Below are positions 1 through 64,000 of a stretch of 64,000 bases of DNA, piece after piece. Location of the stretch: the IMG/VR virus record IMGVR_UViG_3300050821_002957, positions 248,001 to 312,000 of that record; one strand, written 5' to 3'. Positions within the stretch are counted from its first letter, which is position 1. Every line of letters starts with the position of its first letter. Both the position numbers and the translations under genes were made by a program. A model generated the notes under the pieces. It was not told where the DNA came from, searched no databases, and worked only from the letters and a program-made list of their open reading frames with translations.

Positions 1-438
1 TTGTCGTGGTTCTGTGAATATTGTAACACCCTGCGTCTCTTCGTTGCTGAATGTAAAGTCCACGGCGCTCTGCTGAATGTCCTCAGAAACGCCAAAAACG
101 GCCAAGAAGCCGTCGATGGACACGATGCTATGGAAAGTGACCTCTTTGATCACGACGCCCGTCTCTTCATACGTCTCACGAATTCCGGCCTCTTGCCATG
201 ACTCATGACGTTCGATGTAACCACCGGGCATACAAAACTCTCCCCGGCCCGGATCGATGTTGCGTTGAAGGCCAAGGATGCCGATGTCGCCGCCATTTTC
301 ATCGACGATGGGCACAGCAATTATGATGATGGGGAATGGATTCAACCAGACATTCCTACCGCAGTTCTCACAATGAAAAGGATAGGCGTTCGATGCGTAC
401 TTGGTTCCGCAGTAATGACAATGATCGTTTGCTTTCAC
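1..438 (-). CDS. Nudix hydrolase with N-terminal zinc ribbon (runs off window edge; not in ORF track)
   Basis: Manual translation from GTG at 438: CHYCG...CENCG zinc ribbon, then Nudix box GGYIERHESWQEAGIRETYEETG. Confidence 0.88.
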   Translation of the reverse strand, partial: MKANDHCHYCGTKYASNAYPFHCENCGRNVWLNPFPIIIIAVPIVDENGGDIGILGLQRNIDPGRGEFCMPGGYIERHESWQEAGIRETYEETGVVIKEVTFHSIVSIDGFLAVFGVSEDIQQSAVDFTFSNEETQGVTIFTEPRQ

Positions 439-454
439 ATTCCGAAGTGTACCA

Positions 455-488
455 CAAAAGAAAGGCCAGCCGAAACAACTGGCTGGCC
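455..488 (-). terminator. Intrinsic terminator
   Basis: GGCCAGCC/GGCTGGCC hairpin followed by a U-rich tract on the minus strand, downstream of 526..1293. Confidence 0.6.
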
Positions 489-525
489 GTAGAGAGGAGA
501 AGGAGGAAATTTAGGCGTTGACGAC

Positions 526-1293
526 CTAAACAGGCTCGACCGGATAATTCGGCAGACCGAGACCGGCGATATGCTTGCATGAGCCATGAACACGATGGGC
601 CATGCAAGAACACTGCCAGCGATGATTGGTCTTGTGCTGACCGATGGTGTACTCGCTCGTGCTGTCCGTGAATGATTTGACCGTGAAGCGATTGGTGTAG
701 AAGGCAGTGTCCTCCAAGCGAGTCGAGGTACGGGGTATCAGTACCTTCGGCAACACAGCGGGAAGCGGTTGGCGCTTCGGAGCACCAGGAATATGAACTT
801 CCTCGCACGAGATGTCATTGCCGTCATCGTCGATGCTGACCTTGAAGCAAAAGACCATCGGCAGACCATTGACCATTTTGCCGGTGTCCACGACGTAGCG
901 ATACTCGATGTCGCAGGGATCTTTCATCATGATGCCACATGAAATGAAATCGAGGCGTTCCTTTTTCGGAACAGAAGTGAACTCACGCTTTTCGTTCGGG
1001 TCCTTTGGATTGTGCGAATGCTCGTGCAGCTTGCCTGCGGCATCTTTGAATTTGTAATCGACGGCGAACATCTCACCGAGGAACACGACGTATCGGGCAG
1101 CGAGAAAAGCATCGTCATCCAGACGATTGTCCTTGAGCTTCTTGCAACGGCGAAGGAACTTGTACAGATCGACGCCAGCGCCCTTGGGATAGCCGTCGCT
1201 GTGACGATAAACGATGGCGCTAAGATAGGGCTTGTTCGTTACTGGATCGATGTATGTGCTGTCGATGAAGTGTGTCGTTGACCGTGTGCTCAT
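526..1293 (-). CDS. Phage protein (YRHSDGYP family) with C-terminal SWIM-type zinc finger
   Basis: YRHSDGYP...DIEYRY N-domain; WQCSC-x8-CKH; start moved to ATG 1293, which lies 6 nt after the -10 box. Confidence 0.65.
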   Translation of the reverse strand: MSTRSTTHFIDSTYIDPVTNKPYLSAIVYRHSDGYPKGAGVDLYKFLRRCKKLKDNRLDDDAFLAARYVVFLGEMFAVDYKFKDAAGKLHEHSHNPKDPNEKREFTSVPKKERLDFISCGIMMKDPCDIEYRYVVDTGKMVNGLPMVFCFKVSIDDDGNDISCEEVHIPGAPKRQPLPAVLPKVLIPRTSTRLEDTAFYTNRFTVKSFTDSTSEYTIGQHKTNHRWQCSCMAHRVHGSCKHIAGLGLPNYPVEPV

Positions 1294-1574
1294 GTATCTA
1301 AGATAGCAAAGATACATCTAAAAGTCAACCACAGAGAGGAACTTTATTCTCTTCCTTTTCAACAACTTGAATCCACTTTCTCAGGTAGTAACGAGCGTCG
1401 TATTTTGTGCTCGTTTCTGCTTGAACAAATGGCGTTGGTTTGCTTTCAAGAATGAGTGGCATCGGCGTGGCTTTCAACATTGCGAGTTTGAAACGAACGT
1501 CGGGCCGTCTATCGAATCGCACGATCATTTCAGGAGCGTATTGAATCGCTGTACCGCCCGGTGTGGATCGTTGT

Positions 1575-2183
1575 TTAAGAATTTCGATTTTGAGCGAGTC
1601 GTTCATTCTGCTCCAGCATGTACATTTCAAAATACACTGACGACGTGACATCGTTCTCCGCACACGCCAATGCGAGTTTGAAAAACTTTTCGTCAGTCTT
1701 CATGTACTCTTGAAGTTCTGTGATTGCTTGTGCTGCACTCTTAAAAAGAATGCCAATGCCGCCAGCTTCACGCCATGCTTTGATGTTCGCTTCAAAGTCG
1801 TCAATGAGGATGTCGCCGGTCTTTGCGTACTGAGCTTTTTCTTTTTTGTGTGCGACGATCTTTACGAGATCCGGTGTCCACATCAACTCTGGAAGTTCAT
1901 TGTCAAGCCAGATGCGTTTGTGCTCATCACTCTTTTCAATGTGCGAAGACGCAGCAGAAAGAATGCCGGGTGTTGCGACTCGGCTGTATCGCACAAAATT
2001 GAACAGTGCTCGTGCGCCATCGACCCACGGAAGATCCCGAAAGAAATATGGATGATCGTTCAACATCGCCCACTTTTCTTCATTGGACCACTTCATATTG
2101 TGATCCCAAGCCTTGCCGGTTCGACGAGTATAATCACCATCAAATTCGCACAACACGCCATCCATATCAAACCAGACTATCAT
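1575..2183 (-). CDS. HAD 5'(3')-deoxyribonucleotidase (NT5C-like)
   Basis: FDMDGVL motif I, FFRDLP, ILSA, DILIDD motif IV, W-x-x-AGG. Confidence 0.88.
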   Translation of the reverse strand: MIVWFDMDGVLCEFDGDYTRRTGKAWDHNMKWSNEEKWAMLNDHPYFFRDLPWVDGARALFNFVRYSRVATPGILSAASSHIEKSDEHKRIWLDNELPELMWTPDLVKIVAHKKEKAQYAKTGDILIDDFEANIKAWREAGGIGILFKSAAQAITELQEYMKTDEKFFKLALACAENDVTSSVYFEMYMLEQNERLAQNRNS

Positions 2184-2378
2184 TTTTTATCCCCTCGGAA
2201 AGAATCTATCGACGACCCACGCCAATAGACCTAAATAAATCGACCACAAACCCCACAAAAATTCCATACGTTTATTATAACCTGGGAATGTGGTTTTGAC
2301 AACTTTGGGGAGTTTTTTTGGGACTTAAGAGGCTGGAACGGAGAGTTTTTGGGAGTTAAGAGAGATAAGAAATTTCAC

Positions 2379-2516
2379 TGGAGGCGGCGTAAGTTTTTGT
2401 TTCGATGTGAATCATTTGCCGCAGATTATCGAATTCTAACTTAATGAATTCTCGCTGACATTCCAACGAATCCAGGCATAGCTGTTGCGGGGTGTTAGTG
2501 TCCACGGCGATCTCCA
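2379..2516 (-). other. Structured non-coding element next to a strand-skewed tract (candidate ncRNA or origin)
   Basis: Intergenic; terminal pairing TGGAG/CTCCA; short motifs shared with the 36.3 kb element. Confidence 0.3.
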
Positions 2517-2915
2517 TTAAAGAAAGTTCTCTTGGATATATATAGCGTCCCGCATAACTGTCTTAATAACTGGTTTGTCTATGGTAAGATGGAGCATGTC
2601 CAAAACCTTTGAAGTTCCAGATAGGCCAAATAGCAAGACACTGAAAAACATCCACAATGACATGCATGATTGGTTCGGTGTCGATTTGACGGACGATCAG
2701 ATTATTCATTATGGCAGGCAGAATCGTCACTTGTGGGCTGACATGCTTAATGGTGAATTTGATACAGTATGTCGAGAACAACTGGCAGATGAAATGGTTC
2801 GAGCAGTTCTCGGCTCTGGTAATGAATGGCCCAGGTATGGCGCTGGCTCACCTGTATTTGAGAAATTTATTGAACGGTTTCGGCCAGCAGCACGAGCGGC
2901 AGGCATCAAAACCGA

Positions 2916-3491
2916 CTAAGGATTTGGTGGGATGTCGAGAAATATTCCGCTGTTCCAAAGTTCACATGTGTTGTGGAAGATTGTCGTCGAAGGCACGATT
3001 GCAAAGAGACCATTCATCATTGTCACAGTTACTAACGGTTGCACCATAAAAGTTCCGTTTAATGACATTGCCCATCCGCCGCTGTTAAATGAAATGTTGC
3101 TGTACGCTGTGGTCGGATCTCCTATCAAATTTATGTTCGGTGTCCACATACCAAAACGTACTTCAAGAGTTCTCGCCATTAAAACATTTGTTGTTATCTT
3201 CCATGACAAATCCCAATTTTTAATTAGAATGAATGTCTGATCCTGAGAGACAGCAACACCATAGTTGCTGATCTGAGAATAGCGAAGGTAAGTAGACGGT
3301 ATCTTTGCGCTCGACGTTAAAGCGTGTCCTGGGTTAGCGAAGTATGCGTAAGCATGAGCATAGCTGCCGTCCGCATTGAAAATGCACTGACGAAAGAATG
3401 AATCGTCTGTCTGATTCCACGGCACCTGCGAGACCGCTACACGAGTCTGCGCCGAAGCGACAAGAGCAAAAAACAAAATTAGAAATTTCAT
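2916..3491 (-). CDS. Secreted hypothetical protein
   Basis: Signal peptide MKFLILFFALVASA. Confidence 0.6.
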   Translation of the reverse strand: MKFLILFFALVASAQTRVAVSQVPWNQTDDSFFRQCIFNADGSYAHAYAYFANPGHALTSSAKIPSTYLRYSQISNYGVAVSQDQTFILIKNWDLSWKITTNVLMARTLEVRFGMWTPNINLIGDPTTAYSNISFNSGGWAMSLNGTFMVQPLVTVTMMNGLFAIVPSTTIFHNTCELWNSGIFLDIPPNP

Positions 3492-3504
3492 GATGTCAGA
3501 TGTT

Positions 3505-3580
3505 TGGTAGACCCGGTAGGATTCGCACCTACGACCTCATCGATGTCAACGATGCGCTCTAACTACTGAGCTACGGGTCT
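3505..3580 (-). tRNA. tRNA-Val(GAC), atypical elbow (A18, G55)
   Basis: AGACCCG/CGGGTCT acceptor, CATCG-TTGACAT-CGATG anticodon arm, T-loop TGCGAAT, encoded CCA. Confidence 0.92.
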
Positions 3581-5364
3581 ATGTGGCTGGACAACTATTT
3601 ACAATTCTCGCAAAGCTCGGATTCGTTTGATTTGATCGGCTGCATACTCTTCTCGATTTTCATCCAAATAGATTGCAGCGAGCTTTCGTAATGCTTCCAT
3701 CAATACTTGCTTGGCTTCGCTAATTTCGTCTCGGCAATCACGTACCTTTTTGGAGTACTTGTCGTGAGCCGTCATTGGTGTGCTTGGTCTCATAATCCTC
3801 GTCTCCAATCCTTCACCCATTCTAACGCAATCCACTCATGCATTCTTCGATCCAGGTCGCCGTTTCCCACCATCGTGTTTCTGTACCAATGGTCTTCGGA
3901 AAAAATAAGAACTTGGTTACCTCTCGACGATCATTTGCCCTAGGCCAGGAACGTGTCGATGCTGTCCAACGCATTCCTATTCTTCTTTCTTTGCCGGGGT
4001 CAGTAACTTCATCGATGTGTTGGAACAGAGGATAGCCTTTTGTCCTTGGATCGGCTCATCAAGTAATACGATGTACGTCTTGATGATGTGATCGAGTGCT
4101 AGACCAAGTACGGTTCCGGTGCCCCTGATCTGATTCGTGATGTTGAACTGAATGTGATCATCAACATTGAACGTAACTCGAAACGCCGGGTTATCCAATG
4201 AATCTGATTTCACAGTTGGAACGACGAGCTTTTGGCCTTCTGGTGACTCGATAAAATCTTCGGCGGTGATGTTAATTATTTCCTGATTCTTCATTGTTTC
4301 CTGCTATGTACTGAATACCGTAATTCTGTCCTCGCTTTCCGAAGATCCAACGACCGGCGACCACACCCTTATAGATGTTCGCATTCATTATCATGTTGGT
4401 CATGTCTGTCATCATCATAACAGATTTCATACCTGTGGTCATCGACTCCAATTCCAAATAGGCAGCGGAACGACCTCGACCATATCCAAGAATCTTCATG
4501 GTATCATCAAACTCTGCTGGGACACGCCACTGATAGTCGTAATGTCTGATCTGCCAACCAATCCAATTGAGCCAATCCGCTTCGTCTTTCCACGTTGGTT
4601 TCCCGTCGTAACGCATCGGATTCTGAAAGCCTGCATCACGAACCGCTTTCCATTCTGCCAGTTTGGTGATACAAACTGATTGCCTATCTGCCCAATGAGG
4701 AACATCGCCCGTCTGATTGTGAAACGGAATTTGTATGGTGCTCTTCCTCTTTTTTGTCGGCATAGAACTTTCTCCAAGAATACCACAAAAATTTTGGTTG
4801 TCAAAAGAATCGGATGTGGTAGGATACGTAAAGAGGCTTCCCTTACAATATGAATTTGAGTTATGAAAATTTGATGGCAAGCTGTATCATGGCAGCAGTA
4901 GATATAGCTTTACAAGAAGCAAAGACAACCCCATTGACACCGGGCGCTCATGTCGGTCATGTGGATCTGGAGAAGTACGGCCCAAGGTGGGGAATACTTC
5001 AGACCATCACACCAACCGAAGCAACTGTCGAGATGAAAGACGGTGAAATCATGACTTGGGAAACTGAGGGAATGGTCGATATCGAACGTGTCGATTCACT
5101 CATCAAAGAAAACCAAGAAAAAGTGATGAAGGAAATCATGTTGCTTAATTCCCTGGACGAAAACAACAATGGTGTAGCATTAGAATCCAATCCAATGATG
5201 ATCGGTGGCGCTGACTTGCCGACTCCTGGTTGTGACTGTGATCACTGTGCTACGTTCACACCAGAACAACACGAACAAGCTCGGTTGGTGGCAGAACAGA
5301 TGGGGCTGGACATTGATCCGAAATCTTCGACCTATCTTCAATTGAAAGCCGCTGCTGATCTCAA

Positions 5365-5733
5365 CTAGTCGTTCCAATCTGGAAGTTCCACAGTTTGTCC
5401 TTTGAGACTGTGGAACGAGTCTGATAGGAATTGAATTTTGCCATCGGTTACATACGAATGGCAACGTTTTGTAGGATCATCACGCCAAACCATAATGCTT
5501 GGTGTGAAGGTCGGCCTGACGATATCGTTATTCCATCCCCAGACAGGCTCTTGGCCTTTCACTCGTACACCGTGCAGGTATTCGCAGCCGGGACAGTGAA
5601 AGGCCATTTGAATGTCATCTGCTTCTTTGCCGTCGATGGCATTGTCGAAGCGATAAATTTTGTCGCCCACTACTGAATGCTCCAACCACAAGAATTTTTT
5701 AATCCTGTTTTGGTAGGAGTATTCTTCGGCCAA
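5365..5733 (-). CDS. DUF6527-like zinc-binding phage protein
   Basis: FHCPGC..HGV, W.WN...RPTFTPSI, RCHSYVTDGKIQFLSD. Confidence 0.65.
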   Translation of the reverse strand: MAEEYSYQNRIKKFLWLEHSVVGDKIYRFDNAIDGKEADDIQMAFHCPGCEYLHGVRVKGQEPVWGWNNDIVRPTFTPSIMVWRDDPTKRCHSYVTDGKIQFLSDSFHSLKGQTVELPDWND

Positions 5734-6075
5734 ATGAAATAACTACCGTCCGGGGAGACGGCGGCTTTCAGATCGTAAAGATCATAATAGTGACCATTGA
5801 ATTCCTTATCACTGGAATAGGTAGTTGCATCAACATATGCCCACCATGTGTGGTTTGCGAACCTGACGTGTTTTAAGACCATCCCCATTGATATCGCTAC
5901 GTGTTCCTCGATGACCTCTATTGGTAGTCCCACTCCAGGTGACATGTTATGTCTCGTTACTGCGTTGCAAAGTTCTATAAACTTATCTTGTGTATGAGTC
6001 AGTTTCATTTTGTTGATGTCCTTGTGTAGCCATTTGCAAGTTCCCGGATTCGTATCCTCTTGTGTTGTAGACATC

Positions 6076-6453
6076 TTATTTCTTGTCTGCGTCAGCGACC
6101 ACTTTGAATTCACCTGAAGGATCACGACATACAAGGACTTCATGCTTCTTGCCTTCGGAGTCTTTCAATTTTTCTTTTTTGCAAGGACTGGTCGGCTCGA
6201 CATTATAGCCAGCATAGATCGGGAAGCCCCAATAGCTGTACGGATACCAACCATACCCTAAGCCGAAATTGAATCCATAATAACCACCATAGTAACCACG
6301 AACAACCACTGGAGGACGGTAGACTGGCCCATGATAAACCGGCGAAGAATGAAATGCAGGCGCAGGGTGTGAGTAACCACCGCCGCCACGATGTTGTGCA
6401 AATACAAATGACGAACAAAGTAGAAGTGTGAGTGAAAGAATAAAGGTCTTCAT
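6076..6453 (-). CDS. Secreted Gly/Tyr/Pro-rich protein (late)
   Basis: Signal peptide; low-complexity GYYG stretch; TAAATA 5 nt upstream of ATG. Confidence 0.6.
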   Translation of the reverse strand: MKTFILSLTLLLCSSFVFAQHRGGGGYSHPAPAFHSSPVYHGPVYRPPVVVRGYYGGYYGFNFGLGYGWYPYSYWGFPIYAGYNVEPTSPCKKEKLKDSEGKKHEVLVCRDPSGEFKVVADADKK

Positions 6454-6543
6454 ATGCCTATTTAGACGGATCTTCCAAGTAAATATTTGAGTGGTGCTAT
6501 TGAAGCAAGTGGTTGTTTTGAATCACTTTTCATTTACCATGAT

Positions 6544-7224
6544 TCATGATCCATTGCAATTTTCACAGTTGACCGCTGGAATAGGATACTCGCCGCAGAC
6601 GCACAAACGCTCTCTACGCTGTTCAAATGCTTCCTGAAGGTTCGGAGTGCCTGGAAGCGCCGCAAGCTCTTGGAACGCTTCTCTTACGTTTTTTATCACG
6701 TCCGAATTTTGTGTCCCTTCTTGAATGTGCTTGTGCAGCAGTTCGGTCGGCTGATAGTTGTGCAAAAAATGCCACAGTTCCATTGCACCCGACATCAGAG
6801 CCAGATCACGATAGAAATGTGGAGCCTGCTTGAAACGGTTCGCCTTCTTGCTTCCCTTTTCGTCGGGATCGCCACCAAGCGCACGATAAGCTGTGTCGTA
6901 GTCGGCCATGACACCATCAAGATCGACATAGACAACACCAGTCGTTTTGGACCAGTCGATTTCTTTTAATTTACGGATGCAGCTTTCGGCGTCTTTGTAG
7001 ATGATTGCGATTCCCCCGGCATTGATCCACTCAGAGCAATTCTTGGTGTTGTCGTCGATCAGCACATCACCCTTTTTGCAGAGCTTTTGTTTGTCCTGAG
7101 GATAGGCGACGACATGAACCTTCGGCCCTGTCATGTGCAGATGCAGGGCGACCCACTCGATTTTGTCATCGTAGCTGGTCTTTAGGTAATTCGATTTTGC
7201 GCTTAAGATTCTGATGTCTAGCAT
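6544..7224 (-). CDS. Circularly permuted HAD 5'(3')-deoxyribonucleotidase
   Basis: ILSA and GDVLIDD..W..AGG come before VYVDLDGVMADY..FYRDL; motif order is permuted relative to paralog 1575..2183. Confidence 0.8.
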   Translation of the reverse strand: MLDIRILSAKSNYLKTSYDDKIEWVALHLHMTGPKVHVVAYPQDKQKLCKKGDVLIDDNTKNCSEWINAGGIAIIYKDAESCIRKLKEIDWSKTTGVVYVDLDGVMADYDTAYRALGGDPDEKGSKKANRFKQAPHFYRDLALMSGAMELWHFLHNYQPTELLHKHIQEGTQNSDVIKNVREAFQELAALPGTPNLQEAFEQRRERLCVCGEYPIPAVNCENCNGS

Positions 7225-7452
7225 ACCAGTATCTATCGTAGCATACATAGCACTGTCAGCACAACATACACCAATGAAGAAACGTGATGCCATCCTCAAA
7301 CTCGATTCGCTAGAGTGGGCGTTCGAGTGTCATCTGAAATCAAAACTTCCAAGTGATCTGAATTTGACAGACGAGTTTATGACTCTGTTCTACGAGCGGA
7401 CGAAGGAATTGAAAGATGCAATCCAGGCTCTACCGGGCGACAAGAATCACGG

Positions 7453-7929
7453 CTAGTTGTTTTTGTAGCTGCGATTGAAGACGCTTACAATTTCTTCGGT
7501 GAATGAAAGCCTGAACGACGGCGGCTGGACGGCTGTATAATCCCATCCCATAGCAACGGCATAACTCAGTGAGATGTGCGGAACGAACCTATGATACACC
7601 ATGTCTACACCGTGCTCAACTGCAAAATTCCATTGCCGGTCCAGTTCGTTGCATTCAAAAAATAGAGCGAAGGCAGGTCCAATGGTTCCAAGAATGTAAG
7701 TTTCTGGGGCGATGTGAATTTGGCGACGGTCTGGAATGTATTCAGGAGGGAGTTGATTGCAGGCACAGACAACACTACAGTGGAGCTTTTCTTTTGCAAG
7801 AGGACTCGGAATGTGTTGATCCGAAAGCCATTCGTACAAAAGGTTGCGTGATTGAGTTTCTAGCGCCCGAAGTGAATAAACAGCCTCTTCGTGGTTTGCC
7901 TTTCGGTCTGATGCAACTTGGACCAGCAC
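7453..7929 (-). CDS. acb1: T4 57B/Acb1-like 2H phosphodiesterase (anti-CBASS)
   Basis: IPSPLAKEKLHCSV and FVPHISLSY resemble T4 57B VPNPVPREKIHSTI and YTPHITLSY (recalled); GTG start after TAAATA. Confidence 0.8.
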   Translation of the reverse strand: MLVQVASDRKANHEEAVYSLRALETQSRNLLYEWLSDQHIPSPLAKEKLHCSVVCACNQLPPEYIPDRRQIHIAPETYILGTIGPAFALFFECNELDRQWNFAVEHGVDMVYHRFVPHISLSYAVAMGWDYTAVQPPSFRLSFTEEIVSVFNRSYKNN

Positions 7930-9687
7930 TTGATTATTTAGCTTTCTGTGAAGAGAGTTGCAGGCGGTGGAATGAACTGGAAATGTGGGCCTTTGTAATG
8001 AAAGCCGTGGACGTAACTCATGGTTTGGCAGGAATTGTACCATTCGACAATTTGCCTTGCATCGTCGCCTTCTGCAATGTCTTGAGAGCCATCGTCATAA
8101 CGGATGTTGATGTAAATTGCTTTATTCTGTTCGGGCACATTTTGAGTATAGCACCGTCGCCACAGGCGTCAAATTTTCTTCTTTGCCCATCCTTCTGGTG
8201 ACGTTATTTCGGTGCCGAGAAAATACATGGGATCGAAGTCCAGATCACCGATACCTCGTTTCAACACCTTTTCGGGACTGACAATTTTTGAAGCCTGGAC
8301 ACCCTCTACAAAGCCGGGTTCCCGTTCGGCCTTATAGTCAAGGAATTCCAATGTGTGCGCCAGGGCTATGATCTCTTTGCTCTTGTCCATTGTGTGTCAG
8401 ACTTCCTTCAGAACGGTTTCAGCTTCATCTGCGGTGAAGTATCCGACTTTTCCTTTGCCGCACAACCATACTAGCGAATTGCAACAGTGACGGGCAACAT
8501 GGCTTCCATATCCGGCGTCCTTCAGGCGTTGGATCAGATCGTCGCTGATGTATTTGTTGCCATCGCTGTACGGTTCGGTGAAGGCTTCGAGTGCCTTGCG
8601 AATGGTGCTAAGTGCGGTGCGATACTTGTCGGTATGCTCGTCGATTTCTTTCCAGCCTTCATCGGTGAGATTAAACATCATCGAACGATAGCTGGCAAGC
8701 AAACCGTCTTCGAGTTCACTGAATGCTTCTTCAAGTTCGGGCGTCATAGTCCTCCGGTCAGCTTCTTGATTGCTTCGTCATCAAGGCCATACTTCTCGGC
8801 GACCAATGCGGCGTGGTCTGGCTTCAGTGGCAATGGTACGGCCCGGTAATAGCGCCAGAGGCCGTTATGACGCTCTTCGATACGCATGGTCTTCGGACAA
8901 ATCTTCATCCGCACGTCGGGCACAGTAAGATGCATGAACCACATTAGCGTTCAATCCCAGACTTGTTGTACCAGTCGTAAAAGTTCGGCCCATGGAACGC
9001 CGTAAACGAATCAAGAACACGCCTCCTCCGCAGCTTGCCAAACCGGATTTTTCGGAAGTGATCAAGATGATCCAGGATGGCTTGCAGGCTGCTCTGGATC
9101 ACACAAGAGACGACCGAATGCCGGTGACTCATGATGACTTCAGCCACTACCTTGAAGAGGAAGTTTTCAAGGCGATCTGGGACCATCGTCTATTTTCCGA
9201 CCGTCCAGTACATTGAAGAGGAAAACTAATATGCCAATGCCGAAACTTCATACTCTTTCCGATGCCGAACTCGAAGCGGAACTAAGACCTAATGAATCGC
9301 TGGCGACAGACTTTGGATATTTGACAATTTGATGATCGTCGGCATCCATGTTGTTTTCGGCTATGGTGCGACCGAGTTCGAGCATGAATTGAAGATCACT
9401 TATGCCTTCAGGCTTGACGGCGAGACAGGTTTTGCCATACATACCCCGACCCGAATAAGAACGGGTTTCATGCCCCATATCGTTAATCAATTCTTGAAGT
9501 GTCATTTTAATTCTCCTGGAGGCGACGGTAGTATTCTTTCTTGGTACATCTCATAAGTGGTTCCCGGCGACGTGCAGCCAATACCTCTGCTGCAATGCTG
9601 TTTCCGACATCGGCACAACGTTGTAATTCGGCGTCAGAAAATTCGCTGTAGTTGGTGACAGCGTTCGCCAAATGTTCGGGCGACAAT

Positions 9688-10026
9688 TTATCGTTCATGT
9701 TGTGCCTTGATTTCGCTGAGGGGCGTCGGTTTGAACCACAGATCACGCTCGATCTTGAGGCCCAGCGGGAGACGAACGCTTTCGAGTTCGTGAAGATTGA
9801 AATAGCCGAGTTCGTTATCGAAGCCGACGACATAACCAAAAAACAGCCACGTCTTGATTTCCTTGCCGTTTTCGTCTTCGATGACTTCTTCCTGGCCTTC
9901 GGTGGCGTACCAAGTCCAGCTACCGACCGGCGAGAAAAATTTGACGTGAACGGTGGGATTGGGGTTCTTTTCTTGAGAGTACAATTTCGGGAGCCGATTC
10001 TTGATCTCTGCTGTCATCATCTTCAT
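9688..10026 (-). CDS. DUF2958 family protein
   Basis: VKFFSP...WTWYATE...FFGYV.G..ELGYF.L.EL...IERDLWF. Confidence 0.8.
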   Translation of the reverse strand: MKMMTAEIKNRLPKLYSQEKNPNPTVHVKFFSPVGSWTWYATEGQEEVIEDENGKEIKTWLFFGYVVGFDNELGYFNLHELESVRLPLGLKIERDLWFKPTPLSEIKAQHER

Positions 10027-10985
10027 AATCTAATCCTAACAGGTTCGAGGGCGAATGTCAATAGACGTATCTACTTTTTATCACCAATCAGTTCGTCAAT
10101 AATGGCTTCTAGACCGACATGAATAATGGTGAATCCGTCCGCATCATTCATGGTTTTGGGGTAGCTGACATTAAGATCATGGCGGGAATGTTTGAAAATG
10201 TACGTCAACAGTGAGCCGTCCCGTTTGGCGTCCAAATACAGCACTAATCCCATCTCTCCGAAGTGCTTTAAAAACAAGCGCTTGAGATCCTCAGGAAACG
10301 CCAGATCATCGGCCAGCTTTAACTGCTCCAACGTGTAGGCTTTCATACTTCCAATCCTATCAGGTTCAAGGGTTAAAAGTCAACTAGATGTATCAGTTTT
10401 TTCGTACCAATTTGGCGGCATCGGGGTCCAGCTTTTCGTGTCCCGAATGTCGCAAGGCACGTCGGCGTCTTGTGGCCGTAGATGCTTGTGGTATGCGTGT
10501 AGGCGACGTTGAAATTTGGAAGTGCTCAGATAGTCCCCAAGCGTCATCGGTGCGTCTACGTGCGCCGGATTGAGTTCACCGCAGGTTGTACAACGACGCA
10601 GCAGAAAATCGTGATCGCATTCGGTAGTGGCAGACGATGCATTCACAGTAGTGATGTCGTACCGTGTGAATGTTTCATTCGAGTCCCAACAAAGCGTGAG
10701 CGGTTCGATTTCCCTTATTGTTGCGGTGACAAAACGTGTTCCCTTCTCCTTGGACTCGACAAAAATTTTGAAGGATTCTTGCGTCATTAACAGACGTTCA
10801 ATCACATCACGATAGGTCAAATCTTCATCATCTAAAATACGAATTTTCCACTCACCTTCGCCCGGAAGTTCCCATGCGCCAGCAAGACATTCTTTCAATC
10901 CAGGATGAAGCAGTCGTACCCGAAGATTTGGTCGTTCGATTGGATTGAATTTACCGAAGTTAACGATGCTGAATGCCATGACGCT

Positions 10986-11549
10986 TTATTTAGTGGCCTC
11001 TTCCAAATTTAAATGGGCCTTCACTTCGTACTTGTCGTAAAAATATGGAGTGTGGTAGATCGGTTTTCGTTCGTTGAATGCGGCTAGAATTTTTTTGCGT
11101 TCGATCTTGAAGATAGCATCTGGAACGAACGCATATTCTTTGCGAATCAGTTCGGTGTTCGCAGCAAAATGATCGACGGCCAGTGAAGTGAGATCAATGT
11201 CGCAAATCAATTTTTCGTCGTTGGTTTCTGGTTTGAATCTATCAATATGCTTGGTCACCAGGATATAACGTTTGACACGTTGTGCGAATGCTTCGTCGTA
11301 TCCTTCTCGCAAGGCAGCTTCATAAGCAGAATCCGCCGACCGTTCTTCGTTATCAGTGAATTCGCCTTCGTAGATGTAGTCATGAAACCACCATGCAAAT
11401 CGAAATGCTTCTTCGTCGTCAACATGCACCCCGGCCTGAAGTGCCTCACGGAGTTCTTTGAAACCGTCAGCAATGTGATCTAGATTGTGAAAAAAGCGAT
11501 TCGGACGCCTGTATCCGTAATACAGTTGAACAAGGGTTTGTTGATTCAT
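10986..11549 (-). CDS. HD-superfamily phosphohydrolase
   Basis: FHNLDHI, WFHDYIY, NEERSA, DIDL..L, IRKEY. Confidence 0.8.
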   Translation of the reverse strand: MNQQTLVQLYYGYRRPNRFFHNLDHIADGFKELREALQAGVHVDDEEAFRFAWWFHDYIYEGEFTDNEERSADSAYEAALREGYDEAFAQRVKRYILVTKHIDRFKPETNDEKLICDIDLTSLAVDHFAANTELIRKEYAFVPDAIFKIERKKILAAFNERKPIYHTPYFYDKYEVKAHLNLEEATK

Positions 11550-11772
11550 GAAACGTGGAAGGTGACCACTGGCTTAACTTTATGTACAGTCACCATCGTT
11601 TCCTTTCCGGTATAACCATACACCAATTCTATAGCACCGAATTTGAGGTCATAATGCCATCCAGCGAGCCAATAGCGTTCTAAGCTATAGGTGCCGCATT
11701 GCATCACAACCTCATGTCCGATTACTATGTGGTGGCCTTCAAAAGACATCATAACATGAATCGTATGGATGT

Positions 11773-13308
11773 CTACTTCAGAACGTGGAAAGGATTGTGG
11801 TGTGGTTGTTCGCCGCCCGGTTTCGGATGATTAATGCGAATGATACCGTCAGGATCTACCTTGTTTGCGAATTTACCAGCAGCATCGTTGGTTACGCCTT
11901 TGAGACGAAGACCCGAAACGACTCCGCTGTGTTCATCATGGCCGTGACCGTTGGTGTGCTTGATGCCCAATTGTTGATGACGGTCGAATGTATTATCGTC
12001 TTCGTCACCGTTTGCAATTGGATAACGATGGCCGCTCGATACATCTTCTACGTGTGTCGGATGAGGAGTATCCTTACCACGGTGGTGAACCATTGCGACG
12101 ACGTGACCATTCTTCAATGCATGAACAACGTCTTTATCGTTGCTTTCGGAGTGGCCTGTACCAGTATGAGACAAACTCAAATGGTAATTTTCTGGTTTGT
12201 TCGGATTGTGAAGACGGCCCGGAATTTTGGTATAATCATAAAATTGCGAACCATGATGACGCTCGAAAAATTTCTTCGGCATCAAGTGTTCGTAAGGGAT
12301 GTCAGACGTAACATTTAGACGCACACCGGATTGGTGAGGATTTGGCGTAACTTTGTCGATCTTTCCGCCATGCTCTTTAATGTGGGCTTGTGCTTCTTGT
12401 TTGGTGTTAAACTGGTGTTCGCCAACATGATGAGTCTTTACGTTCGCAGCTTCTTTTTCGTTGCGTGAAATTTCGTGGGACAACAAACGTGCGGCATGTT
12501 CAGGATGCTCATGGACGTAATGTGTACGCAGAACCTTTGCTCGTAATGCTGCTTCAGGATATTGACGATTTCCACCAGCAGTCAGGCCGAGACAATTCTT
12601 GCGGCATTCACCAGACGCCTTCGGGCATAGATCGTGCTTGTATCCAGAGTGTGTGCTTGGAGCCATTGCGAGACCAACTGTCTTTACGCCAGCACCGCTG
12701 CTCTTACGAGTCTTGCCATTTTCACCCATCAAATTTGCTTGACCGTTCTTTGCGTGACCACCACGTTCGTGCATGAATTGACGGAAATGCTTTTGTGCTT
12801 CTTTGGCCTTTTGTTCGGTGACCTTTGGGTGTTCGCCTTCTGGAAATGCAGCATGGAAGCCTGCCTTCATATGCTGGAATGGATTGCCGCCTTGCTTGTC
12901 CAGCGCTTCACGACCCTTTGCCTGAATGTCTTTGACCGGAAATGCATCTTCCGTCATAGAACTTTTCTGCGATTTTCCTGGTTTGCCGGAACGAGTCATG
13001 TTCATCCAGGGCGAAGACAGGTGATGCAAGAAGTTATGAACGATAGGATAGTCGAGGAGAGTCTTCTTGGTGCCTTTCTTTTCGATGAGTATTTGCGGCT
13101 GTTCGTACAGAAATTCGATCTCTGCTTTGTCAAGTTCAAGAGTTTCATCAAGCAGGAGGGCAGCTTGGGTATCGAAAGATTCTACAACTTCTTTGGTTTC
13201 GATCTTTGCTTTGTACTCTTCTGCAAGCTCTTTGTCCATTTTGATGATGTCGGTCAAAAGGTTCTTACCAAAGAACTTGGCGTAATTTTTTTCGGTTAGG
13301 TCGGCCAT
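11773..13308 (-). CDS. GP88-family protein with long N-terminal extension (late)
   Basis: LCPKASGECRKNCL, VRLNVTSDI, FYDYTK, NYHLSLS, NGDEDD, VVSGLRLKG; His-rich; TAAATA upstream. Confidence 0.72.
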   Translation of the reverse strand: MADLTEKNYAKFFGKNLLTDIIKMDKELAEEYKAKIETKEVVESFDTQAALLLDETLELDKAEIEFLYEQPQILIEKKGTKKTLLDYPIVHNFLHHLSSPWMNMTRSGKPGKSQKSSMTEDAFPVKDIQAKGREALDKQGGNPFQHMKAGFHAAFPEGEHPKVTEQKAKEAQKHFRQFMHERGGHAKNGQANLMGENGKTRKSSGAGVKTVGLAMAPSTHSGYKHDLCPKASGECRKNCLGLTAGGNRQYPEAALRAKVLRTHYVHEHPEHAARLLSHEISRNEKEAANVKTHHVGEHQFNTKQEAQAHIKEHGGKIDKVTPNPHQSGVRLNVTSDIPYEHLMPKKFFERHHGSQFYDYTKIPGRLHNPNKPENYHLSLSHTGTGHSESNDKDVVHALKNGHVVAMVHHRGKDTPHPTHVEDVSSGHRYPIANGDEDDNTFDRHQQLGIKHTNGHGHDEHSGVVSGLRLKGVTNDAAGKFANKVDPDGIIRINHPKPGGEQPHHNPFHVLK

Positions 13309-15792
13309 TATTATCCCTCGACCCATATTTAGCGTTATAGATACCCTTGTGGATTTGCTACCTTTTCATTCTATCTTTCACATAAACAACGAGAAGTTAC
13401 AGAATTTAGACCCGGCGACAAGGCAGAGATATCTCTTGCTTCTGGACGAAGTGCCGGAACCCAACTGGATCGAGACCGTAATCAGAGTTATTACGTTCTT
13501 GAAAAATGTACGAGAGGGTCTGTCTGAGAAGGACCCAGGCGATGCTGTAATGCTAGTCTCGAACGTAGTTGATCTAATAGATCAGGTGTTAGAAAGTCCA
13601 AATGTGGCTGGTCCAGCATTTGAGTTTGTCGAGCATAATCGACGTGCCATTGACATAATTGCTTTGGAACAGATGATGGCCGACTTGCCCGATACAACAG
13701 CGTGAGTGTCAGGTCGGGTGAATCCAAAAGAGTGTACTCGTCGCCTTCGTTCAAGTTAACTGTAAAATTCCAATCCAACCAGACATCACCAGAAGTGTTG
13801 GTTGTAATTGTCGTCGGATGGTTGTGTCCAAGGTCTGCTGAATAGATGTTTGAGACTAATAATGCTTCTTGAGTGATGCCATTCACACCAAACTCATTTT
13901 GAACATCTAATGGATGAGGAACGGCAAACTCATGGACCATGCTTTCGTTCACTCGGACCACCAGATGATCATTCGCCCATCGGATACGAATTTGATTGGT
14001 ATCTTTAGCTTCAAATACTGCTTCCATTTTTGTACCTCTCAATTGCCTCTTCGGGCGTCAACGATGTGGTGCGACACTCGACAAAGCGGTCGCAGTTTTT
14101 CATCATGACATCTTTTGGTAAGAGACGTAAATCAACATACTGCGGAGAGATGCCTTCAGGCAATACTTCGTACAATTCGTAATCGTCCATCCAACATCGA
14201 TCATCAAGACGCTGGTCACGATGTTTGCGAATTGCTTCACGCAGGCGAATAATCTCGTAGATGGCATCTTTACCCGAGAATCCTTCAAGGTCGTCATTAT
14301 CGTTCATTTTTTGAAGTCTCGAAATAAATCGATTCCTTTGCTGAATGGTGTATCAATGCCGAAAAAGGGTAGAACACAAAACCCTACCATCAAAATCCAG
14401 GCAAAGCAGAACAAAATAAAAATGATGTCTTGATTTTCGTTAAGGAATGATTTCGTTTCGTCTTCTTTGTCGGGCATGGAATTCCTCTTCCGTCTCGCAG
14501 ATGTAGTCCCGGCTGTCTATGAAACGATCCGGTCTACAGTGAACGCATCCGGCTCGACTTGAGATGTGTGTATGACAGACGCAGAAACCTTTAATATGGG
14601 AGTTCGGTGGCGGTGGGAGGGAAGTTGTTTCCGTTTTCGTAGAGCCACTCGTGGTCCACCCATACCTCTCGCACACTGATTCCCAAAGCTCTAAAAATTT
14701 CATCTTCAGTGAGGACATGGTTTTCGATTATCTTTCTACCATCAACATACATCGCAGTCCAGTCGTCCGCTTTAGCAATTATAACATCTCGTGGATCTGC
14801 TTTGGCGACTTCTTTAATGGCCTGTACTTGATGGAAAGCAGCAATGTTCTTTTGTGCTGTGCTCATGTTACCACTTTGGGCGAGGAATGTTGTCGAGGTC
14901 GATGTCGTCATCTTTCAATTCCTCTTCGGTTAACTGTAATGATTCACGTAGATTTTTGAAATAGTCTTCCATATGCTTTTCACGTTCCGGCGTCATGGCA
15001 ACATTTCCACCCCACTTGTTAATGACGCTGACCGGACGATCCCACTCAGAAGGACAGGGAATCAAACTCTTTGAGACTCGCTTGCCTTCAAAATTTGTAT
15101 AGGTAACTAGTTCGTCAGAGTGGCCGGTAAAGGCGATGCCCCACATCTTGCGAAGCTCTTGCCAATCTGGATGAACATCACAGTATTTGCATTCACCAGG
15201 AGCGTGCAACACTTTCGCATCGCAATGTGGATATTGTTCAATATGTTTCATTTAATACTATTGACCGCCATCTGAATATTGTCTCGCAATTCACGAAATA
15301 GAGACAAAGGCATTTCATCAGGCATTTCGTCACTTAATGCCCAACCACCAATGTGTTGCTCGACGATATTCATAATTTGTTCTTCGTGTTTACGACAACA
15401 TTCGTTCATTGTTCTTCGCTTTTCCAATACGCTGCCATGTGCATACGCTCTAGCAGGCGACCCAAGTCTTCGATGGTGCATTTTGCGTCATCAATCGTGT
15501 CGAGATCGATGTCCATTGGTCCAGGGATACCAAGCACATATACTGCTTCGTTTAGCCATTCAATTGACTTTAGAACTGCCTTGTATTGGCGCTTGGTAGC
15601 CTTGTAGCGCTGCTCAAAATCATGCTCATCGAGTGAGTCAAGATCCTGTTTCGCTATTTCAATTTCGTCTGTGTGTTCAATCATATTTTAGTGGTTGCAC
15701 ATGAAACAGTTACAACCATACGTATGGCCGGTCTTAGGATCGGTCGCCCTAGCGTAAATTTTTTCTTCCAAATCCTTGTGTAACATGTTTCC

Positions 15793-16836
15793 TTAGTCGT
15801 CAGACGGAGGAGGCCGAAGCTCCCCAGTCTGTTGTCCTGCACCTTCTTCTTCGGCGTCTGCTTCTTCGGTCATAAAACCAGAAGCCTTCTTGCCATATCC
15901 ACTTTCAAACGTCTTCGGTTTCTCGGACATCTTTCTGAGACGTTTAAGAACAATCGGATAGGACTGATCAAGACAGAAAGATGCAGCAACCAATTCACGC
16001 AAGTGGGCAATGCTGAAATCCTGTGTGTCCTTTGTCCAACGAGCCAAAGTTTCTTCGTTAAGACCTTCGGTCGTGCTGCCGTCTTCATTCTTTGTAGTCG
16101 TTGCAAATTTCAAGTAAGCCTTGCGAGCAACTGCCGAGGGCATTCCAACATAAATGCGTTCGTCAAAACGTGACGGTCTATTGACGATACGTGCGCCCAG
16201 TTTATCGGGGTAGTTTGTGGTAGCCAAGTATACTACATTGGCGATTTGGTTTTCACCGTCCAGCATCGAAAGGATGGCGTGCTCACCATGCTTGTCAATG
16301 ATTTCGTCGATATCTTCCAAAACCACAATGATCGGCCTGTCTGGTTCCATCCCACGTACTCTCTGGAGCATATGAGACAGTAAATCTGGATGACCGCACA
16401 GGAGAACAATACCATTCAAGCTGATCAATTCTTTCATGAGCAGGTTGATTGTTACGCTCTTTCCTGAACCCGGAGGACCCCACAGCAACACACCACGTTT
16501 ATAGACCAGACCAAATTGATTGTAACGTTCCTGACTCTGCCAAAATTTCTTCATACCAGCAAGAACTTTTACGTTAGCAGTTTCGGGAAGCTCAACAATG
16601 TTGTCTGAGATGACGGTCTGTAACTGAAGGTACGGACCCATGTCGTCTTGATCAATTTTGTAAACACCTGGATGAAGATGCGGAATGGTTTTTGCAGCCG
16701 CACGAAACTTGCCGTTCGTGCCGACTTGCCATTGCGAATAGTCCATATCAGTGTCGGTTTTCTGACTGATTTTTGACATTCTTTTTGCTATCGATGGTAC
16801 GGGACTTTCGTCCTCGTCTTCGTCGTGATCATACAT
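15793..16836 (-). CDS. AAA+ ATPase
   Basis: YKRGVLLWGPPGSGKS, VVLEDID, ATTNY, NRPSRFD. Confidence 0.9.
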   Translation of the reverse strand: MYDHDEDEDESPVPSIAKRMSKISQKTDTDMDYSQWQVGTNGKFRAAAKTIPHLHPGVYKIDQDDMGPYLQLQTVISDNIVELPETANVKVLAGMKKFWQSQERYNQFGLVYKRGVLLWGPPGSGKSVTINLLMKELISLNGIVLLCGHPDLLSHMLQRVRGMEPDRPIIVVLEDIDEIIDKHGEHAILSMLDGENQIANVVYLATTNYPDKLGARIVNRPSRFDERIYVGMPSAVARKAYLKFATTTKNEDGSTTEGLNEETLARWTKDTQDFSIAHLRELVAASFCLDQSYPIVLKRLRKMSEKPKTFESGYGKKASGFMTEEADAEEEGAGQQTGELRPPPSDD

Positions 16837-19116
16837 GCTTTATCAAGGTATCATGGATCGCCAATCTGTCAAATTTGGGATTGTCAATAGCCTGTGTTGT
16901 ATATAAACTCATGAAACAACGAGGCGTCATCAAGCCGATCATGCAGTCGAAGAAAGAAGAAGTTACAGAGTCGAAGACCACGAGCCTGCCACAACCACCT
17001 TATGCCATTTCGACCATGACCCGGCATTTTTTAGAGAACGAACTTGCATCGAACAAGATCGTCGAAGATGACCTAAACTTCATTTATGATCTGGGAAGAA
17101 GAGTGGCAGGATTTTTGAATCACGAACGACCATTGTTTTACGATCTGGCGGCTGCGGTACAGATGAAATCAGTCGAAGAGGTACGAGATGTTGCAGAAGG
17201 TAGGAAGGAGATTCTGATTGTGCTTCCAGAATTCGGGACTCGCAAGATGCAGACACACGAATTCCGAGTGGCTTTGTGGAAACGAATTGCTGAGGCTATG
17301 TTATAGCCGGTCAAAAACGGACAAACTAAGAAATTGGGGATCATTCATGTACGTCAGTCGTGGACCATAGATTTTTACGTCACCATGAACTGGACAATGG
17401 ATATGAATGTGCTGGCCCGGTGGAATACAAATCATCAGCGGCTTCCTACAAATGCACTTGTTTGGTTTAGGTCGTTGATATTCTTCACCACACTCTGGAC
17501 AGTGATCATTGTCACAATGATGCCGTTTTTGTGGCGTGATCAAATCCCACGGTTCTTCGTTTTTGAATGGTGTTACTCGCCTTCTTTTTTCAATCATAAT
17601 ACCTCGATAAAGTAGTCGTAAAGTTGACTACGTTTTTGATAGTCATGGTCATGGATCGCCGCTACAAGCTCGCCGATCTTTCCAATAAAAATTCGTTTGA
17701 ACGTCTTGTACTTTTTGAAGAAGTCATCGTCCGAAATGTTCATAATGTCGTGGAACAATACCAGGGCATCTTCTGTGTATGTAGCAAAGGCAACTCGTTT
17801 TTCAAACTGAGCATCCTTTCGGAGAGATTCTTGAATTTCTTCGTCTTCAGTGATCATTCGTGTCTTCTCTCCATCACATGTAACGGATTGCATCTTGTAA
17901 CGGCAGGCTCGGACTCTCAGCTATCGTTGCATTGTAGCTCTCTGCATTTTCATCGTACTGATGAAAGATTTCATGCAATCCACCGCCTACGTTCGCTTCT
18001 TCCGTGCCAGCCGGTGCCATTGCAAAGTAGCGTCTTCCTCGTTCGATGCAATAAGGTTTGTCTTCTGGCGAGGGATTGGCAATTAATATAAATTCTGGCA
18101 AATCCATACTGGAGCCGTCCAACATCGCCAAAATGCTGAAGACACACCCTTCCATTCGGTCGCTTTGTGGATCAGGGTGTGTCTTCCAGTAATGAATGAT
18201 CGCCCAAATTTTCTTCATCAAAGCGTGGCGTATTTCGTCCCGAGTGTACTCCCGAGGCTCCAGACGTTCAGTACCCAGTAGTTTTATGGATGGCACGTTC
18301 GAGTTCTCCTATGGCTTCACGTATTGTATCGTACCTATCTGCCGGAAGTGTCATGAGCCGATAATGAACAATTGGACGATGGAGTTCGACCAACAATGCA
18401 TTACCAGCTTTGATCAAATGATCTTTCATCAATCGAAGATTTTCTTCTTCGTCAAACGGCATCATGTTCCTCATTTGCGCTCGTGATTTCAGCATTCACA
18501 TCACGATTGATCTTTTCGACCTGGGTAATTTGTTCTCGCAAAATTCGTTCACGCAGCGTGTTCAGCTTGGCGCACAGTAGGGCCTCTTGACGTTCTTCTG
18601 TCCCTTTGGTCTTCCCACTGAGCGCTCTACCGATGACTTTAAATTCTCTGTCATCGATAGTGAGCATGAAATGCATTTGAACCCGCAAATCCGGCATACA
18701 ACTTATCCGTGAACGAGGAACGCCACGAAAAGATCGCTATTGACGCTATAAAGGGAATGGCAAATCGTGTAGCCTGAAATTGCATCTTCCCCGGCGTTGA
18801 CTTGAGCGTCAATCTGGTGAATTAAGGTTTGTCCGTCAGCCAGCGCAATTCCTACGCTCTCAATACTGACTGGATAGGCTGCTTCATCGCTGCGATAACC
18901 GATGCTTGCAATGAACTGGCCGCAGAAAAACAAAATCGAAAGGCTCTTTGCTGCTACCTTGTTCGTCACTACGTAGTCGGCTACAATTTTCGACAGTTCG
19001 GAAATCGATGCGCCCTGAAAAGACACGAAGTCTTCATGAATCTGATGTTTGACCATTTCTAGTCTCCTTAGGTGCATCTTCGCATATTCCCTAAAAGATG
19101 TCAACTAAATACCGAC

Positions 19117-19665
19117 ATGATCCCGTACTTTGAAAAATTTCCGACCATTGGCTACGACATCAACGGTTCGGGTGAAAAACAAATCGCTATTGATATCCTA
19201 GAGCGCATCAAGATTAGGGACGTTCTCAAACAGAATTGGCTCATCTTCTACAAATACGCAGTGAAGGACGGCGAGACTCCAGAAATGCTCGCCAGCAAAT
19301 TGTACGGTGATCCTCGTTACCATTGGATAATTTTGTTGGCAAATAACATCGTAGATCCGTATTATGATTGGCCGATGAGCAACGACAATCTGATTGCAAC
19401 CATCCGCAAAAAGTACGGGACGCCTCAGATGGATGGCCTAATCTACGCTTACCAAAACATCTACCATTACATTGATTCTTACGGAAATGTGATAGATTTA
19501 GAGACGTACACCAGTCTTCCGGCAAATCAAAGAACTGCCGTCACCGTATACGATTGGGAAGTTTCGCAAAATGAAGCAAAGCGGGAAATTACATTGCTCG
19601 ATCCTTCTTACGTCGAACAGATTGACACGGAAGCAGATAAGATCCTAGCACAGATACTCGTGTAA
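19117..19665 (+). CDS. Baseplate wedge subunit, T4 gp53-like
   Basis: YFEKFPTIGYD; LysM-like DGETPEMLASKLYGDPRYHWIILLANNIVDPYYDWP; NEAKREI.LL; TAAATA 5 nt upstream. Confidence 0.85.
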   Translation: MIPYFEKFPTIGYDINGSGEKQIAIDILERIKIRDVLKQNWLIFYKYAVKDGETPEMLASKLYGDPRYHWIILLANNIVDPYYDWPMSNDNLIATIRKKYGTPQMDGLIYAYQNIYHYIDSYGNVIDLETYTSLPANQRTAVTVYDWEVSQNEAKREITLLDPSYVEQIDTEADKILAQILV

Positions 19666-20266
19666 ATATATCTACCTTTATGACCCCTAGTGGTACTCGA
19701 ATGGTTCCGGCGCTTGTGGGCGAACCGGAAATAACCTTAACCCCAGCCCATCTTTCTCTTGACGATGTTTTGACCGTCGCCGGAAAGTATGAAACCGATC
19801 CTCTTTGCCTTAGCCTTGGACCACTGAAAGGTTCGACCAACAGACATGTCTTTGCTGCGCTTGTGGCGGCGCTGGACACGTCGGGAACCGTTCAGGCACT
19901 ATGGACATCCGAACCGATGTTCAGTAGCGCAGAAGCCGCCCAGGAACATGCAGAAGATGTCATTGGAACAGAACTGTGGCCGTTGCTGTTTTGTGGTGCC
20001 GAATCGAGCCTTTGACAAATCCTGATTTTCGGCTACCATGACCACATGAATCAAGACACATTCGATCAATTTGTAATTGAAATGGTCAATCTGGACGAGC
20101 CGACGTACAAAGAAATTTTAAACATCATTGAACAAGGGCGTCATAACATCGAAAAGGCACAAATCATTAGTGTGCAGAATCAATACATGGTCCGACGATT
20201 GAAAGAACTAGCTCAAGAAGAAGTTGCTGTCGAAGAGCTTTCGAGAATGTTTGACCTACCAACGTC

Positions 20267-20881
20267 TTAAGCGACCGCCGTAATCACACATTCAATACCC
20301 AACAATTTCAAAATTTTTTCTGGTGTCATCTTGGCTGCTCTGAAATATGCACCGACCCATTTAATTTGGGCATCCATCAGTTGCTTTTCTGAAAAATAGT
20401 CGCCCTTTGCAGCATTGATCCAGAATGGAACGACTCTGGTATTCTCTTCGGTATAGCTAAGGCGGGGTACACTTTGGTCGAGTGAAGGAGCATATGGATT
20501 CGTCTTGTTATGAATGTCACCATCGAGGCCCATTTGAATATCATGTTTTGCGTAATATTCAATGGCTTTTTGTACCTTGTCGATCACCCATTCTGGTGTC
20601 AATGTAACCTCAGGCAAATTCTTCTTTCGTGCTCTGGTCTTGGCATTATGAAGTAAATCTTTTGCCTTTCCCTCCAGAGTCAATCGAAGAAGGCGACGAG
20701 CTACTTTACCCTTCTCACTTTTTTCCTTCAATTCTTCAGGGGATAATTTTGCTATAGATTTGGCGTAATTGTCATTGGTACATTGGACACATTGCCTGCT
20801 TCGTTCAAAGCGCAGTGTAGTGTTGCATTTCTTACAAGGTGGTGCTTCAAATGTCTTTGTCGAGCGACGTAAACCCTTCAT
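20267..20881 (-). CDS. HNH-like endonuclease with N-terminal zinc finger (start uncertain)
   Basis: CKKC..CVQC; PSLDQ...YTEENTRVV...INAAK. Confidence 0.65.
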   Translation of the reverse strand: MKGLRRSTKTFEAPPCKKCNTTLRFERSRQCVQCTNDNYAKSIAKLSPEELKEKSEKGKVARRLLRLTLEGKAKDLLHNAKTRARKKNLPEVTLTPEWVIDKVQKAIEYYAKHDIQMGLDGDIHNKTNPYAPSLDQSVPRLSYTEENTRVVPFWINAAKGDYFSEKQLMDAQIKWVGAYFRAAKMTPEKILKLLGIECVITAVA

Positions 20882-21125
20882 GCGTACATTTAGCACGCTC
20901 GCATTTGTTGTCAACCGGATGGCCGATATGATAGAACGAACACCAAGGGCAATGGTACGGTTCTAATGTCTCTCCCGGCGACTTTACTTCCAAATTGTAC
21001 GCCGCTTTCGTTGCCTTTAAAGGCGTGTCGTATTTGATCTTCTGGCCACAAGAACGTTCTTCACCAGATGCCAAAGCAACAGCGTGGTCTTGCTCAAATT
21101 TTTCGACGATTTCCTTAGGCCACAT
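20847..21125 (-). CDS. Small zinc-binding phage protein (paralog of 38819..39055)
   Basis: C..KI.Y.T...A...Y.CPWCSFYHIGH. Confidence 0.65.
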   Translation of the reverse strand: MWPKEIVEKFEQDHAVALASGEERSCGQKIKYDTPLKATKAAYNLEVKSPGETLEPYHCPWCSFYHIGHPVDNKCERAKCTHEGFTSLDKDI

Positions 21126-24100
21126 TTCAACTAAATATTTCCACTATGACAGCTTCATTTCTCTCCATTTTGAAATCAGTCGGTAAAGATCTTGGTCACG
21201 TCGGCAGTTGGATTGACGATGGTTTAAAGATCGCACAACCAATCATCGGCGTAATTGATCCTCCGTTGGCACCAATCTTTTTGGCTGTCGAAGCTGCCCT
21301 TGGTGCAATCCCAGCAGGCACCCCGATTACTGCCGACACCGTTCAGAAGTTTGTCACAGCCTCAGCTACCACTCAGGGCGTCAAAAGTATCTGTTGCCCC
21401 GGCGCAGCTTGTCCGACTTGCGGCTGCTAATTATTTCAACGCAGTCATTGCTGCATTGATTTTGGAATTGATAGCGTCGGCTCCACAAGTACAAGAACTA
21501 TAGCCATCTTCTGCACCACACGCCATTTTGTGTGATACATAGGCACCTTCCAGGGCGACCTTTGCTCGAATGAATCAAAACTTTTGAGACCGGCGCTGGC
21601 AACAAACTATCAGCAGTAGGTTTTGTTTCTCTCATTGCCCAGAACTGTGTATCGTAGACACGAGCGAACAGCGGTAACGGCGGTGTTAGATTACGGAGAA
21701 CCACTTCGGTCGGCAGGATGATTTGCTCAAAGCGCATCCGAAGAAAATCCATCGGCGGTGCGGCGTAAATTTCGTAGAGCTTCATTTCTTGATCGCCGCT
21801 TTCTTCTTTTTCATCTTTGTTCCGGCCATGCACAAACCAACTGTGATTCCAAACCAGACGTTCATGATTGCAATCTGGCCCACTGTATAGGTGGTAGCAT
21901 TCAGCATTGGTTCGACCTTATCGTTGATCCGAGAGTCTTCCATTAAATTTAATCGTTCGAGAATGTCTTTTACTATGTCGGCTCCGGTCGGCTGCGCCAT
22001 GTACATGATCTTTGGTCCGAGAAATTCGTAAAGACGTTTGCGGTCTTCGGGCGGCAAAGAGTCGGCTCCGATCAAATCGTAAGCGTCTGCAAATTCTGGC
22101 TTCATGATGAAGTCAAGAACTTTTTTGAAGTATAATTGGCCTTCTTCAGGCGTTCCATCAAACATTGGCATTATGCAGCCTTCTTTCCGAGAATTGCAAT
22201 GATTGCCCACTTCTCAAGTTCTTTTTTCGGCCAACGAGCAGCAGGCCACGGATCACCAAGAGAAACCCATTCCCCGGCGTGCATCACAAAGGCCCAGGTG
22301 TAGCAAATGCCTTTACCATACCAGCGGCGGTCGAAAGAGAATTCCATGTTAGTTCTGTCCTTTCGTCTGGACTCGAACCCAGGCAGTTGCTTTCTCTGTG
22401 CGCCAATAGCAGCCGTAGGCCATGAAGCGAATACGATTTCCTGTCATGCTTGCAAGGCCCTCGATCTTGGCGGCGACCGGCTTGCGTGCGTGATTGTCGA
22501 ACATAATCACATCACCGACCTGAACGTCTGAGGCGGCTTTGTAATCGCTGTTGCTTTCGTTCAGAGGCAGGGTGCTCATTTAGTTGACTCCCAACCAGAG
22601 TAAAAATATATGATACAACCGAACAATCTTATCTTCACGTTCACGACGCCGAATCAGTATTGAACGTCGGTGACCAGCTTCAATGTGAGACTGTGTTATG
22701 CCCATGAATCAATAATAGCAAAACGGACACGCCAAGTCAAGTAGCTACATCTTTTTTCTTCGGGCCTTTTTTGCGGCTCTTTTGTCGGCTCGGATCTTCT
22801 CAACTTCAGCCATTACAGCACGTTCGTAGGCGGCGGCGATGTCAAGCTGAAAGACCTTGCGACGGCCCTTGAGACGAAGCGCCAGCCATGTAGGATGGAT
22901 CGTGACGGCAATTTGACGAGACTTGCTACCTTCTCGAAAAGTGCTGTACGTCAATCGAGTTGTAGGCTTGTTGGCCTTGGTCATTTTATGCGGTCGCTTC
23001 CTTCAGACTTTTTTCGGTCATGTTCATCTGTTGGATCAAATGATTTGTGATGGCGGCTTGATCGGGACCTTCACCAGTGAATTCAAACTGGACGTTCGGC
23101 TGTGAAGCAAAATATACAGAAACCTGATTCACCTTGACACTAGCAAACTTCTCGAATACTTTGAGGATCTTGCGGACCCCGGCTTCTTCATACGGAGCAG
23201 AGAAAACAACGGATTTAAGCATGGGTCCAGCGTAACATGAATCCCAAACTTGTCAATCATTTGGGATGTAGATCGTAAAAACTGGAATTGGACATTGCTT
23301 CATGCGTCTGTCGTATTCTTCACACGGCAATTCTTCTTTGCAGGTCGGACATGCTTGGACGTGCTCACGCATGAACATGTAAAAATCGTCAAGTTCCATT
23401 TTCTCCCTAAACAAACTTTGCGTAGCTGTCACACGATCTATCAATGTGCCACTTTAGAGCCTCAAGAACGGCAGCATCTTCAGAAGAAACTTCATTCGGA
23501 TCACCACCGGCATAGATGACATCGTGCTCTACGGCAATGTTGCGGTCGTACTTCATCAAAATTGTAAGACCGGCGATCACTCTCTCGATGGTGCTCATGT
23601 TTTCCAATTTTTCCATGTGTCTAGTCCTTTTTAAAAAATGAGTGCGAACGACGGACACCACTCTACCGTCCGCACCCTCGCATGTTACTGCGATGTCTTT
23701 GTAGTCATCACAATGATTTCCATTGCATCACTCATTGTGAAGGTGCCGGGAAGAAGCACGCCATTACTGATGATACGCCATGCCTGAAGACCTTCGTCGA
23801 AGACAATGTTATCGGGCAGGCGTTGATTGGAGCGACCAACAAAATCAAACATCATCGGTAACGTCCTGTCTTGCGGAGCCATTCGTCACGTTCTGCTTTG
23901 CGTTGGCGCTGAAGAACCGTAGTCGCCATCGGAGCGCAGCGACAGACAGCGAATGCCATGAGTGCGATGATGAACCACGCAGCCAAATGACCCCAGTGGG
24001 AATTGTACGCTGAGAGAATAATGGCAATGAAAGATACAAATACTACGGCAAGTGATCCGTAGTTGATGATGGTCAGAAACCAGAAATAAAAATCCTGGTC

Positions 24101-24198
24101 ACGAAGACGATTGCCGGGTAGGGTCGGTCCCATATAGTTGTCGATGTCCATTTCAAATTGGAAGGGTGAGGCGTTGTTGCGGCCCCACCCAATTTGAT

Positions 24199-25104
24199 TT
24201 ACGCTTCGACTTCGACTTCGTAGACAGCGAGGAACAGTTCGTTCAGTTCGTCGCTGTCGATGACTCCCGCACGATAATCCTTCAGGCCGAACAGGAACTT
24301 CTGAGCAGGACCCGCAGGCGTATTCTCGATGGTCTCGTCGATCCACTTCTTCACGTCGGCGTCGGTGCGCTTGATCGGCCCGGACACAGCAGCGCCAATT
24401 GCAGAAGCAGCCTTGGCGATACCTGAAGCGGTTGCACGACCATTCGGAGAATCGGCCTTCGCTTTGGCAATGACGGCCTTACGATCCTTGGTGGCGATCT
24501 TGGCGACAGTGTGAACAGCATCGAACTTCATGCCACCAGTAGCGAGTTCTTTCTGCGAATCCACGTCGAGTTCGAGTACCTTGCGACGGTTGCTGATGAA
24601 AGACGCAGGCTTGCCGAGTTTCTTGGCAATTTGAGCATCGGTCAGTCCGCACGGCTCGACCACCTGGAGGAACAGAACGTAATCGGTGTCGGTCAGATCC
24701 TTGCGAGTGGCGTTTTCGATGAAGCTGGCGAAGAGCGCTTCGGCTTCGTTCATCGGCTGGAACATCGCATCGAGCAAAAACGGATTGTCGGGACCGTAGG
24801 CAATCTCGGTCTCTGTGCCGGTTGCCAGATCCAGACGCCATCCCTTCAGCTTCTTCTTGTTGATGATGTCGGCGGCGAGAATACGAGTGTGGCCGGTGAC
24901 AGGGACGGCCTTCTCACCATCGCCACGACGCACGGTAATGGGCACCTTCTGTCCACCAGCGAGAAGACTCTGAACCATGTCTTCAATCTGTTCGTCGGTG
25001 CGAGTGACACGTCCGGTGTACTTGGCGAAGTTCTTCTTTAGATCGGCGGGTAAGAAGCGGGGAGCGTCCTTCTTTCCGTAAGTTTCGGTTGAGAATTTGA
25101 TCAT
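24199..25104 (-). CDS. ParB-like protein with HTH
   Basis: GQKVPITV, VTGHTR..A, IEN..RKDL, AQIAKKLGKPASFIS. Confidence 0.75.
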   Translation of the reverse strand: MIKFSTETYGKKDAPRFLPADLKKNFAKYTGRVTRTDEQIEDMVQSLLAGGQKVPITVRRGDGEKAVPVTGHTRILAADIINKKKLKGWRLDLATGTETEIAYGPDNPFLLDAMFQPMNEAEALFASFIENATRKDLTDTDYVLFLQVVEPCGLTDAQIAKKLGKPASFISNRRKVLELDVDSQKELATGGMKFDAVHTVAKIATKDRKAVIAKAKADSPNGRATASGIAKAASAIGAAVSGPIKRTDADVKKWIDETIENTPAGPAQKFLFGLKDYRAGVIDSDELNELFLAVYEVEVEA

Positions 25105-26007
25105 TTGTTTCGGTGTCCTTTTTTGTTTCGTTTTTACTACTCTGACTTTTCTACTCTAAACTAGGTGCATCTACTTTGTCAATAGCAAACGCAAAATTAT
25201 TTCACTAATTCCAACCAGCCCCATTGATTGTTGTCAGTCCACATGGTTTCCCATTCGTAGTCAATGGTGGCATCGAGCAGCACTTCGATACGTTGTGCGT
25301 CATGACCACCGTATTTCTTTGACGGCCCAGGCATTTCTACGACGGTTCCGATGCGGCCTTCGTTCATCGAATTGCCGCAAATCAGCACACGATCACCAAC
25401 TTTCACGATGGCCGGTGCAGGTACGGGCTTCGGTGTCGGGTTTGATTCTAGTCTTGCCAAAACCTCGTTGACAAAATCAATTTCCTGCCGATCACGTTCA
25501 GCCAGAACAGTCGGATCAATCAAGGCACGTTCGGCTTCATAAGCGGCCTTTGTAATGGCACACTTATCCAAAAATTCCCGGTGACAAGGCTTGCAGACAC
25601 ATTTGCGGACATGAGGACCAAAAGGCTTTTCCTCACTGAATGCACCAACATATTCGCCCTCCAGGTAATTCTCGTATTGGCTAGTGTTGATCATGAAACC
25701 ATCTTACCAGATAGATGTATCTAATGTCAACGAGTCACGGCAACTTTTTTTCAAGACGTTTCATCTCGATCAGTTGATGAAACAAGTCGGTACAGGTTTT
25801 CAACTGATCGAAAAATCGAGGATCGGCTGGCTTTTCTTCGGGATGGAGTGAAACCATTGTCGAAAGCAGCCCATTACAGGCTTCAATTTTGCGTTCCAAC
25901 AAAGTGATAGGACTGGGTTTCACAAATACCGGAGCCGGGGGAGGAACGCTCCGTGAAGGAACGTTCCCCAAAGTCGTCAAGAGAAGGATGGCGACTATCA
26001 TATCGTT

Positions 26008-26739
26008 TTACAGGGCGAACAGCGTGCCGAGTTTCTGCGTCGATTCCAAGGCTACGTGCGGATGCTTCACGATCTCATCCCGAAAAACTTCCGTGAAGGC
26101 GTTATGCAGAGACCACATGCTGCGTCCCTTGAATTCGTCGTGGCGAGGCTCAAAGTATTCGTGAGCGACAGGCAGCACTTGATTCTGATTGATAATGCCA
26201 CTTTCCAGCGCATCAAAAATCGTCGCTTTCGCTTCGATATCGGTGATCTTTGTTTCCTTCAGCAAATTCACCCGATTGCCCAGGACATCGAACTTGAGAA
26301 TCGCCTTGTCCACGCCGCCGAAGATGGCAGTGCGAGGATTTAAACCAGCAGTATGCTTCCGCCACAGAATTTCCTCATCTCCAGACAAAGCCATGTTGTC
26401 GCAGCAGAAGACACGGAACCCGGCGACCAGACCAACCGCCATCGACTTGTCATTGGCCGCACGCAGACCCATTGCAAAGGCGAAATCGTCTACTGCACGC
26501 TTCAATACCAGGGTGCCGAAGAGCTTCATTCCGTTGCTCATGACGGCCATTTCACAGCGGTCGATGGAAATTTTGTGGTCGGCCAAACGCTCTTCGATCA
26601 AGTTGATGAAATCGGCGTGAGCGACGGGACGATGGGTAAGGGTGCGTGGCGGGGTATTCAAATTCAGAAGTTCGCCACGAGAAATCCGTACTGCGCCCCG
26701 GTGGGTACAGAGAGTTGCGCTAACGTTCTTGGCTTCCAT
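26008..26739 (-). CDS. DUF932 family protein
   Basis: T.THRPV.H, GLR..NDKS, GFRVFCCDNMAL, RKHT, WSLHNAFTE. Confidence 0.75.
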   Translation of the reverse strand: MEAKNVSATLCTHRGAVRISRGELLNLNTPPRTLTHRPVAHADFINLIEERLADHKISIDRCEMAVMSNGMKLFGTLVLKRAVDDFAFAMGLRAANDKSMAVGLVAGFRVFCCDNMALSGDEEILWRKHTAGLNPRTAIFGGVDKAILKFDVLGNRVNLLKETKITDIEAKATIFDALESGIINQNQVLPVAHEYFEPRHDEFKGRSMWSLHNAFTEVFRDEIVKHPHVALESTQKLGTLFAL

Positions 26740-26863
26740 TTTGGAACCATCCATTTCTGCCGAGTTCGTCTCGACAAAACAATCATACGCCAATCTGAAT
26801 CGAGATGTCAATAGCCTGATAAGATTTTTTAGACGCCTATTCAGGTCGGTCTACATAATTGGT

Positions 26864-28111
26864 ATGGCTGCACCTTCTTATACTGGCGATTTTTCCATCA
26901 AAAGCCTCATCCTTACGAACACGACCGGCGAAACGGTTGATTTGCGCTTTGTGATGCTGGAAATCAACGTTTATGAATCGCTTTGGAACAACAACACCAC
27001 TTGCGATATTCTGATCAATGACGCAAACAACCTGATCATGAATATTCCGATGTTTGGATATGAGACGTTGCTGTTAGAATTTCAGACGCCGAATGGAGAA
27101 TTATGGTCGAAGACGTTCCGGCTCATGCGAATTACAGATAGAACGTTGACTAAGGAACGAGCCTTGGGATACATTCTCCATTTTGTAACGCTCGAAGCAA
27201 TCACAAATTTGAAGACCAGAGTGAGCAAGTCGTACAAAGGCATGTTGATCTCTGATATGGTGGACGATCTCTTCAATAACTGGTTAGATTCAGACTCCGA
27301 CATCAACATTGAGACTACAAAAAATCAATTCCATTTTATCATCCCAAACATTCCACCAATTCAGGCAATCAACTGGCTGTCTACGCACGCAAACTCGACG
27401 GGCTATAGTGGATCAAATTATCTTTTCTATGAGGACAAATACGGGTTCAACTTTGTCACGATGGAATCACGAATGGCACAGGATTCGAGTAAGACGTATT
27501 TGTTTCAAGTGGCAAACGTTCGTACCGATCCACCGGCTTTGCTTCCTGACTTCTCGACCAATGACGTGGCGGCACTTTCTTATACTCTCGACAGTCAAAG
27601 TGACATCGTAGAGAACATGCGAGCAGGAATGTACGGTAACCAACTTCTTACGCACAGCCACTCTCGTAAAATTTGGCGCAGCTATACGTTCGATTATCCT
27701 TCTTCATTCGATAACTATACTCACTTGTACGACAGCAACATGCTAGAATCTCAGGCGACACAGGACACAAACAAACCGGCCAGTCGTCTAAAACTCTATC
27801 CAACTGGAGCCGATCAAGATGGTTATCCCTTTGTGCCTGAGCAGTGGCTTCCGATTCGTATTTCACAGTTACAGCAGTTGCACAACATCAGATTCACAAT
27901 TGCGATTCCTGGCGACTCTCAAAGGACTGTCGGTGAAGTAGTGACATTCAATCTTCCGTCGCCGCAGCAGCCAGTCAATAATCAACAGGTAAACGACAAA
28001 TATTATGCTGGTGACTTTTTGGTCCAAAGTGTCCGACACATCATCGACATTGACAAGTATCGGACTGTCCTTGAACTAACCAAAGATTCTACGTTGTCGC
28101 AATATCCTTAA
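26864..28111 (+). CDS. Baseplate hub/tail protein (gp27-like fold) of T4-like phages
   Basis: EINVYESL, D.NNLI.NIP..GYE.L, RVSKSY.G, YLFYED..GFNF, IPGDS.R.VG, YAGDFLV.SVRH. Confidence 0.7.
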   Translation: MAAPSYTGDFSIKSLILTNTTGETVDLRFVMLEINVYESLWNNNTTCDILINDANNLIMNIPMFGYETLLLEFQTPNGELWSKTFRLMRITDRTLTKERALGYILHFVTLEAITNLKTRVSKSYKGMLISDMVDDLFNNWLDSDSDINIETTKNQFHFIIPNIPPIQAINWLSTHANSTGYSGSNYLFYEDKYGFNFVTMESRMAQDSSKTYLFQVANVRTDPPALLPDFSTNDVAALSYTLDSQSDIVENMRAGMYGNQLLTHSHSRKIWRSYTFDYPSSFDNYTHLYDSNMLESQATQDTNKPASRLKLYPTGADQDGYPFVPEQWLPIRISQLQQLHNIRFTIAIPGDSQRTVGEVVTFNLPSPQQPVNNQQVNDKYYAGDFLVQSVRHIIDIDKYRTVLELTKDSTLSQYP

Positions 28112-28175
28112 AGCCATAAATACTTTATTTTTCAATAGTTTATAAGTTTTGCTTGGAGACCTTATAAATAGATGC

Positions 28176-28916
28176 GTGACCTATTGTATCTACTCCATCA
28201 CAAACAATTTGAACAGAAAACGTTATATAGGATTTACTGGTAACTTTCGTGTTCGGAAGAATAAACACAAAGACTTGTCTCGACGAGGAAGCCTTCAGGC
28301 AATTCATCATGCTATCCGCAAATACGGTTGGGAAAATTTTTCATGGGAAATTCTCTTTGAATCTAGCGACCGTGAACAGACTCTTAATGTAAAAGAGCCG
28401 GAATTCATAAAGCTCTATCAGACACAAAATCCCAAATATGGATACAACCAAACTGCTGGTGGCGAACACTATGTTTTGTCAGAAGAAGCTCGTCACAAAA
28501 TTTCTCTCTCGAAACTAGGAAAGAAGAGACCGCCCCATGTTATTGAAGCTCTGCGACGTGCAAACTTCGGAACCAAACAAAGTGAAGAACGTAAAGCTAG
28601 ACAAAGTGAATTACTAAGACACCGTTATGACCACAAGCCAAATCCAATGAAGGGTCGCAAACTGACCGAGCCGCACAAACAAAAACTCAGGGCAGTACAT
28701 CCACACTTACCACACACCAAAACATCCAAAGCAAAAATTGCAGAAAAGAACAGCCGCCACTGGACCGTTGTCTTCCCGGATGGGCACCAAGAACAAATCG
28801 TGAACATGGCAAAGTTTTGTAGAGAGCACAATCTCCACCAGTCAAATATGTCAGAGACTCAATCGAATGGGAAGACTTACAAAGGATTTAAATGTTGCCG
28901 ATCCGAAATAACTTAA
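28176..28916 (+). mobile_element. Free-standing GIY-YIG homing endonuclease with NUMOD3-like repeats
   Basis: CIYSITN..NRKRYIG, AIRKYG.ENF, GYN.T.GG, SEE.R.KIS; TATAAATA promoter. Confidence 0.88.
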
Positions 28917-30010
28917 GCCTGCTTGCGTCTCGTGCGCTTAACCACTGGAGCCGTCTCTTCGACTTGAGTTCCATCATGATCAGGTAGAAGAATCTCGTCA
29001 CCTTCTTCAGGCGCTTCGATTTCCCATTCAATTTTTCCTTCGACCGCTTTGCAATAGACATACGATCCAGGAGAAATTTTGCCGTCAATAAAGTCGTCTG
29101 CGAGAGGATTGAGAAGGAATCGGTTGATTACTCGCTTTAACTCTCGTGCGCCATACTGAATGCTCGTGCCGGTTTTAGTGAGCAACTCAAGAGATGGTTC
29201 ATCATAGTTCATGAAGAAGCCTTTGTTTCCGAGGCGTTCCATAATCTGCGTCTGAATCTTGTTGAGTTCTAGAGTTGTAATCTTTTTTAACATGTCAGGA
29301 CTTAGCGGTTTGTATGTGACCACTTCATCGACACGATTTGGAAACTCAGGTGGAAATTTGCGTGCTAATGCTCCAAGACCAATTCTCTGAATAGCAGCAA
29401 AATTATGATCGCTGAATGCATCAGTAGTAATCGGACCTTGAAGTTTGTTGAAACCGAAGCCGCCTGTGAACATTTCCGACATTTCTTTTGCGCCAAGGTT
29501 AGAAGACATGAAAATAACTGTCTTCTGAAAATCTGCGCTGGTATTGTCTCCCAGGCGAAGGGTTGCTTTATCGAGAATACCGAGTAATACTCTCCAGAGA
29601 GACGCACTACCCTTTTCAATTTCGTCGAAGAGAATAATTGAAATAGGAGATTTTTCAGTAGCTACAGCATTGATCTTGGCCTGCGAAAACACCGGATGTG
29701 TTTCACGATGTCCCAAGTAACCAGGAGGAGCACCGATCAGCTTCGCAACTTCATGTTCCATCTGAAATTCGCCACAATCGATTCTTAGTACATTTTTGTC
29801 TGTACCGTGAAGAACTTCTGAAAGTGTCTCAGCAGTTCTGGTCTTACCTGTTCCCGTAGGTCCCATCAAGAAGAAGACACCGACCGGGCGACCTGGAGCA
29901 TTCAATCCAGCCATCGCACGCACAATGTACGGGATGATCTTGTCGATTGCATGATCCTGTCCAACGATCAACTTCTTCCACGCTTCGGCCAGTTCTTGTG
30001 ATTTCATCAT
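28913..30010 (-). CDS. ClpA/B-like ATPase containing only the second (D2) AAA module
   Basis: IVGQDHAI, GPTGTGKT, KLIGAPPGYLG, LFDEIEK, MSSNLG, GARELKR; FGF loop. Confidence 0.88.
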   Translation of the reverse strand: MMKSQELAEAWKKLIVGQDHAIDKIIPYIVRAMAGLNAPGRPVGVFFLMGPTGTGKTRTAETLSEVLHGTDKNVLRIDCGEFQMEHEVAKLIGAPPGYLGHRETHPVFSQAKINAVATEKSPISIILFDEIEKGSASLWRVLLGILDKATLRLGDNTSADFQKTVIFMSSNLGAKEMSEMFTGGFGFNKLQGPITTDAFSDHNFAAIQRIGLGALARKFPPEFPNRVDEVVTYKPLSPDMLKKITTLELNKIQTQIMERLGNKGFFMNYDEPSLELLTKTGTSIQYGARELKRVINRFLLNPLADDFIDGKISPGSYVYCKAVEGKIEWEIEAPEEGDEILLPDHDGTQVEETAPVVKRTRRKQA

Positions 30011-30351
30011 TCCCTAATTGCCTCGCTTGGATACTGCTGCTACTACTTACAAATTCAACTTGTTCAACATATGTTTGAGTCGATCTGCATCTTTAGCTTG
30101 CATGATGAAACAATCGAAGTGACCATAACGACACTTGTACCCAAACACATATTTCACAGCCACCCACATCCGTTGGAAAAAGTTACGATAATGTTGCAGG
30201 AACACTTCCGTGTATATGCTATTATCTTCGTCATCCCAAGCAAACCGCAGCGTGTGTTCTGACGAGTGACAAGCACAGTCAAAATATTGCGGCTCAAATG
30301 GCTCAATCATTGGTATCATCTTCATCGGTATTTAGGGAATCCTTGTATGCC

Positions 30352-30384
30352 AAAAGAAAAGCCGGAACCTTTCGGCCCCGGCTC
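30352..30384 (-). terminator. Intrinsic terminator after hsp20
   Basis: GC-rich hairpin with GAAA loop followed by UUUUCUUUU. Confidence 0.7.
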
Positions 30385-30408
30385 TCTTGTTTGTGAACTA
30401 TATGACAA

Positions 30409-30906
30409 CTACTTAATCTCGAAAGTGGTTCGAGTTTTTTCTTCTGTTGGTTTTGGCTTTGAAACCACAACCGTCAGAACGCCGTTTTCAGACGACACTG
30501 ATTCGACAATCGCATTTGGTTGAAGGTCAAACGTGCGAACCCAAGCAGCCTTTGAAATTCCTTGGTGGCGATGAACTTCACCTACACCAGGAGCATTCGT
30601 AGACTTGGATGGATGAACGGCATCAGGTGCTTTCAATCCACGAACGATAAGAACATTGCCTTCTTTTTCGACTACAAGTTGACTCTTACTGTATCCGGCA
30701 GCAGCGAGTTCAAGACGAACTTTGCCATCAGCTTGCTCAATAATGTCATAAGGAGGGAAATTTCTTGCGCCGTTGGTAGTGGATGTTAACGTCACAAAGG
30801 GGAAATCGGGGTGCTCGATCAAACTCCAAAAGTCTGACACAACGCCTCGTCCTGACTCAAAAAGACCGAATAGGTCGTCTTTGGATGTACCAATTGAATA
30901 CTTCAT
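30409..30906 (-). CDS. Small heat shock protein Hsp20 (IbpA-like)
   Basis: NFPPYDI, LELAAAGY, HQGIS, ENGVLTV. Confidence 0.9.
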   Translation of the reverse strand: MKYSIGTSKDDLFGLFESGRGVVSDFWSLIEHPDFPFVTLTSTTNGARNFPPYDIIEQADGKVRLELAAAGYSKSQLVVEKEGNVLIVRGLKAPDAVHPSKSTNAPGVGEVHRHQGISKAAWVRTFDLQPNAIVESVSSENGVLTVVVSKPKPTEEKTRTTFEIK

Positions 30907-30980
30907 TTTATTCTCCTGTCTCCTCAATGTAGAGCGAGACACTGTTTGTTATAAAGAACCTCAGTTGAGAGCGTTCCTAC
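30907..30980 (-). promoter_or_regulatory. ROSE-like hsp20 leader (two bulged hairpins)
   Basis: GUCUCGCUC...GAGGAGAC hairpin containing UCGCU opposite GAGGAG; TATAAATA upstream. Confidence 0.45.
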
Positions 30981-30998
30981 TCAAGGCTATTTATACAG

Positions 30999-31601
30999 CT
31001 AATTTGTCCCAGTCGAACCAAATCCACCAATACGATCTGTCTTCTGTGTCGGTTTCGTAGCGGTCTCTTCGACAACATAAGCCATGTCTGGGATCATCTC
31101 TGCTTGTGCAATGCGGTCACCATGAACAACGATAGCAATTTCAGTCGAATCATTCCTGAGTACAACAAAAGTAGGATCGACGTAATCTGCATCGACAACA
31201 CCTTCGTGATTCGCCAGGACCAAACCTTGCTTCAAAGCCAAGCCAGAACGACTGTGAAGACGGACGCTGTAGCCAACTGGAATATCAAAGATCAAATTAG
31301 TCGGAACCATTACACGAGATCCCGGCTTGATAAAAATACAATTTTGTTCTGTGACTGCTGTCTGAGTTACTTCGACCAAAGTCTTCTTATTGTCAACATT
31401 GTAAGACCAGACTTGTACTCCCAGATCCAGGCAAGCTCGAAGATCAAAGCAGGCTGCATGTTGTGTTCCCCATTGTGGATCAAATGCTGTCGGAGTGAGC
31501 TTATAAAACTTGAGAGGAGGAGCGTCGGGTTGTGTTAATTCCTGATTAAACGGATCAGTAAGTGTAAGTGGTTGCGGTACGAATTTCATATTCAATTCCA
31601 T
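30999..31601 (-). CDS. dut: Trimeric dUTPase
   Basis: ACFDL, SRSGLA, GVVDADY, GDRIAQ, R.GGFGSTG. Confidence 0.95.
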   Translation of the reverse strand: MELNMKFVPQPLTLTDPFNQELTQPDAPPLKFYKLTPTAFDPQWGTQHAACFDLRACLDLGVQVWSYNVDNKKTLVEVTQTAVTEQNCIFIKPGSRVMVPTNLIFDIPVGYSVRLHSRSGLALKQGLVLANHEGVVDADYVDPTFVVLRNDSTEIAIVVHGDRIAQAEMIPDMAYVVEETATKPTQKTDRIGGFGSTGTN

Positions 31602-31629
31602 TTCATCATGGAATCAAATTCTGTCAAGT

Positions 31630-32406
31630 TTAGTGGGCGCTGTTGATCAGAACACCAATAGGATTGAGGCTTCGGTAAATCGTAGCGCCAGTCACAGCAT
31701 AAGTCAGGATTCGGTCGTACCATTTTGGTTTTGTCAGCCGGTCAATGTTCATAGTGATAGAATCGATGTTTGCAGTGATAGGAGGAATAGATGTAGCTAA
31801 AGTTCCTGAAACCATTGCAACATTCGTCGAGACGGTTCCAATATTTGCTTCGATCTTGGGAAGAGTTTCTGATAGACCGGCCATTGTGGTGCTGGTTGAG
31901 CGGCTCGCATCACGAATTGCAAACATGGTGTCACTAGCTTGGCCTTGAAGACATAGAGAGTTCTGTTTGCAGTTAAAATATAGATCAAAATTCTTGTTGT
32001 ACTGAGCAGCTACATCGGTCGGCACATTGGCATAAGCTGTAACCAAAGTGTTGATCGATTTGTTGGTCTCGCTTAGTTGAGTATTCAAATTTTTGTTAGC
32101 TTCGGCAAGTTGTGTGTTCACTGCCGAGACAAGACCTGACTGAACCAATGCAAGGCGATTATCACTCTTGTCGGCGACTGTATTGACTTCGGCGGTCAGC
32201 TTATCTTGGACTGTATCTATTTTGGCAAGCAATTTATCCTGGACAGTATCGATCTTAGTGAGTACTTTGTCAGGAAGGTTTTTGGCTGTAGTCTGGACTT
32301 CGAGCGTGGTCACAGTGAGTTGATGAAGAAAGAGACAAAGAAAAGCTGCGACGGGAACAACAGAAAGAAGAGCCAAGAGTTTTGCAAGTTTGATTAGACG
32401 ATCCAT
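31630..32406 (-). CDS. Membrane-anchored coiled-coil protein
   Basis: N-terminal hydrophobic helix, heptad-like repeats (KIDTVQDKL x2). Confidence 0.55.
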   Translation of the reverse strand: MDRLIKLAKLLALLSVVPVAAFLCLFLHQLTVTTLEVQTTAKNLPDKVLTKIDTVQDKLLAKIDTVQDKLTAEVNTVADKSDNRLALVQSGLVSAVNTQLAEANKNLNTQLSETNKSINTLVTAYANVPTDVAAQYNKNFDLYFNCKQNSLCLQGQASDTMFAIRDASRSTSTTMAGLSETLPKIEANIGTVSTNVAMVSGTLATSIPPITANIDSITMNIDRLTKPKWYDRILTYAVTGATIYRSLNPIGVLINSAH

Positions 32407-32720
32407 TGTTTGATACCCGAAAGAAAGGCTTCCTGTGTAACTTCAGATACCACTACTTGACCTTTGACAAATAACATGATTGTCGGGACGGCTCTGATAG
32501 AATACTTCATCGCAAGGTCTGCATTAGTATCTACGTCAACCCTAAGAAATGTTAACTCTGGGTCTTTAGAAAGCGCAGTGATGCCGGGAGCGTACAAACT
32601 AAAATTGAGAGCAATTGCACTGGAAGCTACATTGCTCTTTTGACTCCACAGGACAATGACACTCGTTTTATTTTGAAGGATCGCATCAAAGACGGCGGCA
32701 ATAGTGATATCTGTCATCAT
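32394..32720 (-). CDS. Thioredoxin-fold protein lacking CxxC (late)
   Basis: RVDVD.N.DLA.KYSIRAVPTIMLF.KG; no Cys in the translation from 32720. Confidence 0.7.
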   Translation of the reverse strand: MMTDITIAAVFDAILQNKTSVIVLWSQKSNVASSAIALNFSLYAPGITALSKDPELTFLRVDVDTNADLAMKYSIRAVPTIMLFVKGQVVVSEVTQEAFLSGIKQWIV

Positions 32721-32771
32721 GTCCCTATTTAGCTTGACTTTACAGTCATCCTTAAGTATACTGTTTGCACT

Positions 32772-33032
32772 ATGGCTACCAGTAAAGATAACACTTTTGT
32801 CTGTAGTTTCTGCGATCCCCCAAGAAAATGTGTCAACGCTCAAGGTCTCGCAGCCCATCAACGGTCGGCACACCCAGATCAAGTCAAATCAAAATCAACA
32901 CCTAAAAAGACGCATCACAAAACATATCACAAAAAATCATCAGAGATCTCATTGGCCGATGCGATCAATGCGTTGGAAATCAAACGAGACGCTTTGGATG
33001 AAGTCATTAAAAATTTGAAGGAGATGTTATGA
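32772..33032 (+). CDS. C2H2 zinc-finger protein
   Basis: CSFC...GLAAHQRSAH; own TTGACT-17-TATACT promoter. Confidence 0.65.
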   Translation: MATSKDNTFVCSFCDPPRKCVNAQGLAAHQRSAHPDQVKSKSTPKKTHHKTYHKKSSEISLADAINALEIKRDALDEVIKNLKEML

Positions 33033-33331
33033 AACCATTGAGCAGGCGACAAGTCAGTACACTACGCCATTTAAAGATTCATGGAAGCGTCAGCATAGAG
33101 AGCTTGCGGTCCTTCCACCAGGGAACAATCTGGAGCCTTATGTACAAAGGACTCGTAGTCAAATTTGGAGGATCAGATGTAGGATTATCTACGGCAGGCG
33201 AGGCAGTCCTTCGTGACTACAATTCGACGGCCCCGAGCTATCGCAAACATGATGCCGAATTGACCGACCGAGTTCAACGTCTTCTCGTGCGAGTGAAAAT
33301 TCTTCAGATGCGAAAATCTGCGGCAGCTTGA
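33029..33331 (+). CDS. Possible winged-helix DNA-binding protein
   Basis: LS.RQ..TL..L....TIWSL..KGLV...LS.AG pattern. Confidence 0.4.
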   Translation: MKPLSRRQVSTLRHLKIHGSVSIESLRSFHQGTIWSLMYKGLVVKFGGSDVGLSTAGEAVLRDYNSTAPSYRKHDAELTDRVQRLLVRVKILQMRKSAAA

Positions 33332-33363
33332 CATTTAGATGCATCTAGTGCTATGCTGGGTGC
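33328..33363 (+). promoter_or_regulatory. Sigma70-type promoter with perfect palindrome TAGATGCATCTA in the spacer; leaderless start
   Basis: TTGACA-18-TATGCT, ATG 6 nt later; palindrome at 33336..33347. Confidence 0.8.
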
Positions 33364-33662
33364 ATGTCTAATCCTCGTTACAGAATTAGTGGTGAACACA
33401 TCGTGGACAATACCACGAACCACATTGTCATGACCCTCTCGTTGCCAAAATGGGAGGCTACGCTTTCATTCGAGTGCAAGGTTCTCAATGGTGAACTGGT
33501 CCCGAAATGGGTGGACGACGTTCTCATTTGGTTACCGCCTGCCGTTTCTTGACAAGATCGCCAGACGTGGTACAGTTGAGAGGAATTGAAACCGTCTCTA
33601 CATTCTCCTGTGGAGGCTTCTTAGGTGCTGCGGAAGGAAATACCGCAGCACCATTTTTGTTT

Positions 33663-34913
33663 CTAGAGACGCCCGGAACGGATCAGTTCGAGGGCCTGTT
33701 CTTTCGATTTGATGTGACCGGCAAGCTGCCCATTCTCGGCGGCGTCCAGGATTCGTTTGAAATCTGGTCCTGGCTTCATTCCAAGTGCCTTCAGATCATC
33801 CCCATTGACAAATTTTGCCGGATTCAAGTCTTCGGCCTTCATGTTGGCAAACATTTTTGACAACATCTGGAAAGCAGCGATATGGACGTGCTTGTCCTGA
33901 GCCTCTGTACGGCATCCATAGAGCTTCAAGGCGTCGGGGAACAGCTTCTCACGCATCAGGCGTTTCAACACGTCCAGCGTCGTTCCAGCCGTCACAGAAC
34001 CGATTCTGGACTGAAGGTCGATGATGCCGGTAATCTGCTTGATCGTGTCGTTAAAAAACTTCAGACGTTTACCAATTTTTTCTGCGCTCCCTGAAGGCAA
34101 CATGTACAACGCACCAGCCAAACCCAATGCTGGATTGATGTTGGTGCCGATGAACGAAAGTGTTGCCATCATCTGAGCGTAATCATACGGAGTCATGTGG
34201 GCAACTTCCGGCAGAACATGCTCTAAGATGCCGGTGTTGTTCATTCCCTTGATTGTCTTGTGAGCGTCATGACCCATTGCCTTGGTCAATTCCTCTGTTA
34301 TGCGCTCTACGTCCATTTTCGCAATGTTCGGAGCGTGCGCCTGCATTGCCGCCAGTGTCTCTGGGTGGATCTCAAATCCGAGCTTCGCCTGAAAACGATG
34401 TGCCCGAAGCATCCGAAGATGATCCTGTGTAAAACGGTCGTTCGGATTGCCGACACATTTGATGAGGCCGTTTTTTGCATCGGCCTTGCCACCATGAAAA
34501 TCGATGATGTCACCAGTGAACGGGTCCATGTACATTGCATTGACGGTGAAGTCACGCCGGTTGGAATCTTGTTGTTGATCACGAGTGTATTCGACATCAT
34601 CTGGACGCCGACCATCAGTGTACTTTCCATCTTTGCGGAATGTGGCAATGTCGATACCGTGGCAGACAACGACACCAAATGATTTTCCTACGACACTTGT
34701 TCCTGGGAAAAGTTTGAGAACTTCTTCAGGTGTGGCGTCAGTTGCTACGTCAAAATCTTTTGGCTTGTGGCCGGTCAAAAAATCACGAACACAACCGCCA
34801 GCGAGATAGCCGACAAAGCCGTGTCTGCGAAGCGTAGTGATTACGTCTTTGGCGTCGTCAAGCGTGCCATAGGTGGACTCCCGAAGGAGGGCGAATTGTG
34901 TAAATGAGAGCAC
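33663..34913 (-). CDS. cca: CCA tRNA nucleotidyltransferase (class II, no HD domain) with capsid-targeting-like N-terminus
   Basis: GGCVRD..DFDVAT, RKD plus flexible loop Y.DGRRP, RRDFTVNA, QDHLRMLR; N-term MLSFTQFALLRE; TAAATA promoter. Confidence 0.88.
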   Translation of the reverse strand: MLSFTQFALLRESTYGTLDDAKDVITTLRRHGFVGYLAGGCVRDFLTGHKPKDFDVATDATPEEVLKLFPGTSVVGKSFGVVVCHGIDIATFRKDGKYTDGRRPDDVEYTRDQQQDSNRRDFTVNAMYMDPFTGDIIDFHGGKADAKNGLIKCVGNPNDRFTQDHLRMLRAHRFQAKLGFEIHPETLAAMQAHAPNIAKMDVERITEELTKAMGHDAHKTIKGMNNTGILEHVLPEVAHMTPYDYAQMMATLSFIGTNINPALGLAGALYMLPSGSAEKIGKRLKFFNDTIKQITGIIDLQSRIGSVTAGTTLDVLKRLMREKLFPDALKLYGCRTEAQDKHVHIAAFQMLSKMFANMKAEDLNPAKFVNGDDLKALGMKPGPDFKRILDAAENGQLAGHIKSKEQALELIRSGRL

Positions 34914-35452
34914 CGTATATTTAGTCCTTTAATATGAACATCCAGAGATTGTGATTTTGTTTTTCCTGTCGATCTCTTGACCATCGTTGAACCAGCTTAC
35001 CGACCAATCCGTAGACCACCAGGACAAAGCCGATGATCATTACGTTATTGATGCCGTACTGATTCAAAGCAAACATCACTTAGCCGATCCAATCATTTTT
35101 TGTGCTCCCAGTGAATCACTACGGTTGCGTACATTCCACCGCCATCGTGCGACTCCCGAACACCATATCCAAGCGGTGTCAGCATTGAAGCTACTTTTGC
35201 GACAAATTTTGATGCCGGGTAATAATCAACCCGAAACGAAGCAGCGCCGCTCGACGTGTACTTGACCGGATTGTCAATCATGTCCTCGATCTTTGGTGCA
35301 ACGACATTATTGATAAAATTGGTGACCTCGGTCTCAACTTCCTCAGCGTGCTTAATCTCGGCGGCGGCGACGTATTCAGCAGCAGTTTTGATGGTCAATC
35401 CGTTGTTCATGAATAAAGAATAGCATGAAGATGTATCTAATGTCAAGGCCCC

Positions 35453-35833
35453 TTAATCCGGCATCGTCATGATGTTCTTTTGATGCGGACGGGTCATGAA
35501 ATTTCCATTGCCATCGGGATTCATTTTTGGTTGTGCAGCGTAGCAATAATCAAACGTGACGACTCGACCCGGCTGTTCGTTTTCTGAAGAAGGATCGGCC
35601 CATTCGTCGCCAGCCCAATTGCCACTTGTAATGTGAATTTCGTGAGTGTGTCCGACAGCACCGGGCATTTTGCTGATCGCTTGTCCATAAACAGTGTCAG
35701 GAGTTCCACGACCACCTTCATGGCGACGACCCATCACAACGTTGTCGTAAGGATTGACATTGCCAGAAGGACCAGACATTGTACGGTTGTACATCTGGTT
35801 TTGCATAGCGGCAAATTGGGAGAAACTCAACAT
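35453..35833 (-). CDS. Late protein with capsid-targeting-like N-terminus
   Basis: MLSFSQF; TAAATA 5 nt upstream. Confidence 0.55.
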   Translation of the reverse strand: MLSFSQFAAMQNQMYNRTMSGPSGNVNPYDNVVMGRRHEGGRGTPDTVYGQAISKMPGAVGHTHEIHITSGNWAGDEWADPSSENEQPGRVVTFDYCYAAQPKMNPDGNGNFMTRPHQKNIMTMPD

Positions 35834-36190
35834 GCTTCTATTTAGATAGGATCACCACGATAAATAAGATCATGTATGCCTCACTCGTGCTTTACACCGA
35901 ACCACGGAGACCGCTGATCAATCCAAAGTTCGATTTGTTCGCTTGGTTAGACACTCGACAGGAACCAAATTTATTCCCGGCTCGTGTGGTAGATAAGGTT
36001 CAATTGATGCTTCCAGAGAAGGTAAAGACGATGGATGTTCTGTCGGCAGACATCTTTGACTTCATCTCTTGGCAAGCCGAAGAGAAGGGCTATGCCGTCG
36101 TCAGAAGCATCGATACGAATTGGATGTACTGGTCGATCCTAGCTGACAAGTACGTACTCCTGGACATGGTTCGAGTGTTGATCTGAAATG

Positions 36191-36555
36191 AAAAAGGCCG
36201 ACAGACACTCTCTTAAGTAGAGTATCCATCGGCCCAGTTCTCTGAACGAGTCGGTAGAGTCCTTGCAAGCGTCGATTGGGATGTTCGTAGGCGCAAGGCC
36301 ATACATCTGATATCGACGGTTTTTAAACCCTACAAGATTCAGCCCGGTTGCGGTGCCGTTAGCTGATCTCTGCATCACACACTATCTCGTTAGCAGGATG
36401 TACACGTCGCTCACCATTTTTCTAATGATACGAAATCTCTACACTGTCGTGCAAAGTGCGTGTCAACCCTGGCAAACTTGAGTTGGCTTTGAACCGTCCA
36501 GACTTAGACTGGGTTCGCTTTGTCCCGGTCGCATCGTCTGTAACCTCTTGCTCAC
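36191..36555 (-). ncRNA. Candidate ~365-nt standalone ncRNA
   Basis: TTGACT-17-TAGTAT promoter at 36562..36590; 16-bp terminator hairpin plus U5 at 36191..36234; no convincing ORF. Confidence 0.55.
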
Positions 36556-37294
36556 AAACCAATACTAACAAACCTCTTAGAAGGAGTCAAGAGAAATTTA
36601 AGGTTATTTTTCTATTGACTTCTCCCAAAAAATGTGCTATTCTGAAAGATTACTCTAAAGGAGCACCCCAAATCGCAGCCGCAGAAGGGCCACCAGCTTC
36701 CATGTAACATCCGTCTTCGCCACACTTCTCGCAAGTCATGTTATCGGCGGTGAATGCACTGGTCGCAGCTTCTCGGAGCCACTTCGCCTTGTTCAGCCCG
36801 GACATGTAGTCTTCATCTTCGGGCAACGTCTCGGCGATCAGCTTCTTGCTGTCAGTGGTGATTCTGAAGTTTACGCCTTCGAGTATTCTATCACCGAACT
36901 GGTATCCATCCAACAGACAAGCGTCCACCGGCCCACAATCTGGACATACGAGTTTCATTTCCACAGCCCTCCTATCGTTCCTATGATGTCTACAAACGTG
37001 CCCACTGCACAGACAGCGACGATCCAATACATCACCGTCTTGAACGTCTGATTGCGTCCAGGAGCCTTCCAAATGATGAGGGCCAAGAACAGCGCTACAG
37101 CAATCAAAAAGTGCTTGAACACAGATTGTAGTTCGGTCATGAAAAATATTGTAGCAGATTTTTGAGGAAAGTAAAATGAGCCGTTGTGGAGTCGAACTCA
37201 GCTTGGGTATATTTGGTCCCTGCGGTGCGGTTGGCAGTCAAAGAGGATGCCTTCGGCAATTGGGGTACAATTCCATATGCAAGGAAAAAAATTT

Positions 37295-37382
37295 TGGTGG
37301 GACGGGTGTGAGTCGAACACACAGGGTTCCAAGGAACATCCGCTTTACAGGCGGCTCTCGCTCCCTACGAGACTACCATCCC
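37295..37382 (-). tRNA. tRNA-Tyr(GTA), long variable arm, extended D stem
   Basis: GGGATGG/CCGTCCC acceptor, loop CTGTAAA, TTCGACT T-loop, ACCA end. Confidence 0.9.
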
Positions 37383-38818
37383 AAGTTTGAATGATAGGGC
37401 AGGAACGGTTATACTAAAGGCTTAACAGAGTGCTACTGAAGCACGCCGCCGTTCACGCCCAAAGTATAATAATAGAGAGTCATAAAATTTGATCTGTGAC
37501 TCGTCCGGGTAACAACTTCATTCCGGCACCCAGTCACTTCAATATGTATACTAGCACTATTCTTGAGTGCTGTCAAGCTGCTATAGTGCTGGCAATCTTC
37601 TCAAGCTCAACAATGTCTGCTTCGGTAAGAGAGAAACTAAGCACACTATCAAGTAACTGCCATTCTACATCATGCTCAAACAGTGTTGTATCGATGCCCT
37701 TGAACTTCGCCAAATGACAAAGCAACTTTCGACTCATTCGCATCAATACGGCACCTTGAAGACCAAGTAACCATAGATCCAGACATGCAGGATCATGATG
37801 TATTCCCAGACAGTCGCCCACGGTTCTGGTGTGAACGACTGCATCAACAGCGTGAACAAAAGAATTTTGAAGACAGAACTTCGTATCTTATCGACCGGAG
37901 TGTTCATTCGCCGCCGTCTCCTCCATCTCCACCGTCTCCTCCGTCACCACCATCGCCATCTCCGCTGTTGTTTGATGACACAGCCGGTGCAGGATCTTCA
38001 CGCTCGACCACAACAGTTGGCGTTGTTGCTACCTGAACAACATCTTCGACGATTTCTTCAAAAACCTGAGCAGCTACAAACGGGTCCACGTAATTGGTGG
38101 TGTCATCGGCGTTATAGACGGTTGTCGAATGAGTCCGAGGCACCAAATTGATTGAGCGAGGCGTGTTGCGAATTTGCCGGGGAATGTTGTTGCCAATCTG
38201 ATTAGGCGTATTGTTGATCGGGCGAGGCGTTGTTCGCACACTCGGCCACGGAGTTGGGTTTACAGAATCACGAGGCCACGGTGTAGTTGGCTGTACTTCA
38301 CGGTCACGATGAGGGAGCGTATCCTTCAACGATAAACTACCAGTCGGATATCGCTTCTCTTTCGGAGCGTCTTCGTACAACAAACTCTTGATCGTTTTCC
38401 ACAATGACATAAAGGGTCCTTCCTTTTCTGTTTTAATTAGGCAACCAAGTGCCCATCCAACTGCCATTCAACGACTGATCGATCTTCGGCAGCAGCTTGC
38501 TCAACTTGTGGCCTGGATACGCAGCCCGAAGATCGAGTTCCTGCGTCAATCCTTTCCAAACTTCCCATTCGGTGTATTGCATAGGATTATCTTACCACAT
38601 CAATTTGTCTGGTCGTTTTCGTCGTACTCAGAGTTGACAATGCTCTGTGTTACGTTATCTGTCACTCGAATGACAATGCTTCTCCATCCTTGCCAATCGA
38701 CCATGATTTGCAGAAGCTCAAGGCCGGTGAAGCCTGAGCGATTACACGCTATTTGAAAATCTTGAATGCGTTGTCGCTTCGTCTTGGTGGTTCGTCTTCC
38801 AGCAGGCATCGTAGTCTC

Positions 38819-39055
38819 CTATTTTCTGTGGCCGATATGATAGAACGAGCACCACCGGCACTTGTAAGCATCGAATGGGTCCTTCTGTTGGTCGGCGCAT
38901 TTCTGTGCTGCTTCCATCGTAAGAAAGTCAATCTTGTTCATGCAACTTCGTACTTTGTCGTACATTGGACCAACCGGCGCAGGCTTCGGAGGCGTCTCAC
39001 AAAAAGCAATGTACATGTCCTGAGTCGTAATTTTTGGTGGTTTGTTAGAAGGCAT
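38819..39055 (-). CDS. Small zinc-binding phage protein (paralog of 20847..21125)
   Basis: C.NKI.F.T...A....Y.CRWCSFYHIGH. Confidence 0.65.
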   Translation of the reverse strand: MPSNKPPKITTQDMYIAFCETPPKPAPVGPMYDKVRSCMNKIDFLTMEAAQKCADQQKDPFDAYKCRWCSFYHIGHRK

Positions 39056-40612
39056 TTCAGTTCTCGATACGCTCTTCCCAGATTTTCAGCACTTTCATGA
39101 ACTGTTCATCGAGTTCCGGCGACTCTCCAATGGTAATTTTCCGACCCATGAGCTTACTGACTTCGGCGATACTCTGGTCCATTTTTTTGGTCGCACGCAC
39201 AATGTCGAGTTCATGTAGATGATCGAAGTTCTTGGCAGTCTTCCAGATTTCTGCTTCAGCCTTCACGTCTACAATACTACGGTTGATCCAATCGAAGATG
39301 GCCTTGTACTGACGTTTGTTGCTTCGGCGTTGAACTAGCGCCAACAACTTTTCACGATTGGTCTGAAGTTTACACAAAAGGGAGTGGAGTTCGATACGTC
39401 GAGCAGCCTTGTAAATTTGAAATTGCAACCATGTGCTCATTTCACGTCCCATCCTTTCAGGAACAAAGACAAGACTACACGTTCGAGATTTCGTAAGGCT
39501 TCGTTGGAATCGGTAGCAGGCGCAGGATCGAGTTCAATTTTGTCACTGACCACCTGGGGCACATTTGTCGTCGGAACAAATGTTTTGCAACGATTAATTG
39601 GTTGATGCCAGACGTAGGTCTTTCCCGCAATCTCGACGACGAAACGGTAGCACAGGGTATCTGTCTCAAAGACAAGATTGGAGACGAACCCATTATCGTA
39701 CAGATACCAAATGAAATTGGTTTTTAGGTCGTAGGCTTTATTGTTCGTTGCCGCCGTGAATTTTTTCGCCTTGATGTGCTTGTTCAGATCGTAGCACGCC
39801 TCACACCCGGCAGCGACGACATCTTCAAAAAGCATCCCACCGAGCGCCTCAAGTTCTCGTTCCGCCACCTTACGAAGCTCGACAACAAACTCAGGAGATT
39901 GCTTTGCAGTAGCGATAGCACTCTGCGGAAAGAATACTATGCCCGAGGCATCATTACGTTTGACCGGCGCACCCAACAGAGCGATCATGCCTTTGGTCCA
40001 GTTTTTACCCCGAAACGTATTGATATCGAGTGGATCATTAGTGCCGAAGTGATTGACAGACACCAGATAATTCGGAAACCCTTTCATGCCTTTTTCTCCT
40101 CTAAGAATACAGTGTAACCGTATCGGTACATACCAAACAATTGCCCATCTTCATCCGTACCAGTAGAGATCATGTGAAATGCTCTGTCACCCATCACAAT
40201 GATCATCGGGATATGGTCTAGCTCGACGGTACGAACTTCGTCATGCAGCCCATCACGAAGATACAGGCGCATCTGTTTTGGTTTCATGCTTTCACTCCGA
40301 AAATCTTTTTCAAAATCCAGACAGGCGGATGATCCAACCATGCAAGATCATTGGCAAATGGACATTCATCCTGGCGCAAAGAGGACTCATAATACTTGGC
40401 AGCGGCAACCGAAATGCTTGTTGATTCCACCCAACCATCACACTTTGAATACGTCATGTGAATGTATTCTAGAGCTTCTTCAGCGGTGCGGCCTCTGGTG
40501 AGCACCGTGCCAATACGGGAATGTGAGAAGCTCCACAGCAAATACTTCTCACCATTCGGAACGTACCGGAATTCAAGTTCTCGGCACTCTTCTGTTGTAA
40601 GCCACTTCATCA

Positions 40613-41710
40613 TTATTTCACCCCTGCAAATTGTTCGATCATTGCTTGCTGGGAAGGCTGACCGGCCAGCGGATTCGCCGACGAAGGCTTCACACCCTTT
40701 ACCAGCCGCACATTGTGGAACGTCGTCGGATACTGATTGAAGCCTTTTCCGTGGACACTGTAGTTGCAGATCACTTTGTTGCGAACAGTGAAGCTCGATC
40801 CATCGGCGAAGTGAAACACAATCTCGCCCTGAAAGCCTGCGCCATTCACATGACCCTCGATGATTTCGGGAATGACACCGGAACCGAAACCGCTCATGAT
40901 CATCTGATTGTCTTTCGCTTCAAGAACGACGGCCAGCTTGGTGACGTTTTTGTAGAGGAACATACGCTGGGCATAATCGGCGTCCTTCTGAGCGATCTTG
41001 CGGAGCAGATCCTTGAAATTTGGAACGAGGCGAGTATAGTTGCCGGTGTGCGAATCCCATCCTTCGCCTACAGTCTGTAACAAGAAATCGGCAGAGGTCG
41101 GCGTATATCGTTCGTTGCGTGTGCGAGGATGGTCCATGCGATATTGAACCGAAGAGACGAAATTGTTGAACAGGATGTCTTCGTACTGGAGGGTCAGACC
41201 GTCTGTCATGTCCTTCAGAACTTTCGTGACGAGGATTGCCGCTTCGGTGGTCGGCATCGGCGGAACGTAATCGTCGGCCTTCTCTTCTTCGCTGCGCCCG
41301 ACACGCTTCACAATTTTGTCCTTCAGGAGCATCAGCGCATCATACAGGTCAACGATCTCAGCGCAGACGGCGAACCATTGAGCATTGTCAAACTTCTTCT
41401 TTTTGGCGAGCTTCACTTTTCCGGCGACTTGATTGCCGTACATGAAAGTCAGATCGAAGGTATAGTTCTCGACCTTGGGAAAATGATAGGCAGCGCTAAA
41501 GGCTTCGCTGTACAGTCCACGATGGCTGTCCTCTGCGATACTGACGACGGTATTGAGTGCTTCTTTGGCGCTCTTGAATTCAGGATTGGGGATCGAATCG
41601 GTGTAGGTGTTCAGAGCATTGACGACCGTCTGGAGGGCTTTCTTGCCCCAAGACGATTGATTCGCTTGGCAGGCGGCGTTCAACAGCGGGTATTGATCTA
41701 CGCTCTTCAT
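40613..41710 (-). CDS. Early hypothetical phage protein
   Basis: 365-aa ORF with its own leaderless promoter and palindrome; no function recognised. Confidence 0.6.
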   Translation of the reverse strand: MKSVDQYPLLNAACQANQSSWGKKALQTVVNALNTYTDSIPNPEFKSAKEALNTVVSIAEDSHRGLYSEAFSAAYHFPKVENYTFDLTFMYGNQVAGKVKLAKKKKFDNAQWFAVCAEIVDLYDALMLLKDKIVKRVGRSEEEKADDYVPPMPTTEAAILVTKVLKDMTDGLTLQYEDILFNNFVSSVQYRMDHPRTRNERYTPTSADFLLQTVGEGWDSHTGNYTRLVPNFKDLLRKIAQKDADYAQRMFLYKNVTKLAVVLEAKDNQMIMSGFGSGVIPEIIEGHVNGAGFQGEIVFHFADGSSFTVRNKVICNYSVHGKGFNQYPTTFHNVRLVKGVKPSSANPLAGQPSQQAMIEQFAGVK

Positions 41711-41876
41711 GAAACTAGAATAGCAAACCTACCCTACCATGTCAACAGTAGATGCATCTTTTTCTGGAAGGAATATTTTATCTACCTCTTGACATATTGA
41801 CGGCTGGTGCGCTATGCTGGTACTGTCAAAGAGAGTCCCATTTTCAACGACTTACGTCCGTTGATAAATACTCTCC

Positions 41877-42281
41877 ATGAAAACCTTCCTCGAATTTATC
41901 TTGACCGAGAATGCCATGTTACCGGGCGTTGCTGGCGTAATGAAACACCAACGGGACAATGGTTTAGCCAAGGTAGGTGTTCATCCCAATTTTGCTGCCA
42001 TTAAGAAGCAGCGTGAAGATAGCATCAACAAAGTTGGCACCCATCCAAATTTTGCTGAAATCTTACGTCGGCGTCAAGCAGGTCAAATGTCGGAAGAAGA
42101 AATGAACGAACTGCTTGGTCTATTCAAAAAGAAAAACGATGCAAAACCCTCGCCGTTTGCCAAACCAAAAAACGCAATTGGACATGGTGACAAGGCTTAT
42201 CGCACGAACCACCATTATGGGAACGGTGACATCGAACCATCCACCGTTCCTATTTTCAAACCAACTTGGCAGAATCGTTAG
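41877..42281 (+). CDS. Probable internal head protein
   Basis: N-term MKTFLEFILTE resembles the T4 capsid targeting sequence MKTYQEFIAE; TAAATA promoter; internal repeat KVG.HPNFA.I. Confidence 0.65.
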   Translation: MKTFLEFILTENAMLPGVAGVMKHQRDNGLAKVGVHPNFAAIKKQREDSINKVGTHPNFAEILRRRQAGQMSEEEMNELLGLFKKKNDAKPSPFAKPKNAIGHGDKAYRTNHHYGNGDIEPSTVPIFKPTWQNR

Positions 42282-42865
42282 AAACGTCTCGGACACGCTG
42301 GCGGCTTCGCACAATCACCGGGTCCACCATTGTCCTTGGTCACTTTTTTGTTGGGAACTTTCTTCGGCTTTTTGACCGGCGACAATTGATGTGCATCGAA
42401 GTATTGAACGTCAGTCAAAATGCCTTCATGCAGTTTTGATGATTGCAGACCGACTCGCTGTGACGACGTAAAAAATTTGGACAATGAAATCGCAACACCT
42501 TCAAAATCTGAAATGCTGTCTTTGTACGTGTCGCCGAGTACGATCATATCCGGCTCTTCTTCATATGAAATCACTGCGGCCCCAGGTTGTTCTTGGAGAA
42601 GCTGTTCGTCAATGTAGAATCCGTCCATCGGCCCACCGTCAGCCTTGAGACCCGGAGGCTGAATTGCCACTCGGACGCACGCATACAGGAAAGTTGTGCG
42701 AGAGACAGCGACACCTTTAAGTCCTGAAATGGGATCTTTGTATGTTCTGCCGAGCGTTGCTACTTCTGTCGCTGCGGTCTTCAAAACGTTTTCACGATCA
42801 ATTGGTTTGGAGTTTGCCATGTGTCGAGAGTAACATGATGGCTATAGGTGTGTCAATAATTTTAA

Positions 42866-42953
42866 TGGCTGGAGGAGCAGGACTCGAACCTGCATATGAG
42901 CTTTCGCTACGACACATTAACAGTGTGCTGCCTTACCGTTAGGCGACCCTCCA
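42866..42953 (-). tRNA. tRNA with GTT (Asn) anticodon on a class II long-variable-arm body
   Basis: TGGAGGG/TCCTCCA acceptor, G73-CCA, loop CTGTTAA, 18-nt variable region with AGC-GAAA-GCT hairpin. Confidence 0.88.
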
Positions 42954-42967
42954 ATATAAATGGATGT

Positions 42968-43408
42968 ATGGCAAATTCACAGAAAGTAAAAGAATGGCGC
43001 AAAAGAACCAAACAACGAATGATTGATGCAATGGGTGGATCGTGTGTAGTCTGTGGCTACACTCGTTGTTCAGCCTCATTAGGATTTCATCATCTCGATC
43101 CGAGCAAGAAACATTTTGGTTTCGGAGGTCTTCGTGCCAACCCAAAATCTTGGGAGAAGATCAGCGAAGAACTACGAAAATGCGTTCTGATTTGCAATCG
43201 TTGTCACGGAGAAGTACATGATGGTATAACCATCATTCCCATTAATGCAAAACGGTACGACGAAAGTTATGCTCAGAAATTTGGAAGAAGAAAAATGGCT
43301 CCGGGGACAGGACTCGAACCTGTAACATCCGCTTTAACAGAGCGGCGCTCTACCATTGAGCTACCCCGGAATGAGGTTGCTTCTTTGGTTAGGGTCACGC
43401 CGTTTTAA
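42968..43408 (+). mobile_element. HNH endonuclease between two tRNA-Asn genes
   Basis: CVVCGY..C..SLGFHHLDP..K...E..KCVLICNRCHGEVH. Confidence 0.85.
43296..43370 (-). tRNA. tRNA-Asn(GTT), canonical
   Basis: TCCGGGG/CCCCGGA, CCGCT-CTGTTAA-AGCGG, GCCA end. Confidence 0.95.
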
Positions 43409-43711
43409 AGCGTGACCTACGTATTGTAGGTTGTGTAAGTCATCACAATTCTATTTATACCACGGTGTTTTGAAACTGTCAACCTTTTATTTTACATTGA
43501 CTCCGATCATTCGTCATACCGATCCATGAATTCTCTAACGTCATCAATACGAATTACAAACAAAATGATGAACAGAGGACCGCCGATGCAAAATAACACT
43601 CTGGCAGTTTGCTCCATGTCCATTATCATCTCAAAGAACCCCGCAAGAAAAAGCAAAATGAATGCCAGCCGCCAGCAATTCTTCCAGTTGATCTTCACAT
43701 AATCGAACATG

Positions 43712-44647
43712 TTACACCACCAAATCTTTGGGCAAGCGTTCAGTCCGTGCAATCTCTTCTGCGGTCGGTTTGATCACATTGCCGACGATTCCACCGAAGA
43801 TTGCTCCGACCGTATCTGTGTCGCCACCGACCTCAATGAAGCTGTTGATGCAGGATGCGAACGAAAGACCTTTTTCCAAAGCCTGATGTGCCTGCCATAA
43901 TGCAAAAGGAACTGTATCGACTGCCGTTACTTCTTTGCCGTTTCCAACCTTGCCAATTATTCCCCAATTGGTTTCGTTAAATGCACCCTCACTGGCGACC
44001 CATTCGATGCGATCACGAAGTTCCCCTGATGGTGTGTATTTGATGATGTTTAACCAGAAGTCTTCCTCAGGTCTTCCATAAGTTACGTTTGCTGCGGCTA
44101 TGGCGACCGCTATCGAACCGGCAATAGCATCGACGTGATAATGGGTCACTTCGGCAGATAGACGTGCTTCTTGCGCTACAAGGCCATAGTCAGGTCCAAA
44201 GTGTGCGCCAATGACAGCATCACGCATTGCCGATCCGTTGCCTTTTGAGCCGATGCCCGGTCCCCACCAATTCTTGCTATGCTCAAGCCAATTGTCGGAG
44301 TCATAGCTATAGGTCGTCAACAAACCACGAGTGCCACGCCCATAACCACGCTGAGGATCAACATGAAAATTACGAGCTAATTCCTGAGCGAGTTCGAGTT
44401 GATTGATCGTATTGAATCGGTACAAAGTTCTAACGACACCAATACCGACATGTGTGTCGTCTGTCCAGGGATAGAGAATGTCAATTTTTGTGATCCCTCG
44501 TTCAGTGGCGACATTCCCAGCCTTGTAATATTCAGCCGGAAGAATCTTCATCTGATTTTCGCCTGCTGCATCGCCTACCGACAAGGCAAGAAGCGAAAGA
44601 TAAGTTTCTTTCTTTTTGTACTGCATCGGAGCAAGACAGGGTGTCAT
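43712..44647 (-). CDS. ADP-ribosylglycohydrolase family protein
   Basis: VGDAAG, WTDDT, RGYG, GNGSAMR, VTH, GGDTDT. Confidence 0.92.
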   Translation of the reverse strand: MTPCLAPMQYKKKETYLSLLALSVGDAAGENQMKILPAEYYKAGNVATERGITKIDILYPWTDDTHVGIGVVRTLYRFNTINQLELAQELARNFHVDPQRGYGRGTRGLLTTYSYDSDNWLEHSKNWWGPGIGSKGNGSAMRDAVIGAHFGPDYGLVAQEARLSAEVTHYHVDAIAGSIAVAIAAANVTYGRPEEDFWLNIIKYTPSGELRDRIEWVASEGAFNETNWGIIGKVGNGKEVTAVDTVPFALWQAHQALEKGLSFASCINSFIEVGGDTDTVGAIFGGIVGNVIKPTAEEIARTERLPKDLVV

Positions 44648-45292
44648 ATTTCACCTACTTGGTCGGTTTGTGCCAACCATATGCATGTTGAGCGGTCTTT
44701 GGCTCATATCCTAGAACGAGGTTACAGTTGGCAATACATTCGTCAAGATGACCGTCGCCTTTGTGAGTTGGATCTTGCAAAAATTGAAGTGCATGACGAA
44801 TTGCTTGGCGTGCAGATCGAGCTTCGTTTTGCAGACGTTGAATTTGTTCTTCTATAGTTTCTACCATGTCTTAGTGTTTGTCCTCCACCACCCAAACAGA
44901 TAGCATACCACGGCGTAGATAATTGTCCATTCACCAGCAGTGAGAAAGAATGTGCCGCATCCTATCGTAGGAGTATCGAATGACAAGTTTGCAAAGAAGG
45001 CTTTTCCAAGACAAACAGCGAGACCGCCAAAATAAACAGCGGCAAAGAAGAGTTCACTTGGTCGAGGTACGGTGATATTGGGCCACTTCATATCCACAAT
45101 GTTCGCACCGATCACCAGGGAAGTCAAGTTTTGCGCCTTGATGTAGATGAGCTTCTTGATTTGGATTGTCGGGCGTGCAGATAGTTTCAATGCCGGTAAA
45201 CTTTGTGTTTGGATCGAAACTGAAATTTGGATCTAATTTGTAAATCATAGCAAGAAGTATATAGCACTTCTAAGCCAATGAAATTAAGGTTT

Positions 45293-45366
45293 TGGCAGGA
45301 GTGGTAGGAGTTGAACCCACGCTAAAGGTTTTGGAGGCCCTTGTGCTACCGTTACACCACACTCCT
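45293..45366 (-). tRNA. tRNA-Trp(CCA)
   Basis: AGGAGTG/CACTCCT acceptor, loop CTCCAAA, GCCA end. Confidence 0.92.
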
Positions 45367-45382
45367 GTGATGAGGAAGATTA

Positions 45383-45458
45383 TGGCCGCTGGTTCCAGTT
45401 ACGCTCTGGACTCTTCTGTTCTTCAGACAGACGCTTTCACTAGATTAGCTTACCAGCG
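45383..45458 (-). tRNA. tRNA-Phe(GAA), atypical T-loop AGCGTAA and D-loop AG
   Basis: CGCTGGT/ACCAGCG acceptor, TCTGT-CTGAAGA-ACAGA anticodon arm, TCCAG/CTGGA T stem, GCCA end. Confidence 0.85.
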
Positions 45459-45476
45459 GTGTTGTGCTTTGAGAGA

Positions 45477-45515
45477 GGCGCAACGACTGCTGGTTTCAAC
45501 AGCAGTCGTTGCGCC
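45477..45515 (-). other. Perfect 16-bp hairpin with 7-nt UUGAAAC loop, 5' of tRNA-Phe
   Basis: GGCGCAACGACTGCTG inverted repeat. Confidence 0.8.
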
Positions 45516-45605
45516 CCGGTGGTAAATCGCCAATATGTAAAAGTGCGTGTCATCGTAATTCTATTTATACCACGATCATTGCTGTCTGTCAACAATGAAA
45601 TTCTG

Positions 45606-45684
45606 TGTCGTGAACAAATGGTTCCTCGGATGGGAGCGGTATCATAGGCAGTGATAATCCCACCTGATTCCCCGGCTCACGACA
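45606..45684 (-). ncRNA. Y-RNA-like RNA 1 (bulged-C terminal helix)
   Basis: UGUCGUGAGC-C-GGG...GGGAUUAUC...AUUUGUUCACGACA. Confidence 0.7.
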
Positions 45685-45990
45685 AAATAACAAGGCCACT
45701 CGGAAGTAGCCAAGATCCCTTGGTACACATGGTAACAGGGTCTACTATTCGTGAATGATTTCGCCTATCACTCGTTCTGGCATTAGCTTCTCAGGCGGGA
45801 CACTTCCATTCATAAGGTCAACCATGCGCTGTGCTTGAGCTAGAGTGTGAAAGGTTCCATACGGTGTGACATGTGCTCCACCGTCGCCAGAACCTACTTC
45901 AACCAAATCATACTTCGTTTCCGTCTTCGGCCAAATCTCGTACCTAATTTTCTGTTCGGTCGATGACTTGTTGACGAATTCCATAAATGT

Positions 45991-46521
45991 GTGTCGGTGT
46001 TAAGGCACACCGAGCAGGCCGCAAGATTTTGTTACTGATCAATACCTGCTAAGAACCAGGATGTTTAAGAACTTATCCTTGAGAAAGCTCCGTTGTAGGC
46101 GACACGGCTTCCCTGAGAGTCAGAGTTACTTCAGCTACTCCTGATGGTATGGTGACTCAGCTACCCCGACTTTTTAGTGATCGGCTCCATTCCGGTATTC
46201 GATTCGGCAACGACAGATTCCGACTCTGCAACGTTCTGCTTCTTTTCGATGAGAAGCAAAAATCATAAAAACTCAAAATGACCAGAGGACCCTCAGCAGT
46301 GAGCGCAGATCCCACGTTCGCATACAAGCGTCAATGACAAGTTTTATCCAACGAGCCATTGTCTTGTACGTTGGCTCACCGTCGAGTGCGCTATCCAGTT
46401 CGACACACTCACCTGCGGTTCTAATGACTTTCGTCTCCCGCTGGCCCTATCATCGCCTCACACTTCCGTGTGTTTCAACATCCTGGTCATCTCAAGGGCG
46501 ACAGCCTTGCGGCCACGACAC
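45991..46521 (-). ncRNA. Large pseudoknotted ncRNA, ROOL-like (~530 nt)
   Basis: Long-range pairs 45991-96:46516-21, 46017-25:46506-14, 46055-65:46477-87 and 46077-84:46490-97 (last two cross); lies in a tRNA cluster; family name is an inference. Confidence 0.65.
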
Positions 46522-46768
46522 CCCACCAGCTTTTTTACTGTGTACTGATCACAGGGAGAGCTAGAACGACTTTCGCCGCCCCACACCTACCGCCACTGGT
46601 CGAGACTTCTACATGCGACCAGCCATGTCGCTAAAAGGGGCACTACGAGTAGATGCCCTCCACCACGTTGTTCTTTTACGTCCAACAACGAAACGACTTA
46701 GACCCATAACTCTGACCGGAAATCAGAACTATGATCCACACTCCCCGGTGGAAGCCGGGAAGACTTTG

Positions 46769-46855
46769 AATGTGAACTAATAATTGACAAGGGATTATAG
46801 CCCCGAAGGACCATTTCACCATTTGAAAGATAACCCTCATCTTCCGGCTCACATC
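46769..46855 (-). ncRNA. Y-RNA-like RNA 2
   Basis: GAUGUGAGC-C-GGAAGAUGAGGGUUAUCUUUC...AUUAGUUCACAUU. Confidence 0.68.
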
Positions 46856-46864
46856 ACGAAATAC

Positions 46865-46963
46865 GGCTGCTTGTCCTACCATTAGACGACCGGATCTGCC
46901 GACGCTTTACGCCATGAGAGCAGATTGGACTCCGACCGGGACTCGAACCCGGATTTCTCAGCT
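46865..46963 (-). ncRNA. Circularly permuted tRNA-like module (YrlA-type T-acceptor-D order) 1
   Basis: CCGGG-UUCGAGU-CCCGG, then UCGGAGUCCA, linker hairpin, UCCGG-UC-GUCUAAUGGUAGGAC; closed by GCUG/CAGC. Confidence 0.8.
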
Positions 46964-46971
46964 AGACGAAT

Positions 46972-46996
46972 GACGGAGCATAGTGCGCTCTACGTC
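46972..46996 (-). repeat. Conserved bulged hairpin, copy 1 of 3 (others 58131..58157, 58628..58654)
   Basis: (GA)ACG-UM-GAGCG-CASUR-UGCUC-CGU. Confidence 0.8.
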
Positions 46997-47001
46997 GGAA
47001 T

Positions 47002-47078
47002 TGGTGGATACACATGGGAATTGAACCCATAACCTTCTCGGTGCAAGCGAGTTGCTCTCCCAATTGAGCTAGTGACCC
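47002..47078 (-). tRNA. tRNA-Ala(TGC) with a 1-nt bulge in the acceptor stem
   Basis: GGGTCAC / GTG-T-ATCC, G3.U70, loop CTTGCAC, ACCA. Confidence 0.9.
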
Positions 47079-47085
47079 ATAACTT

Positions 47086-47162
47086 TGTACCTCGAACAAA
47101 TAAGTATCAGAGGGCTTGTCATTAGGAAAGATAACCCTCTAAATCCGGCTCGAAGCACTACA
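47086..47162 (-). ncRNA. Y-RNA-like RNA 3
   Basis: GCUUCGAGC-C-GGAUUUAGAGGGUUAUCUUUC...AUUUGUUCGAGGU. Confidence 0.72.
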
Positions 47163-47169
47163 AAACTTT

Positions 47170-47248
47170 TGGTGGATCGCCAGGGATTTGAACCCTGCTG
47201 TTATCCTCGGTGCAAGCGAGGCAAACACCCCAAGCATTTCCGCAACCC
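47170..47248 (-). tRNA. tRNA-Ala(TGC), non-canonical 6-bp D stem
   Basis: GGGTTGC/GCGATCC with G3.U70; AAATGC-TTGGG-GTGTTT D arm; CCTCG-CTTGCAC-CGAGG. Confidence 0.85.
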
Positions 47249-47256
47249 ACATTTAA

Positions 47257-47466
47257 ATAGCACGAACAAATAGCGGTAGAAGACTGATAGGAGACTGCAT
47301 TTAACGCACCCTCGGATTGGATACCGATCAGATACGCTTCAAACTCCCCTCCTCAAAGTTACGGGCGTCTTTTACTACACGTACAACGAACTGCTTTGTG
47401 CCCACCAAATACTGCCGGTGAACTTTGTCATGGTTAGGTAACCTTCCAACCAGCGGCTCGTGCTAT
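47257..47466 (-). ncRNA. Y-RNA-like RNA 4 (long internal domain)
   Basis: AUAGCACGAGC-C-GC...GAAGGUUACC...AUUUGUUCGUGCUAU. Confidence 0.7.
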
Positions 47467-47468
47467 GT

Positions 47469-47530
47469 CGAAACAGAACGAAACAGAACGAAACAGAACG
47501 AAACAGTGCTCAACGATGCGAAACAGTGCG
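47469..47530. repeat. 10-bp tandem repeat CGAAACAGAA x3 plus two CGAAACAGTG variants
   Basis: Read directly from sequence. Confidence 0.9.
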
Positions 47531-48220
47531 TTAGGTCAAAGATCGTATTCTTTATCTATACACGCTACAGTTTGCTTTCAATAGCGCCTTTGACTCTTTC
47601 AGTCTAACATCCTTAGTATGGGATGTCAAGTGCCACGAACATAATAATTTCATCTTCGTCTTTTTTGCGACGAGCAGCAGCTTCTTTCTCAGTCAACACC
47701 AGAGGAGACGGATTGCCTTCGACTTTGATATTCACTGATAAACCTTGCTGGAGCCATCCAGATACTTCATCGGGCGGCGTCTCGACAAATGCCTGATCAC
47801 ACGCCTTCTGAATTTCGACATTGCGTATTGCAGCAAGCGGTTTGCCGGATGGCGTCATGATGTCTACGTTACAAAGAAGCATGTTTATCTACCAACTGCT
47901 ACGGCTGAAATTCCGATAACACTTTCAATATTGTACAACAGACGAGCGGCTTCTGACAATTCTGAGCCGGTGCGATCCAGTGTAGCATGGACGCCGGTCG
48001 GATCAGAATCAGCTTTTGAGTCATCGTCTTCTCCGGTGTATTGAAGAACATCTAACACCGTTTTTAAGCGACGAGCCAACATCCTAGCCAATTGCAAATT
48101 TGCATCCGAAGAAGATTGAATTGTCGTTGGTTCGTGGTTCTTTTCTGCTGGACCGTCAACAACTAATCCAAACTTCTCTAATAAAACTTTGTTTCCTTTC
48201 TTTCCTGTATTCATAATTTT

Positions 48221-48296
48221 TGGTTGGCCCAGATGGAATCGAACCATCAACCTCAGAATTATCAGTTCTGCGCTCTACCAATTGAGCTATGGGCCA
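48221..48296 (-). tRNA. tRNA-Ile(GAT)
   Basis: TGGCCCA/TGGGCCA, CAGAA-CTGATAA-TTCTG, ACCA. Confidence 0.95.
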
Positions 48297-48381
48297 ACAT
48301 ACTCAGAAGTAGTTATACTAGCGGCGAATCATTAGTGGAGGCCCAATAATCCGCCGCCAGTTTTACAGAATCAACCAAAAA

Positions 48382-50175
48382 CTACTCTTCGGTCTCTTCT
48401 GCGATCCCAGCACTTGAACCACGAATAAAATCCGTAACCAATGCTGGAACATTCGAGTCGAACCCAACGATGTCCAAAGAATACGGGTCCTTCGGATCTG
48501 CGATGGTAAATTGCGTAGAAACCATTCCCATCACGATCAGGCGCACATCATCCTGCCCACGATGCTTACGATACTGCTTGAGAGCCTGCGACGGTTGCAT
48601 TTGTCCAGCCCAAGTCTCATTATCCGTGATCACCATGAAAGCGTCTGCGTCGATGCCAGCCTTTTGAGCGTGAAGCATCGGTGCAGCACAATCGGTTCCA
48701 CCAGCCGACATGCGAGAGGTCTTTGCCAACGCAGTCTTCAGAGTGTCCTTTGCGGTGATGCCAATTTCCTGCATTCCCGTAGAAAATGCATAGATAGCGT
48801 AATTCGGTTCCGTGCGAGCCACAACCATCGCCATTGCTGCGCCTGCTTGTGCTGCCGTGATTCCGGTGCCTTGGATGATGCTGGACGCCCACGACATAGA
48901 ACCAGAAACGTCCATGCCAATGTACGTAGCCTTACCAGTCGGAATTGCGTTTGCGAATGCCAAGTAGAACGTGTTCTCTAAAGCGTCCACAATGGTCGGT
49001 ACAACGGTCCAGGTCGCATCGCTGCGCTGACCGTGGCCTTGGCCGTAGGTGCCTTGTGCCAACAATACCTGGAGCGGGTGAATCTTGCTCTTCTTGACGT
49101 AGGCTTCATCGTTCAAACGAGACACGACGAGCTTCGATGCTGCCGACAGCGGCTTCAAGAGACCAATCTTCGACATGGTTCCAAGATTACGAACCATTGC
49201 AGTTACCGGCATCTTCTGAAGCAGAGCTTCCCAGACTTCCGGTTGCGTCTTAAACTGCGTCGGAATCATTTCGTGAGTCAATCCACCGTCGATGATGCAC
49301 TTTACGATAGTGCTCGTATCCGTCGCCTTCTTTGCGGTTTCATAGGCGGTGATCAACTTCGGTGCGTTCGATCCGGTCAACAAATCATAAGCGTTCTGAT
49401 AGCGAGCACGCTGATTCTGAATTTCCGCAGAAGTCAGATCAGTCGTGCGATGGCTGTTGCCCTGCCACTTCTTGACAGAACGAGTCCAGTTCTGAGCAGC
49501 TTCGTTCAAGGCATCGAGACCACCGAAACGACCCCAAGCCAGCAAAGCACTCTTCATCGGATCAGTCGCCTTGACGTGTGCGAGGCTGACGAGATCACGA
49601 GTGGACCAGCCATCACGCTGTTGATACTTCGCCAACTGATAAGCCAGCGAATCTTCCGTGCGTTCGGTGTACCAGTTGCCGATTGCAGTCTTTACACCAC
49701 GACCGTATCCACGCATGGAATCGAGGTACTCGTTGAAGTGGAACATGTGAGTACCGATACGTGCAACCTTGCTCAATTGCGACAGAGCATAAGCAGCAGT
49801 TTCAGCCGAACCAAAATTCGGTGTTGCGGCAACTGCCAGGGCAAACAATGCCGGATCGTTCTTCGGAGCACGGCCTGCTTGCGAAATGTTGACGATCATA
49901 TCGACCGTGCGCTTTCCATCCAACTGCAAGCACGCACGAACGTTCGCTGCGTTGTCTACAGTCATCTTCTTGGCAGATGCATAGTACGTCGGCGCATCGC
50001 TACCGAGAATCAAAAATCGTTCGAGCATCTGGAAGGGAGTGATGGTGAAGGTGTATCCACCAGCGTTGTTCTGCTTCATCTCTGCTTCCCGGCCCGGAAT
50101 TGCCTGCGACTGTGATGTCTTCTTGCCGCTTAATACCGTTGCGTAATTGCTCTTTGCTGATCCTGCCTTTGCCAT
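48382..50175 (-). CDS. rsr: Ro60/Rsr TROVE-domain RNA-binding protein
   Basis: NNAGGY, RFLILGS, GRAPKNDPALFALA, KYQQRDGWS, RNLG.M, IHP, vWA DVSGSM, TDNETW, GFD; AGGAGA SD before ATG 50175. Confidence 0.95.
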   Translation of the reverse strand: MAKAGSAKSNYATVLSGKKTSQSQAIPGREAEMKQNNAGGYTFTITPFQMLERFLILGSDAPTYYASAKKMTVDNAANVRACLQLDGKRTVDMIVNISQAGRAPKNDPALFALAVAATPNFGSAETAAYALSQLSKVARIGTHMFHFNEYLDSMRGYGRGVKTAIGNWYTERTEDSLAYQLAKYQQRDGWSTRDLVSLAHVKATDPMKSALLAWGRFGGLDALNEAAQNWTRSVKKWQGNSHRTTDLTSAEIQNQRARYQNAYDLLTGSNAPKLITAYETAKKATDTSTIVKCIIDGGLTHEMIPTQFKTQPEVWEALLQKMPVTAMVRNLGTMSKIGLLKPLSAASKLVVSRLNDEAYVKKSKIHPLQVLLAQGTYGQGHGQRSDATWTVVPTIVDALENTFYLAFANAIPTGKATYIGMDVSGSMSWASSIIQGTGITAAQAGAAMAMVVARTEPNYAIYAFSTGMQEIGITAKDTLKTALAKTSRMSAGGTDCAAPMLHAQKAGIDADAFMVITDNETWAGQMQPSQALKQYRKHRGQDDVRLIVMGMVSTQFTIADPKDPYSLDIVGFDSNVPALVTDFIRGSSAGIAEETEE

Positions 50176-50250
50176 ATCATTATCTCCTATGATACCTAAT
50201 TTTTTCGACTTCACCAGAATAACACATGCCTGATTGTTGTCAAGCATGTA

Positions 50251-50589
50251 TTATCCAATATCACCTGCTCCATCTTTGTGACGTAAGATCACTTCTTCAG
50301 CGATCATGTACGCCAAGACTGCAAGCTGTTCGTAATACTTCATGGTCATATCGATGATTTCGTCGATCTGACTACGTGTTGCGATGATACGAACCGGAAT
50401 CATTCGTTCCTCAAACAGCGTCTCTTTAAAAATCCACTGTCCTTTCGCAACCGGCATGATCGTCAAACCACCAGAAATTGTACGCACCTTTTCATCCCAG
50501 ATTTTGTGGAATCTGGTTCTGATCGGACGACCGTCATTCCGCATTGTCGGAACGAGAATCTCCCACATCGATTTTTTGGTGCTATTCAC
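50251..50589 (-). CDS. Hypothetical phage protein upstream of rsr
   Basis: WEILVPT..GGLTI...KGQW..ERMIPVRI; leaderless promoter with palindrome. Confidence 0.6.
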   Translation of the reverse strand: MNSTKKSMWEILVPTMRNDGRPIRTRFHKIWDEKVRTISGGLTIMPVAKGQWIFKETLFEERMIPVRIIATRSQIDEIIDMTMKYYEQLAVLAYMIAEEVILRHKDGAGDIG

Positions 50590-51097
50590 ACACCCACCAT
50601 AACATGTAGATGTGTCTTTGTCAAACTACCAATTCAAATTGTTCGAGGTCCCCGGTCACATAGCTGCCCGTTTCAAGTTGAGCCGTCCAGTGATCAGGAT
50701 GAAGTACGTATGATTCGGAAGTTGGATTCCAAATTTTATACCGCTCAGTTACCACGCCTGCGATTATATAGGCACACTGAAAATTACAGCCAGGACAACG
50801 TTCGGTTTTGGTTCCATCCCAGCCGCCATGATAGAGGATCTTGACGCCGGGTTTCATTTGGTCGAGGATCATGAAATACTCACACTATCGGCTAACACCA
50901 TCAATTCTCATGAGTTTGCCTCTTAATGTCCGGTGCTATCAGTTCTATGAGCTTGTCCAGTTGAGGCCGAATGGTGTCTAGGTCAACTTTCGTGTAACCC
51001 TTTTGCATCATTGCGTCTACCATTTCATATGCCGTAGTTGTGATCTCGTACAATTCTTCTGTCAGATCGCTTTGGTAGACGTACTCGCCCCAATCTC

Positions 51098-52207
51098 TCA
51101 TCTGATTTCCCCACCAATCTCTGCAACCAGTTTACGAATTGCATCGCCCTCAGGACCGGCCCAACGGCGCTTCAGGTCTTCGTCAACATCTTTGGACTTA
51201 TTACGCCAGTCGTCAATCGCTAATTTTTGTTTTTTAAGAAACGGATTGCCCTTTTTGATTTGTTCCGAAAGACCATCCCAGTCAATCAGGCCACCGCCGT
51301 TGATGTCAAAACTTACTTCAATTGCAATTTTGAAGCGACCATCGGTGTCATCAAGGTATTCTGTGTCGATAGCATCTTTTAGAGATAAGTGTGTCGGAAG
51401 AGAAATGTATCCAAACCGTTCTTCACGAACAATGATGCCTTCGTCAATTCGACTAATATTGAAATACTGGATTTTCCAGCTTGTATCGTCGCCCCAATAA
51501 CAACCAGCGACAAATGCGTGCTTCGGAGGAAGAATTACACTCCCATAAGCATAGTCTTTTTTTGGTCCCCAGACCCATCGATATTCATCACGTTCGTATG
51601 AAGTTCCAGCGTCGTTTATTTTGCCGGTGTACGCCCGGACTCTGGTTCCGTCTTCGTAATAGATGATTTTCCGACCAGACATTTTTGAACTAATGTCACC
51701 GATACGAGCACCTGGAGGAAATTTTTCGAGTAAGTTCTTCCAATCATTCTCCGAATAATCGTCTTCGCTAACATGCTGCCGAATCGTAGGAATGTACAAC
51801 TCGACTGGACAAAACCCATCACTGTCTTTTTCTTCCCCGCCGATGTCTTTGATGCCGACACCAGGAGTGATTTCTAAGACACGAGTGCCGGTATAGTGTG
51901 GAGAGTAGAGAGCATAATACTTGTCGCCTTTCCGAGTGACCGCAAAGGTTTCAGAGAAAGCATGATAGTTGCGTATGTACTCACCGATCAGATAAGGATC
52001 TTGTCCTTGTGCGTCCTGTTGAAAGACCCCGATCTTCTGATAAGACCAACAGCCTTTACCTTTGTCGATTTGGTCGATTACTTTAGCCGTAAAGGATGGA
52101 TATTCTTTTAAATACCCATCCTCATCTTGCGGAGCCACAGGCGTAGGAATCTGAACGGTGACCGAAGGGATCACCGTGTTCGATTTTCTATTGAAAGACC
52201 AGAACAT
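51098..52207 (-). CDS. Hypothetical protein
   Basis: 369-aa ORF directly downstream of clpP. Confidence 0.6.
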   Translation of the reverse strand: MFWSFNRKSNTVIPSVTVQIPTPVAPQDEDGYLKEYPSFTAKVIDQIDKGKGCWSYQKIGVFQQDAQGQDPYLIGEYIRNYHAFSETFAVTRKGDKYYALYSPHYTGTRVLEITPGVGIKDIGGEEKDSDGFCPVELYIPTIRQHVSEDDYSENDWKNLLEKFPPGARIGDISSKMSGRKIIYYEDGTRVRAYTGKINDAGTSYERDEYRWVWGPKKDYAYGSVILPPKHAFVAGCYWGDDTSWKIQYFNISRIDEGIIVREERFGYISLPTHLSLKDAIDTEYLDDTDGRFKIAIEVSFDINGGGLIDWDGLSEQIKKGNPFLKKQKLAIDDWRNKSKDVDEDLKRRWAGPEGDAIRKLVAEIGGEIR

Positions 52208-52209
52208 TA

Positions 52210-52809
52210 CTACTCTTCTCTCGGACGAGGCTTGACGATCTTGTCGATGATGCCGTATGCCAGTGCTTCTTCGGCATCCATGATGTAGTCACGCTCAAGA
52301 TCCTTCTCGATGCGCTCAATCGGCTGACTTGTCAAATCAACCATCATGTTGACCAGACGCTTCTTGGTCTTTAAAATATGTTCGGCGTAGATCGCAATGT
52401 CTGTAGCCTGTCCACCAAGACCGTACATCGACGGCTGGTGAATCATGACCTCAGCACCAGGAAGAGCAAACCGCTTGCCCTTGGTGCCACACATCAAGAT
52501 TGATGCACCCATCGAAGCTGCACGACCGACACAGGTAGTCTTGATATCGACACCGACGAGGTTCATGGTATCAATGATTGCCATGCCTGCGGAGATCGAT
52601 CCACCCGGCGAATTGATGTAAATCTGAATGTCTTTCTCAGGATTTTCGGTCGAGAGATAAAGTAACTGTGCGACGACAGCGTTCGCAACATAGTCATCAA
52701 TCGGTGTTCCCAAGAAAATGATATTGTCTTTCAACAGACGTGAGTAAATATCATACGCACGTTCACCCTTGTGATCCGATTCGATTACGATTGGAGTAAG
52801 CATTGACAT
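52210..52809 (-). CDS. clpP: ATP-dependent Clp protease proteolytic subunit
   Basis: [23 protein letters not shown] (Ser), MIHQP (His), ERD (Asp). Confidence 0.97.
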
Positions 52810-53451
52810 GATGGTTTTTATTGTTCCTTTTTGAAGGGGCGACCGTCAAGCCGCCCGTATGAAGCCGAGCGTGACAAAAAACACGGCGAAGAGCGCAGAG
52901 GCCCATCCGTAATTCTCGCCTTCAGCTAAAGCAACAACGACACAGATGGCGACGAAAATTCCGAGCCATACACCGACGAAGGCTAGACTGCCAAAAGCAA
53001 CCACGCCTCCCAAAGTCAAAAGTTCTATCATTTTATTTTCCCTTTCTCTACTTCAAATTCAGATCCTTACGAATCTTGTCAATCTTGTTATTGGTAACTC
53101 GATTGTACTCGGACATGATGCGTTTCATAATCGTCCTGAACGATATCTGCACGATCAAAAAAAACATCGCTAACGGCCAGCAAATGACATCATAAGCAAT
53201 TTCCCCACGAAAATCAATTGCTTTCGGTGGTACAGCTTTTAGACGTATGTTGTTTTTTACATAATTCCGCCATTCATAGATGAGAAACTCTGGGATATTT
53301 TCACCCCGAATCCTATGAAACAACAAGAATCGTGCTCGTTCTGCCTCATAGAATCCAATCTCATCATCGACGTACAGCTTCCACCTGATGAACCCCCATA
53401 AAAAACCCACGGCTGCATAACCAAACACAGCCAGGACATAGTAAAAAATTT

Positions 53452-53988
53452 TCATTGCGGCTCGAAGAGAATGACGTGTATGTTATCAAGCTCCTGTAGT
53501 CTATCATAAACCAATGCCTTTACGTCAACAAAATTCAGACCACCATTCGCACAACCTAACGCAGGCATCGCAAGAGACTTGATGAGTAAACCTGACTTCA
53601 GCCGGTCCTTCAAATCATCGAGGCCAGCGGCGATCCATTCTAGTTTTGATCCATTTCTCCAATCGTCTTTCGTCGGAAAATTGATAATGAATTCGTTGAT
53701 CTGAGATGTTTGATAGTGTTCACATCCGCAGGCACACCACAACCCCTGATCATGGGCGTCAAAATCACATTCACAAAGACAGTCAGGGATTTCATGCCAA
53801 ACCCAAACCTTACCAGTCTGAATGTACTTGCGAGCGCACAATTTCCTGTATTCGACGTACATGTCAGGATAACGCTGCTTGAACTGGAGTGCGATACCTT
53901 TGCCCATCACGCCGACACAATTCACAGTGTTGACGATAGCTTGTGCGCCGCAGTCGAAGAGGTTACCAGTCGTTCGTGTTTCGATCAT
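53452..53988 (-). CDS. Macrodomain protein (DarG-like) with Cys-rich insertion
   Basis: GNLF, AIVNTVNCVGVMGKGIALQFK, IINFPTK, PALGC.NGGL. Confidence 0.9.
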   Translation of the reverse strand: MIETRTTGNLFDCGAQAIVNTVNCVGVMGKGIALQFKQRYPDMYVEYRKLCARKYIQTGKVWVWHEIPDCLCECDFDAHDQGLWCACGCEHYQTSQINEFIINFPTKDDWRNGSKLEWIAAGLDDLKDRLKSGLLIKSLAMPALGCANGGLNFVDVKALVYDRLQELDNIHVILFEPQ

Positions 53989-55111
53989 TTTCTTTTCAGT
54001 TTCTTTTCTAGCCTACGAATTTCTTTTCGGGTTTCCGTTTCTTTAGCTTGGTTTCTCAAGTCTTCGAGATACTCTTCGTCGGTCGTATAGGTGTTGTAGC
54101 CACAATCCAGACATGTTTCTGTGTACTGCTGAATTCGATTATGTGGACAATCAAGAAAACTGATCATTCACCTAACTCCACTAGATCGTAAAGAAGCTGG
54201 TTCAACTGATTGACCGGCATCGTCTGACCAAGAATATTATCAACATTCACACCAAAGCCTACGGCCCATTGCCAACGAGCACCGGATGGAGCTTTCGAGA
54301 CAATCACACGAAATTTCTTTTCGTCACGAACACTCTCAATAATGTGAAGGTCAATTTCAGAATTCATTTTTATCTCGATAGGTGACAACAGGCCGAATGC
54401 CGCCCAATTCGACATTCAACTTCACGCCTTCCGGTTGATCACGTGGCCGCTGACATAGCCGACCGAAATGATTTTATCAACATTGATGTTATTGCGCCGC
54501 AGGTATTCTTGGAGCGCATCAATCAATTGTTCTTGTGACAGACGAATTTCTGACTGGATTGTAATGGGGTTCTTTTGGGGATACATCATGCCTCCTCTTC
54601 AGTGAGCTTGCGAAAATTTTCTTCATGATAACCGAAGAGCACTCGACCATCTTTTAAAGCAATGGCTACGTGACCCGGCATCTGTTCGATCTCGCCAAGC
54701 ATGAGTACAGTGTCGCCATTCTTGAAAGGATAGTCAAAGCCTTCAGGAAGGGCGTTGACCTCGCAAAGATATGGACGTTTGAGTGGCTTGTGCCTATAAT
54801 ATTTTTCGTTCATTCTAAACTTCCTATGAGTTCGAGGAACAATGGCAAGCTGTCTTCACACTCGACAATGTATCCGTCATCGTCCAATTTTCCTTTGAGG
54901 ATACCAGCTTTGATCAGAGCCGCCTCAGGATCAGATTTCCATCCGCTGTTTCCGAACGGACGTTTCCCAGAGAAGCCTTCTTCTTTGATCATCAGTTGGA
55001 TCAACAATTCTTTCATCCATTCGAGGATCGTCACTTCTCGTTGCAGATCATCAGAATGAAAAAGAAGATACCCCGCTTGCTTCAGCACTTCCGATGTGTA
55101 CTTTACGGTCT

Positions 55112-55759
55112 TCATACTTTGGCATCGCTCTCGCCGGTCAGGATTGCAGAGATGAAATGAGTACGGGGTGGCAAATCCGCAATTTGAATGTCTTCCTTTT
55201 CCCGGCCACCTGTCTCTGGATTGGTAATGAAGTCCCGCTGTGAAATCGTGGTCCAGCGGTCTACAAAACATGTTTCGATATCCAACGTATTTTCGACGCA
55301 ATAATCACGGCACAAAATAACGATGGTATCAATAACACCTGGATGAATGTTTGCAGCGTAAAGAAATTGATCCGACAAACTTCCCAAATGTTTGCCAAGC
55401 AACAGAAGGATGAGTTCAGATTTTGATGGATTGCCTGGAACGTTAGTAGGAAGACGATACGCAGGGAGTGCTTTTAAATCCCGAAAAATTTCTGTGAATG
55501 TGGCGATCCGACCAACCCGAGCACAGAATTCTGCAAGACCGATGAGCACGTCACCAATTTCTTTTTTCTTTTCGGCCTGCCAGTACTCCCAGGTTCCCCG
55601 AATATTCCCGGATTGCTTCACTTCTACACGTTGAAGTTCGCCAAATTCTTCTCCGATGGCAAGAAGATCATGAGCATCGGTGCCGGTTGGATAATTACGA
55701 AGATGCCATTGATGCAATTCGTTTACGAGGTCGCTAATGACAATTTTGGTGATGTCCAT
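55112..55759 (-). CDS. MazG-like NTP pyrophosphohydrolase
   Basis: IGEEFGEL...KKEIGDVLI. Confidence 0.65.
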   Translation of the reverse strand: MDITKIVISDLVNELHQWHLRNYPTGTDAHDLLAIGEEFGELQRVEVKQSGNIRGTWEYWQAEKKKEIGDVLIGLAEFCARVGRIATFTEIFRDLKALPAYRLPTNVPGNPSKSELILLLLGKHLGSLSDQFLYAANIHPGVIDTIVILCRDYCVENTLDIETCFVDRWTTISQRDFITNPETGGREKEDIQIADLPPRTHFISAILTGESDAKV

Positions 55760-55785
55760 ACACCCTCATTCTACACCAAAAATAG

Positions 55786-56010
55786 AAAAGCGCAAGGTCT
55801 ATTAAACCCTGCGCTTCTGGTGCATTGCGTGTTCCGGTGGTATCGTCACATGCACGTTAGACGTTTCTACGTGTTCGGGTCTTTCTCCCGACTAGCCTTT
55901 TCCCTGCACCTAGTGACCGTCTCCTAATCCCAGAATATTCTCAAGCGATCAGTAATTAGCTGCGTAGCTCTACCTTTTTCCAGATACGTCCGTATGACGG
56001 CTGCTTGCTC
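55786..56010 (-). ncRNA. Candidate structured RNA ending in a terminator
   Basis: ~200-nt intergenic stretch with several hairpins; AAGCGCA/UGCGCUU terminator. Confidence 0.35.
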
Positions 56011-56761
56011 AACTACCGATTCAGTGTAGCAGGTTCTTCAGATTTCTTTTCAAATTTCCGCTTTACCTTGCTGGTAGAATCAACGTAGATGTTGAGATTC
56101 TTTACGTCCCCAACATATTTTGAAACCGCCTGAACCCATTCCCGAGTCGGCGTGGCTCTCAACGTATGAGTTCCCTTCTCGGTGCCCTTACGAATTTCTT
56201 CCCGAAGGGTCTCAGGAATCATCTGCCAATGCTTCGGGCACAATAATGCTTTGCCCCGAGTGTTTTCGTCGCAAATACGAACGATACATGCCATGCTAAA
56301 AATAGCTCCTATGTGATACTGCTACTGAAATTTGTCGAACTACTACATGTCGCCAAATTACTTACAAACGTCGAACCACCGTTCAAATTTTCATTGACGC
56401 TCAGACAACTGCCACCGATGGTATAACTACCGTTGTCAGTCGCCGTCGTCGTTCCTGTGTACGTAATCTGAGTTCCATACGGCCATGTGTTAGGTGACGT
56501 ATATGGATAATACGGATAGTAGTTTGGGTAATGATTCTTCGTGCAAGGGTTTTCGATGTAGCGAATCGTTTCCGGCCCAGGAATGAACCTGATGGTTTCC
56601 TTGTCCGATTCTACTTCGACAACTCGAATTGTTTCTTTTGGCTCCGGGACCGTGATCGTCACCTTTTTGCCGTCTTCTGATACTTTTACCTGCGCCTCGC
56701 CAGGGATTTCAATTTCTATTCCATTTAAGTTTAACGTCATGTTGATCTCCTGTCAAGTTCC

Positions 56762-57385
56762 TTACTTATTCAATTCTGCTTCATTGACATCACAGGCTAA
56801 GTTGCTGGTCATATAGTTTCCACTGAGAGCCGATGACGTATAGGTGCTACGGACAGCGCTCATTGCATTCATCGCCATTCCAGTGTTGGCTACGGTATAG
56901 TTGACGGCATTCGATACGCCAATATCCTTCGCCGCCGCCCATGCATCTTGATTGGCACCGAAGTAGACGAAGCCCCATTTGTTTTCATCCTGACGAATTT
57001 TGATCAACGTCTGGATTGCTGCACGCTTCCATTCTCTAGAAGCATTTTCACGTCCGTCTGTCATGATTGTAACCATGACATCAGTCTCACCCCTGGTAGC
57101 CGTAGAAATAGTTGCACCAATGGCATCGAACAATGCTGTCCCGCCGTCTGGGGAATATGTGTTTTTGTTAAGTTTTTGAACTTGTGCGAGTGGAACATCG
57201 GTGAATACCTTTTCCACTTTTTCTGAGAACTTGGTGAGAGATACAAGGTAGGTAACTTCACCTGCCTTCTCTTCTTTCGCCATCATTTGTAACTGTTCAT
57301 TGAATCCATCGATTACGACTTGTTGCTGATTGAGCATCGAGCCGGATTCGTCAAGGATAAACTTCTGCTTAATTGTCTTAGCCAT
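56762..57385 (-). CDS. vWA domain protein
   Basis: FILDESGSM MIDAS, GGTALFDAIG, TDGRENAS, W.F.Y.GAN. Confidence 0.9.
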   Translation of the reverse strand: MAKTIKQKFILDESGSMLNQQQVVIDGFNEQLQMMAKEEKAGEVTYLVSLTKFSEKVEKVFTDVPLAQVQKLNKNTYSPDGGTALFDAIGATISTATRGETDVMVTIMTDGRENASREWKRAAIQTLIKIRQDENKWGFVYFGANQDAWAAAKDIGVSNAVNYTVANTGMAMNAMSAVRSTYTSSALSGNYMTSNLACDVNEAELNK

Positions 57386-58164
57386 TCTGTAGTGGCCTCC
57401 TGTATTGAATTGCAAAGTGACGTACTGCATTACCCGCACTTCTGTTTTATATAGACAGGAGATTTTAGACAAAAAGGTGGGATGAAAAAGAAAAAGCGCA
57501 GGGTCCGGGAATGACCATTGCGCCTCTTCTCGACGTTTTCTCCTTGTGCTACCACAGACGCACCGATTAAAGTGCCGGGGCGACGATCCCCAAAGGAGTT
57601 TGGCTTGCGCCTTAAACACGTCCAGAGATTCCCGCTCCAAACGCTTCCACTTCGGTGTAGGTCCGCAGTGGTCAGTTACGCCCTCTCGTCAAGCGAGTGC
57701 GCTCTATTTTTATCGATGTCCGAGACAGGAATTTAACCTGCATACTCCGAAGTTGGATGCTATTCTACGGTGCGGACATGCCCACGATCCGTTTCAGCTA
57801 CTTTCGGACAAACTTTATACACGGTGGTGCATCTTATACTTCTTGGATCGAAACCCAAGCGGGGACGGAGTATGCCGCATCGAGAGCATTGAACGGTTGC
57901 AGGACGTTACTCCCTTGGCCTGTATTCTCGACTTCCTTCTGGTCCGTAAGCCCGACTACCAGAAACTCACCAAAACCTACTTGTCGGCGGGAGGGATTTT
58001 TCACTTGCTAAATCCAGTCCGCTTATCCGGTGGGACCTATCCTTTTCAGGGCCGACGAGAAATCCGGGGCGCTTTCGTTAAGCTATCGTTCATGACCGAC
58101 CTGGAGTGCCAGGATCTTCCCCGTATCGAAGAACGGAGCACACTGCGCTCGACGTTCAAACTAA

Positions 58165-58358
58165 TTGGAAGAGAGGACTTCACTTATAGTTGTTCCAACA
58201 CTCCGACGTTGCAACATCGAAGCCAAGCTGACTTTCCAGCTTCCGTAGTTGACTATCTAGAATTCGTCTAACTCTGCGGAGTCGAACCGCTCTCGCCCCT
58301 CAACGGGGCTGTGCTTCCGTTACACTAAGTGAGCAACTACGTGTCTTCTCTCTTCCAA
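58165..58358 (-). ncRNA. ~195-nt RNA with long terminal stem enclosing a tRNA-like domain
   Basis: UUGGAAGAGAG/CUCUCUUCCAA; inner GUGU-AACGGAA-GCAC D arm, GCCCC-GUUGA-GGGGC, GCGG-UUCGACU-CCGC T arm. Confidence 0.65.
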
Positions 58359-58661
58359 AAATCCACGGTCACTGCTTGCCTATGGAACCCTCATCACATT
58401 CGACATCTCTGCGATTTGAGGTAGCACTTTCCAGGTGCCCTTTATACCCTTACCGACATGCAGCGACCACTAAAAATTCCGGCTGGACTGCGCTGAACGA
58501 GGCCGGTTCGCTATTTCCTGTTCAACTAGATGATGGTAGCTTACCACCATCACGTCGGCTCTTACGCCGCAAGATTGTGCGCTATTACACTTCACATGGT
58601 GTTTAGTCACAATCCAGCCTAATCGACGAACGGAGCATACTGCGCTCTACGTTCAAAATCC

Positions 58662-58730
58662 GTAGTGTCCTGCCATTAGACGACCGGAACGTTACGTTCC
58701 GAGAGGGACTCGAACCCCCATTTCCACTAT
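58662..58730 (-). ncRNA. Circularly permuted tRNA-like module 2 (closed acceptor stem)
   Basis: GGGGG-UUCGAGU-CCCUC; UCGGAACG-UAA-CGUUCCGG; UC-GUCUAAUGGCAGGAC. Confidence 0.8.
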
Positions 58731-58731
58731 C

Positions 58732-58784
58732 GGTGCCGTCCTGCCATTAGACGATTTTCAGAGGAGTCGAACCCCATTTGCACC
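58732..58784 (-). ncRNA. Minimal permuted T-arm/D-arm module 3 (no acceptor stem)
   Basis: GGUGC..GGGG-UUCGACU-CCUC-UGAAAA-UCGUCUAAUGGCAGGAC-GGCACC. Confidence 0.7.
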
Positions 58785-59799
58785 TTCTCCGCATCTTGGA
58801 GGAAGCTACGTGAGTGCTTCACCTATGGGTTTACCAGTGCTCTTTCGAGTTGGTTTCCATGTCTGCCGTCGCACGTCGGTATCAGCCTTTCGGTCCTAAC
58901 ACTCCAAGAAAACTTAAATGTGATGGCCCTTCTACGCCAGTCCTTTTCACGTCTTCTCTAGATCGCAGGCTCTCTCGTCTCAAGGACCATCACAAAACAA
59001 ATTGGTAGCAGGTAACCCTTCGTGCCTTGAAGGATTTTACAGAGTGCTCGTCCAACCTTGCTACCAAAAAATCTACATTTGGCGAAAAACTGGACCATGC
59101 CATTTCCAGGCTTGGCGGCGACTCATCTTGTCTCGACTTCGGGATCGCCCTTCACCCTATCCCATGTTCTTCCGGTTTCTATCCCGGCCTGTTAAGCACC
59201 AAACAAAACTGCGACTTCCAGTCTTTGTAATCCTTTATGGTCGCTGTCCGCTCTGGCTGCTCTGCGCTGCCCTCTCAACAAACCCAGGATAACAAACCTA
59301 CGCTTCCATGTCAATAGCTACATCATCTTTTTTTGAATTATTTTCGACGATCCAGGGAACCTCGATTTTGACCTGTTTTTCTCGTTCCAACCAAAACCAC
59401 GCCATCTTGGTAAGACCGTAGACATGGTTCGTAGGATCGCCACCATTGAGCCTACAGAGCGCTATAGCGAATCGATTTGCATGGACCCAGGCCCAACCCC
59501 ATTTTTCGGCACCGGCAAGGTGGAGGGCATTGAGATCCTCAACAGGCCGATCCAAAATAACCAACATATTTTCGCATTGATCAGGTGGGAGAGAATGGAT
59601 GCGCTCGCCACAAATAAATTTTGCATGTTCTGAAACTTCAACCGTGGGATCGTTCAAGAATTTAACAGCGGCTTCATTGTCTTCAGCGACAAACCCCCAA
59701 ATACCGAAGCCATCGCAAACGGGACAAGTATCAGTTCCTCGAATGCGTCCCGAGCCTTTACATAAATCGCAGGGTCCATAGGTCATGAACCCATTTAGA

Positions 59800-60555
59800 T
59801 CACTTGATTGGAGCGTATCCCATTTCGACAGCGTTGTAGGTCACACCGTTGATAGAAATTTGAACAAAAGTGATCTTAGAAATTGCAGCCAAGGCAACTG
59901 CTGCTGGAATCGCATTCGGTGGAACAACGGCATTGATCTGATAGAGACCCACGAAATCCGGCGATAATCCTGAAAACAAAACTTTAGCAGGTTCGCCAGC
60001 AATCGTGACGGTCGGTATGTCCACTGTATAGGCCAACTGAGTAGCCGACGCAGGTACACCATCTGTCTGTGTGACTGTAACCGGCCCCAGACCTGTACAA
60101 TAAATTTGTATCACTTGCCCAAGAGTTACTGGGTTCGTATAATCAACCAATTTGTAATTCACATCAAGAATTGCGCCTTGCTGGGTCACTGTATTAGTTT
60201 CAAAAATCGAAGCTGCGGTAGATGCAATTGGAAAGAGAGCAGAATTGTTGCCTACGGTGATAAGTGCATTCGGAGAAGAAGTATTGGTCTCCCACGGAAT
60301 CTGAAGATTAATCTGAGTAGACGAGACGTAATAAAGAGGCGCTGCAAGGCCATTCACTAAAACTTGAATGCCACCAAGTGTCTTTGGAAGAGTTGCTGGT
60401 GCTACAGTGGTCGGCACACCAGGAAAGGTTCCGTAAATCGTTGCTGCCCCGCCAGGAGCCGCCAGACCATATCCAGTCCCACTTACGAGACCTGCAATCG
60501 AGTTCTGCGAGAAACTCATCACGGCCATAAAGACCAACATCAAAAACTGCTTCAT
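59800..60555 (-). CDS. Secreted TIGR03437-type (Solibacter/Acidobacteria C-terminal Ig-like domain) protein
   Basis: Signal peptide; APLYYVS..QINLQIPWE, IQIYCTGLG, TVTI.G..A.VLFSGL.P.FVGLYQINA.VP. Confidence 0.82.
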   Translation of the reverse strand: MKQFLMLVFMAVMSFSQNSIAGLVSGTGYGLAAPGGAATIYGTFPGVPTTVAPATLPKTLGGIQVLVNGLAAPLYYVSSTQINLQIPWETNTSSPNALITVGNNSALFPIASTAASIFETNTVTQQGAILDVNYKLVDYTNPVTLGQVIQIYCTGLGPVTVTQTDGVPASATQLAYTVDIPTVTIAGEPAKVLFSGLSPDFVGLYQINAVVPPNAIPAAVALAAISKITFVQISINGVTYNAVEMGYAPIK

Positions 60556-61015
60556 AATAATAACCTTCCTCACTACATCTTATAAATTTCTATGGCGTCA
60601 TCAAGGAGCGCCTGAAGTTGTTCTGCCTTATCATACAACAGAAAGGCTTGTTCAAAAAGTTCTGGGTTTGCTTTAGCTTGTTCTGCTTCTTGTCGAATAC
60701 TTGCAATCTGCTGTTCTAGATGCTGTCTAGCTGTCTGTGTTGCTGCTGCGGTAGCATTCATAATGATTAATCAATGTACATGGAAATTCTTGGAGGAACG
60801 CATCCCTCAGGGACATAACAAAAATCGCCGGGACCAAGTTCACCATTCAGTGCTTTGAATAGATCCTTGTCGCCAATGAGTCTTGTCATATTAGACCTAG
60901 AGTTTGATCCAATGAAAACAGTGTTATCGTAGGAAATCATAAAAAATTTGGCCGAATGAACTTTGCTCAGAAACATCCGGCCCTCTTTCACGCATTCATC
61001 ATTCGTAAAAGAAAT

Positions 61016-62089
61016 TTAGCGTTGCAAGTGACGTTGATTGACTATTGCACGGTACGGAAATTCTTTATTGATTCCCAACCAGTTGCACCATGCCTCGAAA
61101 GAACCAGCATTGTGGGTATCGAGTGCAATGAGTCCGTCTTGCGGTGCTCTCGGATCGAATAGAAGCTGACGCCCGACACGAGCCATATCCGGCACATTGT
61201 CAGAGTAAGCCTTCCAGTATTCAGGACACCAGTCGAGTGCATCACTTACAACAGATGGTACACCTTCGGCAATTCCATCAGCAGTGACCATATTGAACGA
61301 TTCGGTGTAACTGCCCTGAATCAACAGGTGCATCTTTCTGACGACATCCCTAAACTGCGGCCATGTTGCCCATCCAAGTTCTTTCAGTGTGAAACCAGGA
61401 ATGCCCTGAGTCATCGCACGAACAGAATTCAAAATTGTGTTTCCGCCGCCTTCGGTCCTTCCACCACTGACCCAAAATTCGGTATCAACTTTGAGTTCTT
61501 CGTGAAGTTCTAGTGCTGCACCGGCTGCGCTCATCAAGTTCTTTTGTGGACGAGTTGCACCAAATGCACCGATCTTCAGAACGCCACCGCCATAGACAGG
61601 CTTGTTCGGTGACACAGTATAGTCGAGATAGTACATGTTCGGTAGGTAGGTGCAGGGAGCTTGATACGCCTGACGGACCCACAGAATAAACTTGGAAGAA
61701 TTTCCTGCGATGTTAAAGTTCAACGAACCCAATTCCAGGTCGATGTACTCACGCATCAATTTTACGCCATTTGTGTCGGCCTGTAAGAATCCGACATTGC
61801 TGTGACAATTTACAGCAAACTGAACATTGTGATACTTATAGGTAATCGCCTGTAACTCTCTCGTAGGAATCCAGGGCGCAGCGATTTCGACGTGCGTCAC
61901 TGTAGGATTCTTGTCAAGAAATGCATCAAGGGCTGCGGAGTTCAAGATTGGGAGCACAGTGCATTTGATTCCGTGCTTGTTTAAAATCTTGGCGATGTTG
62001 AGGGCTGCTACACCAAGCCCTATGTGGGAAATTCCCGCAAAGGCCGCAAAGTTTTTGTAGCAGAGAACTAGATGAACATTAGGTTGCAT
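61016..62089 (-). CDS. Glycosyltransferase (GT-B, GT4-like)
   Basis: FGATRPQKN, SYTESFNMVTAD.IAEGVP.VVS. Confidence 0.72.
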   Translation of the reverse strand: MQPNVHLVLCYKNFAAFAGISHIGLGVAALNIAKILNKHGIKCTVLPILNSAALDAFLDKNPTVTHVEIAAPWIPTRELQAITYKYHNVQFAVNCHSNVGFLQADTNGVKLMREYIDLELGSLNFNIAGNSSKFILWVRQAYQAPCTYLPNMYYLDYTVSPNKPVYGGGVLKIGAFGATRPQKNLMSAAGAALELHEELKVDTEFWVSGGRTEGGGNTILNSVRAMTQGIPGFTLKELGWATWPQFRDVVRKMHLLIQGSYTESFNMVTADGIAEGVPSVVSDALDWCPEYWKAYSDNVPDMARVGRQLLFDPRAPQDGLIALDTHNAGSFEAWCNWLGINKEFPYRAIVNQRHLQR

Positions 62090-62445
62090 TGGATACCGTC
62101 AAAGGATGAATTTTTCTCTCTGTCAGTAGTTAGCGTAGCATCGATTTTGGATTTGACAAGTCCGCTTACCACTGGAGACTATTTACACCCATCAACAGCT
62201 TGATCATCCAATGTGAGCCGATACCACATTTCCGTTGACAACTTTAAAATTTATCCGAAAAGCGTTGTGGTCATTGTTGAGTGGTTGAAGCCCTGAATGT
62301 TCAACTTTTACGATGAAACCTGCCTGCTGTGCTTTGCTTTGTGCTTCGTCGATTCTCATCCCGACATATTGTGAAACGTCCATAATTTTATACCTATTGT
62401 GACTGACAGGCTTTCCGCCCCGAATTTTTGGTGTTAGGAAATCCA

Positions 62446-62748
62446 TTATTCCTCGTCGTTAATATCTAGCCAATCGGGAGCTTCCCAGGTTCGGTGAATA
62501 ACTCTGACGTAGATTACACCTTCTTCTTCGTCAAGATTCCATTCAAGATCATCGCCAACTTCTATGTTCAATTCACGAACTAATCCATCTGGCAGTGTCA
62601 TCATTCCGTTCGGTTGTATGACACAGGCATATGACCTATTACCAAATCCAGAGTTCACCCAGACACCTAAAATGGGTGGTTCATCATTATCTTCAGTCGG
62701 CTCTTCGTCAAAGTCTTCCGGTTCTAGCTCTGCGTAATCTTCAGCCAT
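62446..62748 (-). CDS. AbrB/MazE-like DNA-binding protein
   Basis: IQPNG.MTLP..LVRELNIEVGDDLEW. Confidence 0.7.
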   Translation of the reverse strand: MAEDYAELEPEDFDEEPTEDNDEPPILGVWVNSGFGNRSYACVIQPNGMMTLPDGLVRELNIEVGDDLEWNLDEEEGVIYVRVIHRTWEAPDWLDINDEE

Positions 62749-63872
62749 TTTCTTCCTACCCGAATCACTGACATTTCTGGCAACGGTTCTTTGAGTCTTG
62801 GATCGATAACTACACTACCATTTACATTTACGGCTCCGCTCTTCACCAGACGACTGCCCTCTGAGACCGAAGATGCCAAACCCATCAGCACCAAGACTCG
62901 ATCCAGGCGTGTATTGACCGAATGAAAAACCGGAATTCTTACAACTGGAATATCGACCGGCGCTTCACGATCTGAAAATCTCTTTGTCCATTCAATTTCA
63001 GCGGTGTCTGCTTTTGGTTCGTCATGTAACCAATGAACAATTCGCCATGCCAAATATTTCTTAGATTGAAATGGTTGAGGATGCCAGCCACATTTATTTG
63101 GAAACAGAACCTCTTGCCATTGGCGCATTACATCATCAGCAATCGACATAACTTTGCTGAACATTTCAAATGGTTCATCCAGCAAACCAATGTGATTACC
63201 GAACGACTTGGACATCTTTCGACCGTCCGTACCAAACAACAAAGGAACCGTCGCAATAACCTGAGGTTTCTCACCACGATCATGCATGTACATCCGGCCC
63301 ATCAGCATGTTGTAAAATTGATCGTTGCCGCCAAGTTCAATATCTACACCTTCTCTGAAAGAGTCATATGCCTGAAGCATGGGGTATAACATCTCATGCA
63401 TAAAGACCGGAGTGTTTGTTACCTTGCGTTCTTTAAAATCGTCACGGCCACCGATTTGACTGAGGGTGAAATGGGACATGAGACGAATTACATCTTGCAT
63501 CTTCATCTCGTCAAACCATTCGGCATTCTTTTTGACGACGGTTTTGGTTCGATCCAAAATTTTGAAAGCCTGTGTCATATAGCTCCAGGCGTTCGTATTG
63601 ATTTCATCGTCAGAAAGCGCAGGCCGAAGCTGATTGCGCCCGGTCGGATCACCAATCGATGCTGTGGTGTTGCCGACGATCATCACAATGGTGTGCCCAG
63701 CATCCTGAAATTCACGCATCTTTTTCAACAGCACAGCATGACCAAGATGTAGGTCTGGTGCTGTGGGATCGAATCCGGCTTTCACACGTAACGGATGACC
63801 TGACGCAATAAGAGCATCAAACTCCTTTTCGTCGAGGAGTTGCGTAAACCCGGATTTGAGTGATTGTTGCAC
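62724..63872 (-). CDS. tyrS: Tyrosyl-tRNA synthetase
   Basis: GFDPTAPDLHLGH, GDPTGR, YP.LQAYD, GG.DQ, KMSKS, C-terminal S4 domain. Confidence 0.97.
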   Translation of the reverse strand: MQQSLKSGFTQLLDEKEFDALIASGHPLRVKAGFDPTAPDLHLGHAVLLKKMREFQDAGHTIVMIVGNTTASIGDPTGRNQLRPALSDDEINTNAWSYMTQAFKILDRTKTVVKKNAEWFDEMKMQDVIRLMSHFTLSQIGGRDDFKERKVTNTPVFMHEMLYPMLQAYDSFREGVDIELGGNDQFYNMLMGRMYMHDRGEKPQVIATVPLLFGTDGRKMSKSFGNHIGLLDEPFEMFSKVMSIADDVMRQWQEVLFPNKCGWHPQPFQSKKYLAWRIVHWLHDEPKADTAEIEWTKRFSDREAPVDIPVVRIPVFHSVNTRLDRVLVLMGLASSVSEGSRLVKSGAVNVNGSVVIDPRLKEPLPEMSVIRVGRKWLKITQS

Positions 63873-64000
63873 CCAACTAGTTTAGCATATGAAAATTAAT
63901 CGTCAACCACTTTACCGCCTCGGATCACTTGTGCATTGAACGTGACTTTGGCAGTTCCGGCGAAAGGACTCATTGGTTGCGGTCGGCCTTCAGAATCGGT

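What the first reader, a model, noticed from the sequence alone, without database searches (positions are those of the whole stretch)
45383..50175. Phage Ro60 locus with a multi-Y-RNA / tRNA / giant-ncRNA cassette
Seen, in transcription order: rsr, hairpin, tRNA-Ile, two small ORFs, repeat leader, Y4, tRNA-Ala, Y3, tRNA-Ala, conserved hairpin, permuted tRNA module, Y2, ~530-nt pseudoknotted RNA, ORF, Y1, then tRNA-Phe and Trp. Known: bacterial Rsr binds Y RNAs via a bulged-C helix, YrlA RNAs mimic tRNA, and Rsr is linked to RNA decay and repair under stress; a few phages carry rsr plus yrlA. Inference: this phage builds an unusually diversified Ro RNP repertoire, with tRNAs as processing punctuation, possibly to counter host tRNA-cleaving defences. 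I know of no description of four Y-like paralogs plus a ROOL-like RNA beside a phage Ro.
Basis: partly seen in the sequence, partly recalled or inferred. Interest (0 to 1): 0.92.

Follow-up and report, generated by a model that had tools for sequence, protein, structure and literature searches.

The report
Phage Ro60, Y-RNA array, large RNA
A giant phage encodes the RNA-surveillance protein Ro60, then four Ro-type 'Y' RNAs threaded between tRNA genes and a ~600-base structured RNA of no catalogued family; the Y RNAs are a known kind (arrays are common in nature), while the large RNA looks new.

Summary
The gene at 48382-50175 is a full Ro60/Rsr (TROVE + vWA; E 5e-105 to the Deinococcus Rsr structure). 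A covariance model of the Y stem finds exactly four matches in the 64-kb window, Y1-Y4. It finds none in 892 kb of unrelated viral DNA. It finds 134 and 185 matches in two sets of rsr loci, all on the rsr strand, with strong covariation.

These are YrlA/YrlB-class Y RNAs. Arrays of 3-7 copies beside rsr are common in metagenomes, so four copies is not exceptional. What is distinctive is the layout. The Y RNAs sit downstream of rsr, behind a conserved promoter, 9-12 nt from tRNA-Ala genes. Three paralog types with type-specific conserved loops recur in phages whose Rsr is 64-77% identical.

The ~606-nt RNA (45996-46601) matches no Rfam family, including ROOL and GOLLD. It has full-length homologues in three related phages, compensatory changes, retained GNRA loops and a covarying pseudoknot. 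It is absent or truncated in others.

The permuted tRNA module is specific to this window. Any role against tRNA-cleaving defences is untested.

The parts
50216..50243 (-). Promoter-like site P1 (TTGACA-16-TATTCT) in front of rsr
   Evidence: Consensus scan. It lies inside the mechanical ORF upstream of the SD-preceded ATG at 50175. Function is inferred.
48382..50175 (-). rsr: Ro60/Rsr protein, about 597 aa (TROVE ring + vWA domain)
   Evidence: Pfam TROVE 2.9e-40 and vWA_Ro60 2.2e-57. PDB 2NVO 4.7e-105 and 1YVP 2.9e-92. Homologues are 583-599 aa. Start chosen from the sequence.
48321..48357 (-). Long hairpin just after the rsr stop, with no U tract
   Evidence: Read from the sequence. Not listed by the terminator scan.
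48221..48296 (-). tRNA-Ile (GAU)
   Evidence: ARAGORN. Rfam tRNA 75.5 bits.
47885..48214 (-). Small ORF, 109 aa, unknown function; a called gene of similar size follows rsr in L277 and L278
   Evidence: ORF list. Gene calls of 118 and 106 aa at the same position. No Pfam or PHROG match.
47613..47882 (-). Small ORF, 89 aa, unknown function; its 3' end holds promoter P2
   Evidence: A 79-aa gene is called at the same position in L278.
47601..47629 (-). Promoter-like site P2 (TTGACA-17-TAGACT) for the ncRNA operon, conserved in relatives
   Evidence: The same TTGACA plus 16-17 nt plus TATACT/TATTCT is seen in L083, L080 and L278.
47469..47526 (-). Leader with a 10-nt tandem repeat (CUGUUUCGUU-type), specific to this window
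   Evidence: L278 has none there. L083 has a different 20-nt repeat.
47258..47465 (-). Y4: long Y RNA (Ro-type closing stem, GGUUACC, about 170-nt insert), always just upstream of a tRNA-Ala
   Evidence: Model R1 18.5 bits, E 0.0027, not in the training set. Orthologues with invariant ends in L278-L283 and L083.
47170..47248 (-). tRNA-Ala (UGC) with an enlarged D region and encoded CCA
   Evidence: ARAGORN. Not reported by Rfam at the gathering score.
47088..47157 (-). Y3: short Y RNA between the two tRNA-Ala genes
   Evidence: R1 53 bits. Rfam RF01656, a nematode stem-bulge RNA, 34.6 bits, E 1.4e-4. Fold z -5.0.
47005..47078 (-). tRNA-Ala (UGC), encoded CCA
   Evidence: ARAGORN. Rfam 51.1 bits.
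46972..46996 (-). Conserved hairpin (stem GAGC/GCUC, 7-nt loop, covarying outer stem)
   Evidence: The same hairpin follows the second tRNA-Ala in L277 and L278 and is also present in L083 and L080. Outer stems are ACG/CGU, GCG/CGC and CAUG/CAUG.
46926..47000 (-). Degenerate tRNA-like element (7-bp acceptor, perfect T arm 46935-46952, CCA, poor anticodon stem); window-specific
   Evidence: Found only by ARAGORN at a lowered threshold. Absent from L277, L278, L280, L285 and L287.
46873..46890 (-). D-arm-like segment after a hairpin (the 'permuted' half); window-specific
   Evidence: Read from the sequence. Not conserved.
46768..46856 (-). Y2: Y RNA with a conserved loop (CUUUCAAnUGGUGAA) and an extra tetraloop hairpin
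   Evidence: R1 58.3 bits. Y2-type clade in eight relatives (L277, L278, L280, L083, L282, L285, L286, L287), with hairpin stems covarying.
46602..46767 (-). Insert absent from L278 and the other full-length relatives: three hairpins, a remnant of the tRNA-Ala 5' end, a weak terminator-like stem
   Evidence: No counterpart in L278. A similar stretch follows Y2 in L285, L287 and L277. Repeat D15.
45996..46601 (-). Large structured RNA, about 606 nt: pseudoknot, GNRA hairpins, long-range helices, 3' array of hairpins with UCAC loops
   Evidence: Profile match. Homologues in L278, L083, L282 and L286. Excess of compensatory pairs. No Rfam family.
45745..45984 (-). ORF of 79 aa, unknown function; absent in L278, where the large RNA abuts Y1
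45694..45711 (-). Terminator-like hairpin with a U-rich tail just before Y1
45606..45684 (-). Y1: Y RNA with a conserved loop (CACUGCCUAUGAUACC)
   Evidence: R1 39.7 bits. Y1-type clade in eight relatives.
45564..45592 (-). Promoter-like site P3 (TTGACA-17-TATAAA), conserved in L278
   Evidence: Read from the sequences. Not listed by the scan, because the sixth base of the -10 hexamer is A.
45477..45516 (-). 15-bp leader hairpin before tRNA-Phe; the UUGGCGNUUUACCA motif just upstream of it (about 45521-45533) is conserved
   Evidence: Related leaders in L080 and L278.
45386..45458 (-). tRNA-Phe (GAA)-like gene with an atypical T loop
   Evidence: Rfam tRNA 39.7 bits. ARAGORN calls it only at a lowered threshold.
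45293..45366 (-). tRNA-Trp (CCA)

Best explanation
This is the Ro60 (Rsr) ribonucleoprotein module of a huge phage. rsr is expressed from its own promoter.

Downstream, a second conserved promoter (P2) drives a polycistronic non-coding transcript. Its order is leader, Y4, tRNA-Ala, Y3, tRNA-Ala, hairpin, Y2, large RNA, Y1. A third promoter drives tRNA-Phe and tRNA-Trp.

Host RNase P and the tRNA 3'-end enzymes cut out the tRNAs and so release the flanking Y RNAs. Each Y RNA binds the outer face of the phage Ro60 ring through its closing helix. That helix has the 5' strand GAGC-C-GG, a bulged C, and the 3' strand UUUGUUC. The type-specific loops of Y1, Y2, Y3 and Y4 act as different effector or gating modules. 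By analogy with Deinococcus Rsr-Y-PNPase and Thermus phage phiLo Ro60-Yrl-PNPase, they would tether Ro60 to host exoribonucleases or other partners. The result would be to redirect decay or repair of structured RNAs (tRNA, rRNA) during infection.

The ~606-nt RNA is a separate, co-transcribed, independently folding RNA that occupies a variable slot between Y2 and Y1. Its role is unknown; the main candidates are a scaffold or decoy, or a Ro60 client.

**Shown here:** the identity of the protein, the existence, conservation and covariation of the Y stems, their rsr linkage, the paralog types, the tRNA juxtaposition, and the conserved promoter-like boxes.

**Partly shown:** the structure signals of the large RNA, which come from few sequences and an inflated control.

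**Inferred:** transcription units, processing, Ro binding, partners and biological role.
For: - **Protein:** Ro60 with TROVE and vWA domains, similar to solved Ro60 structures.
- **Y model specificity:** exactly four matches in the window and none in 892 kb of unrelated viral loci. There were 134 matches in 78 IMG/VR rsr loci and 185 in 75 metagenome rsr loci, all on the rsr strand and mostly within about 1.5 kb of rsr.
- **Stem covariation:** 91.9% of cells paired against 71.8% shuffled. Covariation score 0.692 against 0.308, reached by 0 of 500 shuffles. Slid controls gave 0.18 or less.
- **Loop motif:** a GGUUAUC-type motif in 100 of 111 distinct copies.
- **YrlA link:** longer copies in other phages carry T arm, acceptor hairpin and D arm, the YrlA layout (Chen 2014, PMC4201824).
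- **Paralogs:** Y1, Y2 and Y3 types form clades with conserved loops across phages with 64-77% Rsr identity. Y4-type orthologues always sit 4-13 nt before a tRNA-Ala.
- **tRNA abutment elsewhere:** Y and tRNA lie 0-8 nt apart in unrelated loci L002, L008, L026, L056, L065 and L073.
- **Promoters:** P2 and P3 boxes are conserved.
- **Large RNA:** consensus-fold z -12.9 and -7.6. Compensatory pairs 25 against 11.3 +/- 2.8, and 41 against 17.5 +/- 4.1. One long-range helix has three double compensations.
- **Precedent:** a phage Ro60 binds two neighbouring Y-like RNAs and host PNPase (PMC12135203).
Against: - There are no expression, processing or binding data. The phage is uncultured.
- Rfam Y_RNA (RF00019) gave no match at E up to 10. 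The RF01656 match to Y3 is below its gathering score, 34.6 against 38.
- The 5' motif is GCCGGA or GCCGCU, not the published GNCGAA.
- None of Y1-Y4 holds the tRNA-like domain that Chen 2014 found in at least one Y RNA per species.
- Terminator-like hairpins at about 46640 and 45694-45711 lie inside the proposed transcript, so Y1 or the large RNA may be transcribed separately.
- I found no PNPase, RtcB or RNA ligase in the 64-kb window.
- The large RNA is absent from L277, fragmentary in L080 and rearranged in L279. Its central part does not align between the two subgroups.
- The shuffle control does not keep dinucleotide content or local conservation, so its z-scores are inflated.
Confidence: 0.72

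Rival explanations
1. The stretch between Y2 and Y1 is not one functional RNA. It is a fast-turnover spacer built from decayed tRNA and Y fragments plus stable hairpins, kept only by recent common ancestry.
For: - It is absent from L277, fragmentary in L080 and L287, and partly inverted in L279.
- Only two deep subgroups exist, and their centres do not align.
- It holds a 15-of-16 match to the 5' end of a relative's tRNA-Phe and a remnant of the tRNA-Ala 5' end.
- IMG/VR holds no other copy of its most conserved motif.
Against: - In both independent pairs there are about twice as many compensatory pairs as in shuffles, and much lower consensus energy.
- GNRA loops are kept while their stems change from GAC/GUC to GCC/GGC.
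- The pseudoknot pairing covaries in five copies: AUCAG/CUGGU, ACCAGC/GCUGGU, ACCGGC/GUCGGU, CCCGG/CCGGG and GCCGAC/GUCGGU.
- No genes were called in the corresponding stretches of relatives.
Confidence: 0.17
2. The Y-like hairpins are processing or stability elements of phage tRNA operons, such as RNase E or RNase III sites or spacers. They work without Ro60, and their closeness to rsr is mere linkage.
For: They abut tRNAs within a few nucleotides in several loci. No binding data exist.
Against: - Most rsr loci with Y arrays have no tRNA nearby.
- There were no matches in 100 viral loci fetched without regard to rsr.
- The conserved strand with a bulged C resembles the Ro-contacting motifs GGUCCGA and GNCGAA (PMC4201824).
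- Y3 matches the nematode Y-homologue family.
- Phage phiLo Ro60 binds its two neighbouring Y-like RNAs (PMC12135203).
Confidence: 0.06
3. The cassette mainly supplies or protects tRNA. The Y RNAs and the tRNA-like pieces, including the 3' hairpin array of the large RNA, act as decoys that soak up host tRNA-targeting nucleases or modification enzymes. Ro60 only stabilises them.
For: - tRNA-like fragments occur in the cassette.
- The large RNA carries 3-5 repeated hairpins with a conserved UCAC loop and a tRNA-Phe-like 5' segment.
- The window encodes a CCA-adding enzyme, TyrRS and at least nine tRNAs.
- The Salmonella rsr operon responds to damaged tRNAs (PMC7790460, abstract).
Against: - Nothing here tests decoy activity.
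- The tRNA-like module is window-specific.
- Y1-Y4 lack T and D arms.
- The tRNA-Phe similarity is one short match, which I estimate arises by chance about 1 time in 100.
Confidence: 0.05

Closest known systems
Bacterial Rsr with YrlA/YrlB Y RNAs (Salmonella Typhimurium, Mycobacterium smegmatis, mycobacteriophages; Chen et al. 2014, PMC4201824)
   Same: A TROVE + vWA protein with several small RNAs encoded beside it on the same strand. The 5' and 3' ends pair. The 5' strand has a conserved G-N-C-G-purine-A motif. Related phage loci hold the T arm, acceptor hairpin and D arm domain.
   Different: Here the Y RNAs lie downstream of rsr, behind their own promoter and between tRNAs. Both strands of the Ro helix are conserved, with a bulged C. 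The motif is GCCGGA rather than GNCGAA. None of the four holds a tRNA-like domain. There is no rtcBA.
Thermus phage phiLo Ro60 with Yrl1/Yrl2 and host PNPase (PMC12135203)
   Same: A phage-encoded Ro60 with neighbouring Y-like RNAs. It offers a plausible mechanism, a Ro60-Y-PNPase complex that takes over a host nuclease.
   Different: phiLo has two Yrl RNAs upstream of the gene and no reported tRNA interleaving or large RNA. I did not measure similarity to the phiLo protein.
Deinococcus radiodurans Rsr-Yrn1-PNPase (RYPER)
   Same: The closest solved protein (2NVO, E 4.7e-105). Both strands of the Ro-binding helix are retained, as Chen 2014 notes for Deinococcus.
   Different: A cellular, stress-induced system with different loop modules.
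Metazoan Y RNAs and nematode stem-bulge RNAs (Rfam RF00019, RF01656; PMC4450293)
   Same: A lower stem with a bulged C, an upper stem, and UUAUC at the 5' end of the loop. Y3 aligns end to end with RF01656.
   Different: The match is below the gathering score, and RF00019 gave no match. These are bacterial-type genes with no Pol III features or oligo-U tail. Common descent of the UUAUC motif is not shown.
ROOL and GOLLD large ornate RNAs (Weinberg 2017, PMC5737381)
   Same: About 600 nt, many helices and pseudoknot(s), phage-borne, next to tRNAs and probably co-transcribed with them.
   Different: No match to either Rfam model at E up to 10. Known so far only from a handful of related huge-phage contigs. 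Always between two Y RNAs of an rsr cassette. Modular and variably present.

Membership tests
Ro60 / Rsr (TROVE family) | TROVE (HEAT-repeat ring) domain | tested here: met
   PF05731, 2.9e-40, residues 59-398 of the 621-aa ORF.
Ro60 / Rsr (TROVE family) | C-terminal vWA domain of the Ro60 type | tested here: met
   PF25045, 2.2e-57.
Ro60 / Rsr (TROVE family) | Full-length similarity to solved Ro60 proteins | tested here: met
   2NVO 4.7e-105, 9NEN 1.1e-96, 1YVP 2.9e-92.
Ro60 / Rsr (TROVE family) | Binds Y RNA on the outer ring surface | not testable with these tools
   Needs EMSA or co-purification.
Bacterial Y RNA (YrlA/YrlB class) | Encoded next to rsr on the same strand | tested here: met
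   Y1-Y4 lie 0.9-2.8 kb downstream of rsr on the same strand. All 319 model matches in other rsr loci are on the rsr strand.
Bacterial Y RNA (YrlA/YrlB class) | 5' and 3' ends pair into a closing stem | tested here: met
   Covariation score 0.692 against 0.308 shuffled, reached by 0 of 500 shuffles. Nine of ten pairs show double changes.
Bacterial Y RNA (YrlA/YrlB class) | GNCGAA(N0-1)G motif near the 5' end | tested here: inconclusive
   The window has GCCGGA (Y1-Y3) and GCCGCU (Y4). Relatives have GCCGAA, GUCGAA or GUCGGA. It is a variant of the motif at the same place.
Bacterial Y RNA (YrlA subclass) | Internal tRNA-like domain: T arm, acceptor hairpin, D arm | tested here: not met
   There is no T or D arm inside Y1-Y4. 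The only T arm/D arm pair (46873-46952) lies outside any Y stem and is window-specific. Y1-Y4 are therefore YrlB-like or a further variant, not YrlA.
Bacterial Y RNA (YrlA/YrlB class) | Bound by Rsr in vivo | not testable with these tools
   Not applicable with sequence tools.
Metazoan Y RNA / nematode sbRNA (RF00019, RF01656) | Reaches the Rfam gathering score | tested here: not met
   RF01656 scored 34.6 against 38 for Y3 only. RF00019 gave no match at E up to 10.
Metazoan Y RNA / nematode sbRNA (RF00019, RF01656) | Bulged C in the lower stem and UUAUC at the start of the loop | tested here: met
   Invariant bulged C. A GGUUAUC-type motif in Y1-Y3, GGUUACC in Y4, and in 100 of 111 relatives. 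The feature is as described in PMC4450293.
ROOL / GOLLD large RNAs | Match to the family covariance model | tested here: not met
   No match at E up to 10 in 45000-48500 with permissive filters. No match at gathering score in L278, L083 or L282.
ROOL / GOLLD large RNAs | Large multi-helix RNA beside tRNAs in phage DNA | tested here: met
   About 606 nt with conserved helices and a pseudoknot, flanked by Y RNAs and tRNAs. This is a resemblance of context only.
tRNA (the element at 46926-47000) | Cloverleaf that passes standard detectors | tested here: not met
   Missed by ARAGORN default settings and by Rfam. Found only at -ps70, with a mismatched anticodon stem.

The most novel reading that the evidence does not exclude
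The ~600-nt RNA defines a new class of large, modular, pseudoknotted phage RNA that works with the Ro60-Y RNA system. It could be a Ro60-loaded scaffold, or a decoy whose repeated UCAC-loop hairpins and tRNA-like pieces sequester a host RNA-targeting factor. On this reading, huge phages use ordered sets of Y paralogs (Y4, Y3, Y2, Y1), released by tRNA processing, as interchangeable adaptors for it.
Probability: 0.2. Interest if true: 0.85.

Novelty: new variant of a known kind. Interest (0 to 1): 0.6.

Why it matters
What bacterial and phage Ro60 particles do is still largely open. This clade offers a natural experiment: four Y paralog types, each with its own conserved loop, kept in fixed order across phages.

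Those loops are candidate adaptor sites for different partners. They can be tested directly by pull-down from a laboratory host lysate.

The tight, recurrent Y-tRNA junctions give a simple testable rule for how Y RNAs are made without dedicated promoters or terminators.

The UUAUC-type motif at the start of the loop is shared by phage Y RNAs, nematode stem-bulge RNAs and, as I recall, several vertebrate Y RNAs. This suggests a second conserved feature beyond the Ro site.

Large structured RNAs without a known function are rare. One that always sits inside a Ro60 cassette comes with a ready hypothesis about its partner.

Tried and rejected
- **Rfam.** At gathering score and at E up to 10 on the cassette, only tRNAs and one sub-threshold nematode sbRNA match appeared. 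There was no Y_RNA, ROOL, GOLLD, RNase P, tmRNA, intron or riboswitch match. Rfam also failed to flag textbook YrlA-like RNAs in L003, L026, L059 and L002, so its silence on Y RNAs says little.
- **Cultured phages.** blastn against cultured phage records found only tRNA matches and a weak rsr match. There is no close cultured relative.
- **Large RNA against other rsr loci.** nhmmer found nothing outside the window's own clade.
- **Motif scans of IMG/VR.** A 15-mer was too unspecific: it fetched 118 loci and none was homologous. These loci were reused as a negative control. A 26-base gapped motif found only the window's own contig.
- **Four-way alignment of the large RNA.** The two subgroups are too diverged for a common structure, so I analysed the pairs separately.
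- **A Y stem around the T arm/D arm module.** None is present, and the module is absent from relatives. It was rejected as a YrlA domain.
- **Small ORFs.** Pfam and PHROGs gave nothing for the 109-, 89- and 79-aa ORFs.
- **RNA-repair genes.** Scanning 49 further ORFs of the window found no RtcB, RNA ligase or PNPase.
- **Literature.** Two review papers on bacterial Y RNAs were not held. The claim that arrays of four or more are undescribed therefore rests only on the papers I could read.

Full report
**Source and context.** The window is part of IMG/VR contig IMGVR_UViG_3300050821_002957, 405,631 bp. An identical copy exists in a 321-kb metagenome contig (L081). No cultured phage is close; only tRNAs and a weak rsr match were found. 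Phage identity is supported by a gp53 baseplate protein and by many ORFs without known families. The window also encodes a CCA-adding enzyme (33663-34913), TyrRS (62724-63872), a ClpX/ClpB-like ATPase, ClpP, a Macro-domain protein (53455-53988) and an ADP-ribosylglycohydrolase (43712-44647). Gene order around rsr (Macro, ClpP, rsr, gene-free gap, ADP-ribosylglycohydrolase) is conserved in related huge-phage contigs of 370-400 kb.

**The protein.** The ORF 48382-50247 (minus strand) has TROVE (2.9e-40) and Ro60-type vWA (2.2e-57) domains. It matches the solved Deinococcus Rsr (2NVO, 4.7e-105), human-type Ro60 (9NEN) and Xenopus Ro60 (1YVP). Homologues are 583-599 aa and cover 95% of the ORF. 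A TTGACA-16-TATTCT box lies in the first 30 bases of the ORF, and an ATG at 50175 follows a GGAGA.

**The Y RNAs are real and belong to a family.**
- By eye, four hairpins share a closing helix. The 5' strand is GAGC-C-GG, the 3' strand is UUUGUUC, the C is bulged, and the outer pairs covary.
- A simple descriptor found the same design on the rsr strand next to rsr in many of 78 other viral rsr loci.
- An alignment of 14 copies gave eight stem pairs, five with compensatory changes, and an invariant bulged C.
- The covariance model R1 built from it finds four matches in the 64-kb window on both strands. They are Y2 (58 bits), Y3 (53), Y1 (39.7) and Y4 (18.5 bits, E 0.0027, not in the training set).
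- In 78 IMG/VR rsr loci it finds 134 matches at E up to 1. In 75 metagenome rsr loci it finds 185 at E up to 0.01. All are on the rsr strand, and most lie within about 1.5 kb of rsr. In 100 unrelated viral loci (892 kb) it finds none.
- On the 111 distinct IMG/VR copies, 91.9% of cells pair against 71.8% in shuffles. The covariation score is 0.692 against 0.308, reached by 0 of 500 shuffles. Sliding the partner drops the score to 0.18 or less. That alignment was fitted to the model, which favours the structure, but the slid controls and the strand and position bias are independent of the fitting.

**What kind of Y RNA.**
- Longer copies in other phages contain a T arm, an acceptor-like hairpin and a D arm in that order. 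This is the YrlA layout of Chen et al. 2014 (PMC4201824).
- The conserved 5' strand (GCCGAA, GUCGAA, GUCGGA, GCCGGA) is the place and near-sequence of their GNCGAA(N0-1)G motif.
- The window's Y1-Y3 are short (70-89 nt) and have no tRNA-like domain. Y4 (208 nt) has a long insert without T or D arms. They are best described as YrlB-like or variant members.
- A GGUUAUC/GGUUACC motif about seven bases after the 5' strand, at the start of the loop, occurs in 100 of 111 copies.
- Y3 aligns end to end with Rfam RF01656, a nematode stem-bulge RNA (34.6 bits, gathering score 38, E 1.4e-4). That family is regarded as Y RNA homologues and is described as having a bulged C and a conserved UUAUC at the 5' end of the loop (PMC4450293). 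From memory, several human Y RNAs have the same GGGUUAUC at the same spacing; I did not test that here.
- Rfam did not flag even the clear YrlA-like RNAs of other loci, so it appears to have no model for this class.

**Four copies is not unusual.** In the IMG/VR set, 53 of 78 loci have matches. The counts are 1 copy (8 loci), 2 (24), 3 (11), 4 (8), 6 (1) and 7 (1). Several metagenome loci have five or six tandem copies upstream of rsr. The papers I could read describe two per genome: Salmonella, M. smegmatis and Deinococcus in PMC4201824, and phage phiLo in PMC12135203. Large arrays therefore seem under-described rather than rare.

**What is distinctive here.**
- Closer relatives were reached through the protein database. 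These are L277 and L278 at 76-77% Rsr identity, and L279-L283, L285-L287, L080 and L083 at 64-69%.
- They share a scaffold. P2, leader, Y4-type, tRNA-Ala, Y3-type, tRNA-Ala, variable slot A, Y2-type, variable slot B, Y1-type, P3, leader hairpin, tRNA-Phe and tRNA-Trp follow in that order.
- A tree of the short copies separates Y1, Y2 and Y3 types. Each has its own conserved loop: Y1 has CACUGCCUAUGAUACC. Y2 has CUUUCAAnUGGUGAA plus a hairpin whose stem covaries and whose tetraloop changes between UUCG and GNRA.
- Y4-type RNAs have invariant ends and variable interiors, and always end 4-13 nt before a tRNA-Ala.
- In the window the gaps are 9 nt (Y4 to tRNA-Ala), 12 nt (tRNA-Ala to Y3) and 9 nt (Y3 to tRNA-Ala).
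- Y and tRNA abut within 0-8 nt in unrelated loci too: L002, L008, L026, L056, L065 and L073.
- The P2 box (TTGACA-17-TAGACT, 47629-47601) and part of the leader are conserved in L278, L083 and L080. So is P3 (TTGACA-17-TATAAA, 45592-45564) in L278. These are consensus matches kept in relatives, not mapped promoters.
- The 10-nt leader repeat is real but specific to this window.

**The large RNA: occurrence.**
- No minus-strand ORF of 60 aa or more lies in 45990-46770, and no gene is called in the corresponding stretches of relatives. The minus strand is G-rich there.
- The first 166 nt after Y2 have no counterpart in L278. They include a copy of the spacer plus the tRNA-Ala 5' end.
- The conserved unit is 45996-46601.
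- Homologues are L278 11649-12346, L083 3263-3946, L282 8646-9300 and L286 8160-8634. L287 has a weak 3' part. L279 has a partial copy with one piece on the opposite strand. L080 has a 127-nt fragment. L277 has none.
- Nothing was found in about 150 other rsr loci or, for its best motif, in IMG/VR.

**The large RNA: structure signals.**
- RNAalifold on window + L278 gives 125 pairs, 25 of them with compensatory double changes. These include an 11-bp long-range helix (UUGAGAUGACCAG with CUGGUCAUUUUGAG) with three double changes, and hairpins that keep GNRA loops while their stems change.
- Against 100 column shuffles, the consensus energy is -120 against -44 +/- 6, and compensatory pairs number 25 against 11.3 +/- 2.8. 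For L083 + L282, energy is -85 against -40 +/- 6, and pairs number 41 against 17.5 +/- 4.1. This control destroys dinucleotide content and local conservation, so the z-scores are upper bounds.
- A hairpin, an A-rich linker and a downstream strand that pairs with the hairpin loop form an H-type pseudoknot. Its loop pairing covaries in five copies across three phages.
- The 3' part holds 3-5 hairpins with stems CYGA/UCRG and a loop containing UCAC.
- The centres of the two subgroups do not align.
- No Rfam family matched at E up to 10.
- I conclude it is a structured RNA of a new, small and modular family. It resembles ROOL and GOLLD only in size and in lying beside tRNAs in phage DNA, a context noted in PMC5737381.

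**The 'permuted tRNA module'.**
- Right after the second tRNA-Ala lies a tRNA-like element (47000-46926). It has a 7-bp acceptor stem, a perfect T arm and CCA, but a poor anticodon stem. Only ARAGORN at 70% threshold calls it.
- A hairpin and a D-arm-like segment follow. The T-then-D order looks like YrlA, but no Y stem encloses it. L277, L278, L280, L285 and L287 have other sequences in this slot.
- What is conserved there is the small hairpin 46972-46996.

**Mechanism and limits.** The best-supported reading is a phage Ro60 particle system with several adaptor RNAs made from a tRNA-punctuated transcript. It parallels Rsr-Y-PNPase in Deinococcus and Ro60-Yrl-PNPase in phage phiLo (PMC12135203). 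It also fits the view that TROVE proteins of jumbo phages belong to RNA-repair toolkits (PMC7824862). Transcription units, processing, binding, partners and any link to tRNA-cleaving defences are inferred, not shown. Terminator-like hairpins inside the cassette may split it into more units than I propose.

**Verdict.** The Y RNAs are new members of a known class, arranged in a new way. The large RNA is a candidate new family resting on few sequences.

Noticed in passing
window 47088-47157, 46768-46856, 45606-45684; alignment A3: A GGUUAUC/GGUUACC motif at the start of the loop is kept in 100 of 111 phage Y RNAs. It matches the UUAUC motif of nematode stem-bulge RNAs. I found no mention of it in the bacterial Y RNA papers I could read.
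   Followed up: partly
window 53455-53988 (Macro) and 43712-44647 (ADP-ribosylglycohydrolase): Two enzymes that remove ADP-ribose flank the ClpP-rsr-ncRNA block, and this synteny is kept in related huge phages. It may form one island for reversing damage to RNA or protein.
   Followed up: no
window 33663-34913, 62724-63872, and tRNAs at 3505-3580, 37295-37382, 42866-42953, 43296-43370: The window also holds a CCA-adding enzyme, a tyrosyl-tRNA synthetase and four more tRNAs (Val, Tyr, two Asn). One tRNA-Asn (42866-42953) has a 15-nt insertion in the variable region.
   Followed up: no
L278 10729-10902 (tRNA at 10804-10875); L065 6436-6573: Some Y RNAs enclose a complete tRNA-like unit in the normal order, D arm then T arm (Rfam tRNA 38.7 bits). 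This is the opposite order to YrlA.
   Followed up: partly
L080 4290-4570 compared with L083 2410-3670: L080 looks like L083 with several internal deletions at short repeats: the tRNA-Ala, one Y RNA and most of the large RNA are lost. It is either a real deletion variant or an assembly collapse.
   Followed up: partly
L279 9034-9342 (+) and 9570-9728 (-): The 3' part of the large-RNA homologue lies on the opposite strand from the 5' part. This is an inversion or a misassembly.
   Followed up: no
window about 46100-46165; L080 4956-5030: The 3' domain of the large RNA contains a 15-of-16 match to the first 16 bases of a relative's tRNA-Phe, and a second match to its anticodon-stem region. The repeated UCAC-loop hairpins may derive from tRNA pieces.
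   Followed up: partly
L059 12245-13787; L056 8084-8509: In other phage rsr loci the Y array is followed by a tmRNA (a permuted tmRNA in L059) and then by 30 or more tRNAs. Ro60 genes often sit at the edge of phage tRNA islands.
   Followed up: no
L002 12162-12257, L035 12504-12595, L038 13136-13234, L059 14725-14816: Unusually long (92-99 nt) tRNA-Ile(UAU) genes recur close to rsr in four unrelated phage loci.
   Followed up: no
L278 11198-11556; L287 4796-5131; L285 3445-3791; L083 2491-3090: The slot between the second tRNA-Ala and Y2 holds 340-600 nt with no called genes in L278 and L285. The sequence differs between subgroups and is conserved between L285 and L287. It may hold further unrecognised RNAs.
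   Followed up: no

What the first reader, a model, noticed from the sequence alone, without database searches (positions are those of the whole stretch)
45606..47466. Four paralogous Y-like RNAs share a bulged-C helix and a GGUUAUC-like motif
45606-45684, 46769-46855, 47086-47162 and 47257-47466 all have 5' GAGC-C-G pairing with 3' AUUUGUUC (AUUAGUUC in Y2). They also share an internal G(G/A)UUA(U/C)C motif. The outer stems differ completely yet stay paired, which is covariation. The geometry resembles the GUC-C-GA/UUGAC Ro-binding helix. The inner domains vary widely (total length 77-210 nt) and none is tRNA-like, suggesting interchangeable effector modules on a common Ro handle.
Basis: partly seen in the sequence, partly recalled or inferred. 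Interest (0 to 1): 0.85.

Follow-up and report, generated by a model that had tools for sequence, protein, structure and literature searches.

The report
Phage Y RNAs beside a Ro60 gene
Four small structured RNAs encoded just downstream of a Ro60 gene in a roughly 400-kb predicted phage genome belong to the already known family of Ro60-partner "Y RNAs"; they are short, non-tRNA-like versions that closely match the animal Y RNA and nematode stem-bulge RNA design.

Summary
Y1 (45606-45684), Y2 (46768-46856), Y3 (47086-47160) and Y4 (47257-47466) each have a 10-bp terminal stem ending in GAGC/GUUC. That stem is followed by a bulged C, one or two G.U pairs, an upper stem and a UUA(U/C)C loop edge.

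The RNAs are interleaved with tRNA genes.

Covariance models built here find the same RNA in 64 of 85 sources searched (83 viral Ro loci, the window and one further locus) and in 68 of 80 bacterial or archaeal Ro loci. Every hit is on the Ro strand. The 20 modelled base pairs are 90% paired and covary strongly.

The handle is the one carried by published YrlA RNAs. My YrlA-type model recovers the expected RNA upstream of Ro in Mycobacterium phage ScottMcG.

Phage Ro60 with Y RNAs was reported in 2014 and shown biochemically in 2025, so this is a new member of a known kind. Four details are less expected:
- the locus has four paralogs, each with orthologs in related huge phages;
- the layout is close to that of nematode sbRNAs;
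- the UUAUC motif is nearly invariant;
- the window also holds tRNA-like modules that lack a Ro handle.

The parts
48382..50247 (-). Ro60 / Rsr ortholog (621 aa as the longest ORF): TROVE ring plus Ro60-type vWA domain
   Evidence: Pfam vWA_Ro60 2.2e-57 and TROVE 2.9e-40. PHROG 850 'RNA-binding protein' 1.3e-74. PDB sequence matches: D. radiodurans Rsr 2nvo 4.7e-105, human RO60 9nen 1.1e-96, X. laevis Ro 1yvp 2.9e-92.
48221..48296 (-). tRNA-Ile (GAU), first gene after Ro60
   Evidence: ARAGORN; Rfam tRNA 75.5 bits.
47601..47629 (-). sigma-70-like promoter match (TTGACA-17-TAGACT with TG) upstream of the Y4-tRNA-Y3-tRNA array. This is a weak lead only.
   Evidence: The number of such matches in the region (8) is not above the shuffles (6.1).
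47257..47466 (-). Y4: long Y RNA (about 208 nt) with handle UAGCACGAGC-C-GC...UAUUUGUUCGUGCUA, a UUACC motif at 47437-47441 and a loop of about 150 nt with no tRNA features
   Evidence: Orthologs L082:9486-9718, L084:9251-9469 and L085:10660-10826 have compensatory changes in the terminal stem (UGGCAC/GUGCCA, UGGUAC/GUACCA, CAGCAC/GUGCUG). Not found by R1 or R2. No T-loop motif.
47170..47248 (-). tRNA-Ala (UGC). It starts 8 nt after the 3' end of Y4 and ends 9 nt before Y3.
   Evidence: ARAGORN.
47086..47160 (-). Y3: minimal Y RNA (core 47088-47157, 70 nt). It has a 10-bp lower stem, bulged C 47147, G.U G.U A-U U-A pairs, an upper stem UUAGAGGG/CCCUCUGA and a loop starting UUAUC.
   Evidence: RNAfold -28.7 kcal/mol, z -3.66. 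Rfam RF01656 nematode sbRNA 34.6 bits, E 8e-5, gathering score 38. R2 76.4 bits, but Y3 was in the seed. Orthologs L082:10048-10116 and L080:9648-9715.
47006..47078 (-). tRNA-Ala (UGC). It starts 8 nt after the 3' end of Y3.
   Evidence: ARAGORN; Rfam 51.1 bits.
46871..46952 (-). tRNA-like module without a handle, in the permuted order seen in YrlA: T-arm CCGGGUUCGAGUCCCGG, a long acceptor-like hairpin, and D-arm UCGUCUAAUGGUAGGAC. It is closed by GCUG/CAGC and has no recognisable Ro handle.
   Evidence: R3 (YrlA-type model) 24.1 bits, E 0.0011, matching model positions 46-101 only. The D-arm is near-identical to that of the complete YrlA-type RNA L085:11334-11469. Rfam mascRNA-like tRNA-like match, 16.2 bits.
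46768..46856 (-). Y2: Y RNA of 89 nt with upper stem GAUGAGGG/CCCUUGUC, a loop starting UUAUC, and an extra GGUCCUUCGGGGCU hairpin in the loop
   Evidence: R2 40.8 bits, E 4.1e-7, not in the seed. R3 36.8 bits through the handle only. RNAfold z -2.27. Orthologs L082:10557-10643 and L080:9852-9934.
45606..45684 (-). Y1: Y RNA of 79 nt with a longer 5' linker, upper stem AGGUGGGA/UCCCAUCC (7 of its 8 positions pair) and a UUAUC that partly pairs in an apical hairpin
   Evidence: R2 30.9 bits, E 1.5e-4, not in the seed. RNAfold z -2.55. Orthologs L082:11360-11438, L080:10066-10143 and L084:12037-12109.
45293..45458 (-). End of the array: a divergent tRNA with anticodon GAA (45386-45458) and tRNA-Trp (45293-45366)
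   Evidence: Rfam tRNA 39.7 and 57 bits. ARAGORN calls only Trp. The orthologs of the GAA tRNA are called tRNA-Phe in L080 and L082.

Best explanation
Y1-Y4 are noncoding Y RNAs, the RNA partners of the Ro60 protein encoded immediately upstream. Some steps below are shown here and some are inferred.

Shown: each RNA folds so that its 5' and 3' ends form a lower stem with a single bulged C next to a C-G (or U-A) pair and a G.U pair. This layout corresponds to the GGUCCGA/UUGAC helix that animal Ro60 recognises and to the GNCGAA motif of bacterial Y RNAs. Above it come a 2-nt/6-8-nt asymmetric internal loop, an 8-bp upper stem, and a loop that begins with the nearly invariant UUA(U/C)C.

Inferred, by analogy with D. 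radiodurans Yrn1, S. Typhimurium YrlA/YrlB and Thermus phage phiLo Yrl1/Yrl2: the lower stem docks on the outer face of the Ro60 ring. The variable loop domain gates the Ro60 cavity and/or tethers Ro60 to a partner such as host PNPase. The phage would thereby redirect RNA decay or RNA quality control during infection. The four paralogs differ in their loops and each has orthologs in related huge phages, so they probably give Ro60 different partners or specificities.

Inferred from the 8-9 nt spacers to the flanking tRNAs: the RNAs are made from a common tRNA-Y RNA precursor and released by the tRNA-processing enzymes RNase P and the 3' processing nucleases.
For: - Ro60 ortholog with both domains lies 915-2776 nt upstream on the same strand. 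This matches the published criterion for bacterial and phage Y RNAs: within 4 kb of Ro60 and on the same strand (PMC4201824).
- R2 gives 105 hits at E<=0.01 in 64 of 85 sources searched (the window, 83 viral Ro loci and one further locus). All are on the Ro strand. Of the 102 hits outside the window, 82 lie upstream of Ro with a median gap of 112 nt.
- R2 gives another 105 hits in 68 of 80 bacterial or archaeal Ro loci, again all on the Ro strand.
- On 85 distinct sequences the 20 pairs are 90.1% paired, against 62.8% in shuffles and 33-52% when the partners are slid. There are 535 double-change cells against 187 in shuffles. No shuffle of 500 reached the observed value for cells paired, double-change cells, further pair types or covariation score. 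The upper helix is 97% paired with all 8 pairs covarying. An independent Python count gave 7.7 of 8 paired against 5.9 in shuffles.
- The pair beside the bulge covaries C-G with U-A, and the pair two steps further out covaries G-C with A-U.
- The bulged C is kept in 81 of 85 sequences, the next G in 85 of 85, and UUA(U/C)C in 82-85 of 85.
- The same handle, including GGGUUAUC, carries the permuted tRNA-like domain in 48 distinct RNAs that fit a YrlA-type pattern. R3, built from 20 such RNAs, finds the expected YrlA upstream of Ro in Mycobacterium phage ScottMcG at 80.4 bits and aligns Y2 and Y3 through the handle.
- Chen et al. describe a conserved YUAY at nt 22-25 of YrlA, which is the same place.
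- A phage Ro60 binding genome-encoded Y-like RNAs and host PNPase has been shown experimentally (PMC12135203).
- Synteny of tRNA-Ala, Y3, tRNA-Ala, Y2, Y1 and tRNA-Phe/Trp downstream of Ro is kept in related contigs (three of 370-400 kb and one of 26 kb) whose Ro60 is 64-77% identical.
Against: - There are no expression or binding data. The phage is uncultured.
- Rfam's own YrlA (RF02553), Deinococcus_Y_RNA (RF01053) and Y_RNA (RF00019) models give no match in the window even at E<=10.
- The published motif GNCGAAN0-1G is not literally present. The window has GCCGGG, GCCGGA and GCCGCU.
- Y2 has a G.A mismatch next to the bulge.
- Y4 is not found by the models.
- The nearest Rfam family is nematode sbRNA, whose members are reported not to co-precipitate with the worm Ro protein (PMC4726728). 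The shape alone therefore does not prove Ro binding.
- Alignment A7 was fitted to the model, which inflates the percentage paired.
Confidence: 0.85

Rival explanations
1. The elements are cis-acting parts of the Ro60 message, such as autoregulatory Ro60 binding sites or decoys in the transcript, rather than stand-alone RNAs.
For: In other loci most copies lie directly upstream of the Ro start codon on the same strand. The median gap is 112 nt and some are 6-30 nt away, which is where a leader element would sit.
Against: In this window they lie 0.9-2.8 kb downstream of Ro. They are separated from it by a tRNA and two ORFs and are packed 8-9 nt from tRNA genes. In Salmonella and D. radiodurans, and for the phiLo RNAs tested in vitro, such RNAs are discrete species. 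There are up to four copies per locus. This rival still implies Ro binding.
Confidence: 0.07
2. They act independently of Ro60, for example in initiating phage DNA replication. [quoted passage not shown]
For: The upper stem plus UUAUC is exactly the part required for replication activity in metazoan systems. UUAUC is the best conserved unpaired motif here. Worm sbRNAs are not found with Ro.
Against: Genomic linkage to Ro60 is strict across about 130 loci from many phyla. The lower stem with the bulged C, which is the Ro site, is as conserved as the upper part. No bacterial replication role is known for Y RNAs. D. radiodurans and C. elegans CeY RNAs do not support replication.
Confidence: 0.04
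3. They are processing or stability hairpins, terminators, or decayed tRNA genes of the tRNA array, or a short palindromic repeat family with no RNA function of its own.
For: They lie inside a tRNA cluster. Y RNAs are thought to derive from tRNAs. The window also holds tRNA-like fragments.
Against: Homologs occur next to Ro60 in loci with no tRNA nearby. In the window and in all Ro loci searched (up to 7 kb of flank on each side of Ro) they are found only near Ro and only on its strand. Unpaired motifs are conserved, which simple hairpins do not need. No U-tract follows them. They have no tRNA features.
Confidence: 0.03

Closest known systems
Bacterial and phage Yrl RNAs: S. Typhimurium YrlA/YrlB and YrlA of mycobacteriophages (Chen et al. 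2014, PMC4201824; Rfam RF02553)
   Same: They are encoded within 4 kb of Ro60 on the same strand. The 5' and 3' ends pair into the Ro60-binding module. The 5' motif is of the GNCG(A/G) type. A conserved YUAY lies about 22-28 nt from the 5' end. They are often adjacent to tRNA genes. My YrlA-type model aligns Y2 and Y3 through this handle and recovers the ScottMcG RNA.
   Different: Y1-Y4 lack the T-arm, acceptor-like hairpin and D-arm that define YrlA. The literal GNCGAA is replaced by GCCGG or GCCGC, putting a G.U pair where other family members have A-U. RF02553 gives no hit. They resemble a YrlB-like class with no tRNA-like domain, which has been much less described.
Thermus phage phiLo Yrl1/Yrl2 with phiRo60 (NAR 2025, PMC12135203)
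   Same: A phage-encoded Ro60 has several Y-like RNAs encoded beside it. Those RNAs were shown to bind the phage Ro60 and to form ternary complexes with host PNPase. That is the mechanism proposed here.
   Different: The phiLo RNAs lie upstream of Ro and were recognised by a CGAA motif. Here there are four RNAs downstream, interleaved with tRNAs, in a genome of about 400 kb.
Nematode stem-bulge RNAs (Rfam RF01656) and vertebrate Y RNAs (RF00019)
   Same: Shared features are a lower stem with a single bulged C, a G.U pair after the bulge, an upper stem of 8-9 bp, UUAUC as the first loop nucleotides, and a variable loop. Y3 scores 34.6 bits on RF01656. Two bacterial homologs pass its gathering score of 38, at 44.4 and 38.3 bits.
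   Different: There is no Pol III-type oligo-U tail. The A/GUG-CAC/U upper-stem motif is not conserved, because the upper stem covaries freely. There is no hit to RF00019. The RNAs are prokaryotic or viral and linked to Ro60, whereas worm sbRNAs are reported not to bind Ro in vivo.
Deinococcus radiodurans Yrn1 (Rfam RF01053)
   Same: It is a Ro (Rsr)-bound Y RNA that tethers Rsr to PNPase, and the literature describes it as 'more metazoan-like'.
   Different: Yrn1 is about 120 nt with three stem-loops including a T-arm. RF01053 gives no hit in the window, though some long forms in bacterial loci hit it below threshold.

Membership tests
Bacterial/phage Y RNA (Ro60-binding module as described by Chen et al. 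2014) | Encoded within 4 kb of a Ro60 (TROVE) gene and on the same strand | tested here: met
   Ro60 is at 48382-50247(-). Y4 starts 915 nt and Y1 ends 2776 nt downstream on the same strand.
Bacterial/phage Y RNA (Ro60-binding module as described by Chen et al. 2014) | Motif GNCGAAN0-1G near the 5' end | tested here: not met
   The literal motif is absent: Y1 GCCGGGG, Y2 GCCGGAAG, Y3 GCCGGAUU, Y4 GCCGCUGG. GNCG is kept. At the next position the family has G in 41 and A in 36 of 85 sequences, pairing with U either way. This is a variant of the motif rather than a different site.
Bacterial/phage Y RNA (Ro60-binding module as described by Chen et al. 2014) | Long stem formed by the 5' and 3' ends, and a conserved YUAY about 22-25 nt from the 5' end | tested here: met
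   A 10-bp terminal stem is present in all four. UUAU is at nt 24-27 in Y2 and Y3 and at 28-31 in Y1. Y4 has UUAC at 25-28.
Bacterial/phage Y RNA (Ro60-binding module as described by Chen et al. 2014) | Bound by Ro60/Rsr | not testable with these tools
   Needs EMSA or co-purification with the protein encoded at 48382-50247.
YrlA subfamily (Rfam RF02553) | Effector module that mimics tRNA (T-arm, acceptor-like hairpin, D-arm) | tested here: not met
   There is no tRNA or T-loop signal inside Y1-Y4. R3 aligns Y2 and Y3 only through the handle and skips model positions of the tRNA-like core.
YrlA subfamily (Rfam RF02553) | Score at or above Rfam gathering threshold (69 bits) | tested here: not met
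   No RF02553 match at E<=10 in 42000-49000 or 45560-47520.
Nematode sbRNA (Rfam RF01656) / metazoan Y RNA | Lower stem with a single bulged C, upper stem of 8-9 bp, and UUAUC at the 5' edge of the loop | tested here: met
   Y4 has UUACC.
Nematode sbRNA (Rfam RF01656) / metazoan Y RNA | Score at or above Rfam gathering threshold (38 bits for RF01656), or any hit to RF00019 | tested here: not met
   Y3 scores 34.6 bits. Y1, Y2 and Y4 give no hit, and RF00019 gives no hit. Bacterial homologs L122:4162-4231 (44.4 bits) and L099:4865-4933 (38.3 bits) do pass.
Nematode sbRNA (Rfam RF01656) / metazoan Y RNA | Pol III transcript ending in an oligo-U tail (La site) | tested here: not met
   The 3' flanks are ACAGAAUU (Y1), AAAGUCUU (Y2), AAAGUUAU (Y3) and UUAAAUGU (Y4). 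None has a U-run.
Deinococcus Y RNA (Rfam RF01053) | Match to the family model | tested here: not met
   No hit at E<=10.

The most novel reading that the evidence does not exclude
The short Y RNAs of phages and bacteria that lack a tRNA-like domain, including Y1-Y3 here, may be true homologs of metazoan Y RNAs and nematode sbRNAs. On this reading, the whole handle is an ancient unit of the Ro60 RNP that predates the split between cells and these viruses: the bulged-C lower stem, the 2-nt linker, the 8-bp upper stem and UUAUC.

That would make UUAUC a Ro60-RNP contact rather than a motif specific to replication. A related reading is that this phage has split the handle (Y1-Y4) and the tRNA-like effector module (46871-46952, 58663-58776) into separate RNAs.
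Probability: 0.3. Interest if true: 0.65.

Novelty: new member of a known kind. Interest (0 to 1): 0.4.

Why it matters
Ro60 and Y RNAs matter in RNA quality control and in human autoimmunity, and how a Y RNA's loop domain selects a partner is still largely open.

This locus and its relatives offer a natural series: four to six paralogs with one conserved handle and different loops, next to a single Ro60, in huge phages. That series could be used to map which loop recruits which partner.

The family-wide data also bear on two published points. The bulged helix and the UUAUC motif are under strong selection in prokaryotic and viral Y RNAs. [quoted passage not shown] It also bears on whether UUAUC, known from metazoan replication assays, belongs to the Ro60 RNP.

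The basic finding, Y RNAs next to a phage Ro60, is already established.

Tried and rejected
- The Rfam gathering scan of the whole window found only tRNAs.
- Blastn of the region against 50,697 cultured phage records matched only through the tRNAs, so no close cultured relative exists in that collection.
- RNAalifold on the model-derived alignment A4 and on the MAFFT alignment A5 recovered only the lower stem, because the 3' strand of the upper stem was shifted. I solved this with an anchor-based count and a hand-registered seed alignment.
- R1 and R2, the latter with filters off, do not detect Y4. A loose descriptor scan gave many chance hits. It was useful only in combination with the UUA(U/C)C motif.
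- I looked for a Ro handle around the tRNA-like module at 46871-46952 and around those at 58.7 kb and found none.
- R2 found nothing at E<=0.01 in Sinorhizobium phage Phosso or ScottMcG. R3 found the ScottMcG RNAs but nothing in Phosso.
- No RtcB or RNA ligase was found among the ORFs scanned. The neighbours are ClpP, a Macro domain protein, an ADP-ribosylglycohydrolase, a CCA-adding enzyme and TyrRS.
- Two reviews (PMC10870794, PMC6047535) and the supplements of Chen et al. 2014 are not held. I could therefore not check whether a short UUAUC-bearing class has been described there.
- I rejected protein coding, because only short overlapping ORFs occur here. I also rejected terminators, because no U-tracts follow the stems.
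Full report
**What is in the sequence**

The four elements are real and read 5'->3' on the minus strand. Their coordinates are Y1 45606-45684, Y2 46768-46856, Y3 47086-47160 and Y4 47257-47466.

Each begins with six variable nucleotides followed by GAGC, then C, then G. Each ends with AUU(U/A)GUUC followed by the complement of the six variable nucleotides. The ends therefore form a 10-bp stem (N6 plus G-C, A-U, G.U, C-G), a bulged C, and then G.U. A further G.U follows in Y1 and Y3.

The pattern GAGCCG-N(40-70)-ATTWGTTC occurs three times in the window against 0.05 expected, and 0 of 100 shuffles reach three. The long-gap version finds Y4 once against 0.03 expected.

All four have G(G/A)UUA(U/C)C at 10-14 nt after the CCG. 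RNAfold gives z-scores of -2.6, -2.3 and -3.7 for Y1-Y3. For Y4 the MFE is weakly supported (z -1.65), but the centroid keeps the terminal stem.

**Context**

The ORF at 48382-50247, on the same strand and directly upstream, is a full-length Ro60 ortholog.
- Pfam gives vWA_Ro60 at 2.2e-57 and TROVE at 2.9e-40.
- It matches D. radiodurans Rsr, human RO60 and Xenopus Ro in the PDB at E-values from 1e-105 to 1e-92.

Downstream, on the minus strand, the order is as follows:
1. tRNA-Ile
2. two small ORFs
3. Y4
4. tRNA-Ala
5. Y3
6. tRNA-Ala
7. a tRNA-like module without a handle
8. Y2
9. about 640 nt without an ORF
10. a 79-codon ORF
11. Y1
12. a divergent tRNA with anticodon GAA
13. tRNA-Trp

The spacers between Y4, Y3 and their flanking tRNA-Ala genes are 8-9 nt.

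The window is part of IMG/VR contig UViG_3300050821_002957, which is 405,631 bp. It also encodes TyrRS, a CCA-adding enzyme, ClpP, a Clp-type AAA ATPase, a Macro-domain protein and an ADP-ribosylglycohydrolase. No cultured phage is close at the DNA level.

**Homologs and covariation**

Model R1 was built from Y1-Y3 using the lower stem only. In 78 other Ro-encoding viral loci it found dozens of matches, 78 of 82 on the Ro strand. The lower stem showed 106 double-change cells against 37 in shuffles.

An anchor-based count then showed an 8-bp upper stem immediately 5' of UUAUC in 45 distinct sequences. It was 7.7 of 8 paired against 5.9 for shuffled partners, with all common pair types present at most positions.

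Model R2 was built from 16 sequences in a common register with 20 pairs. Y3 was in the seed but Y1 and Y2 were not.
- It gave 105 hits at E<=0.01 in 64 of 85 sources (the window, 83 viral Ro loci and one further locus), every one on the Ro strand.
- Of the 102 hits outside the window, 82 lie upstream of Ro (median gap 112 nt) and 20 downstream.
- On the 85 distinct sequences, 90.1% of cells are paired, against 62.8% in shuffles and 33-52% with slid partners.
- 18 of 20 pairs show changes on both sides.
- There are 535 double-change cells against 187, and no shuffle of 500 reached the observed value for cells paired, double-change cells, further pair types or covariation score.
- The upper helix is 97% paired.

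The pair next to the bulge alternates C-G and U-A. The pair two steps further out alternates G-C and A-U.

This alignment was fitted to the model, which favours pairing. The slid controls and the independent count point the same way.

The bulged C is kept in 81 of 85 sequences, the following G in 85 of 85, and U-U-A-(U/C)-C in 84, 85, 83, 84 and 82 of 85.

The same model gave 105 hits in 68 of 80 Ro loci from bacterial and one archaeal MAG. These include Verrucomicrobiota, Armatimonadota, Chloroflexota, Myxococcota, Acidobacteria and CPR, and again every hit is on the Ro strand.

**Relation to known Y RNAs**

Chen et al. 2014 reported YrlA-like RNAs within 4 kb of Ro60 on the same strand in 254 bacteria and 22 phages. 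They described a 5' GNCGAAN0-1G motif and a conserved YUAY at nt 22-25.

In the loci fetched here, 48 distinct RNAs fit a pattern that requires the handle (with a UUA(U/C)C-type motif), then a T-arm, then a D-arm. In the examples examined an acceptor-like hairpin lies between the two arms. That is the YrlA design.

Model R3, built from 20 of these, behaves as follows.
- It finds the expected RNA just upstream of Ro in Mycobacterium phage ScottMcG at 80.4 bits.
- It finds a complete YrlA-type RNA in the related phage contig L085 at 85.3 bits.
- It aligns the window's Y2 (36.8 bits) and Y3 (28.6 bits) through the handle only.
- About 25 of the viral loci hold a full YrlA-type RNA beside the short ones.

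So Y1-Y4 carry the family's Ro60-binding module but not the tRNA-like module. Literally, GNCGAA is not met, because the window has GCCGG or GCCGC. Across the family this position is G in 41 and A in 36 of 85 sequences, pairing with U in both cases.

Rfam's YrlA, Deinococcus_Y_RNA and Y_RNA models give no hit in the window. The only Rfam match is Y3 to RF01656, a nematode stem-bulge RNA family, at 34.6 bits (gathering score 38, E 8e-5). That alignment pairs UCGAGCCGG..GGGUUAUC..CCC..UUUGUUCG with UCGGUCCGG..GGGUUAUC..CCC..CUUGACCG. Two bacterial short forms exceed that family's curated threshold, at 44.4 and 38.3 bits.

The published description of sbRNAs and vertebrate Y RNAs fits the layout measured here. 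It lists:
- a lower stem with one bulged C;
- a 9-bp upper stem;
- UUAUC at the 5' edge of the loop;
- a variable loop.

No paper in the held library contains both YrlA/YrlB and UUAUC, but key reviews are not held.

**The four paralogs are conserved as individuals**

Ro60 proteins 64-77% identical to the window's occur on related contigs, three of 370-400 kb and one of 26 kb. Four such loci keep the order tRNA-Ala, Y3, tRNA-Ala, Y2, Y1, tRNA-Phe/Trp downstream of Ro.

Y4, which the models miss, has orthologs at L082:9486-9718, L084:9251-9469 and L085:10660-10826.
- Their terminal stems show compensatory changes: UAGCAC/GUGCUA, UGGCAC/GUGCCA, UGGUAC/GUACCA and CAGCAC/GUGCUG.
- They keep GGUUA(C/U)C.
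- One compensatory change occurs in the upper stem: GAAG/CUUC against AAAG/CUUU.

Relatives carry further paralogs. One is a YrlA-type RNA (L085:11334-11469). Another has a non-permuted tRNA-like fold in its loop (L082:9729-9902, with an Rfam tRNA match of 38.7 bits at 9804-9875). Across bacteria the loop may be a hairpin, a permuted tRNA-like domain, a D-anticodon-T domain or something else.

**Mechanism**

Shown here:
- the conserved fold;
- its covariation;
- its strict linkage to Ro60 in position and strand;
- its shared handle with YrlA.

Inferred from established work on X. laevis Ro-Y RNA, D. radiodurans Rsr-Yrn1-PNPase, S. Typhimurium Rsr-YrlA/B, and Thermus phage phiLo phiRo60-Yrl1/2-PNPase (PMC12135203):
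- The lower stem binds the outer face of the Ro60 ring.
- The loop module gates the cavity and/or tethers a partner such as host PNPase.
- The phage thereby retargets RNA decay or surveillance.

Inferred from the 8-9 nt spacers: the RNAs are co-transcribed with the tRNAs and released by tRNA processing. A promoter-like match at 47629-47601 and tandem 10-nt repeats at 47467-47530 precede Y4. The promoter scan is not above background.

**Verdict**

It is a new member of a known kind. Interest is moderate, for four reasons:
- the multi-paralog array in huge phages;
- the very wide, strongly covarying short class that meets a metazoan family's threshold;
- the near-invariant UUAUC;
- the tRNA-like modules without a handle.

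Noticed in passing
window 46871-46952 (-), 58663-58719 (-), 58737-58776 (-): Three tRNA-like modules are in the circularly permuted order seen in YrlA: T-arm, acceptor-like hairpin or short linker, and D-arm UCGUCUAAUGGYAGGAC. Each is closed by a 4-5 bp stem and has no Ro handle. R3 scores are 24.1, 33.7 and 11.8 bits over the model's tRNA-like core only. They could be decayed YrlA genes or free-standing effector modules.
   Followed up: partly
window 46974-46996 (-) and 58629-58651 (-); L082:10207-10229: A conserved hairpin ACGUAGAGCGCA(C/G)UAUGCUCCGU recurs next to the handle-less tRNA-like modules and right after tRNA-Ala. It is also present in the related contig L082.
   Followed up: no
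window 45990-46630 (-): About 640 nt lie between Y2 and a 79-codon ORF with no ORF over 76 codons. The stretch is rich in GNRA-type loops. RNAfold z is -2.8 for 45985-46770. It is conserved in patches at about 80% with L082:10731-11267 but absent from L080, and has no Rfam match, including GOLLD and ROOL. It is a candidate large structured RNA.
   Followed up: partly
window 46654-46697 (-): A 44-nt stretch just 3' of Y2 is 100% identical to L080:10000-10043, although the flanks diverge. It contains a CGUUGUU/AACAACG hairpin and runs into a GC-rich hairpin followed by CUUUU, which looks like a terminator.
   Followed up: no
window 45386-45458 (-): A divergent tRNA has anticodon GAA, a 7-bp acceptor stem and an atypical T-loop (AGCGUAA). 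Rfam scores it 39.7 bits and ARAGORN misses it. Its orthologs in L080 and L082 are called tRNA-Phe.
   Followed up: partly
window 47467-47530 (-): Three to four tandem copies of a 10-nt unit (GUUCUGUUUC), plus two degenerate GCACUGUUUCG units, lie immediately 5' of Y4. They are downstream of a TTGACA-17-TAGACT promoter-like site at 47629-47601. This may be a regulator binding array.
   Followed up: no
window 45476-45516: A perfect 17-bp palindromic hairpin (GCGCAACGACUGCUGUU...AGCAGUCGUUGCGC) lies between Y1 and the GAA tRNA and has no U-tract. The region is conserved with L080 and L082.
   Followed up: no
L122:4162-4231 and L099:4865-4933 (Verrucomicrobiota MAGs): Short Y RNAs directly upstream of bacterial Ro60 genes exceed the curated gathering score of Rfam RF01656, a nematode sRNA family, at 44.4 and 38.3 bits against 38. 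In an automated annotation they would be labelled as nematode RNAs.
   Followed up: partly
L082:9729-9902; L091:1480-1603; L121:4590-4706; L114:2932-3037: A second kind of tRNA-like Y RNA has the loop of the Ro handle holding a D-arm, anticodon-like arm and T-arm in the normal tRNA order, not the permuted YrlA order. The Rfam tRNA model scores 38.7 bits inside L082:9729-9902.
   Followed up: partly
window 42866-42953 (-) and 37295-37382 (-): Two tRNAs have long variable regions. One is an 88-nt tRNA-Asn(GUU) with a 15-nt insert in the variable region, lying next to a normal tRNA-Asn (43296-43370). The other is an 88-nt tRNA-Tyr found only by ARAGORN. The window also encodes a TyrRS (62724-63872) and a CCA-adding enzyme (33663-34913).
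   Followed up: no

What the first reader, a model, noticed from the sequence alone, without database searches (positions are those of the whole stretch)
45991..46521. ~530-nt RNA with crossing long-range helices (ROOL-like) inside the Ro/Y cluster
Four perfect long-range complementarities (6, 9, 11 and 8 bp) join the two ends, and two of them cross to form a pseudoknot. Size and phage tRNA-cluster context fit ROOL RNAs, whose function is unknown and which are mostly reported from Firmicutes and Fusobacteria. A copy between Y-like RNAs in a probable Acidobacteria phage would extend the range and hint at a link with Ro.
Basis: partly seen in the sequence, partly recalled or inferred. Interest (0 to 1): 0.78.

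Follow-up and report, generated by a model that had tools for sequence, protein, structure and literature searches.

The report
Abundant large phage RNA, not ROOL
A soil jumbo phage makes large amounts of a roughly 770-base non-coding RNA next to its Ro60, Y-like RNA and tRNA genes; the RNA is real and structured, is not a ROOL or GOLLD RNA, and its centre belongs to an undescribed RNA family that also occurs in unrelated phages and bacteria.

Summary
The four complementarities exist and exceed chance: three long-range perfect runs of 8 bp or more against 0.58 in shuffles. The RNA model built on them mostly fails.

- **Transcript.** Soil metatranscriptomes hold a minus-strand RNA covering about 46021-46788. 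Its depth is 224, against 0-6 for the Ro60 gene and other flanking stretches.
- **Helices in the closest relative (L280, Ro60 77% identical).** Helices 1, 2 and 4 lose pairs and none shows a compensatory change. A 14-bp helix, 46483-46496 with 46272-46285, is fully kept with three compensatory changes.
- **Known families.** Rfam 15 gives no ROOL, GOLLD, Y RNA or other hit, even at E up to 10.
- **Core.** The domain 46273-46486 matches a covariance model built only from unrelated viral and bacterial contigs (57.5 bits, E about 1e-11). I call this uncatalogued family F. It has two invariant motifs and a covarying closing helix.
- **Link to Ro.** F was not found in 155 other Ro60 loci, so the Ro association is local to this phage clade.

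Function is unknown. I favour a stable trans-acting scaffold or decoy RNA that is processed out of the tRNA and Y-like RNA precursor.

The parts
46021..46788 (-). Abundant transcript as seen in soil metatranscriptomes. The 3' end is at 46021; the 5' end is not sharp and lies between 46742 and 46788.
   Evidence: run X2 contig 46021-46742 at depth 223.7 with Illumina adapter abutting 46021; X6 contig 46283-46788 at depth 24.9; X4 and X5 give partial contigs. The Ro60 gene and other flanking stretches have depth 0-6; 8 RNA runs hold 11-94% of its sampled words.
46560..46788 (-). 5' leader of local hairpins. It is partly conserved and is also kept in relatives that lack the core.
   Evidence: leader matches L282 9924-10082 (E 3.5e-14), L280 and L288; the MFE fold is made of local hairpins.
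46524..46550 (-). Hairpin with an A-rich 13-nt loop (ACACAGUAAAAAA). It is shared by both subgroups of relatives and is present in three tandem copies in L085.
   Evidence: Alignments; repeat family D3 in L085. In this report's reading of the alignment (not a computed pair count), the L280 stem differs on both sides at two positions and stays paired (AUCAG/CUGGU against CCGACG/CGUCGG).
46496..46523 (-). Extended hairpin capped by a GNRA tetraloop (GCAA).
   Evidence: the loop is GCAA here and GAAA in L280 with the stem kept. Pairing probability 0.75-0.97.
46483..46496 (-). 5' strand of closing helix P1. It pairs with 46272-46285.
   Evidence: 14 of 14 pairs in both the window and L280, with 3 compensatory and 1 one-sided change and none broken. 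p 0.84 in L280.
46273..46486 (-). Core domain, a member of the uncatalogued structured-RNA family F.
   Evidence: model R1, built without the window or L280, scores 57.5 bits, E 9.3e-12, over its full length 1-206. L280 scores 58.4 bits; single copy in the 405-kb phage genome.
46456..46467 (-). Invariant family-F motif GGAAGUGUGAGG. In this phage it is partly sequestered in a CACAC-GGAA-GUGUG hairpin.
   Evidence: GGAAGUGUGAG is invariant in the 9 family sequences of the model alignment and the motif is present in the window and L280. The minimal member L295 has GGAAGUGUGUGAGG, and L296 lacks the motif.
46285..46314 (-). Hairpin with a covarying stem and an invariant 16-nt loop, UGCGCUCACUGCUGAG. 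The shared 19-mer is at 46290-46308.
   Evidence: identical 19-mer in viral contigs and bacterial genomes; 2 compensatory stem changes against L280; stem covariation across the family.
46272..46285 (-). 3' strand of closing helix P1.
46021..46271 (-). 3' arm of hairpins.
   Evidence: the motif occurs 2-4 times only in family members; the arm is conserved in L280 (E 1.7e-14), L286 and L085.
45994..46013 (-). Conserved hairpin just beyond the mapped 3' end. It may be a processing or termination signal.
   Evidence: one compensatory change in L280 (U-A to A-U).: -11.4 kcal/mol, z-score -1.77, so not unusually stable for its composition.
48382..50247 (-). Context: Ro60 ortholog.
   Evidence: vWA_Ro60 2.2e-57, TROVE 2.9e-40; phrog_850.
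46769..46855 (-). Context: Y-RNA-like hairpin immediately upstream of the transcript. Two more lie at 47087-47158 and 45606-45684.
   Evidence: long terminal stems. The hairpin at 47087-47158 has a single unpaired C in GAGC[C]GG (z-score -4.83). Shared 5' strand, (repeat families D2, D9). No Rfam Y_RNA hit.

Best explanation
**Shown.**
- The locus encodes a stable, highly abundant non-coding RNA of about 770 nt on the minus strand.
- It lies in the same direction as, and between, tRNA genes and Y-like hairpins downstream of the phage Ro60 gene.
- It is modular. It has a hairpin leader, then a GNRA-capped hairpin. The centre is a domain of about 215 nt closed by a 14-bp helix. The tail is a 3' arm of repeated hairpins.
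- The central domain belongs to an undescribed structured-RNA family (F). F occurs sporadically in phage and prophage-like DNA and in bacterial genomes of several phyla, often right next to tRNA genes. It has two invariant single-stranded motifs.

**Inferred.**
- The RNA is co-transcribed with the tRNAs and Y-like RNAs and is released by the tRNA-processing machinery, with a discrete 3' end at 46021.
- It acts in trans as a folded scaffold or decoy. Its invariant motifs would contact a partner conserved across hosts, such as a component of the translation or RNA-processing apparatus. The phage-specific arms would adapt it to this phage's RNA repair and quality-control island.

**My probabilities.**
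- Real, stable, structured non-coding RNA with an F-type core: about 0.85.
- Trans-acting scaffold or decoy as the mode of action: about 0.35.
For: **Expression.**
- 8 soil metatranscriptome runs hold the sequence.
- Contig depth is 224 across 46021-46742, against 0-6 on the Ro60 gene and other flanking stretches. Uniform DNA carry-over is therefore excluded.

**Strand.**
- All neighbouring genes and tRNAs are on the minus strand.
- The minus strand folds better than shuffles (z -2.45), while the plus strand does not (z -1.04).
- GNRA loops and G-U pairs only make sense on the minus strand.
- The adapter orientation fits a minus-strand 3' end if the library is dUTP-stranded. That last point is an inference.

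**Conservation and structure.**
- Homologs sit at the same syntenic place in L280, L085, L286, L284 and L289.
- The window/L280 consensus fold is -109.6 kcal/mol, against -49.9 +/- 5.6 for column shuffles. It has 26 compensatory pairs, against 14.1 +/- 3.6.
- P1 and the loop hairpin covary.

**Family F.**
- 25 of 33 predicted pairs show compensatory changes across 9 sequences.
- The independent model hits the window at E about 1e-11.
- It gives no hit at E up to 1 in 1.39 Mb of other Ro60 loci.
- F sits 5 nt upstream of tRNA-Leu in L300 and close to tRNA-Pro in L304.

**Not coding.**
- The small ORFs have no homologs in L082, L084 or L085.
- 1-nt indels against L280 break the only conserved frame.
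Against: - No experiment or partner is known, so the scaffold or decoy mode is inference only.
- The element is dispensable in close relatives. L282 lacks the core, and L082 keeps only a 122-nt piece.
- The second subgroup of relatives (L085, L286, L284, L289) shares the leader hairpin and the 3' arm, but its core does not match the F model. The unit under selection is therefore not clear.
- Transcript ends come from assembled contigs rather than reads. The 5' end is fuzzy and strandedness is not directly observed.
- Only two sequences support most helices outside the core.
Confidence: 0.6

Rival explanations
1. It is a functional analogue of ROOL and GOLLD: a large phage RNA from a tRNA island that assembles by itself into a multimeric RNA-only particle. 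The strong complementarities between the P1 5' strand region (46477-46497) and the 3' arm (46055-46084) would be intermolecular or alternative contacts.
For: - Size and context match what is described for ROOL and GOLLD: phages and prophages, near tRNAs (PMC5737381; 10.1101/2024.12.08.627333).
- The 11-bp and 8-bp complementarities exceed chance.
- They cannot both form in cis with P1, because all three use the same 5' strand.
- GNRA loops are available for tertiary contacts.
Against: - No ROOL or GOLLD model hit, so there is no homology.
- The two complementarities are weakened in L280 without compensation, and their probability there is about 0.
- Nothing here tests multimerisation.
Confidence: 0.15
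2. It is a Ro60 client or an oversized Y RNA. It would bind the phage Ro60, either as a tether or scaffold or as a decoy substrate, together with the three small Y-like hairpins.
For: - It lies 1.6 kb downstream of Ro60 on the same strand and starts next to a Y-like hairpin.
- This position is kept in at least six related phages.
- Y RNAs are typically encoded within 4 kb of Ro60 on the same strand (PMC4201824).
Against: - No Y_RNA or related Rfam hit.
- The two GNCGAAN(0-1)G matches that I read by eye in the RNA are not conserved in L280 (alignment; not searched with a tool).
- The F core was not found in 155 other Ro60 loci, and other F members had no Ro60 in the flanks fetched.
- L282 keeps Ro60 and the Y-like hairpin but lacks the core.
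Confidence: 0.12
3. It is a processing by-product: a long structured spacer of the tRNA and Y-like RNA precursor that merely survives degradation and has no function of its own.
For: - It sits between RNA genes that are processed.
- It is variable and sometimes absent in relatives.
- A second abundant but unstructured RNA lies in another spacer at 47285-47586.
Against: - The core is a member of a family conserved with invariant motifs and covariation in unrelated genomes.
- The consensus structure is far better than in shuffles.
- Depth is far above the neighbouring mRNAs.
Confidence: 0.08
4. It is a catalytic or self-processing RNA, such as an intron-like element or a ribozyme. The invariant motifs would form an active site through the possible GUGAG/CUCAC pairing.
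For: - Two invariant motifs are held together by a covarying helix, as in many ribozymes.
- The family lies next to tRNA genes and integrases.
- The mapped 3' end is discrete.
Against: - No match to any Rfam ribozyme or intron family.
- No joints or spliced forms appear in the contigs.
- The GUGAG/CUCAC pairing has no covariation because both sides are invariant.
Confidence: 0.05

Closest known systems
ROOL RNA (Rfam family; Weinberg et al. 2017, PMC5737381)
   Same: - A large non-coding RNA (ROOL averages 581 nt).
- Found in phages and prophages, often next to tRNA genes.
- Function unknown.
   Different: - No covariance-model match even at E up to 10.
- Different motifs and a different architecture: leader, closed core of about 215 nt, then a hairpin arm.
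- The host environment is soil jumbo phages.
GOLLD RNA (Rfam family)
   Same: - A large phage RNA near tRNA islands, sometimes covalently linked to tRNAs.
- It has a conserved part and a more variable part.
   Different: - No model match.
- In this RNA the conserved part is central, not at the 3' end.
Bacterial and phage Y RNAs (YrlA, Yrn1; Chen et al. 2014, PMC4201824)
   Same: - Encoded within 4 kb of Ro60 on the same strand.
- The neighbouring small hairpins carry a GGUCCGA-like 5' strand with a bulged C.
   Different: - The large RNA is 5-7 times longer.
- It has no Y RNA model hit.
- Its core family is not otherwise linked to Ro60.
Family F (this report; no published name found; absent from Rfam 15)
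   Same: - The central domain shares GGAAGUGUGAGG, the invariant hairpin loop UGCGCUCACUGCUGAG and a closing helix directly 3' of that hairpin.
- It is tRNA-adjacent.
- Model R1 gives E about 1e-11.
   Different: - In the phage the domain is embedded in a transcript of about 770 nt with extra arms.
- The closing helix is displaced about 15 nt upstream of the first motif, and that motif can form a local GGAA hairpin.
- Other members are 85-215 nt and stand alone.
Stable RNAs of the phage T4 tRNA cluster (species 1 and 2 RNAs; from my own knowledge, not checked here)
   Same: - Phage tRNA clusters can encode additional stable RNAs of unknown function.
- These are processed with the tRNAs.
   Different: - The T4 RNAs are much smaller.
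- No sequence comparison was made.

Membership tests
ROOL | Match to the Rfam ROOL covariance model | tested here: not met
   cmscan of Rfam 15 with permissive filters: no hit at E up to 10 in 41000-50000, none at gathering score in the whole window, and none at E up to 1 in L280, L085, L286 or L284.
ROOL | [quoted passage not shown] | tested here: inconclusive
Only a partial comparative structure was obtained. No conserved pseudoknot was demonstrated.
ROOL | Located in phages or prophages, often near tRNA genes | tested here: met
   405-kb phage record. tRNA-Ala, Ile and Trp genes lie within 2.3 kb on the same strand.
ROOL | Self-assembly into a homo-oligomeric nanocage | not testable with these tools
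   Needs native gels or cryo-EM (10.1101/2024.12.08.627333).
GOLLD | Match to the Rfam GOLLD covariance model | tested here: not met
   Same searches as for ROOL.
Y RNA / YrlA | Match to the Rfam Y RNA models | tested here: not met
   No hit at E up to 10.
Y RNA / YrlA | Conserved GNCGAAN(0-1)G motif near the 5' end (PMC4201824) | tested here: not met
   By eye, two matches in the RNA (GGCGAAAG near 46570-46577 and GACGAAAG near 46429-46436). About 0.4 would be expected by chance, and neither is conserved in L280 (alignment). No pattern search was run.
Y RNA / YrlA | Encoded within 4 kb of Ro60 on the same strand | tested here: met
   Ro60 is at 48382-50247 (-) and the RNA at 46021-46788 (-).
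Y RNA / YrlA | Binds Ro60 | not testable with these tools
   Needs co-immunoprecipitation or a gel shift.
Family F (uncatalogued) | Match to a covariance model built from other members only | tested here: met
   R1, built from 9 sequences excluding the window and L280: 57.5 bits, E 9.3e-12, full length. Chance 19-mer matches score only 22-26 bits. No hit at E up to 1 in 1.39 Mb of control loci.
Family F (uncatalogued) | Invariant motifs GGAAGUGUGAGG and UGCGCUCACUGCUGAG in that order, 130-155 nt apart | tested here: met
   46456-46467 and 46290-46308 on the minus strand.
Family F (uncatalogued) | Covarying closing helix whose 3' strand directly follows the loop hairpin | tested here: met
   P1's 3' strand, 46272-46285, abuts the hairpin at 46285-46314. 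There are 3 compensatory changes against L280. The 5' strand lies about 15 nt further from the first motif than in other members.

The most novel reading that the evidence does not exclude
The RNA is the first characterised member of a new class of large phage RNAs. The class would be built around a mobile, cross-phylum RNA module (family F), whose invariant loops target a universally conserved host machine. In this jumbo-phage clade the module has been recruited into a Ro60, Y RNA and tRNA repair island, where it would work with the Ro60 particle.
Probability: 0.2. Interest if true: 0.9.

Novelty: new variant of a known kind. Interest (0 to 1): 0.72.

Why it matters
Large structured RNAs of unknown function are rare in bacteria and phages. 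The known ones (ROOL, GOLLD, OLE, raiA) have each turned out to be structurally remarkable.

This locus offers several things:
- A new large RNA that is demonstrably abundant in natural soil communities. It comes from a 405-kb phage and sits inside a conserved island with Macro-domain, ClpP, Ro60, eIF-1A-like and ADP-ribosylglycohydrolase genes.
- A core that defines a previously uncatalogued RNA family. The family has invariant motifs across Acidobacteriota, Chloroflexota, Proteobacteria and phages, and it can now be searched for and tested.
- A concrete candidate for asking what phage Ro60 particles and tRNA-island RNAs do during infection.

Tried and rejected
- **Known RNA families.** Rfam at gathering and permissive thresholds on the window, four homolog loci and thirteen family-F loci found only tRNAs and sub-threshold noise.
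- **Cultured phages.** blastn of the region matched only through the tRNA-Ala gene. The F element gave no match in cultured phages or plasmids.
- **80 IMG/VR Ro60 loci** (Ro60 at most 46% identical). nhmmer found only tRNA similarity.
- **The 16-mer GTAAAAAAGCTGGTGG** in IMG/VR gave more than 119 hits. None was a homolog.
- **The 17-mer CACACGGAAGTGTGAGG** in IMG/VR gave no hit.
- **A gapped two-motif pattern** in IMG/VR found only four contigs that were already known.
- **A conserved neighbouring protein for family F.** None recurs across F loci. Pfam on flanking ORFs gave only integrases, an HNH endonuclease and unrelated genes.
- **Protein-coding reading.** The small ORFs at 46157-46327, 46458-46586 and 46676-46882 (-) have no homologs in L082, L084 or L085. 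The plus-strand ORF at 46334-46564 is "conserved" in L280 only through nucleotide identity and is broken by 1-nt indels.
- **The repeated AGCYGA..CAC hairpins as Ro-binding sites or tRNA D-arm relics.** I considered both by eye and found no support.
- **Family F as RNase P RNA, tmRNA or a group I intron.** I considered these because of GAAAGUCCGG-like strings, tRNA adjacency and integrases. I rejected them because no Rfam or ARAGORN hit was found and the motif order does not fit.
- **Distribution of F.** Sampling 151 Acidobacteriota genomes with R1 found only the seed genome.
- **Two relatives' contigs** (P0004, P0021) had no DNA available.

Full report
**Setting**

The window is bases 248001-312000 of a 405,631-bp IMG/VR phage record that is estimated to be complete. 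Around the finding, everything is on the minus strand:
- A Ro60 ortholog at 48382-50247 (Pfam vWA_Ro60 2.2e-57, TROVE 2.9e-40).
- tRNA-Ile, two tRNA-Ala genes, a tRNA-like element and tRNA-Trp.
- An ADP-ribosylglycohydrolase at 43712-44647.

Between tRNA-Ala (47006-47078) and a 79-codon ORF (45745-45984) lies about 1 kb without a credible gene.

**The observation**

- All four complementarities exist, and helices 2 and 3 cross.
- In 300 dinucleotide shuffles of 45991-46521, long-range perfect runs of 8 bp or more average 0.58 against 3 observed (p about 0.01). An 11-bp run occurs in 1% of shuffles.
- The minus strand folds better than shuffles (-189.5 kcal/mol, z -2.45). The plus strand does not (z -1.04).

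So the raw observation is correct and is not chance-like.

**Is there a transcript?**

- Eight soil metatranscriptome runs hold 11-94% of the sampled words of 45985-46600.
- I laid four of them on 44500-50300.
  - Run X2 has one 745-nt contig at depth 223.7 covering 46021-46742. Its end at 46021 runs straight into Illumina adapter.
  - X6 has a contig covering 46283-46788 at depth 24.9.
  - X4 and X5 have partial contigs.
- The Ro60 gene and other flanking stretches in the same runs have depth 0-6. This is an abundant RNA, not DNA carry-over.
- The RNA is therefore about 770 nt (46021 to about 46788).
The 3' arm of helix 4 (45989-45996) lies outside the RNA.
- Loose ends at 46455 and 46628 in X2 match the L280-type sequence. 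A second variant of the RNA is therefore expressed in the same soil.

**Known families**

Rfam 15 gives only tRNAs at gathering score. With permissive filters and E up to 10 it gives nothing in 45985-47005. The same holds for four homologous loci.

**Relatives**

- Ro60 loci in IMG/VR are at most 46% identical and carry no detectable homolog.
- Metagenome contigs and a protein search gave closer phages with Ro60 57-77% identical. Their contigs share a conserved island: Macro, ClpP, Ro60, a gene-free stretch of 1.4-2.5 kb with tRNAs, an eIF-1A-like gene and ADP-ribosylglycohydrolase.
- nhmmer finds the RNA at the same place in several of them:
  - L280: full length, E 1e-31.
  - L085, L286, L284 and L289: a second subgroup.
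- The element is modular and dispensable.
  - L282 (Ro60 76%) keeps only the Y-like hairpin and the leader, followed by tRNA-Phe.
  - L082 is 93% identical to L085 in the flanks but keeps only three short pieces.

**Testing the helices**

I compared the window with L280 (72% identity).

| Helix | Pairs in window | Pairs in L280 | Compensatory changes |
|---|---|---|---|
| P1, 46483-46496 with 46272-46285 | 14/14 | 14/14 | 3 |

- Helix 1's 5' arm is the top of a local hairpin with a GNRA loop, GCAA here and GAAA in L280.
- Energy alone prefers helix 2 in the window (p 0.97; forcing P1 costs 3.5 kcal/mol). It prefers P1 in L280 (p 0.84; helix 2 about 0).
- The whole window/L280 consensus fold is -109.6 kcal/mol, against -49.9 +/- 5.6 for column-shuffled alignments. 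It has 26 compensatory pairs, against 14.1 +/- 3.6.

The RNA is structurally conserved, but not in the way proposed. Helix 2 may be a lineage-specific alternative or an intermolecular contact. I cannot exclude that.

**The core belongs to a wider family**

- A 19-mer conserved between the window and L280 (CTGCGCTCACTGCTGAGGG, 46290-46308) is also found exactly in seven IMG/VR contigs and eleven bacterial genome contigs.
- Six of the viral contigs and six of the bacterial ones share three further features:
  - GGAAGTGTGAGG about 130-155 nt upstream in most of them. L295 is a minimal 85-nt form, and L296 lacks this motif.
  - A covarying stem around the 19-mer.
  - A covarying closing helix.
- RNAalifold on nine of them predicts 33 pairs, 25 with compensatory changes. 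No frame is open through them and no Rfam family matches.
- A covariance model built from these nine sequences, without the window or L280 (R1), behaves as follows:
  - Window 46273-46486: 57.5 bits, E 9.3e-12, full length.
  - L280: 58.4 bits.
  - Chance 19-mer matches: 22-26 bits.
- Nothing is found in 155 other Ro60 loci, 1.39 Mb in total.
- The family (F) is single-copy and sporadic: 1 of 151 Acidobacteriota genomes, which was the seed genome.
- It is absent from cultured phages and plasmids at blastn sensitivity.
- It has no recurrent protein neighbour.
- It often lies next to tRNA genes or integrases.
- The second subgroup of relatives (L085 and others) shares the A-rich-loop hairpin and the 3' hairpin arm but not an F-type core.

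**Anatomy (minus strand, 5' to 3')**

| Coordinates | Part |
|---|---|
| 46560-46788 | Leader of local hairpins |
| 46524-46550 | Hairpin with A-rich loop |
| 46496-46523 | GNRA-capped hairpin |
| 46483-46496 | P1, 5' strand |
| 46273-46486 | F core |
| 46456-46467 | GGAAGUGUGAGG, inside the core |
| 46285-46314 | Invariant-loop hairpin, inside the core |
| 46272-46285 | P1, 3' strand |
| 46021-46271 | 3' arm with three AGCYGA..CAC hairpins |
| 46021 | Mapped 3' end |
| 45994-46013 | Conserved hairpin beyond the 3' end |

**How it probably works**

- *Shown:* the RNA is abundant, non-coding and structurally conserved. It lies in a run of same-strand tRNA and Y-like RNA genes, and its core is an independently conserved RNA module.
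- *Inferred:* it is co-transcribed with the tRNAs and released with them. F members in bacteria abut tRNA 5' ends, which would let RNase P define their 3' end.
- *Proposed:* it acts in trans as a folded scaffold or decoy. The invariance of two loops across phyla argues for a partner conserved across hosts.
- Membership in ROOL, GOLLD and Y RNA fails. A ROOL-like way of working (self-assembly) or Ro60 binding remains possible and untested.

**Limits**

- Transcript ends and strand come from assembled contigs.
- Most helices outside the core rest on two sequences.
- The E-values of R1 are rough because calibration was short.
- The host is unknown.

Noticed in passing
window 47285-47586 (-): A second abundant RNA in the same metatranscriptomes (X2 depth 90, adapter abutting 47285, 36 nt upstream of tRNA-Ala). 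It contains a 10-nt tandem repeat, CUGUUUCGUU, 4-5 times at 47459-47526. It is not unusually stable (z +0.49). Its 3' half is conserved in L280 9485-9690.
   Followed up: partly
window 47087-47158, 46769-46855, 45606-45684 (-): Three hairpins with a shared 5' strand (GAGCCGG...GGGUUAUC). The first has a single bulged C, like the Ro-binding stem of Y RNAs. Rfam has no Y_RNA hit. The first gets a sub-threshold hit to the nematode sRNA family ceN72-3 (34.6 bits), and so does a stretch of L280 at 10048-10115, which I take to be its counterpart without having checked.
   Followed up: partly
L292-L297 (IMG/VR); L299, L300, L302, L304, L306, L307 (bacterial genome contigs): An uncatalogued structured-RNA family (F), 85-215 nt long, with invariant GGAAGUGUGAGG and UGCGCUCACUGCUGAG and a covarying closing helix. 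It occurs in Dehalococcoidia, Acidobacteriota, Hyphomicrobiales and Woeseiaceae genomes and in viral contigs. It is adjacent to tRNA-Leu (L300), tRNA-Pro (L304) and integrases (L292, L307).
   Followed up: partly
window about 46925-46990 (-): By eye, a tRNA-like fragment with a T arm (CCGGG-UUCGAGU-CCCGG) and flanking complementary CUCCG/CGGAG. ARAGORN and Rfam do not call it. It lies between tRNA-Ala and the second Y-like hairpin and may be the tRNA-like module of a YrlA-type RNA.
   Followed up: no
L280, L282, L284, L286, L287, L288, L289, L290 and window 40000-52000: A conserved gene island in related jumbo phages: Macro domain, ClpP protease, Ro60, a tRNA-rich gene-free stretch, an eIF-1A/S1-like protein and ADP-ribosylglycohydrolase. 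This suggests an RNA-repair or anti-ADP-ribosylation module.
   Followed up: no
L082 4300-4570 against L085 2417-3668: Two contigs that are 93% identical in their flanks differ by patchy loss of the RNA region. L082 keeps only 66-122-nt pieces at 97-100% identity. This is either real deletions between repeats or an assembly collapse.
   Followed up: no
window 42866-42953 (-) and 45386-45458 (-): The tRNA with anticodon GTT at 42866-42953 has a 15-nt insert before the T arm. The element at 45386-45458 scores as tRNA in Rfam (39.7 bits) but ARAGORN does not call it.
   Followed up: no
window 46455-46628, run X2: A second contig, 95-99% identical over this stretch, diverges on both sides. Its divergent flank reads like the L280 version of the RNA, so a related phage's RNA is expressed in the same sample.
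   Followed up: partly

What the first reader, a model, noticed from the sequence alone, without database searches (positions are those of the whole stretch)
46865..46963. Permuted tRNA module keeps an internal CCA and is uncoupled from the Ro-binding stem
The order is T arm, acceptor 3' strand UCGGAGU-CCA, linker hairpin, acceptor 5' strand, Glu/Asp-type D arm. In described YrlA the tRNA domain is nested in the Ro stem; here it sits in tandem just 5' of Y2. The retained CCA looks like the 3' half of one tRNA joined to the 5' half of the next, a plausible snapshot of YrlA origin. It could alternatively be processed into a two-piece RNA with a free CCA end.
Basis: partly seen in the sequence, partly recalled or inferred. 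Interest (0 to 1): 0.75.

Follow-up and report, generated by a model that had tools for sequence, protein, structure and literature searches.

The report
Un-nested tRNA-like module beside phage Y RNA
A 405-kb soil phage that carries a Ro60 gene and several Y RNAs has a real, rearranged tRNA-like module sitting just in front of one Y RNA instead of inside it; this is a derived, lineage-specific variant of the known YrlA design, not a picture of how YrlA began.

Summary
The anatomy is real, on the minus strand. It reads T arm, acceptor 3' strand plus CCA, 30-nt hairpin, acceptor 5' strand, D arm, closed by a 4-bp helix. A covariance model built only from permuted modules of other phages hits it at 48 bits (E about 7e-11). 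A second model shows Y2 (46855..46769) closes on itself 15 nt downstream. The module is therefore truly outside the Ro60-binding stem.

Corrections:
- The acceptor-like stem is 5 bp. The CCA lies in a 6-nt bulge.
- The D half is tRNA-Gln type, not Glu/Asp.

Context argues against "snapshot of YrlA origin":
- About 30 modules in other Ro60 phages are nested.
- The same genome has nested YrlA-like RNAs 165 kb away.
- In a 64%-Ro60 relative the apparent Y2 counterpart holds a nested module.
- The two closest relatives (76-77%) have hairpin b and Y2 but no module.

The tandem state therefore looks derived and lineage-specific. A sibling copy lies at 58725..58665.

Internal NCCA is common in nested phage modules (8 of 34). 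Cutting into two pieces is already known from M. smegmatis YrlA.

No transcript evidence was obtained for the module. Function is inferred: a tRNA mimic tethered to, or processed away from, Y2. Verdict: a new variant of a known kind, of moderate interest.

The parts
48382..50247 (-). Ro60/Rsr ortholog, 621 aa, upstream of the ncRNA cluster
   Evidence: Pfam TROVE 2.9e-40 and vWA_Ro60 2.2e-57. D. radiodurans Rsr 2NVO, E 4.7e-105.
47259..47464 (-). Y0, a large Y RNA (206 nt) closed by a 9/9 lower stem
   Evidence: Stem script. Discrete 215-220-nt contigs at 47254-47477 in soil metatranscriptomes X3 and X5; an X4 contig also covers it but runs past 47500.
47170..47248 (-). Degenerate tRNA-Ala(UGC)-like element
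   Evidence: ARAGORN only; no Rfam tRNA hit. Conserved in relatives.
47089..47156 (-). Y1, a simple Y RNA
   Evidence: R2 50.9 bits. Rfam sbRNA RF01656, 34.6 bits, E 1.6e-4, below its gathering score.
47002..47078 (-). tRNA-Ala(UGC) with encoded CCA
   Evidence: Rfam tRNA 51.1 bits; ARAGORN.
46972..46996 (-). Hairpin b (GACG-UA-GAGC-loop-GCUC-CGUC), a repeated structured element
   Evidence: Five copies in the genome with a covarying outer stem. Present after tRNA-Ala in L205 and L207.
46959..46962 (-). 5' strand (GCUG) of the 4-bp helix that closes the module
   Evidence: MFE of the 99-nt stretch.
46936..46952 (-). T arm with consensus T loop UUCGAGU
   Evidence: Sequence; R1 alignment.
46926..46935 (-). 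Acceptor 3' strand UCGGAGU followed by CCA
   Evidence: Sequence. Only UCGGA is paired in R1 and in the MFE; GUCCAA is a bulge.
46895..46924 (-). Extension hairpin stacked on the acceptor-like stem
   Evidence: MFE and centroid. Treated as a 36-nt insert by R1.
46890..46896 (-). Acceptor 5' strand GAUCCGG
   Evidence: R1 alignment. Part of the 22/22 match to tRNA-Gln 5' parts.
46873..46887 (-). D arm GUCU/AAUGGUA/GGAC, tRNA-Gln type
46866..46869 (-). 3' strand (CAGC) of the closing helix
46856..46865 (-). Single-stranded linker to Y2
   Evidence: It lies between the closing helix and the R2 hit. UUUCGU before Y2 is conserved in L205.
46769..46855 (-). Y2, a self-closed Y RNA with no tRNA-like insert
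   Evidence: R2 37.7 bits, no broken pair. Orthologs in L205, L207 and L210.
58665..58725 (-). Sibling permuted module: 7-bp acceptor UCGGAAC/GUUCCGG, 5-nt loop, same D arm
   Evidence: R1 59.0 bits; script.
58736..58782 (-). Third T-arm plus D-arm unit, without an acceptor stem
   Evidence: R1 29.0 bits.

Best explanation
The stretch is a YrlA-type tRNA-like domain. A T arm and a tRNA-Gln-type D arm could dock as in a tRNA elbow. They are joined through a long acceptor-like hairpin and closed by a short helix.

It lies in a cluster of Y RNAs and tRNA-like elements just downstream of the phage Ro60 gene. A promoter-like site near 47629..47601 may drive the cluster.

Unlike every other module examined, it is not enclosed by a Ro60-binding stem. 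It is a 5' neighbour of the self-contained Y RNA Y2.

Most likely history: a lineage-specific rearrangement or duplication. The module was either moved out of a nested YrlA (the state seen in relative L210), or copied from the sibling at 58.7 kb.

Most likely function: a tRNA mimic that offers a handle for tRNA-binding proteins. It would act either while tethered to Ro60-bound Y2 through the short linker, or after being cut free.

Shown: the anatomy, the homology to nested phage modules, the un-nested position, and the state in relatives.

Inferred: transcription, folding of the elbow, Ro60 binding to Y2, and any protein partner.
For: - R1, built from other phages' modules, scores 48.0 bits here and 59.0 bits at the sibling.
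- The module family is structurally real. In A1, 97.3% of cells are paired, 13 of 16 pairs change on both sides, and 0 of 500 shuffles reach the observed score.
- Y2 is an independent Y RNA: R2 37.7 bits. R2's own alignment has 10 of 13 covarying pairs.
- The Ro60 gene ends 1.4 kb upstream.
- Nesting in other phages and in this genome.
- L210 has a nested Gln/Glu-type module inside a Y RNA whose 5' strand shares CCGGAAGAUGA and the motif after it with window Y2. L205 and L207 lack the module.
- The T loop and D loop keep the residues needed for the elbow: GG in the D loop, UUC-A in the T loop.
- Long acceptor stems are already reported for some YrlA RNAs (PMC4201824).
- Y0's contig ends lie 6-15 nt from the 5' end of the next tRNA-like element. 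This fits tRNA-punctuated processing of the cluster.
Against: - No RNA contig covers 46789-47253 in three metatranscriptomes that do hold Y0 and the RNA downstream of Y2. No RNA run was listed for 46770-47003. The tool warns that a hole proves nothing. Even so, a stable species over 200 nt (module plus Y2) would probably have assembled as Y0 did.
- The module is absent from the two closest relatives and from L209 and L212, so it is dispensable.
- Folding energy is no better than shuffles. A rod-like MFE (-69.7) beats the tRNA-like fold (-67.5 kcal/mol).
- The acceptor-like stem has only 5 pairs.
- R1 also gives 40-48 bits to junctions of tandem tRNAs, so the score alone is not decisive.
Confidence: 0.55

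Rival explanations
1. Normal-topology tRNA-sized unit. The acceptor 3' strand pairs with AUUCCGA (47001..46995), which directly abuts the CCA of tRNA-Ala. This gives a 76-nt RNA (47001..46926) with a 7-bp acceptor stem, a T arm and a terminal CCA. It would serve as an RNase P/3'-processing punctuation mark or a minihelix. The acceptor 5' strand and D arm would then be only a 5' leader of Y2.
For: - 7 of 7 pairs, one of them G-U, at a position flush with the preceding CCA. The unit length is exactly 76 nt.
- Constrained energy is -66.0 against -67.5 kcal/mol for the permuted fold. Pair probabilities are similar, about 0.1-0.15.
- The upstream strand is transcribed first.
Against: - In L205 and L207 the same flank (UUCAGCG) belongs to hairpin b, and no T arm follows. 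AUUCCGA is therefore not an old acceptor strand.
- Its G and A are needed for the outer stem of hairpin b, which covaries across five copies.
- There is no D-loop GG inside this unit and no anticodon stem.
- ARAGORN gives no hit, and Rfam tRNA gives none even at E 10.
- The sibling at 58725..58665 can only fold the permuted way.
- A random 7-mer match somewhere in the roughly 50 nt upstream is expected about 1 time in 10 (my estimate).
Confidence: 0.15
2. Evolutionary debris. The module is a recent, selectively neutral by-product of recombination among tRNA-Gln-like pieces, hairpin b copies and Y RNAs. It has no function of its own and is on the way to being lost.
For: - It is absent at the orthologous site in L205, L207, L209 and L212.
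- The sibling modules at 58.7 kb are also missing from the 10 kb upstream of Ro60 in L213 and L214.
- The distal acceptor pairs are degenerate.
- There is no RNA evidence.
- The surrounding region holds other tRNA-like fragments.
Against: - The T loop, D loop and D stem are intact consensus. The closing helix is present.
- Three copies persist in the genome.
- It lies inside an ncRNA cluster whose neighbours are found in RNA libraries.
- None of these points is decisive.
Confidence: 0.2
3. Two-piece RNA, a sub-case of the best explanation. RNase P cuts 5' of GAUCCGG and the spacer hairpin is trimmed back to the CCA. One piece is then hairpin b, T arm and acceptor 3' strand with CCA. The other is acceptor 5' strand, D arm and Y2. 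Acceptor and elbow contacts hold them together.
For: - M. smegmatis YrlA is cut by RNase P in vivo and in vitro, gains CCA, and both halves stay on Rsr (PMC4201824).
- NCCA follows the acceptor strand in 8 of 34 nested phage modules, against about 0.5 expected.
- Other phages encode the same design with free acceptor ends and CCA: L007, L012, L014, L032.
- The lack of a contig over 200 nt fits small pieces.
Against: - Only 5 acceptor pairs form here and there is no discriminator base.
- The nucleotides 5' of the would-be cut are paired in the hairpin.
- Chen et al. tie RNase P cleavage to a 7-bp acceptor stem.
- L210 has UCAA at this place, so the CCA may not be a kept tRNA end.
Confidence: 0.2

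Closest known systems
YrlA RNAs of S. Typhimurium, M. smegmatis and mycobacteriophages (Chen et al. 2014, PMC4201824; structure preprint 10.1101/312249)
   Same: - Permuted order: T arm, acceptor-like stem, D arm.
- Encoded next to Ro60.
- Some members have long acceptor stems.
- One member is cut by RNase P and carries CCA.
   Different: - The module here is not enclosed by the Ro60-binding stem. It lies 15 nt 5' of a complete Y RNA.
- The D arm is Gln-type rather than the usual GCUC...GAGC type.
- The acceptor-like stem has 5 bp plus a bulge.
Nested YrlA-like RNAs of Ro60-encoding phages in metagenomes, including this genome's own at G000 129.2-130.0 kb and relative L210
   Same: - Recognised by the same covariance model R1.
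- Some have Gln/Glu-type D arms.
- Some have NCCA after the acceptor strand.
   Different: All of them have a Y 5' strand about 30-40 nt upstream of the T arm and the matching 3' strand after the D arm.
Simple Y RNAs: metazoan Y and sbRNAs, Thermus phage phiLo Yrl1/Yrl2 (PMC12135203)
   Same: Y1, Y2 and Y3 are stem, bulge and loop RNAs with a conserved 5' strand. Y1 comes close to matching the Rfam nematode sbRNA family.
   Different: These carry no tRNA-like domain. They describe the neighbour (Y2), not the module.
D. radiodurans Yrn1
   Same: A Y RNA with T-arm and D-like features.
   Different: It has the opposite order of arms and is nested. An RNA with that orientation is seen in relative L207 8731-8901, not at this site.
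Junctions of tandem tRNA genes, the false-positive class named by Chen et al. 2014
   Same: T arm, CCA, spacer, then the acceptor 5' strand and D arm of a tRNA-Gln-like sequence. R1 scores real junctions 40-48 bits.
   Different: No tRNA body lies on either side. The sibling copy has a 5-nt loop where a junction would need a CCA and a spacer.
Permuted tRNA genes of Cyanidioschyzon merolae and two-piece (permuted) tmRNA genes (from my own knowledge)
   Same: The 3' tRNA half is encoded before the 5' half. The acceptor ends are joined by a spacer that is removed.
   Different: - There is no anticodon arm and no tag reading frame here.
- ARAGORN places this phage's permuted tmRNA elsewhere, at G000 183192-183533.

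Membership tests
YrlA-type Y RNA | tRNA-like domain with T arm, acceptor-like stem and D arm in permuted order | tested here: met
   R1 48.0 bits, E about 7e-11. Consensus T and D loops.
YrlA-type Y RNA | The tRNA-like domain is nested inside the stem formed by the RNA's 5' and 3' ends, which binds Ro60 | tested here: not met
   - R2 gives no hit around the module.
- Y2 closes on itself 15 nt downstream.
- The flanks do not pair beyond 4 bp.
YrlA-type Y RNA | Encoded within about 4 kb of a Ro60 ortholog | tested here: met
   Ro60 ends at 48382 and the module starts at 46962, on the same strand.
YrlA-type Y RNA | Bound by Ro60/Rsr; T and D loops modified by TruB and DusA | not testable with these tools
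   Needs immunoprecipitation and modification mapping.
Canonical tRNA | Cloverleaf in the normal order, with an anticodon arm | tested here: not met
   No ARAGORN call. No Rfam tRNA hit at E up to 10 over 46865-47003.
Tandem-tRNA junction | The T arm belongs to a complete upstream tRNA and the D arm to a complete downstream tRNA | tested here: not met
   - No tRNA bodies.
- Upstream lies hairpin b and downstream lies Y2.
Simple phage/metazoan-type Y RNA (applies to Y2, the neighbour) | Terminal stem with conserved 5' strand (GAGCCG...GGGUUAUC) and a bulged C, with the loop distal | tested here: met
   R2 37.7 bits with no broken pair. The family's stem covaries.
Two-piece YrlA (M. smegmatis type) | 7-bp acceptor stem cut by RNase P, with a CCA 3' end on the 5' piece | tested here: inconclusive
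   - A CCA is encoded, but only 5 pairs form.
- Positions 2:71 and 1:72 are A-G and G-U.
- Cleavage was not tested.
Permuted tmRNA | Acceptor piece plus coding piece with a tag reading frame | tested here: not met
   ARAGORN finds the tmRNA elsewhere in the genome and none here.

The most novel reading that the evidence does not exclude
The three un-nested modules are the one studied here and the two at 58.7 kb. On this reading they form a class of their own. They would be free-standing, permuted, tRNA-Gln-derived RNAs that expanded recently in this jumbo phage and work without being built into a Y RNA. They could act as decoys or handles for host tRNA-binding enzymes or tRNA-targeting defences, or as processing marks that release the neighbouring Y RNAs. 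The two rival acceptor pairings of the window copy could then be a real switch between a tRNA-sized RNA and a Y2-linked form.
Probability: 0.15. Interest if true: 0.65.

Novelty: new variant of a known kind. Interest (0 to 1): 0.42.

Why it matters
Y RNAs are thought to work as two-module tethers: a Ro60-binding stem and an effector domain, held in one fold. This locus and its relatives show that phages connect the same two modules in several ways:
- nested, the known YrlA design;
- with free acceptor ends and the Y stem in the anticodon position;
- in the Yrn1-like order;
- here, side by side.

If the tandem form is active, rigid coupling of the two modules is not required. That would constrain models of what the tRNA-like domain does.

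If it is inactive, it dates a recent break-up of a YrlA and shows the domain can be lost. The closest relatives have lost it or never had it.

The finding does not bear on how YrlA first arose.

Tried and rejected
1. Rfam has no hit for the module or for Y2. Only Y1 comes near a family (nematode sbRNA), below its threshold.
2. blastn against the phage collection found only tRNA-Ala matches. The 756-nt downstream region found nothing.
3. Exact-pattern scans for the module's acceptor and D arm returned only the source contig itself, so no near relatives were found that way.
4. A scan for a Gln-type D arm followed by a Y 5' strand returned only ordinary tRNA-Gln genes, so no second tandem case was found.
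5. Folding energy does not separate the permuted fold, the upstream-acceptor fold and a rod.
6. Y2 as an anticodon-arm replacement of a normal-topology tRNA-like RNA, using the hairpin at 46759..46744 as a T arm and GUGGAUC as the acceptor strand: rejected. The loop has 6 nt and no T-loop motif, there is a 4-nt gap, and an abundant downstream RNA starts there.
7. The module's 5' flank as a decayed Y 5' strand pairing with its 3' flank: there is some sequence likeness to a nested YrlA of the same genome, but no pairing, and the flank is hairpin b, which is conserved in relatives.
8. Metatranscriptome contigs gave nothing over the module. The single read-laying run used contigs, not reads.
9. 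A search for the 58.7-kb sibling array in relatives found none in the 10 kb upstream of their Ro60 genes.

Full report
**Where the window lies.** It is bases 248001-312000 of a 405,631-bp virus record, complete by CheckV's estimate. The genome has 44 tRNA genes and a permuted tmRNA by ARAGORN. Everything discussed is on the minus strand. A 621-aa Ro60/Rsr ortholog lies at 50247..48382: TROVE 2.9e-40, Ro60 vWA 2.2e-57, and D. radiodurans Rsr 2NVO at E 4.7e-105.

**The ncRNA cluster downstream of Ro60.** After tRNA-Ile and two small ORFs, the order is:
- Y0, 47464..47259, 206 nt;
- a degenerate tRNA-Ala-like element, 47248..47170;
- Y1, 47156..47089;
- tRNA-Ala, 47078..47002 including CCA;
- a conserved hairpin that I call hairpin b, 46996..46972;
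- the reported module;
- Y2, 46855..46769;
- about 750 nt of non-coding sequence;
- an ORF, a terminator-like hairpin, and Y3, 45683..45607.

- a T arm;
- a 5-bp acceptor-like stem that continues, after a 6-nt bulge GUCCAA, into a 6-bp and a 5-bp helix;
- a D arm;
- a 4-bp closing helix.

This fold is not more stable than shuffled sequence (z -0.74). In the 239-nt context a rod-like fold is slightly better: -69.7 against -67.5 kcal/mol. Energy therefore proves nothing. The evidence has to come from comparison with other sequences.

**Related phage loci.** I fetched 80 viral contigs encoding Ro60 relatives, 36-46% identical. Many hold RNAs with the conserved 5' strand (GAGCCG, a few bases, then GGGUUAUC) and a matching 3' strand. 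Many of those enclose a T arm, a 7-bp acceptor hairpin and a D arm.

**Two covariance models.**
- R1 models the permuted module. It was built from 21 modules, none from this genome. In its alignment 97.3% of cells are paired, 13 of 16 pairs change on both sides, and 0 of 500 shuffles reach the observed score.
- R2 models simple Y RNAs, built from 25 sequences. Ten of its 13 pairs show compensatory change.

**Results in the window.**
- R1 gives 48.0 bits at 46958..46871, 59.0 bits at 58725..58665, and 29.0 bits at 58782..58736.
- R2 gives Y1 50.9 bits, Y2 37.7 bits and Y3 23.7 bits, and nothing around the module.

So the module is a homolog of the tRNA-like domain of phage YrlA-like RNAs, and Y2 is a complete Y RNA that begins 15 nt after it.

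**A caveat on R1.** It also gives 40-48 bits to junctions between real tandem tRNAs, because the T and D arms carry most of the score. Chen et al. 2014 warned of this false-positive class (PMC4201824). Here no tRNA body exists on either side. The sibling at 58725..58665 has a perfect 7-bp acceptor closed by a 5-nt loop, which no junction could have. The sibling shares three things with the window module: the five basal acceptor pairs (UCGGA with UCCGG), the T loop, and the D arm apart from one base. The two are therefore paralogs, and the permuted fold is the one their lineage keeps.

**Which tRNA the module resembles.** The segment CCGGUCGUCUAAUGGUAGGACA is identical over 22 nt to the 5' part of ordinary phage tRNA-Gln(UUG) genes. 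It is 17 of 18 identical to this phage's own tRNA-Gln(CUG). "Glu/Asp-type" should read "Gln-type". The T arm is not specifically Gln-like.

**How unusual the tandem position is.** Among R1 hits in the 80 loci that do not overlap tRNA genes, most have a Y 5' strand 27-40 nt upstream of the hit. Most of the rest, when read by eye, have a variant 5' strand such as GGGCUGAAG or GGGACUGA. The exception is L035, whose flanks are different. I found no second tandem case. The same genome carries three clear nested YrlA-like RNAs, and a fourth Y RNA holding only a T arm, at G000 129.2-130.0 kb. Their R1 scores are 68.7, 45.9 and 44.7 bits.

**Orthologous loci.** A protein search found Ro60 relatives at 64-77% identity. 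I read their contigs. They keep the gene order Macro, ClpP, Ro60, a non-coding gap, an eIF-1A-like gene and an ADP-ribosylglycohydrolase.
- L205 (76%) and L207 (77%) have tRNA-Ala-like, Y1, tRNA-Ala, hairpin b flush after the CCA, a small hairpin, and then the Y2 ortholog. No T/D module lies between hairpin b and Y2.
- L209 and L212 (67%) also lack it.
- L210 (64%) has a hairpin-b-like element followed by a canonical nested RNA. Its 5' strand, with CCGGAAGAUGA and the GGGUUAUC motif, closely matches window Y2. It encloses a T arm, a 6-pair acceptor with loop UCAA, and a D arm UCGUCUAACGGUUAGGAC (R1 42.7 bits). It closes with a 3' strand ending in UUGUUCAC.
- The 10 kb upstream of Ro60 in L213 and L214 holds no counterpart of the 58.7-kb siblings.

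**What this says about history.** Nested is the state in the most distant of these relatives (L210) and in distant phages. The window's side-by-side state, and its extra copies, are specific to this lineage. I cannot say which of two routes produced it. The module may have been moved out of Y2, or it may have been copied in from the sibling locus; the acceptor bases favour kinship with the sibling. Either way it is derived. It is not a picture of how YrlA began.

**The CCA.** In 34 nested, non-tRNA modules, NCCA follows the 7-nt acceptor 3' strand in 8, where about 0.5 is expected by chance. The rest mostly have tetraloop-like closures such as GCAA or UUCG. An internal CCA is therefore a recurrent feature of the family and not a mark of this copy. 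It is in keeping with a tRNA origin of the domain and perhaps with processing. In the window the CCA lies in a bulge. L210 has UCAA at the same place and the sibling has GUAAC, so whether this particular CCA is inherited, functional or accidental stays open.

**The main structural rival.** The acceptor 3' strand also pairs 7 of 7 with AUUCCGA, which follows the tRNA-Ala CCA with no gap. That defines a unit of exactly 76 nt ending in CCA. I take this seriously, but three things weigh against it:
- The same flank in L205 and L207 is simply the 5' side of hairpin b, with no T arm after it.
- Two of its bases are needed for hairpin b's outer stem, which covaries among five genomic copies.
- The unit has no D-loop partner for its T loop and is not recognised as a tRNA.

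**Expression.** Three soil metatranscriptomes were laid on the region. Two of them (X3, X5) hold discrete contigs matching Y0 (47254-47477, 215-220 nt); X4's contig over Y0 runs past the end of the stretch. All three hold contigs of an RNA that starts at 46788-46740 and runs down. In X4 that contig is 745 nt at depth 224.
- Y0's contigs end 6-15 nt from the next tRNA-like element. This fits processing of a polycistronic precursor at tRNA-like marks.
- Nothing covers 46789-47253, and no RNA run was listed for 46770-47003.
- Y1, Y2 and the tRNAs are all under 100 nt and would be lost in such libraries.
- A stable module-plus-Y2 species of about 235 nt might have been expected to assemble. Its absence is weak evidence for cutting or instability.
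- The tool states that holes prove nothing, and that DNA can be present in RNA libraries.

**Mechanism.** I commit, at about 0.55, to the following reading. It is a YrlA-type tRNA mimic, transcribed with the Y RNA cluster. It folds through its T and D loops and serves as a handle for tRNA-binding proteins. It acts either tethered to Ro60-bound Y2 by a short flexible linker, or after release. The published functions of the domain in nested YrlA are themselves unsettled: substrates for TruB, DusA, RNase P and CCA-adding enzyme, with no known partner (PMC4201824). Nothing firmer can be inferred here. The rivals are the 76-nt unit (0.15), neutral debris (0.2) and two-piece processing (0.2, a sub-case of the main reading).

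**Novelty.** Phage Ro60 and Y RNAs are known: mycobacteriophages, CcrColossus and Bacillus phage G in Chen et al. 2014, Thermus phage phiLo in PMC12135203, and jumbo phages in PMC7824862. The tRNA-like domain, long acceptor stems and RNase P cutting are also known. What I did not find described is a module placed beside a Y RNA rather than inside one. It is a single-lineage variant with no expression evidence, so I rate interest at about 0.4.

Noticed in passing
window 45998-46742 (minus): A non-coding stretch of about 745 nt downstream of Y2 is present as a 745-nt contig at depth 224 in one soil metatranscriptome, and as shorter contigs in two others. It holds no minus-strand ORF of 60 aa or more apart from one that overlaps its first 67 nt and Y2 (46676..46882), has no Rfam hit and no phage blastn hit, and folds better than shuffles (z -3.3). 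It may be a large structured RNA.
   Followed up: partly
window 47259-47464 (minus): Y0 is a 206-nt Y RNA with a perfect 9-pair lower stem and a large internal domain that is not tRNA-like by R1. It appears as discrete 215-220-nt contigs in two metatranscriptomes (X3, X5); a third (X4) also covers it. An ortholog lies at L207 8487-8716.
   Followed up: partly
window 57650-58830 (minus): About 1.1 kb with no convincing ORF. It holds two T/D modules in tandem, two copies of hairpin b, a Y-like 5' strand (GAGCCGA), and several odd tRNA-like fragments, for example 58340-58270 with a 5-nt anticodon-like loop. The 351 nt at 58830-58480 fold with z -2.5. Relatives L213 and L214 show no counterpart in the 10 kb upstream of their Ro60 genes.
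   Followed up: partly
window 46972-46996, 58626-58650, about 58130-58153; G000 130314 and 121013: Hairpin b has a core GAGC, a 7-nt loop and GCUC, with a 2-nt bulge, a covarying outer stem and a trailing UCGA. It occurs five times, always on the tRNA strand. In two copies (after tRNA-Ala in the window and after tRNA-Pro at G000 121 kb) it starts a few nt after a tRNA 3' end. It is conserved after tRNA-Ala in L205, L207 and, more loosely, L209 and L210. Its function is unknown; it may be a 3'-trailer or processing hairpin.
   Followed up: partly
G000 129.2-130.0 kb = L177 11007-11807 (minus): Three canonical nested YrlA-like RNAs, plus a fourth Y RNA that holds only a T arm, lie 165 kb from the only Ro60 gene. 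One has a Gln/Glu-type D arm. One has CCA directly after a 7-bp acceptor.
   Followed up: yes
L007 1661-1790 and 1883-2023; L012 4686-4841; L014 4728-4905; L032 about 4815-4950: These RNAs have normal tRNA topology. They have a 7-8-bp acceptor stem, usually followed by a discriminator and CCA (L014 has none), plus D and T arms. The anticodon arm is replaced by a Y stem whose far end is capped by a loop, which makes them the circular permutation of YrlA. Rfam's tRNA model hits two of them as 136- and 156-nt tRNAs. I did not find this described.
   Followed up: partly
L207 8731-8901: A Y RNA enclosing a D arm, an anticodon-like hairpin and a T arm in the normal order, with the Y stem in place of the acceptor stem. 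This is the Yrn1-like orientation, in the closest relative of this phage.
   Followed up: no
34 nested modules in L002-L141: NCCA follows the acceptor 3' strand in 8 of 34 nested phage modules. Most others have GNRA- or UUCG-like closures. This suggests two classes: one perhaps processed, one closed.
   Followed up: partly
window 47002-47248; L205 8506-8784; L207 8907-9197; L210 9835-10130: The trio of a tRNA-Ala-like element, Y1 and tRNA-Ala(UGC) is conserved in L205 and L207. L210 keeps the two Ala elements but no Y1 was detected between them. In the window the two Ala elements share the same anticodon stem-loop. The first is too degenerate for Rfam. The second has a bulged acceptor stem with G3-U70.
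   Followed up: no
window 47470-47499: Three exact tandem copies of a 10-nt unit (GAAACAGAAC on the plus strand) lie immediately upstream of Y0's 5' end. A promoter-like site lies at 47629..47601 on the minus strand.
   Followed up: no
window 43712-44647, 52210-52809, 53452-53988, 56762-57640, 62724-63872: The neighbourhood encodes an ADP-ribosylglycohydrolase, ClpP, a Macro-domain protein, a stand-alone vWA protein and a tyrosyl-tRNA synthetase. Macro, ClpP, Ro60 and ADP-ribosyl-GH are syntenic in relatives.
   Followed up: no
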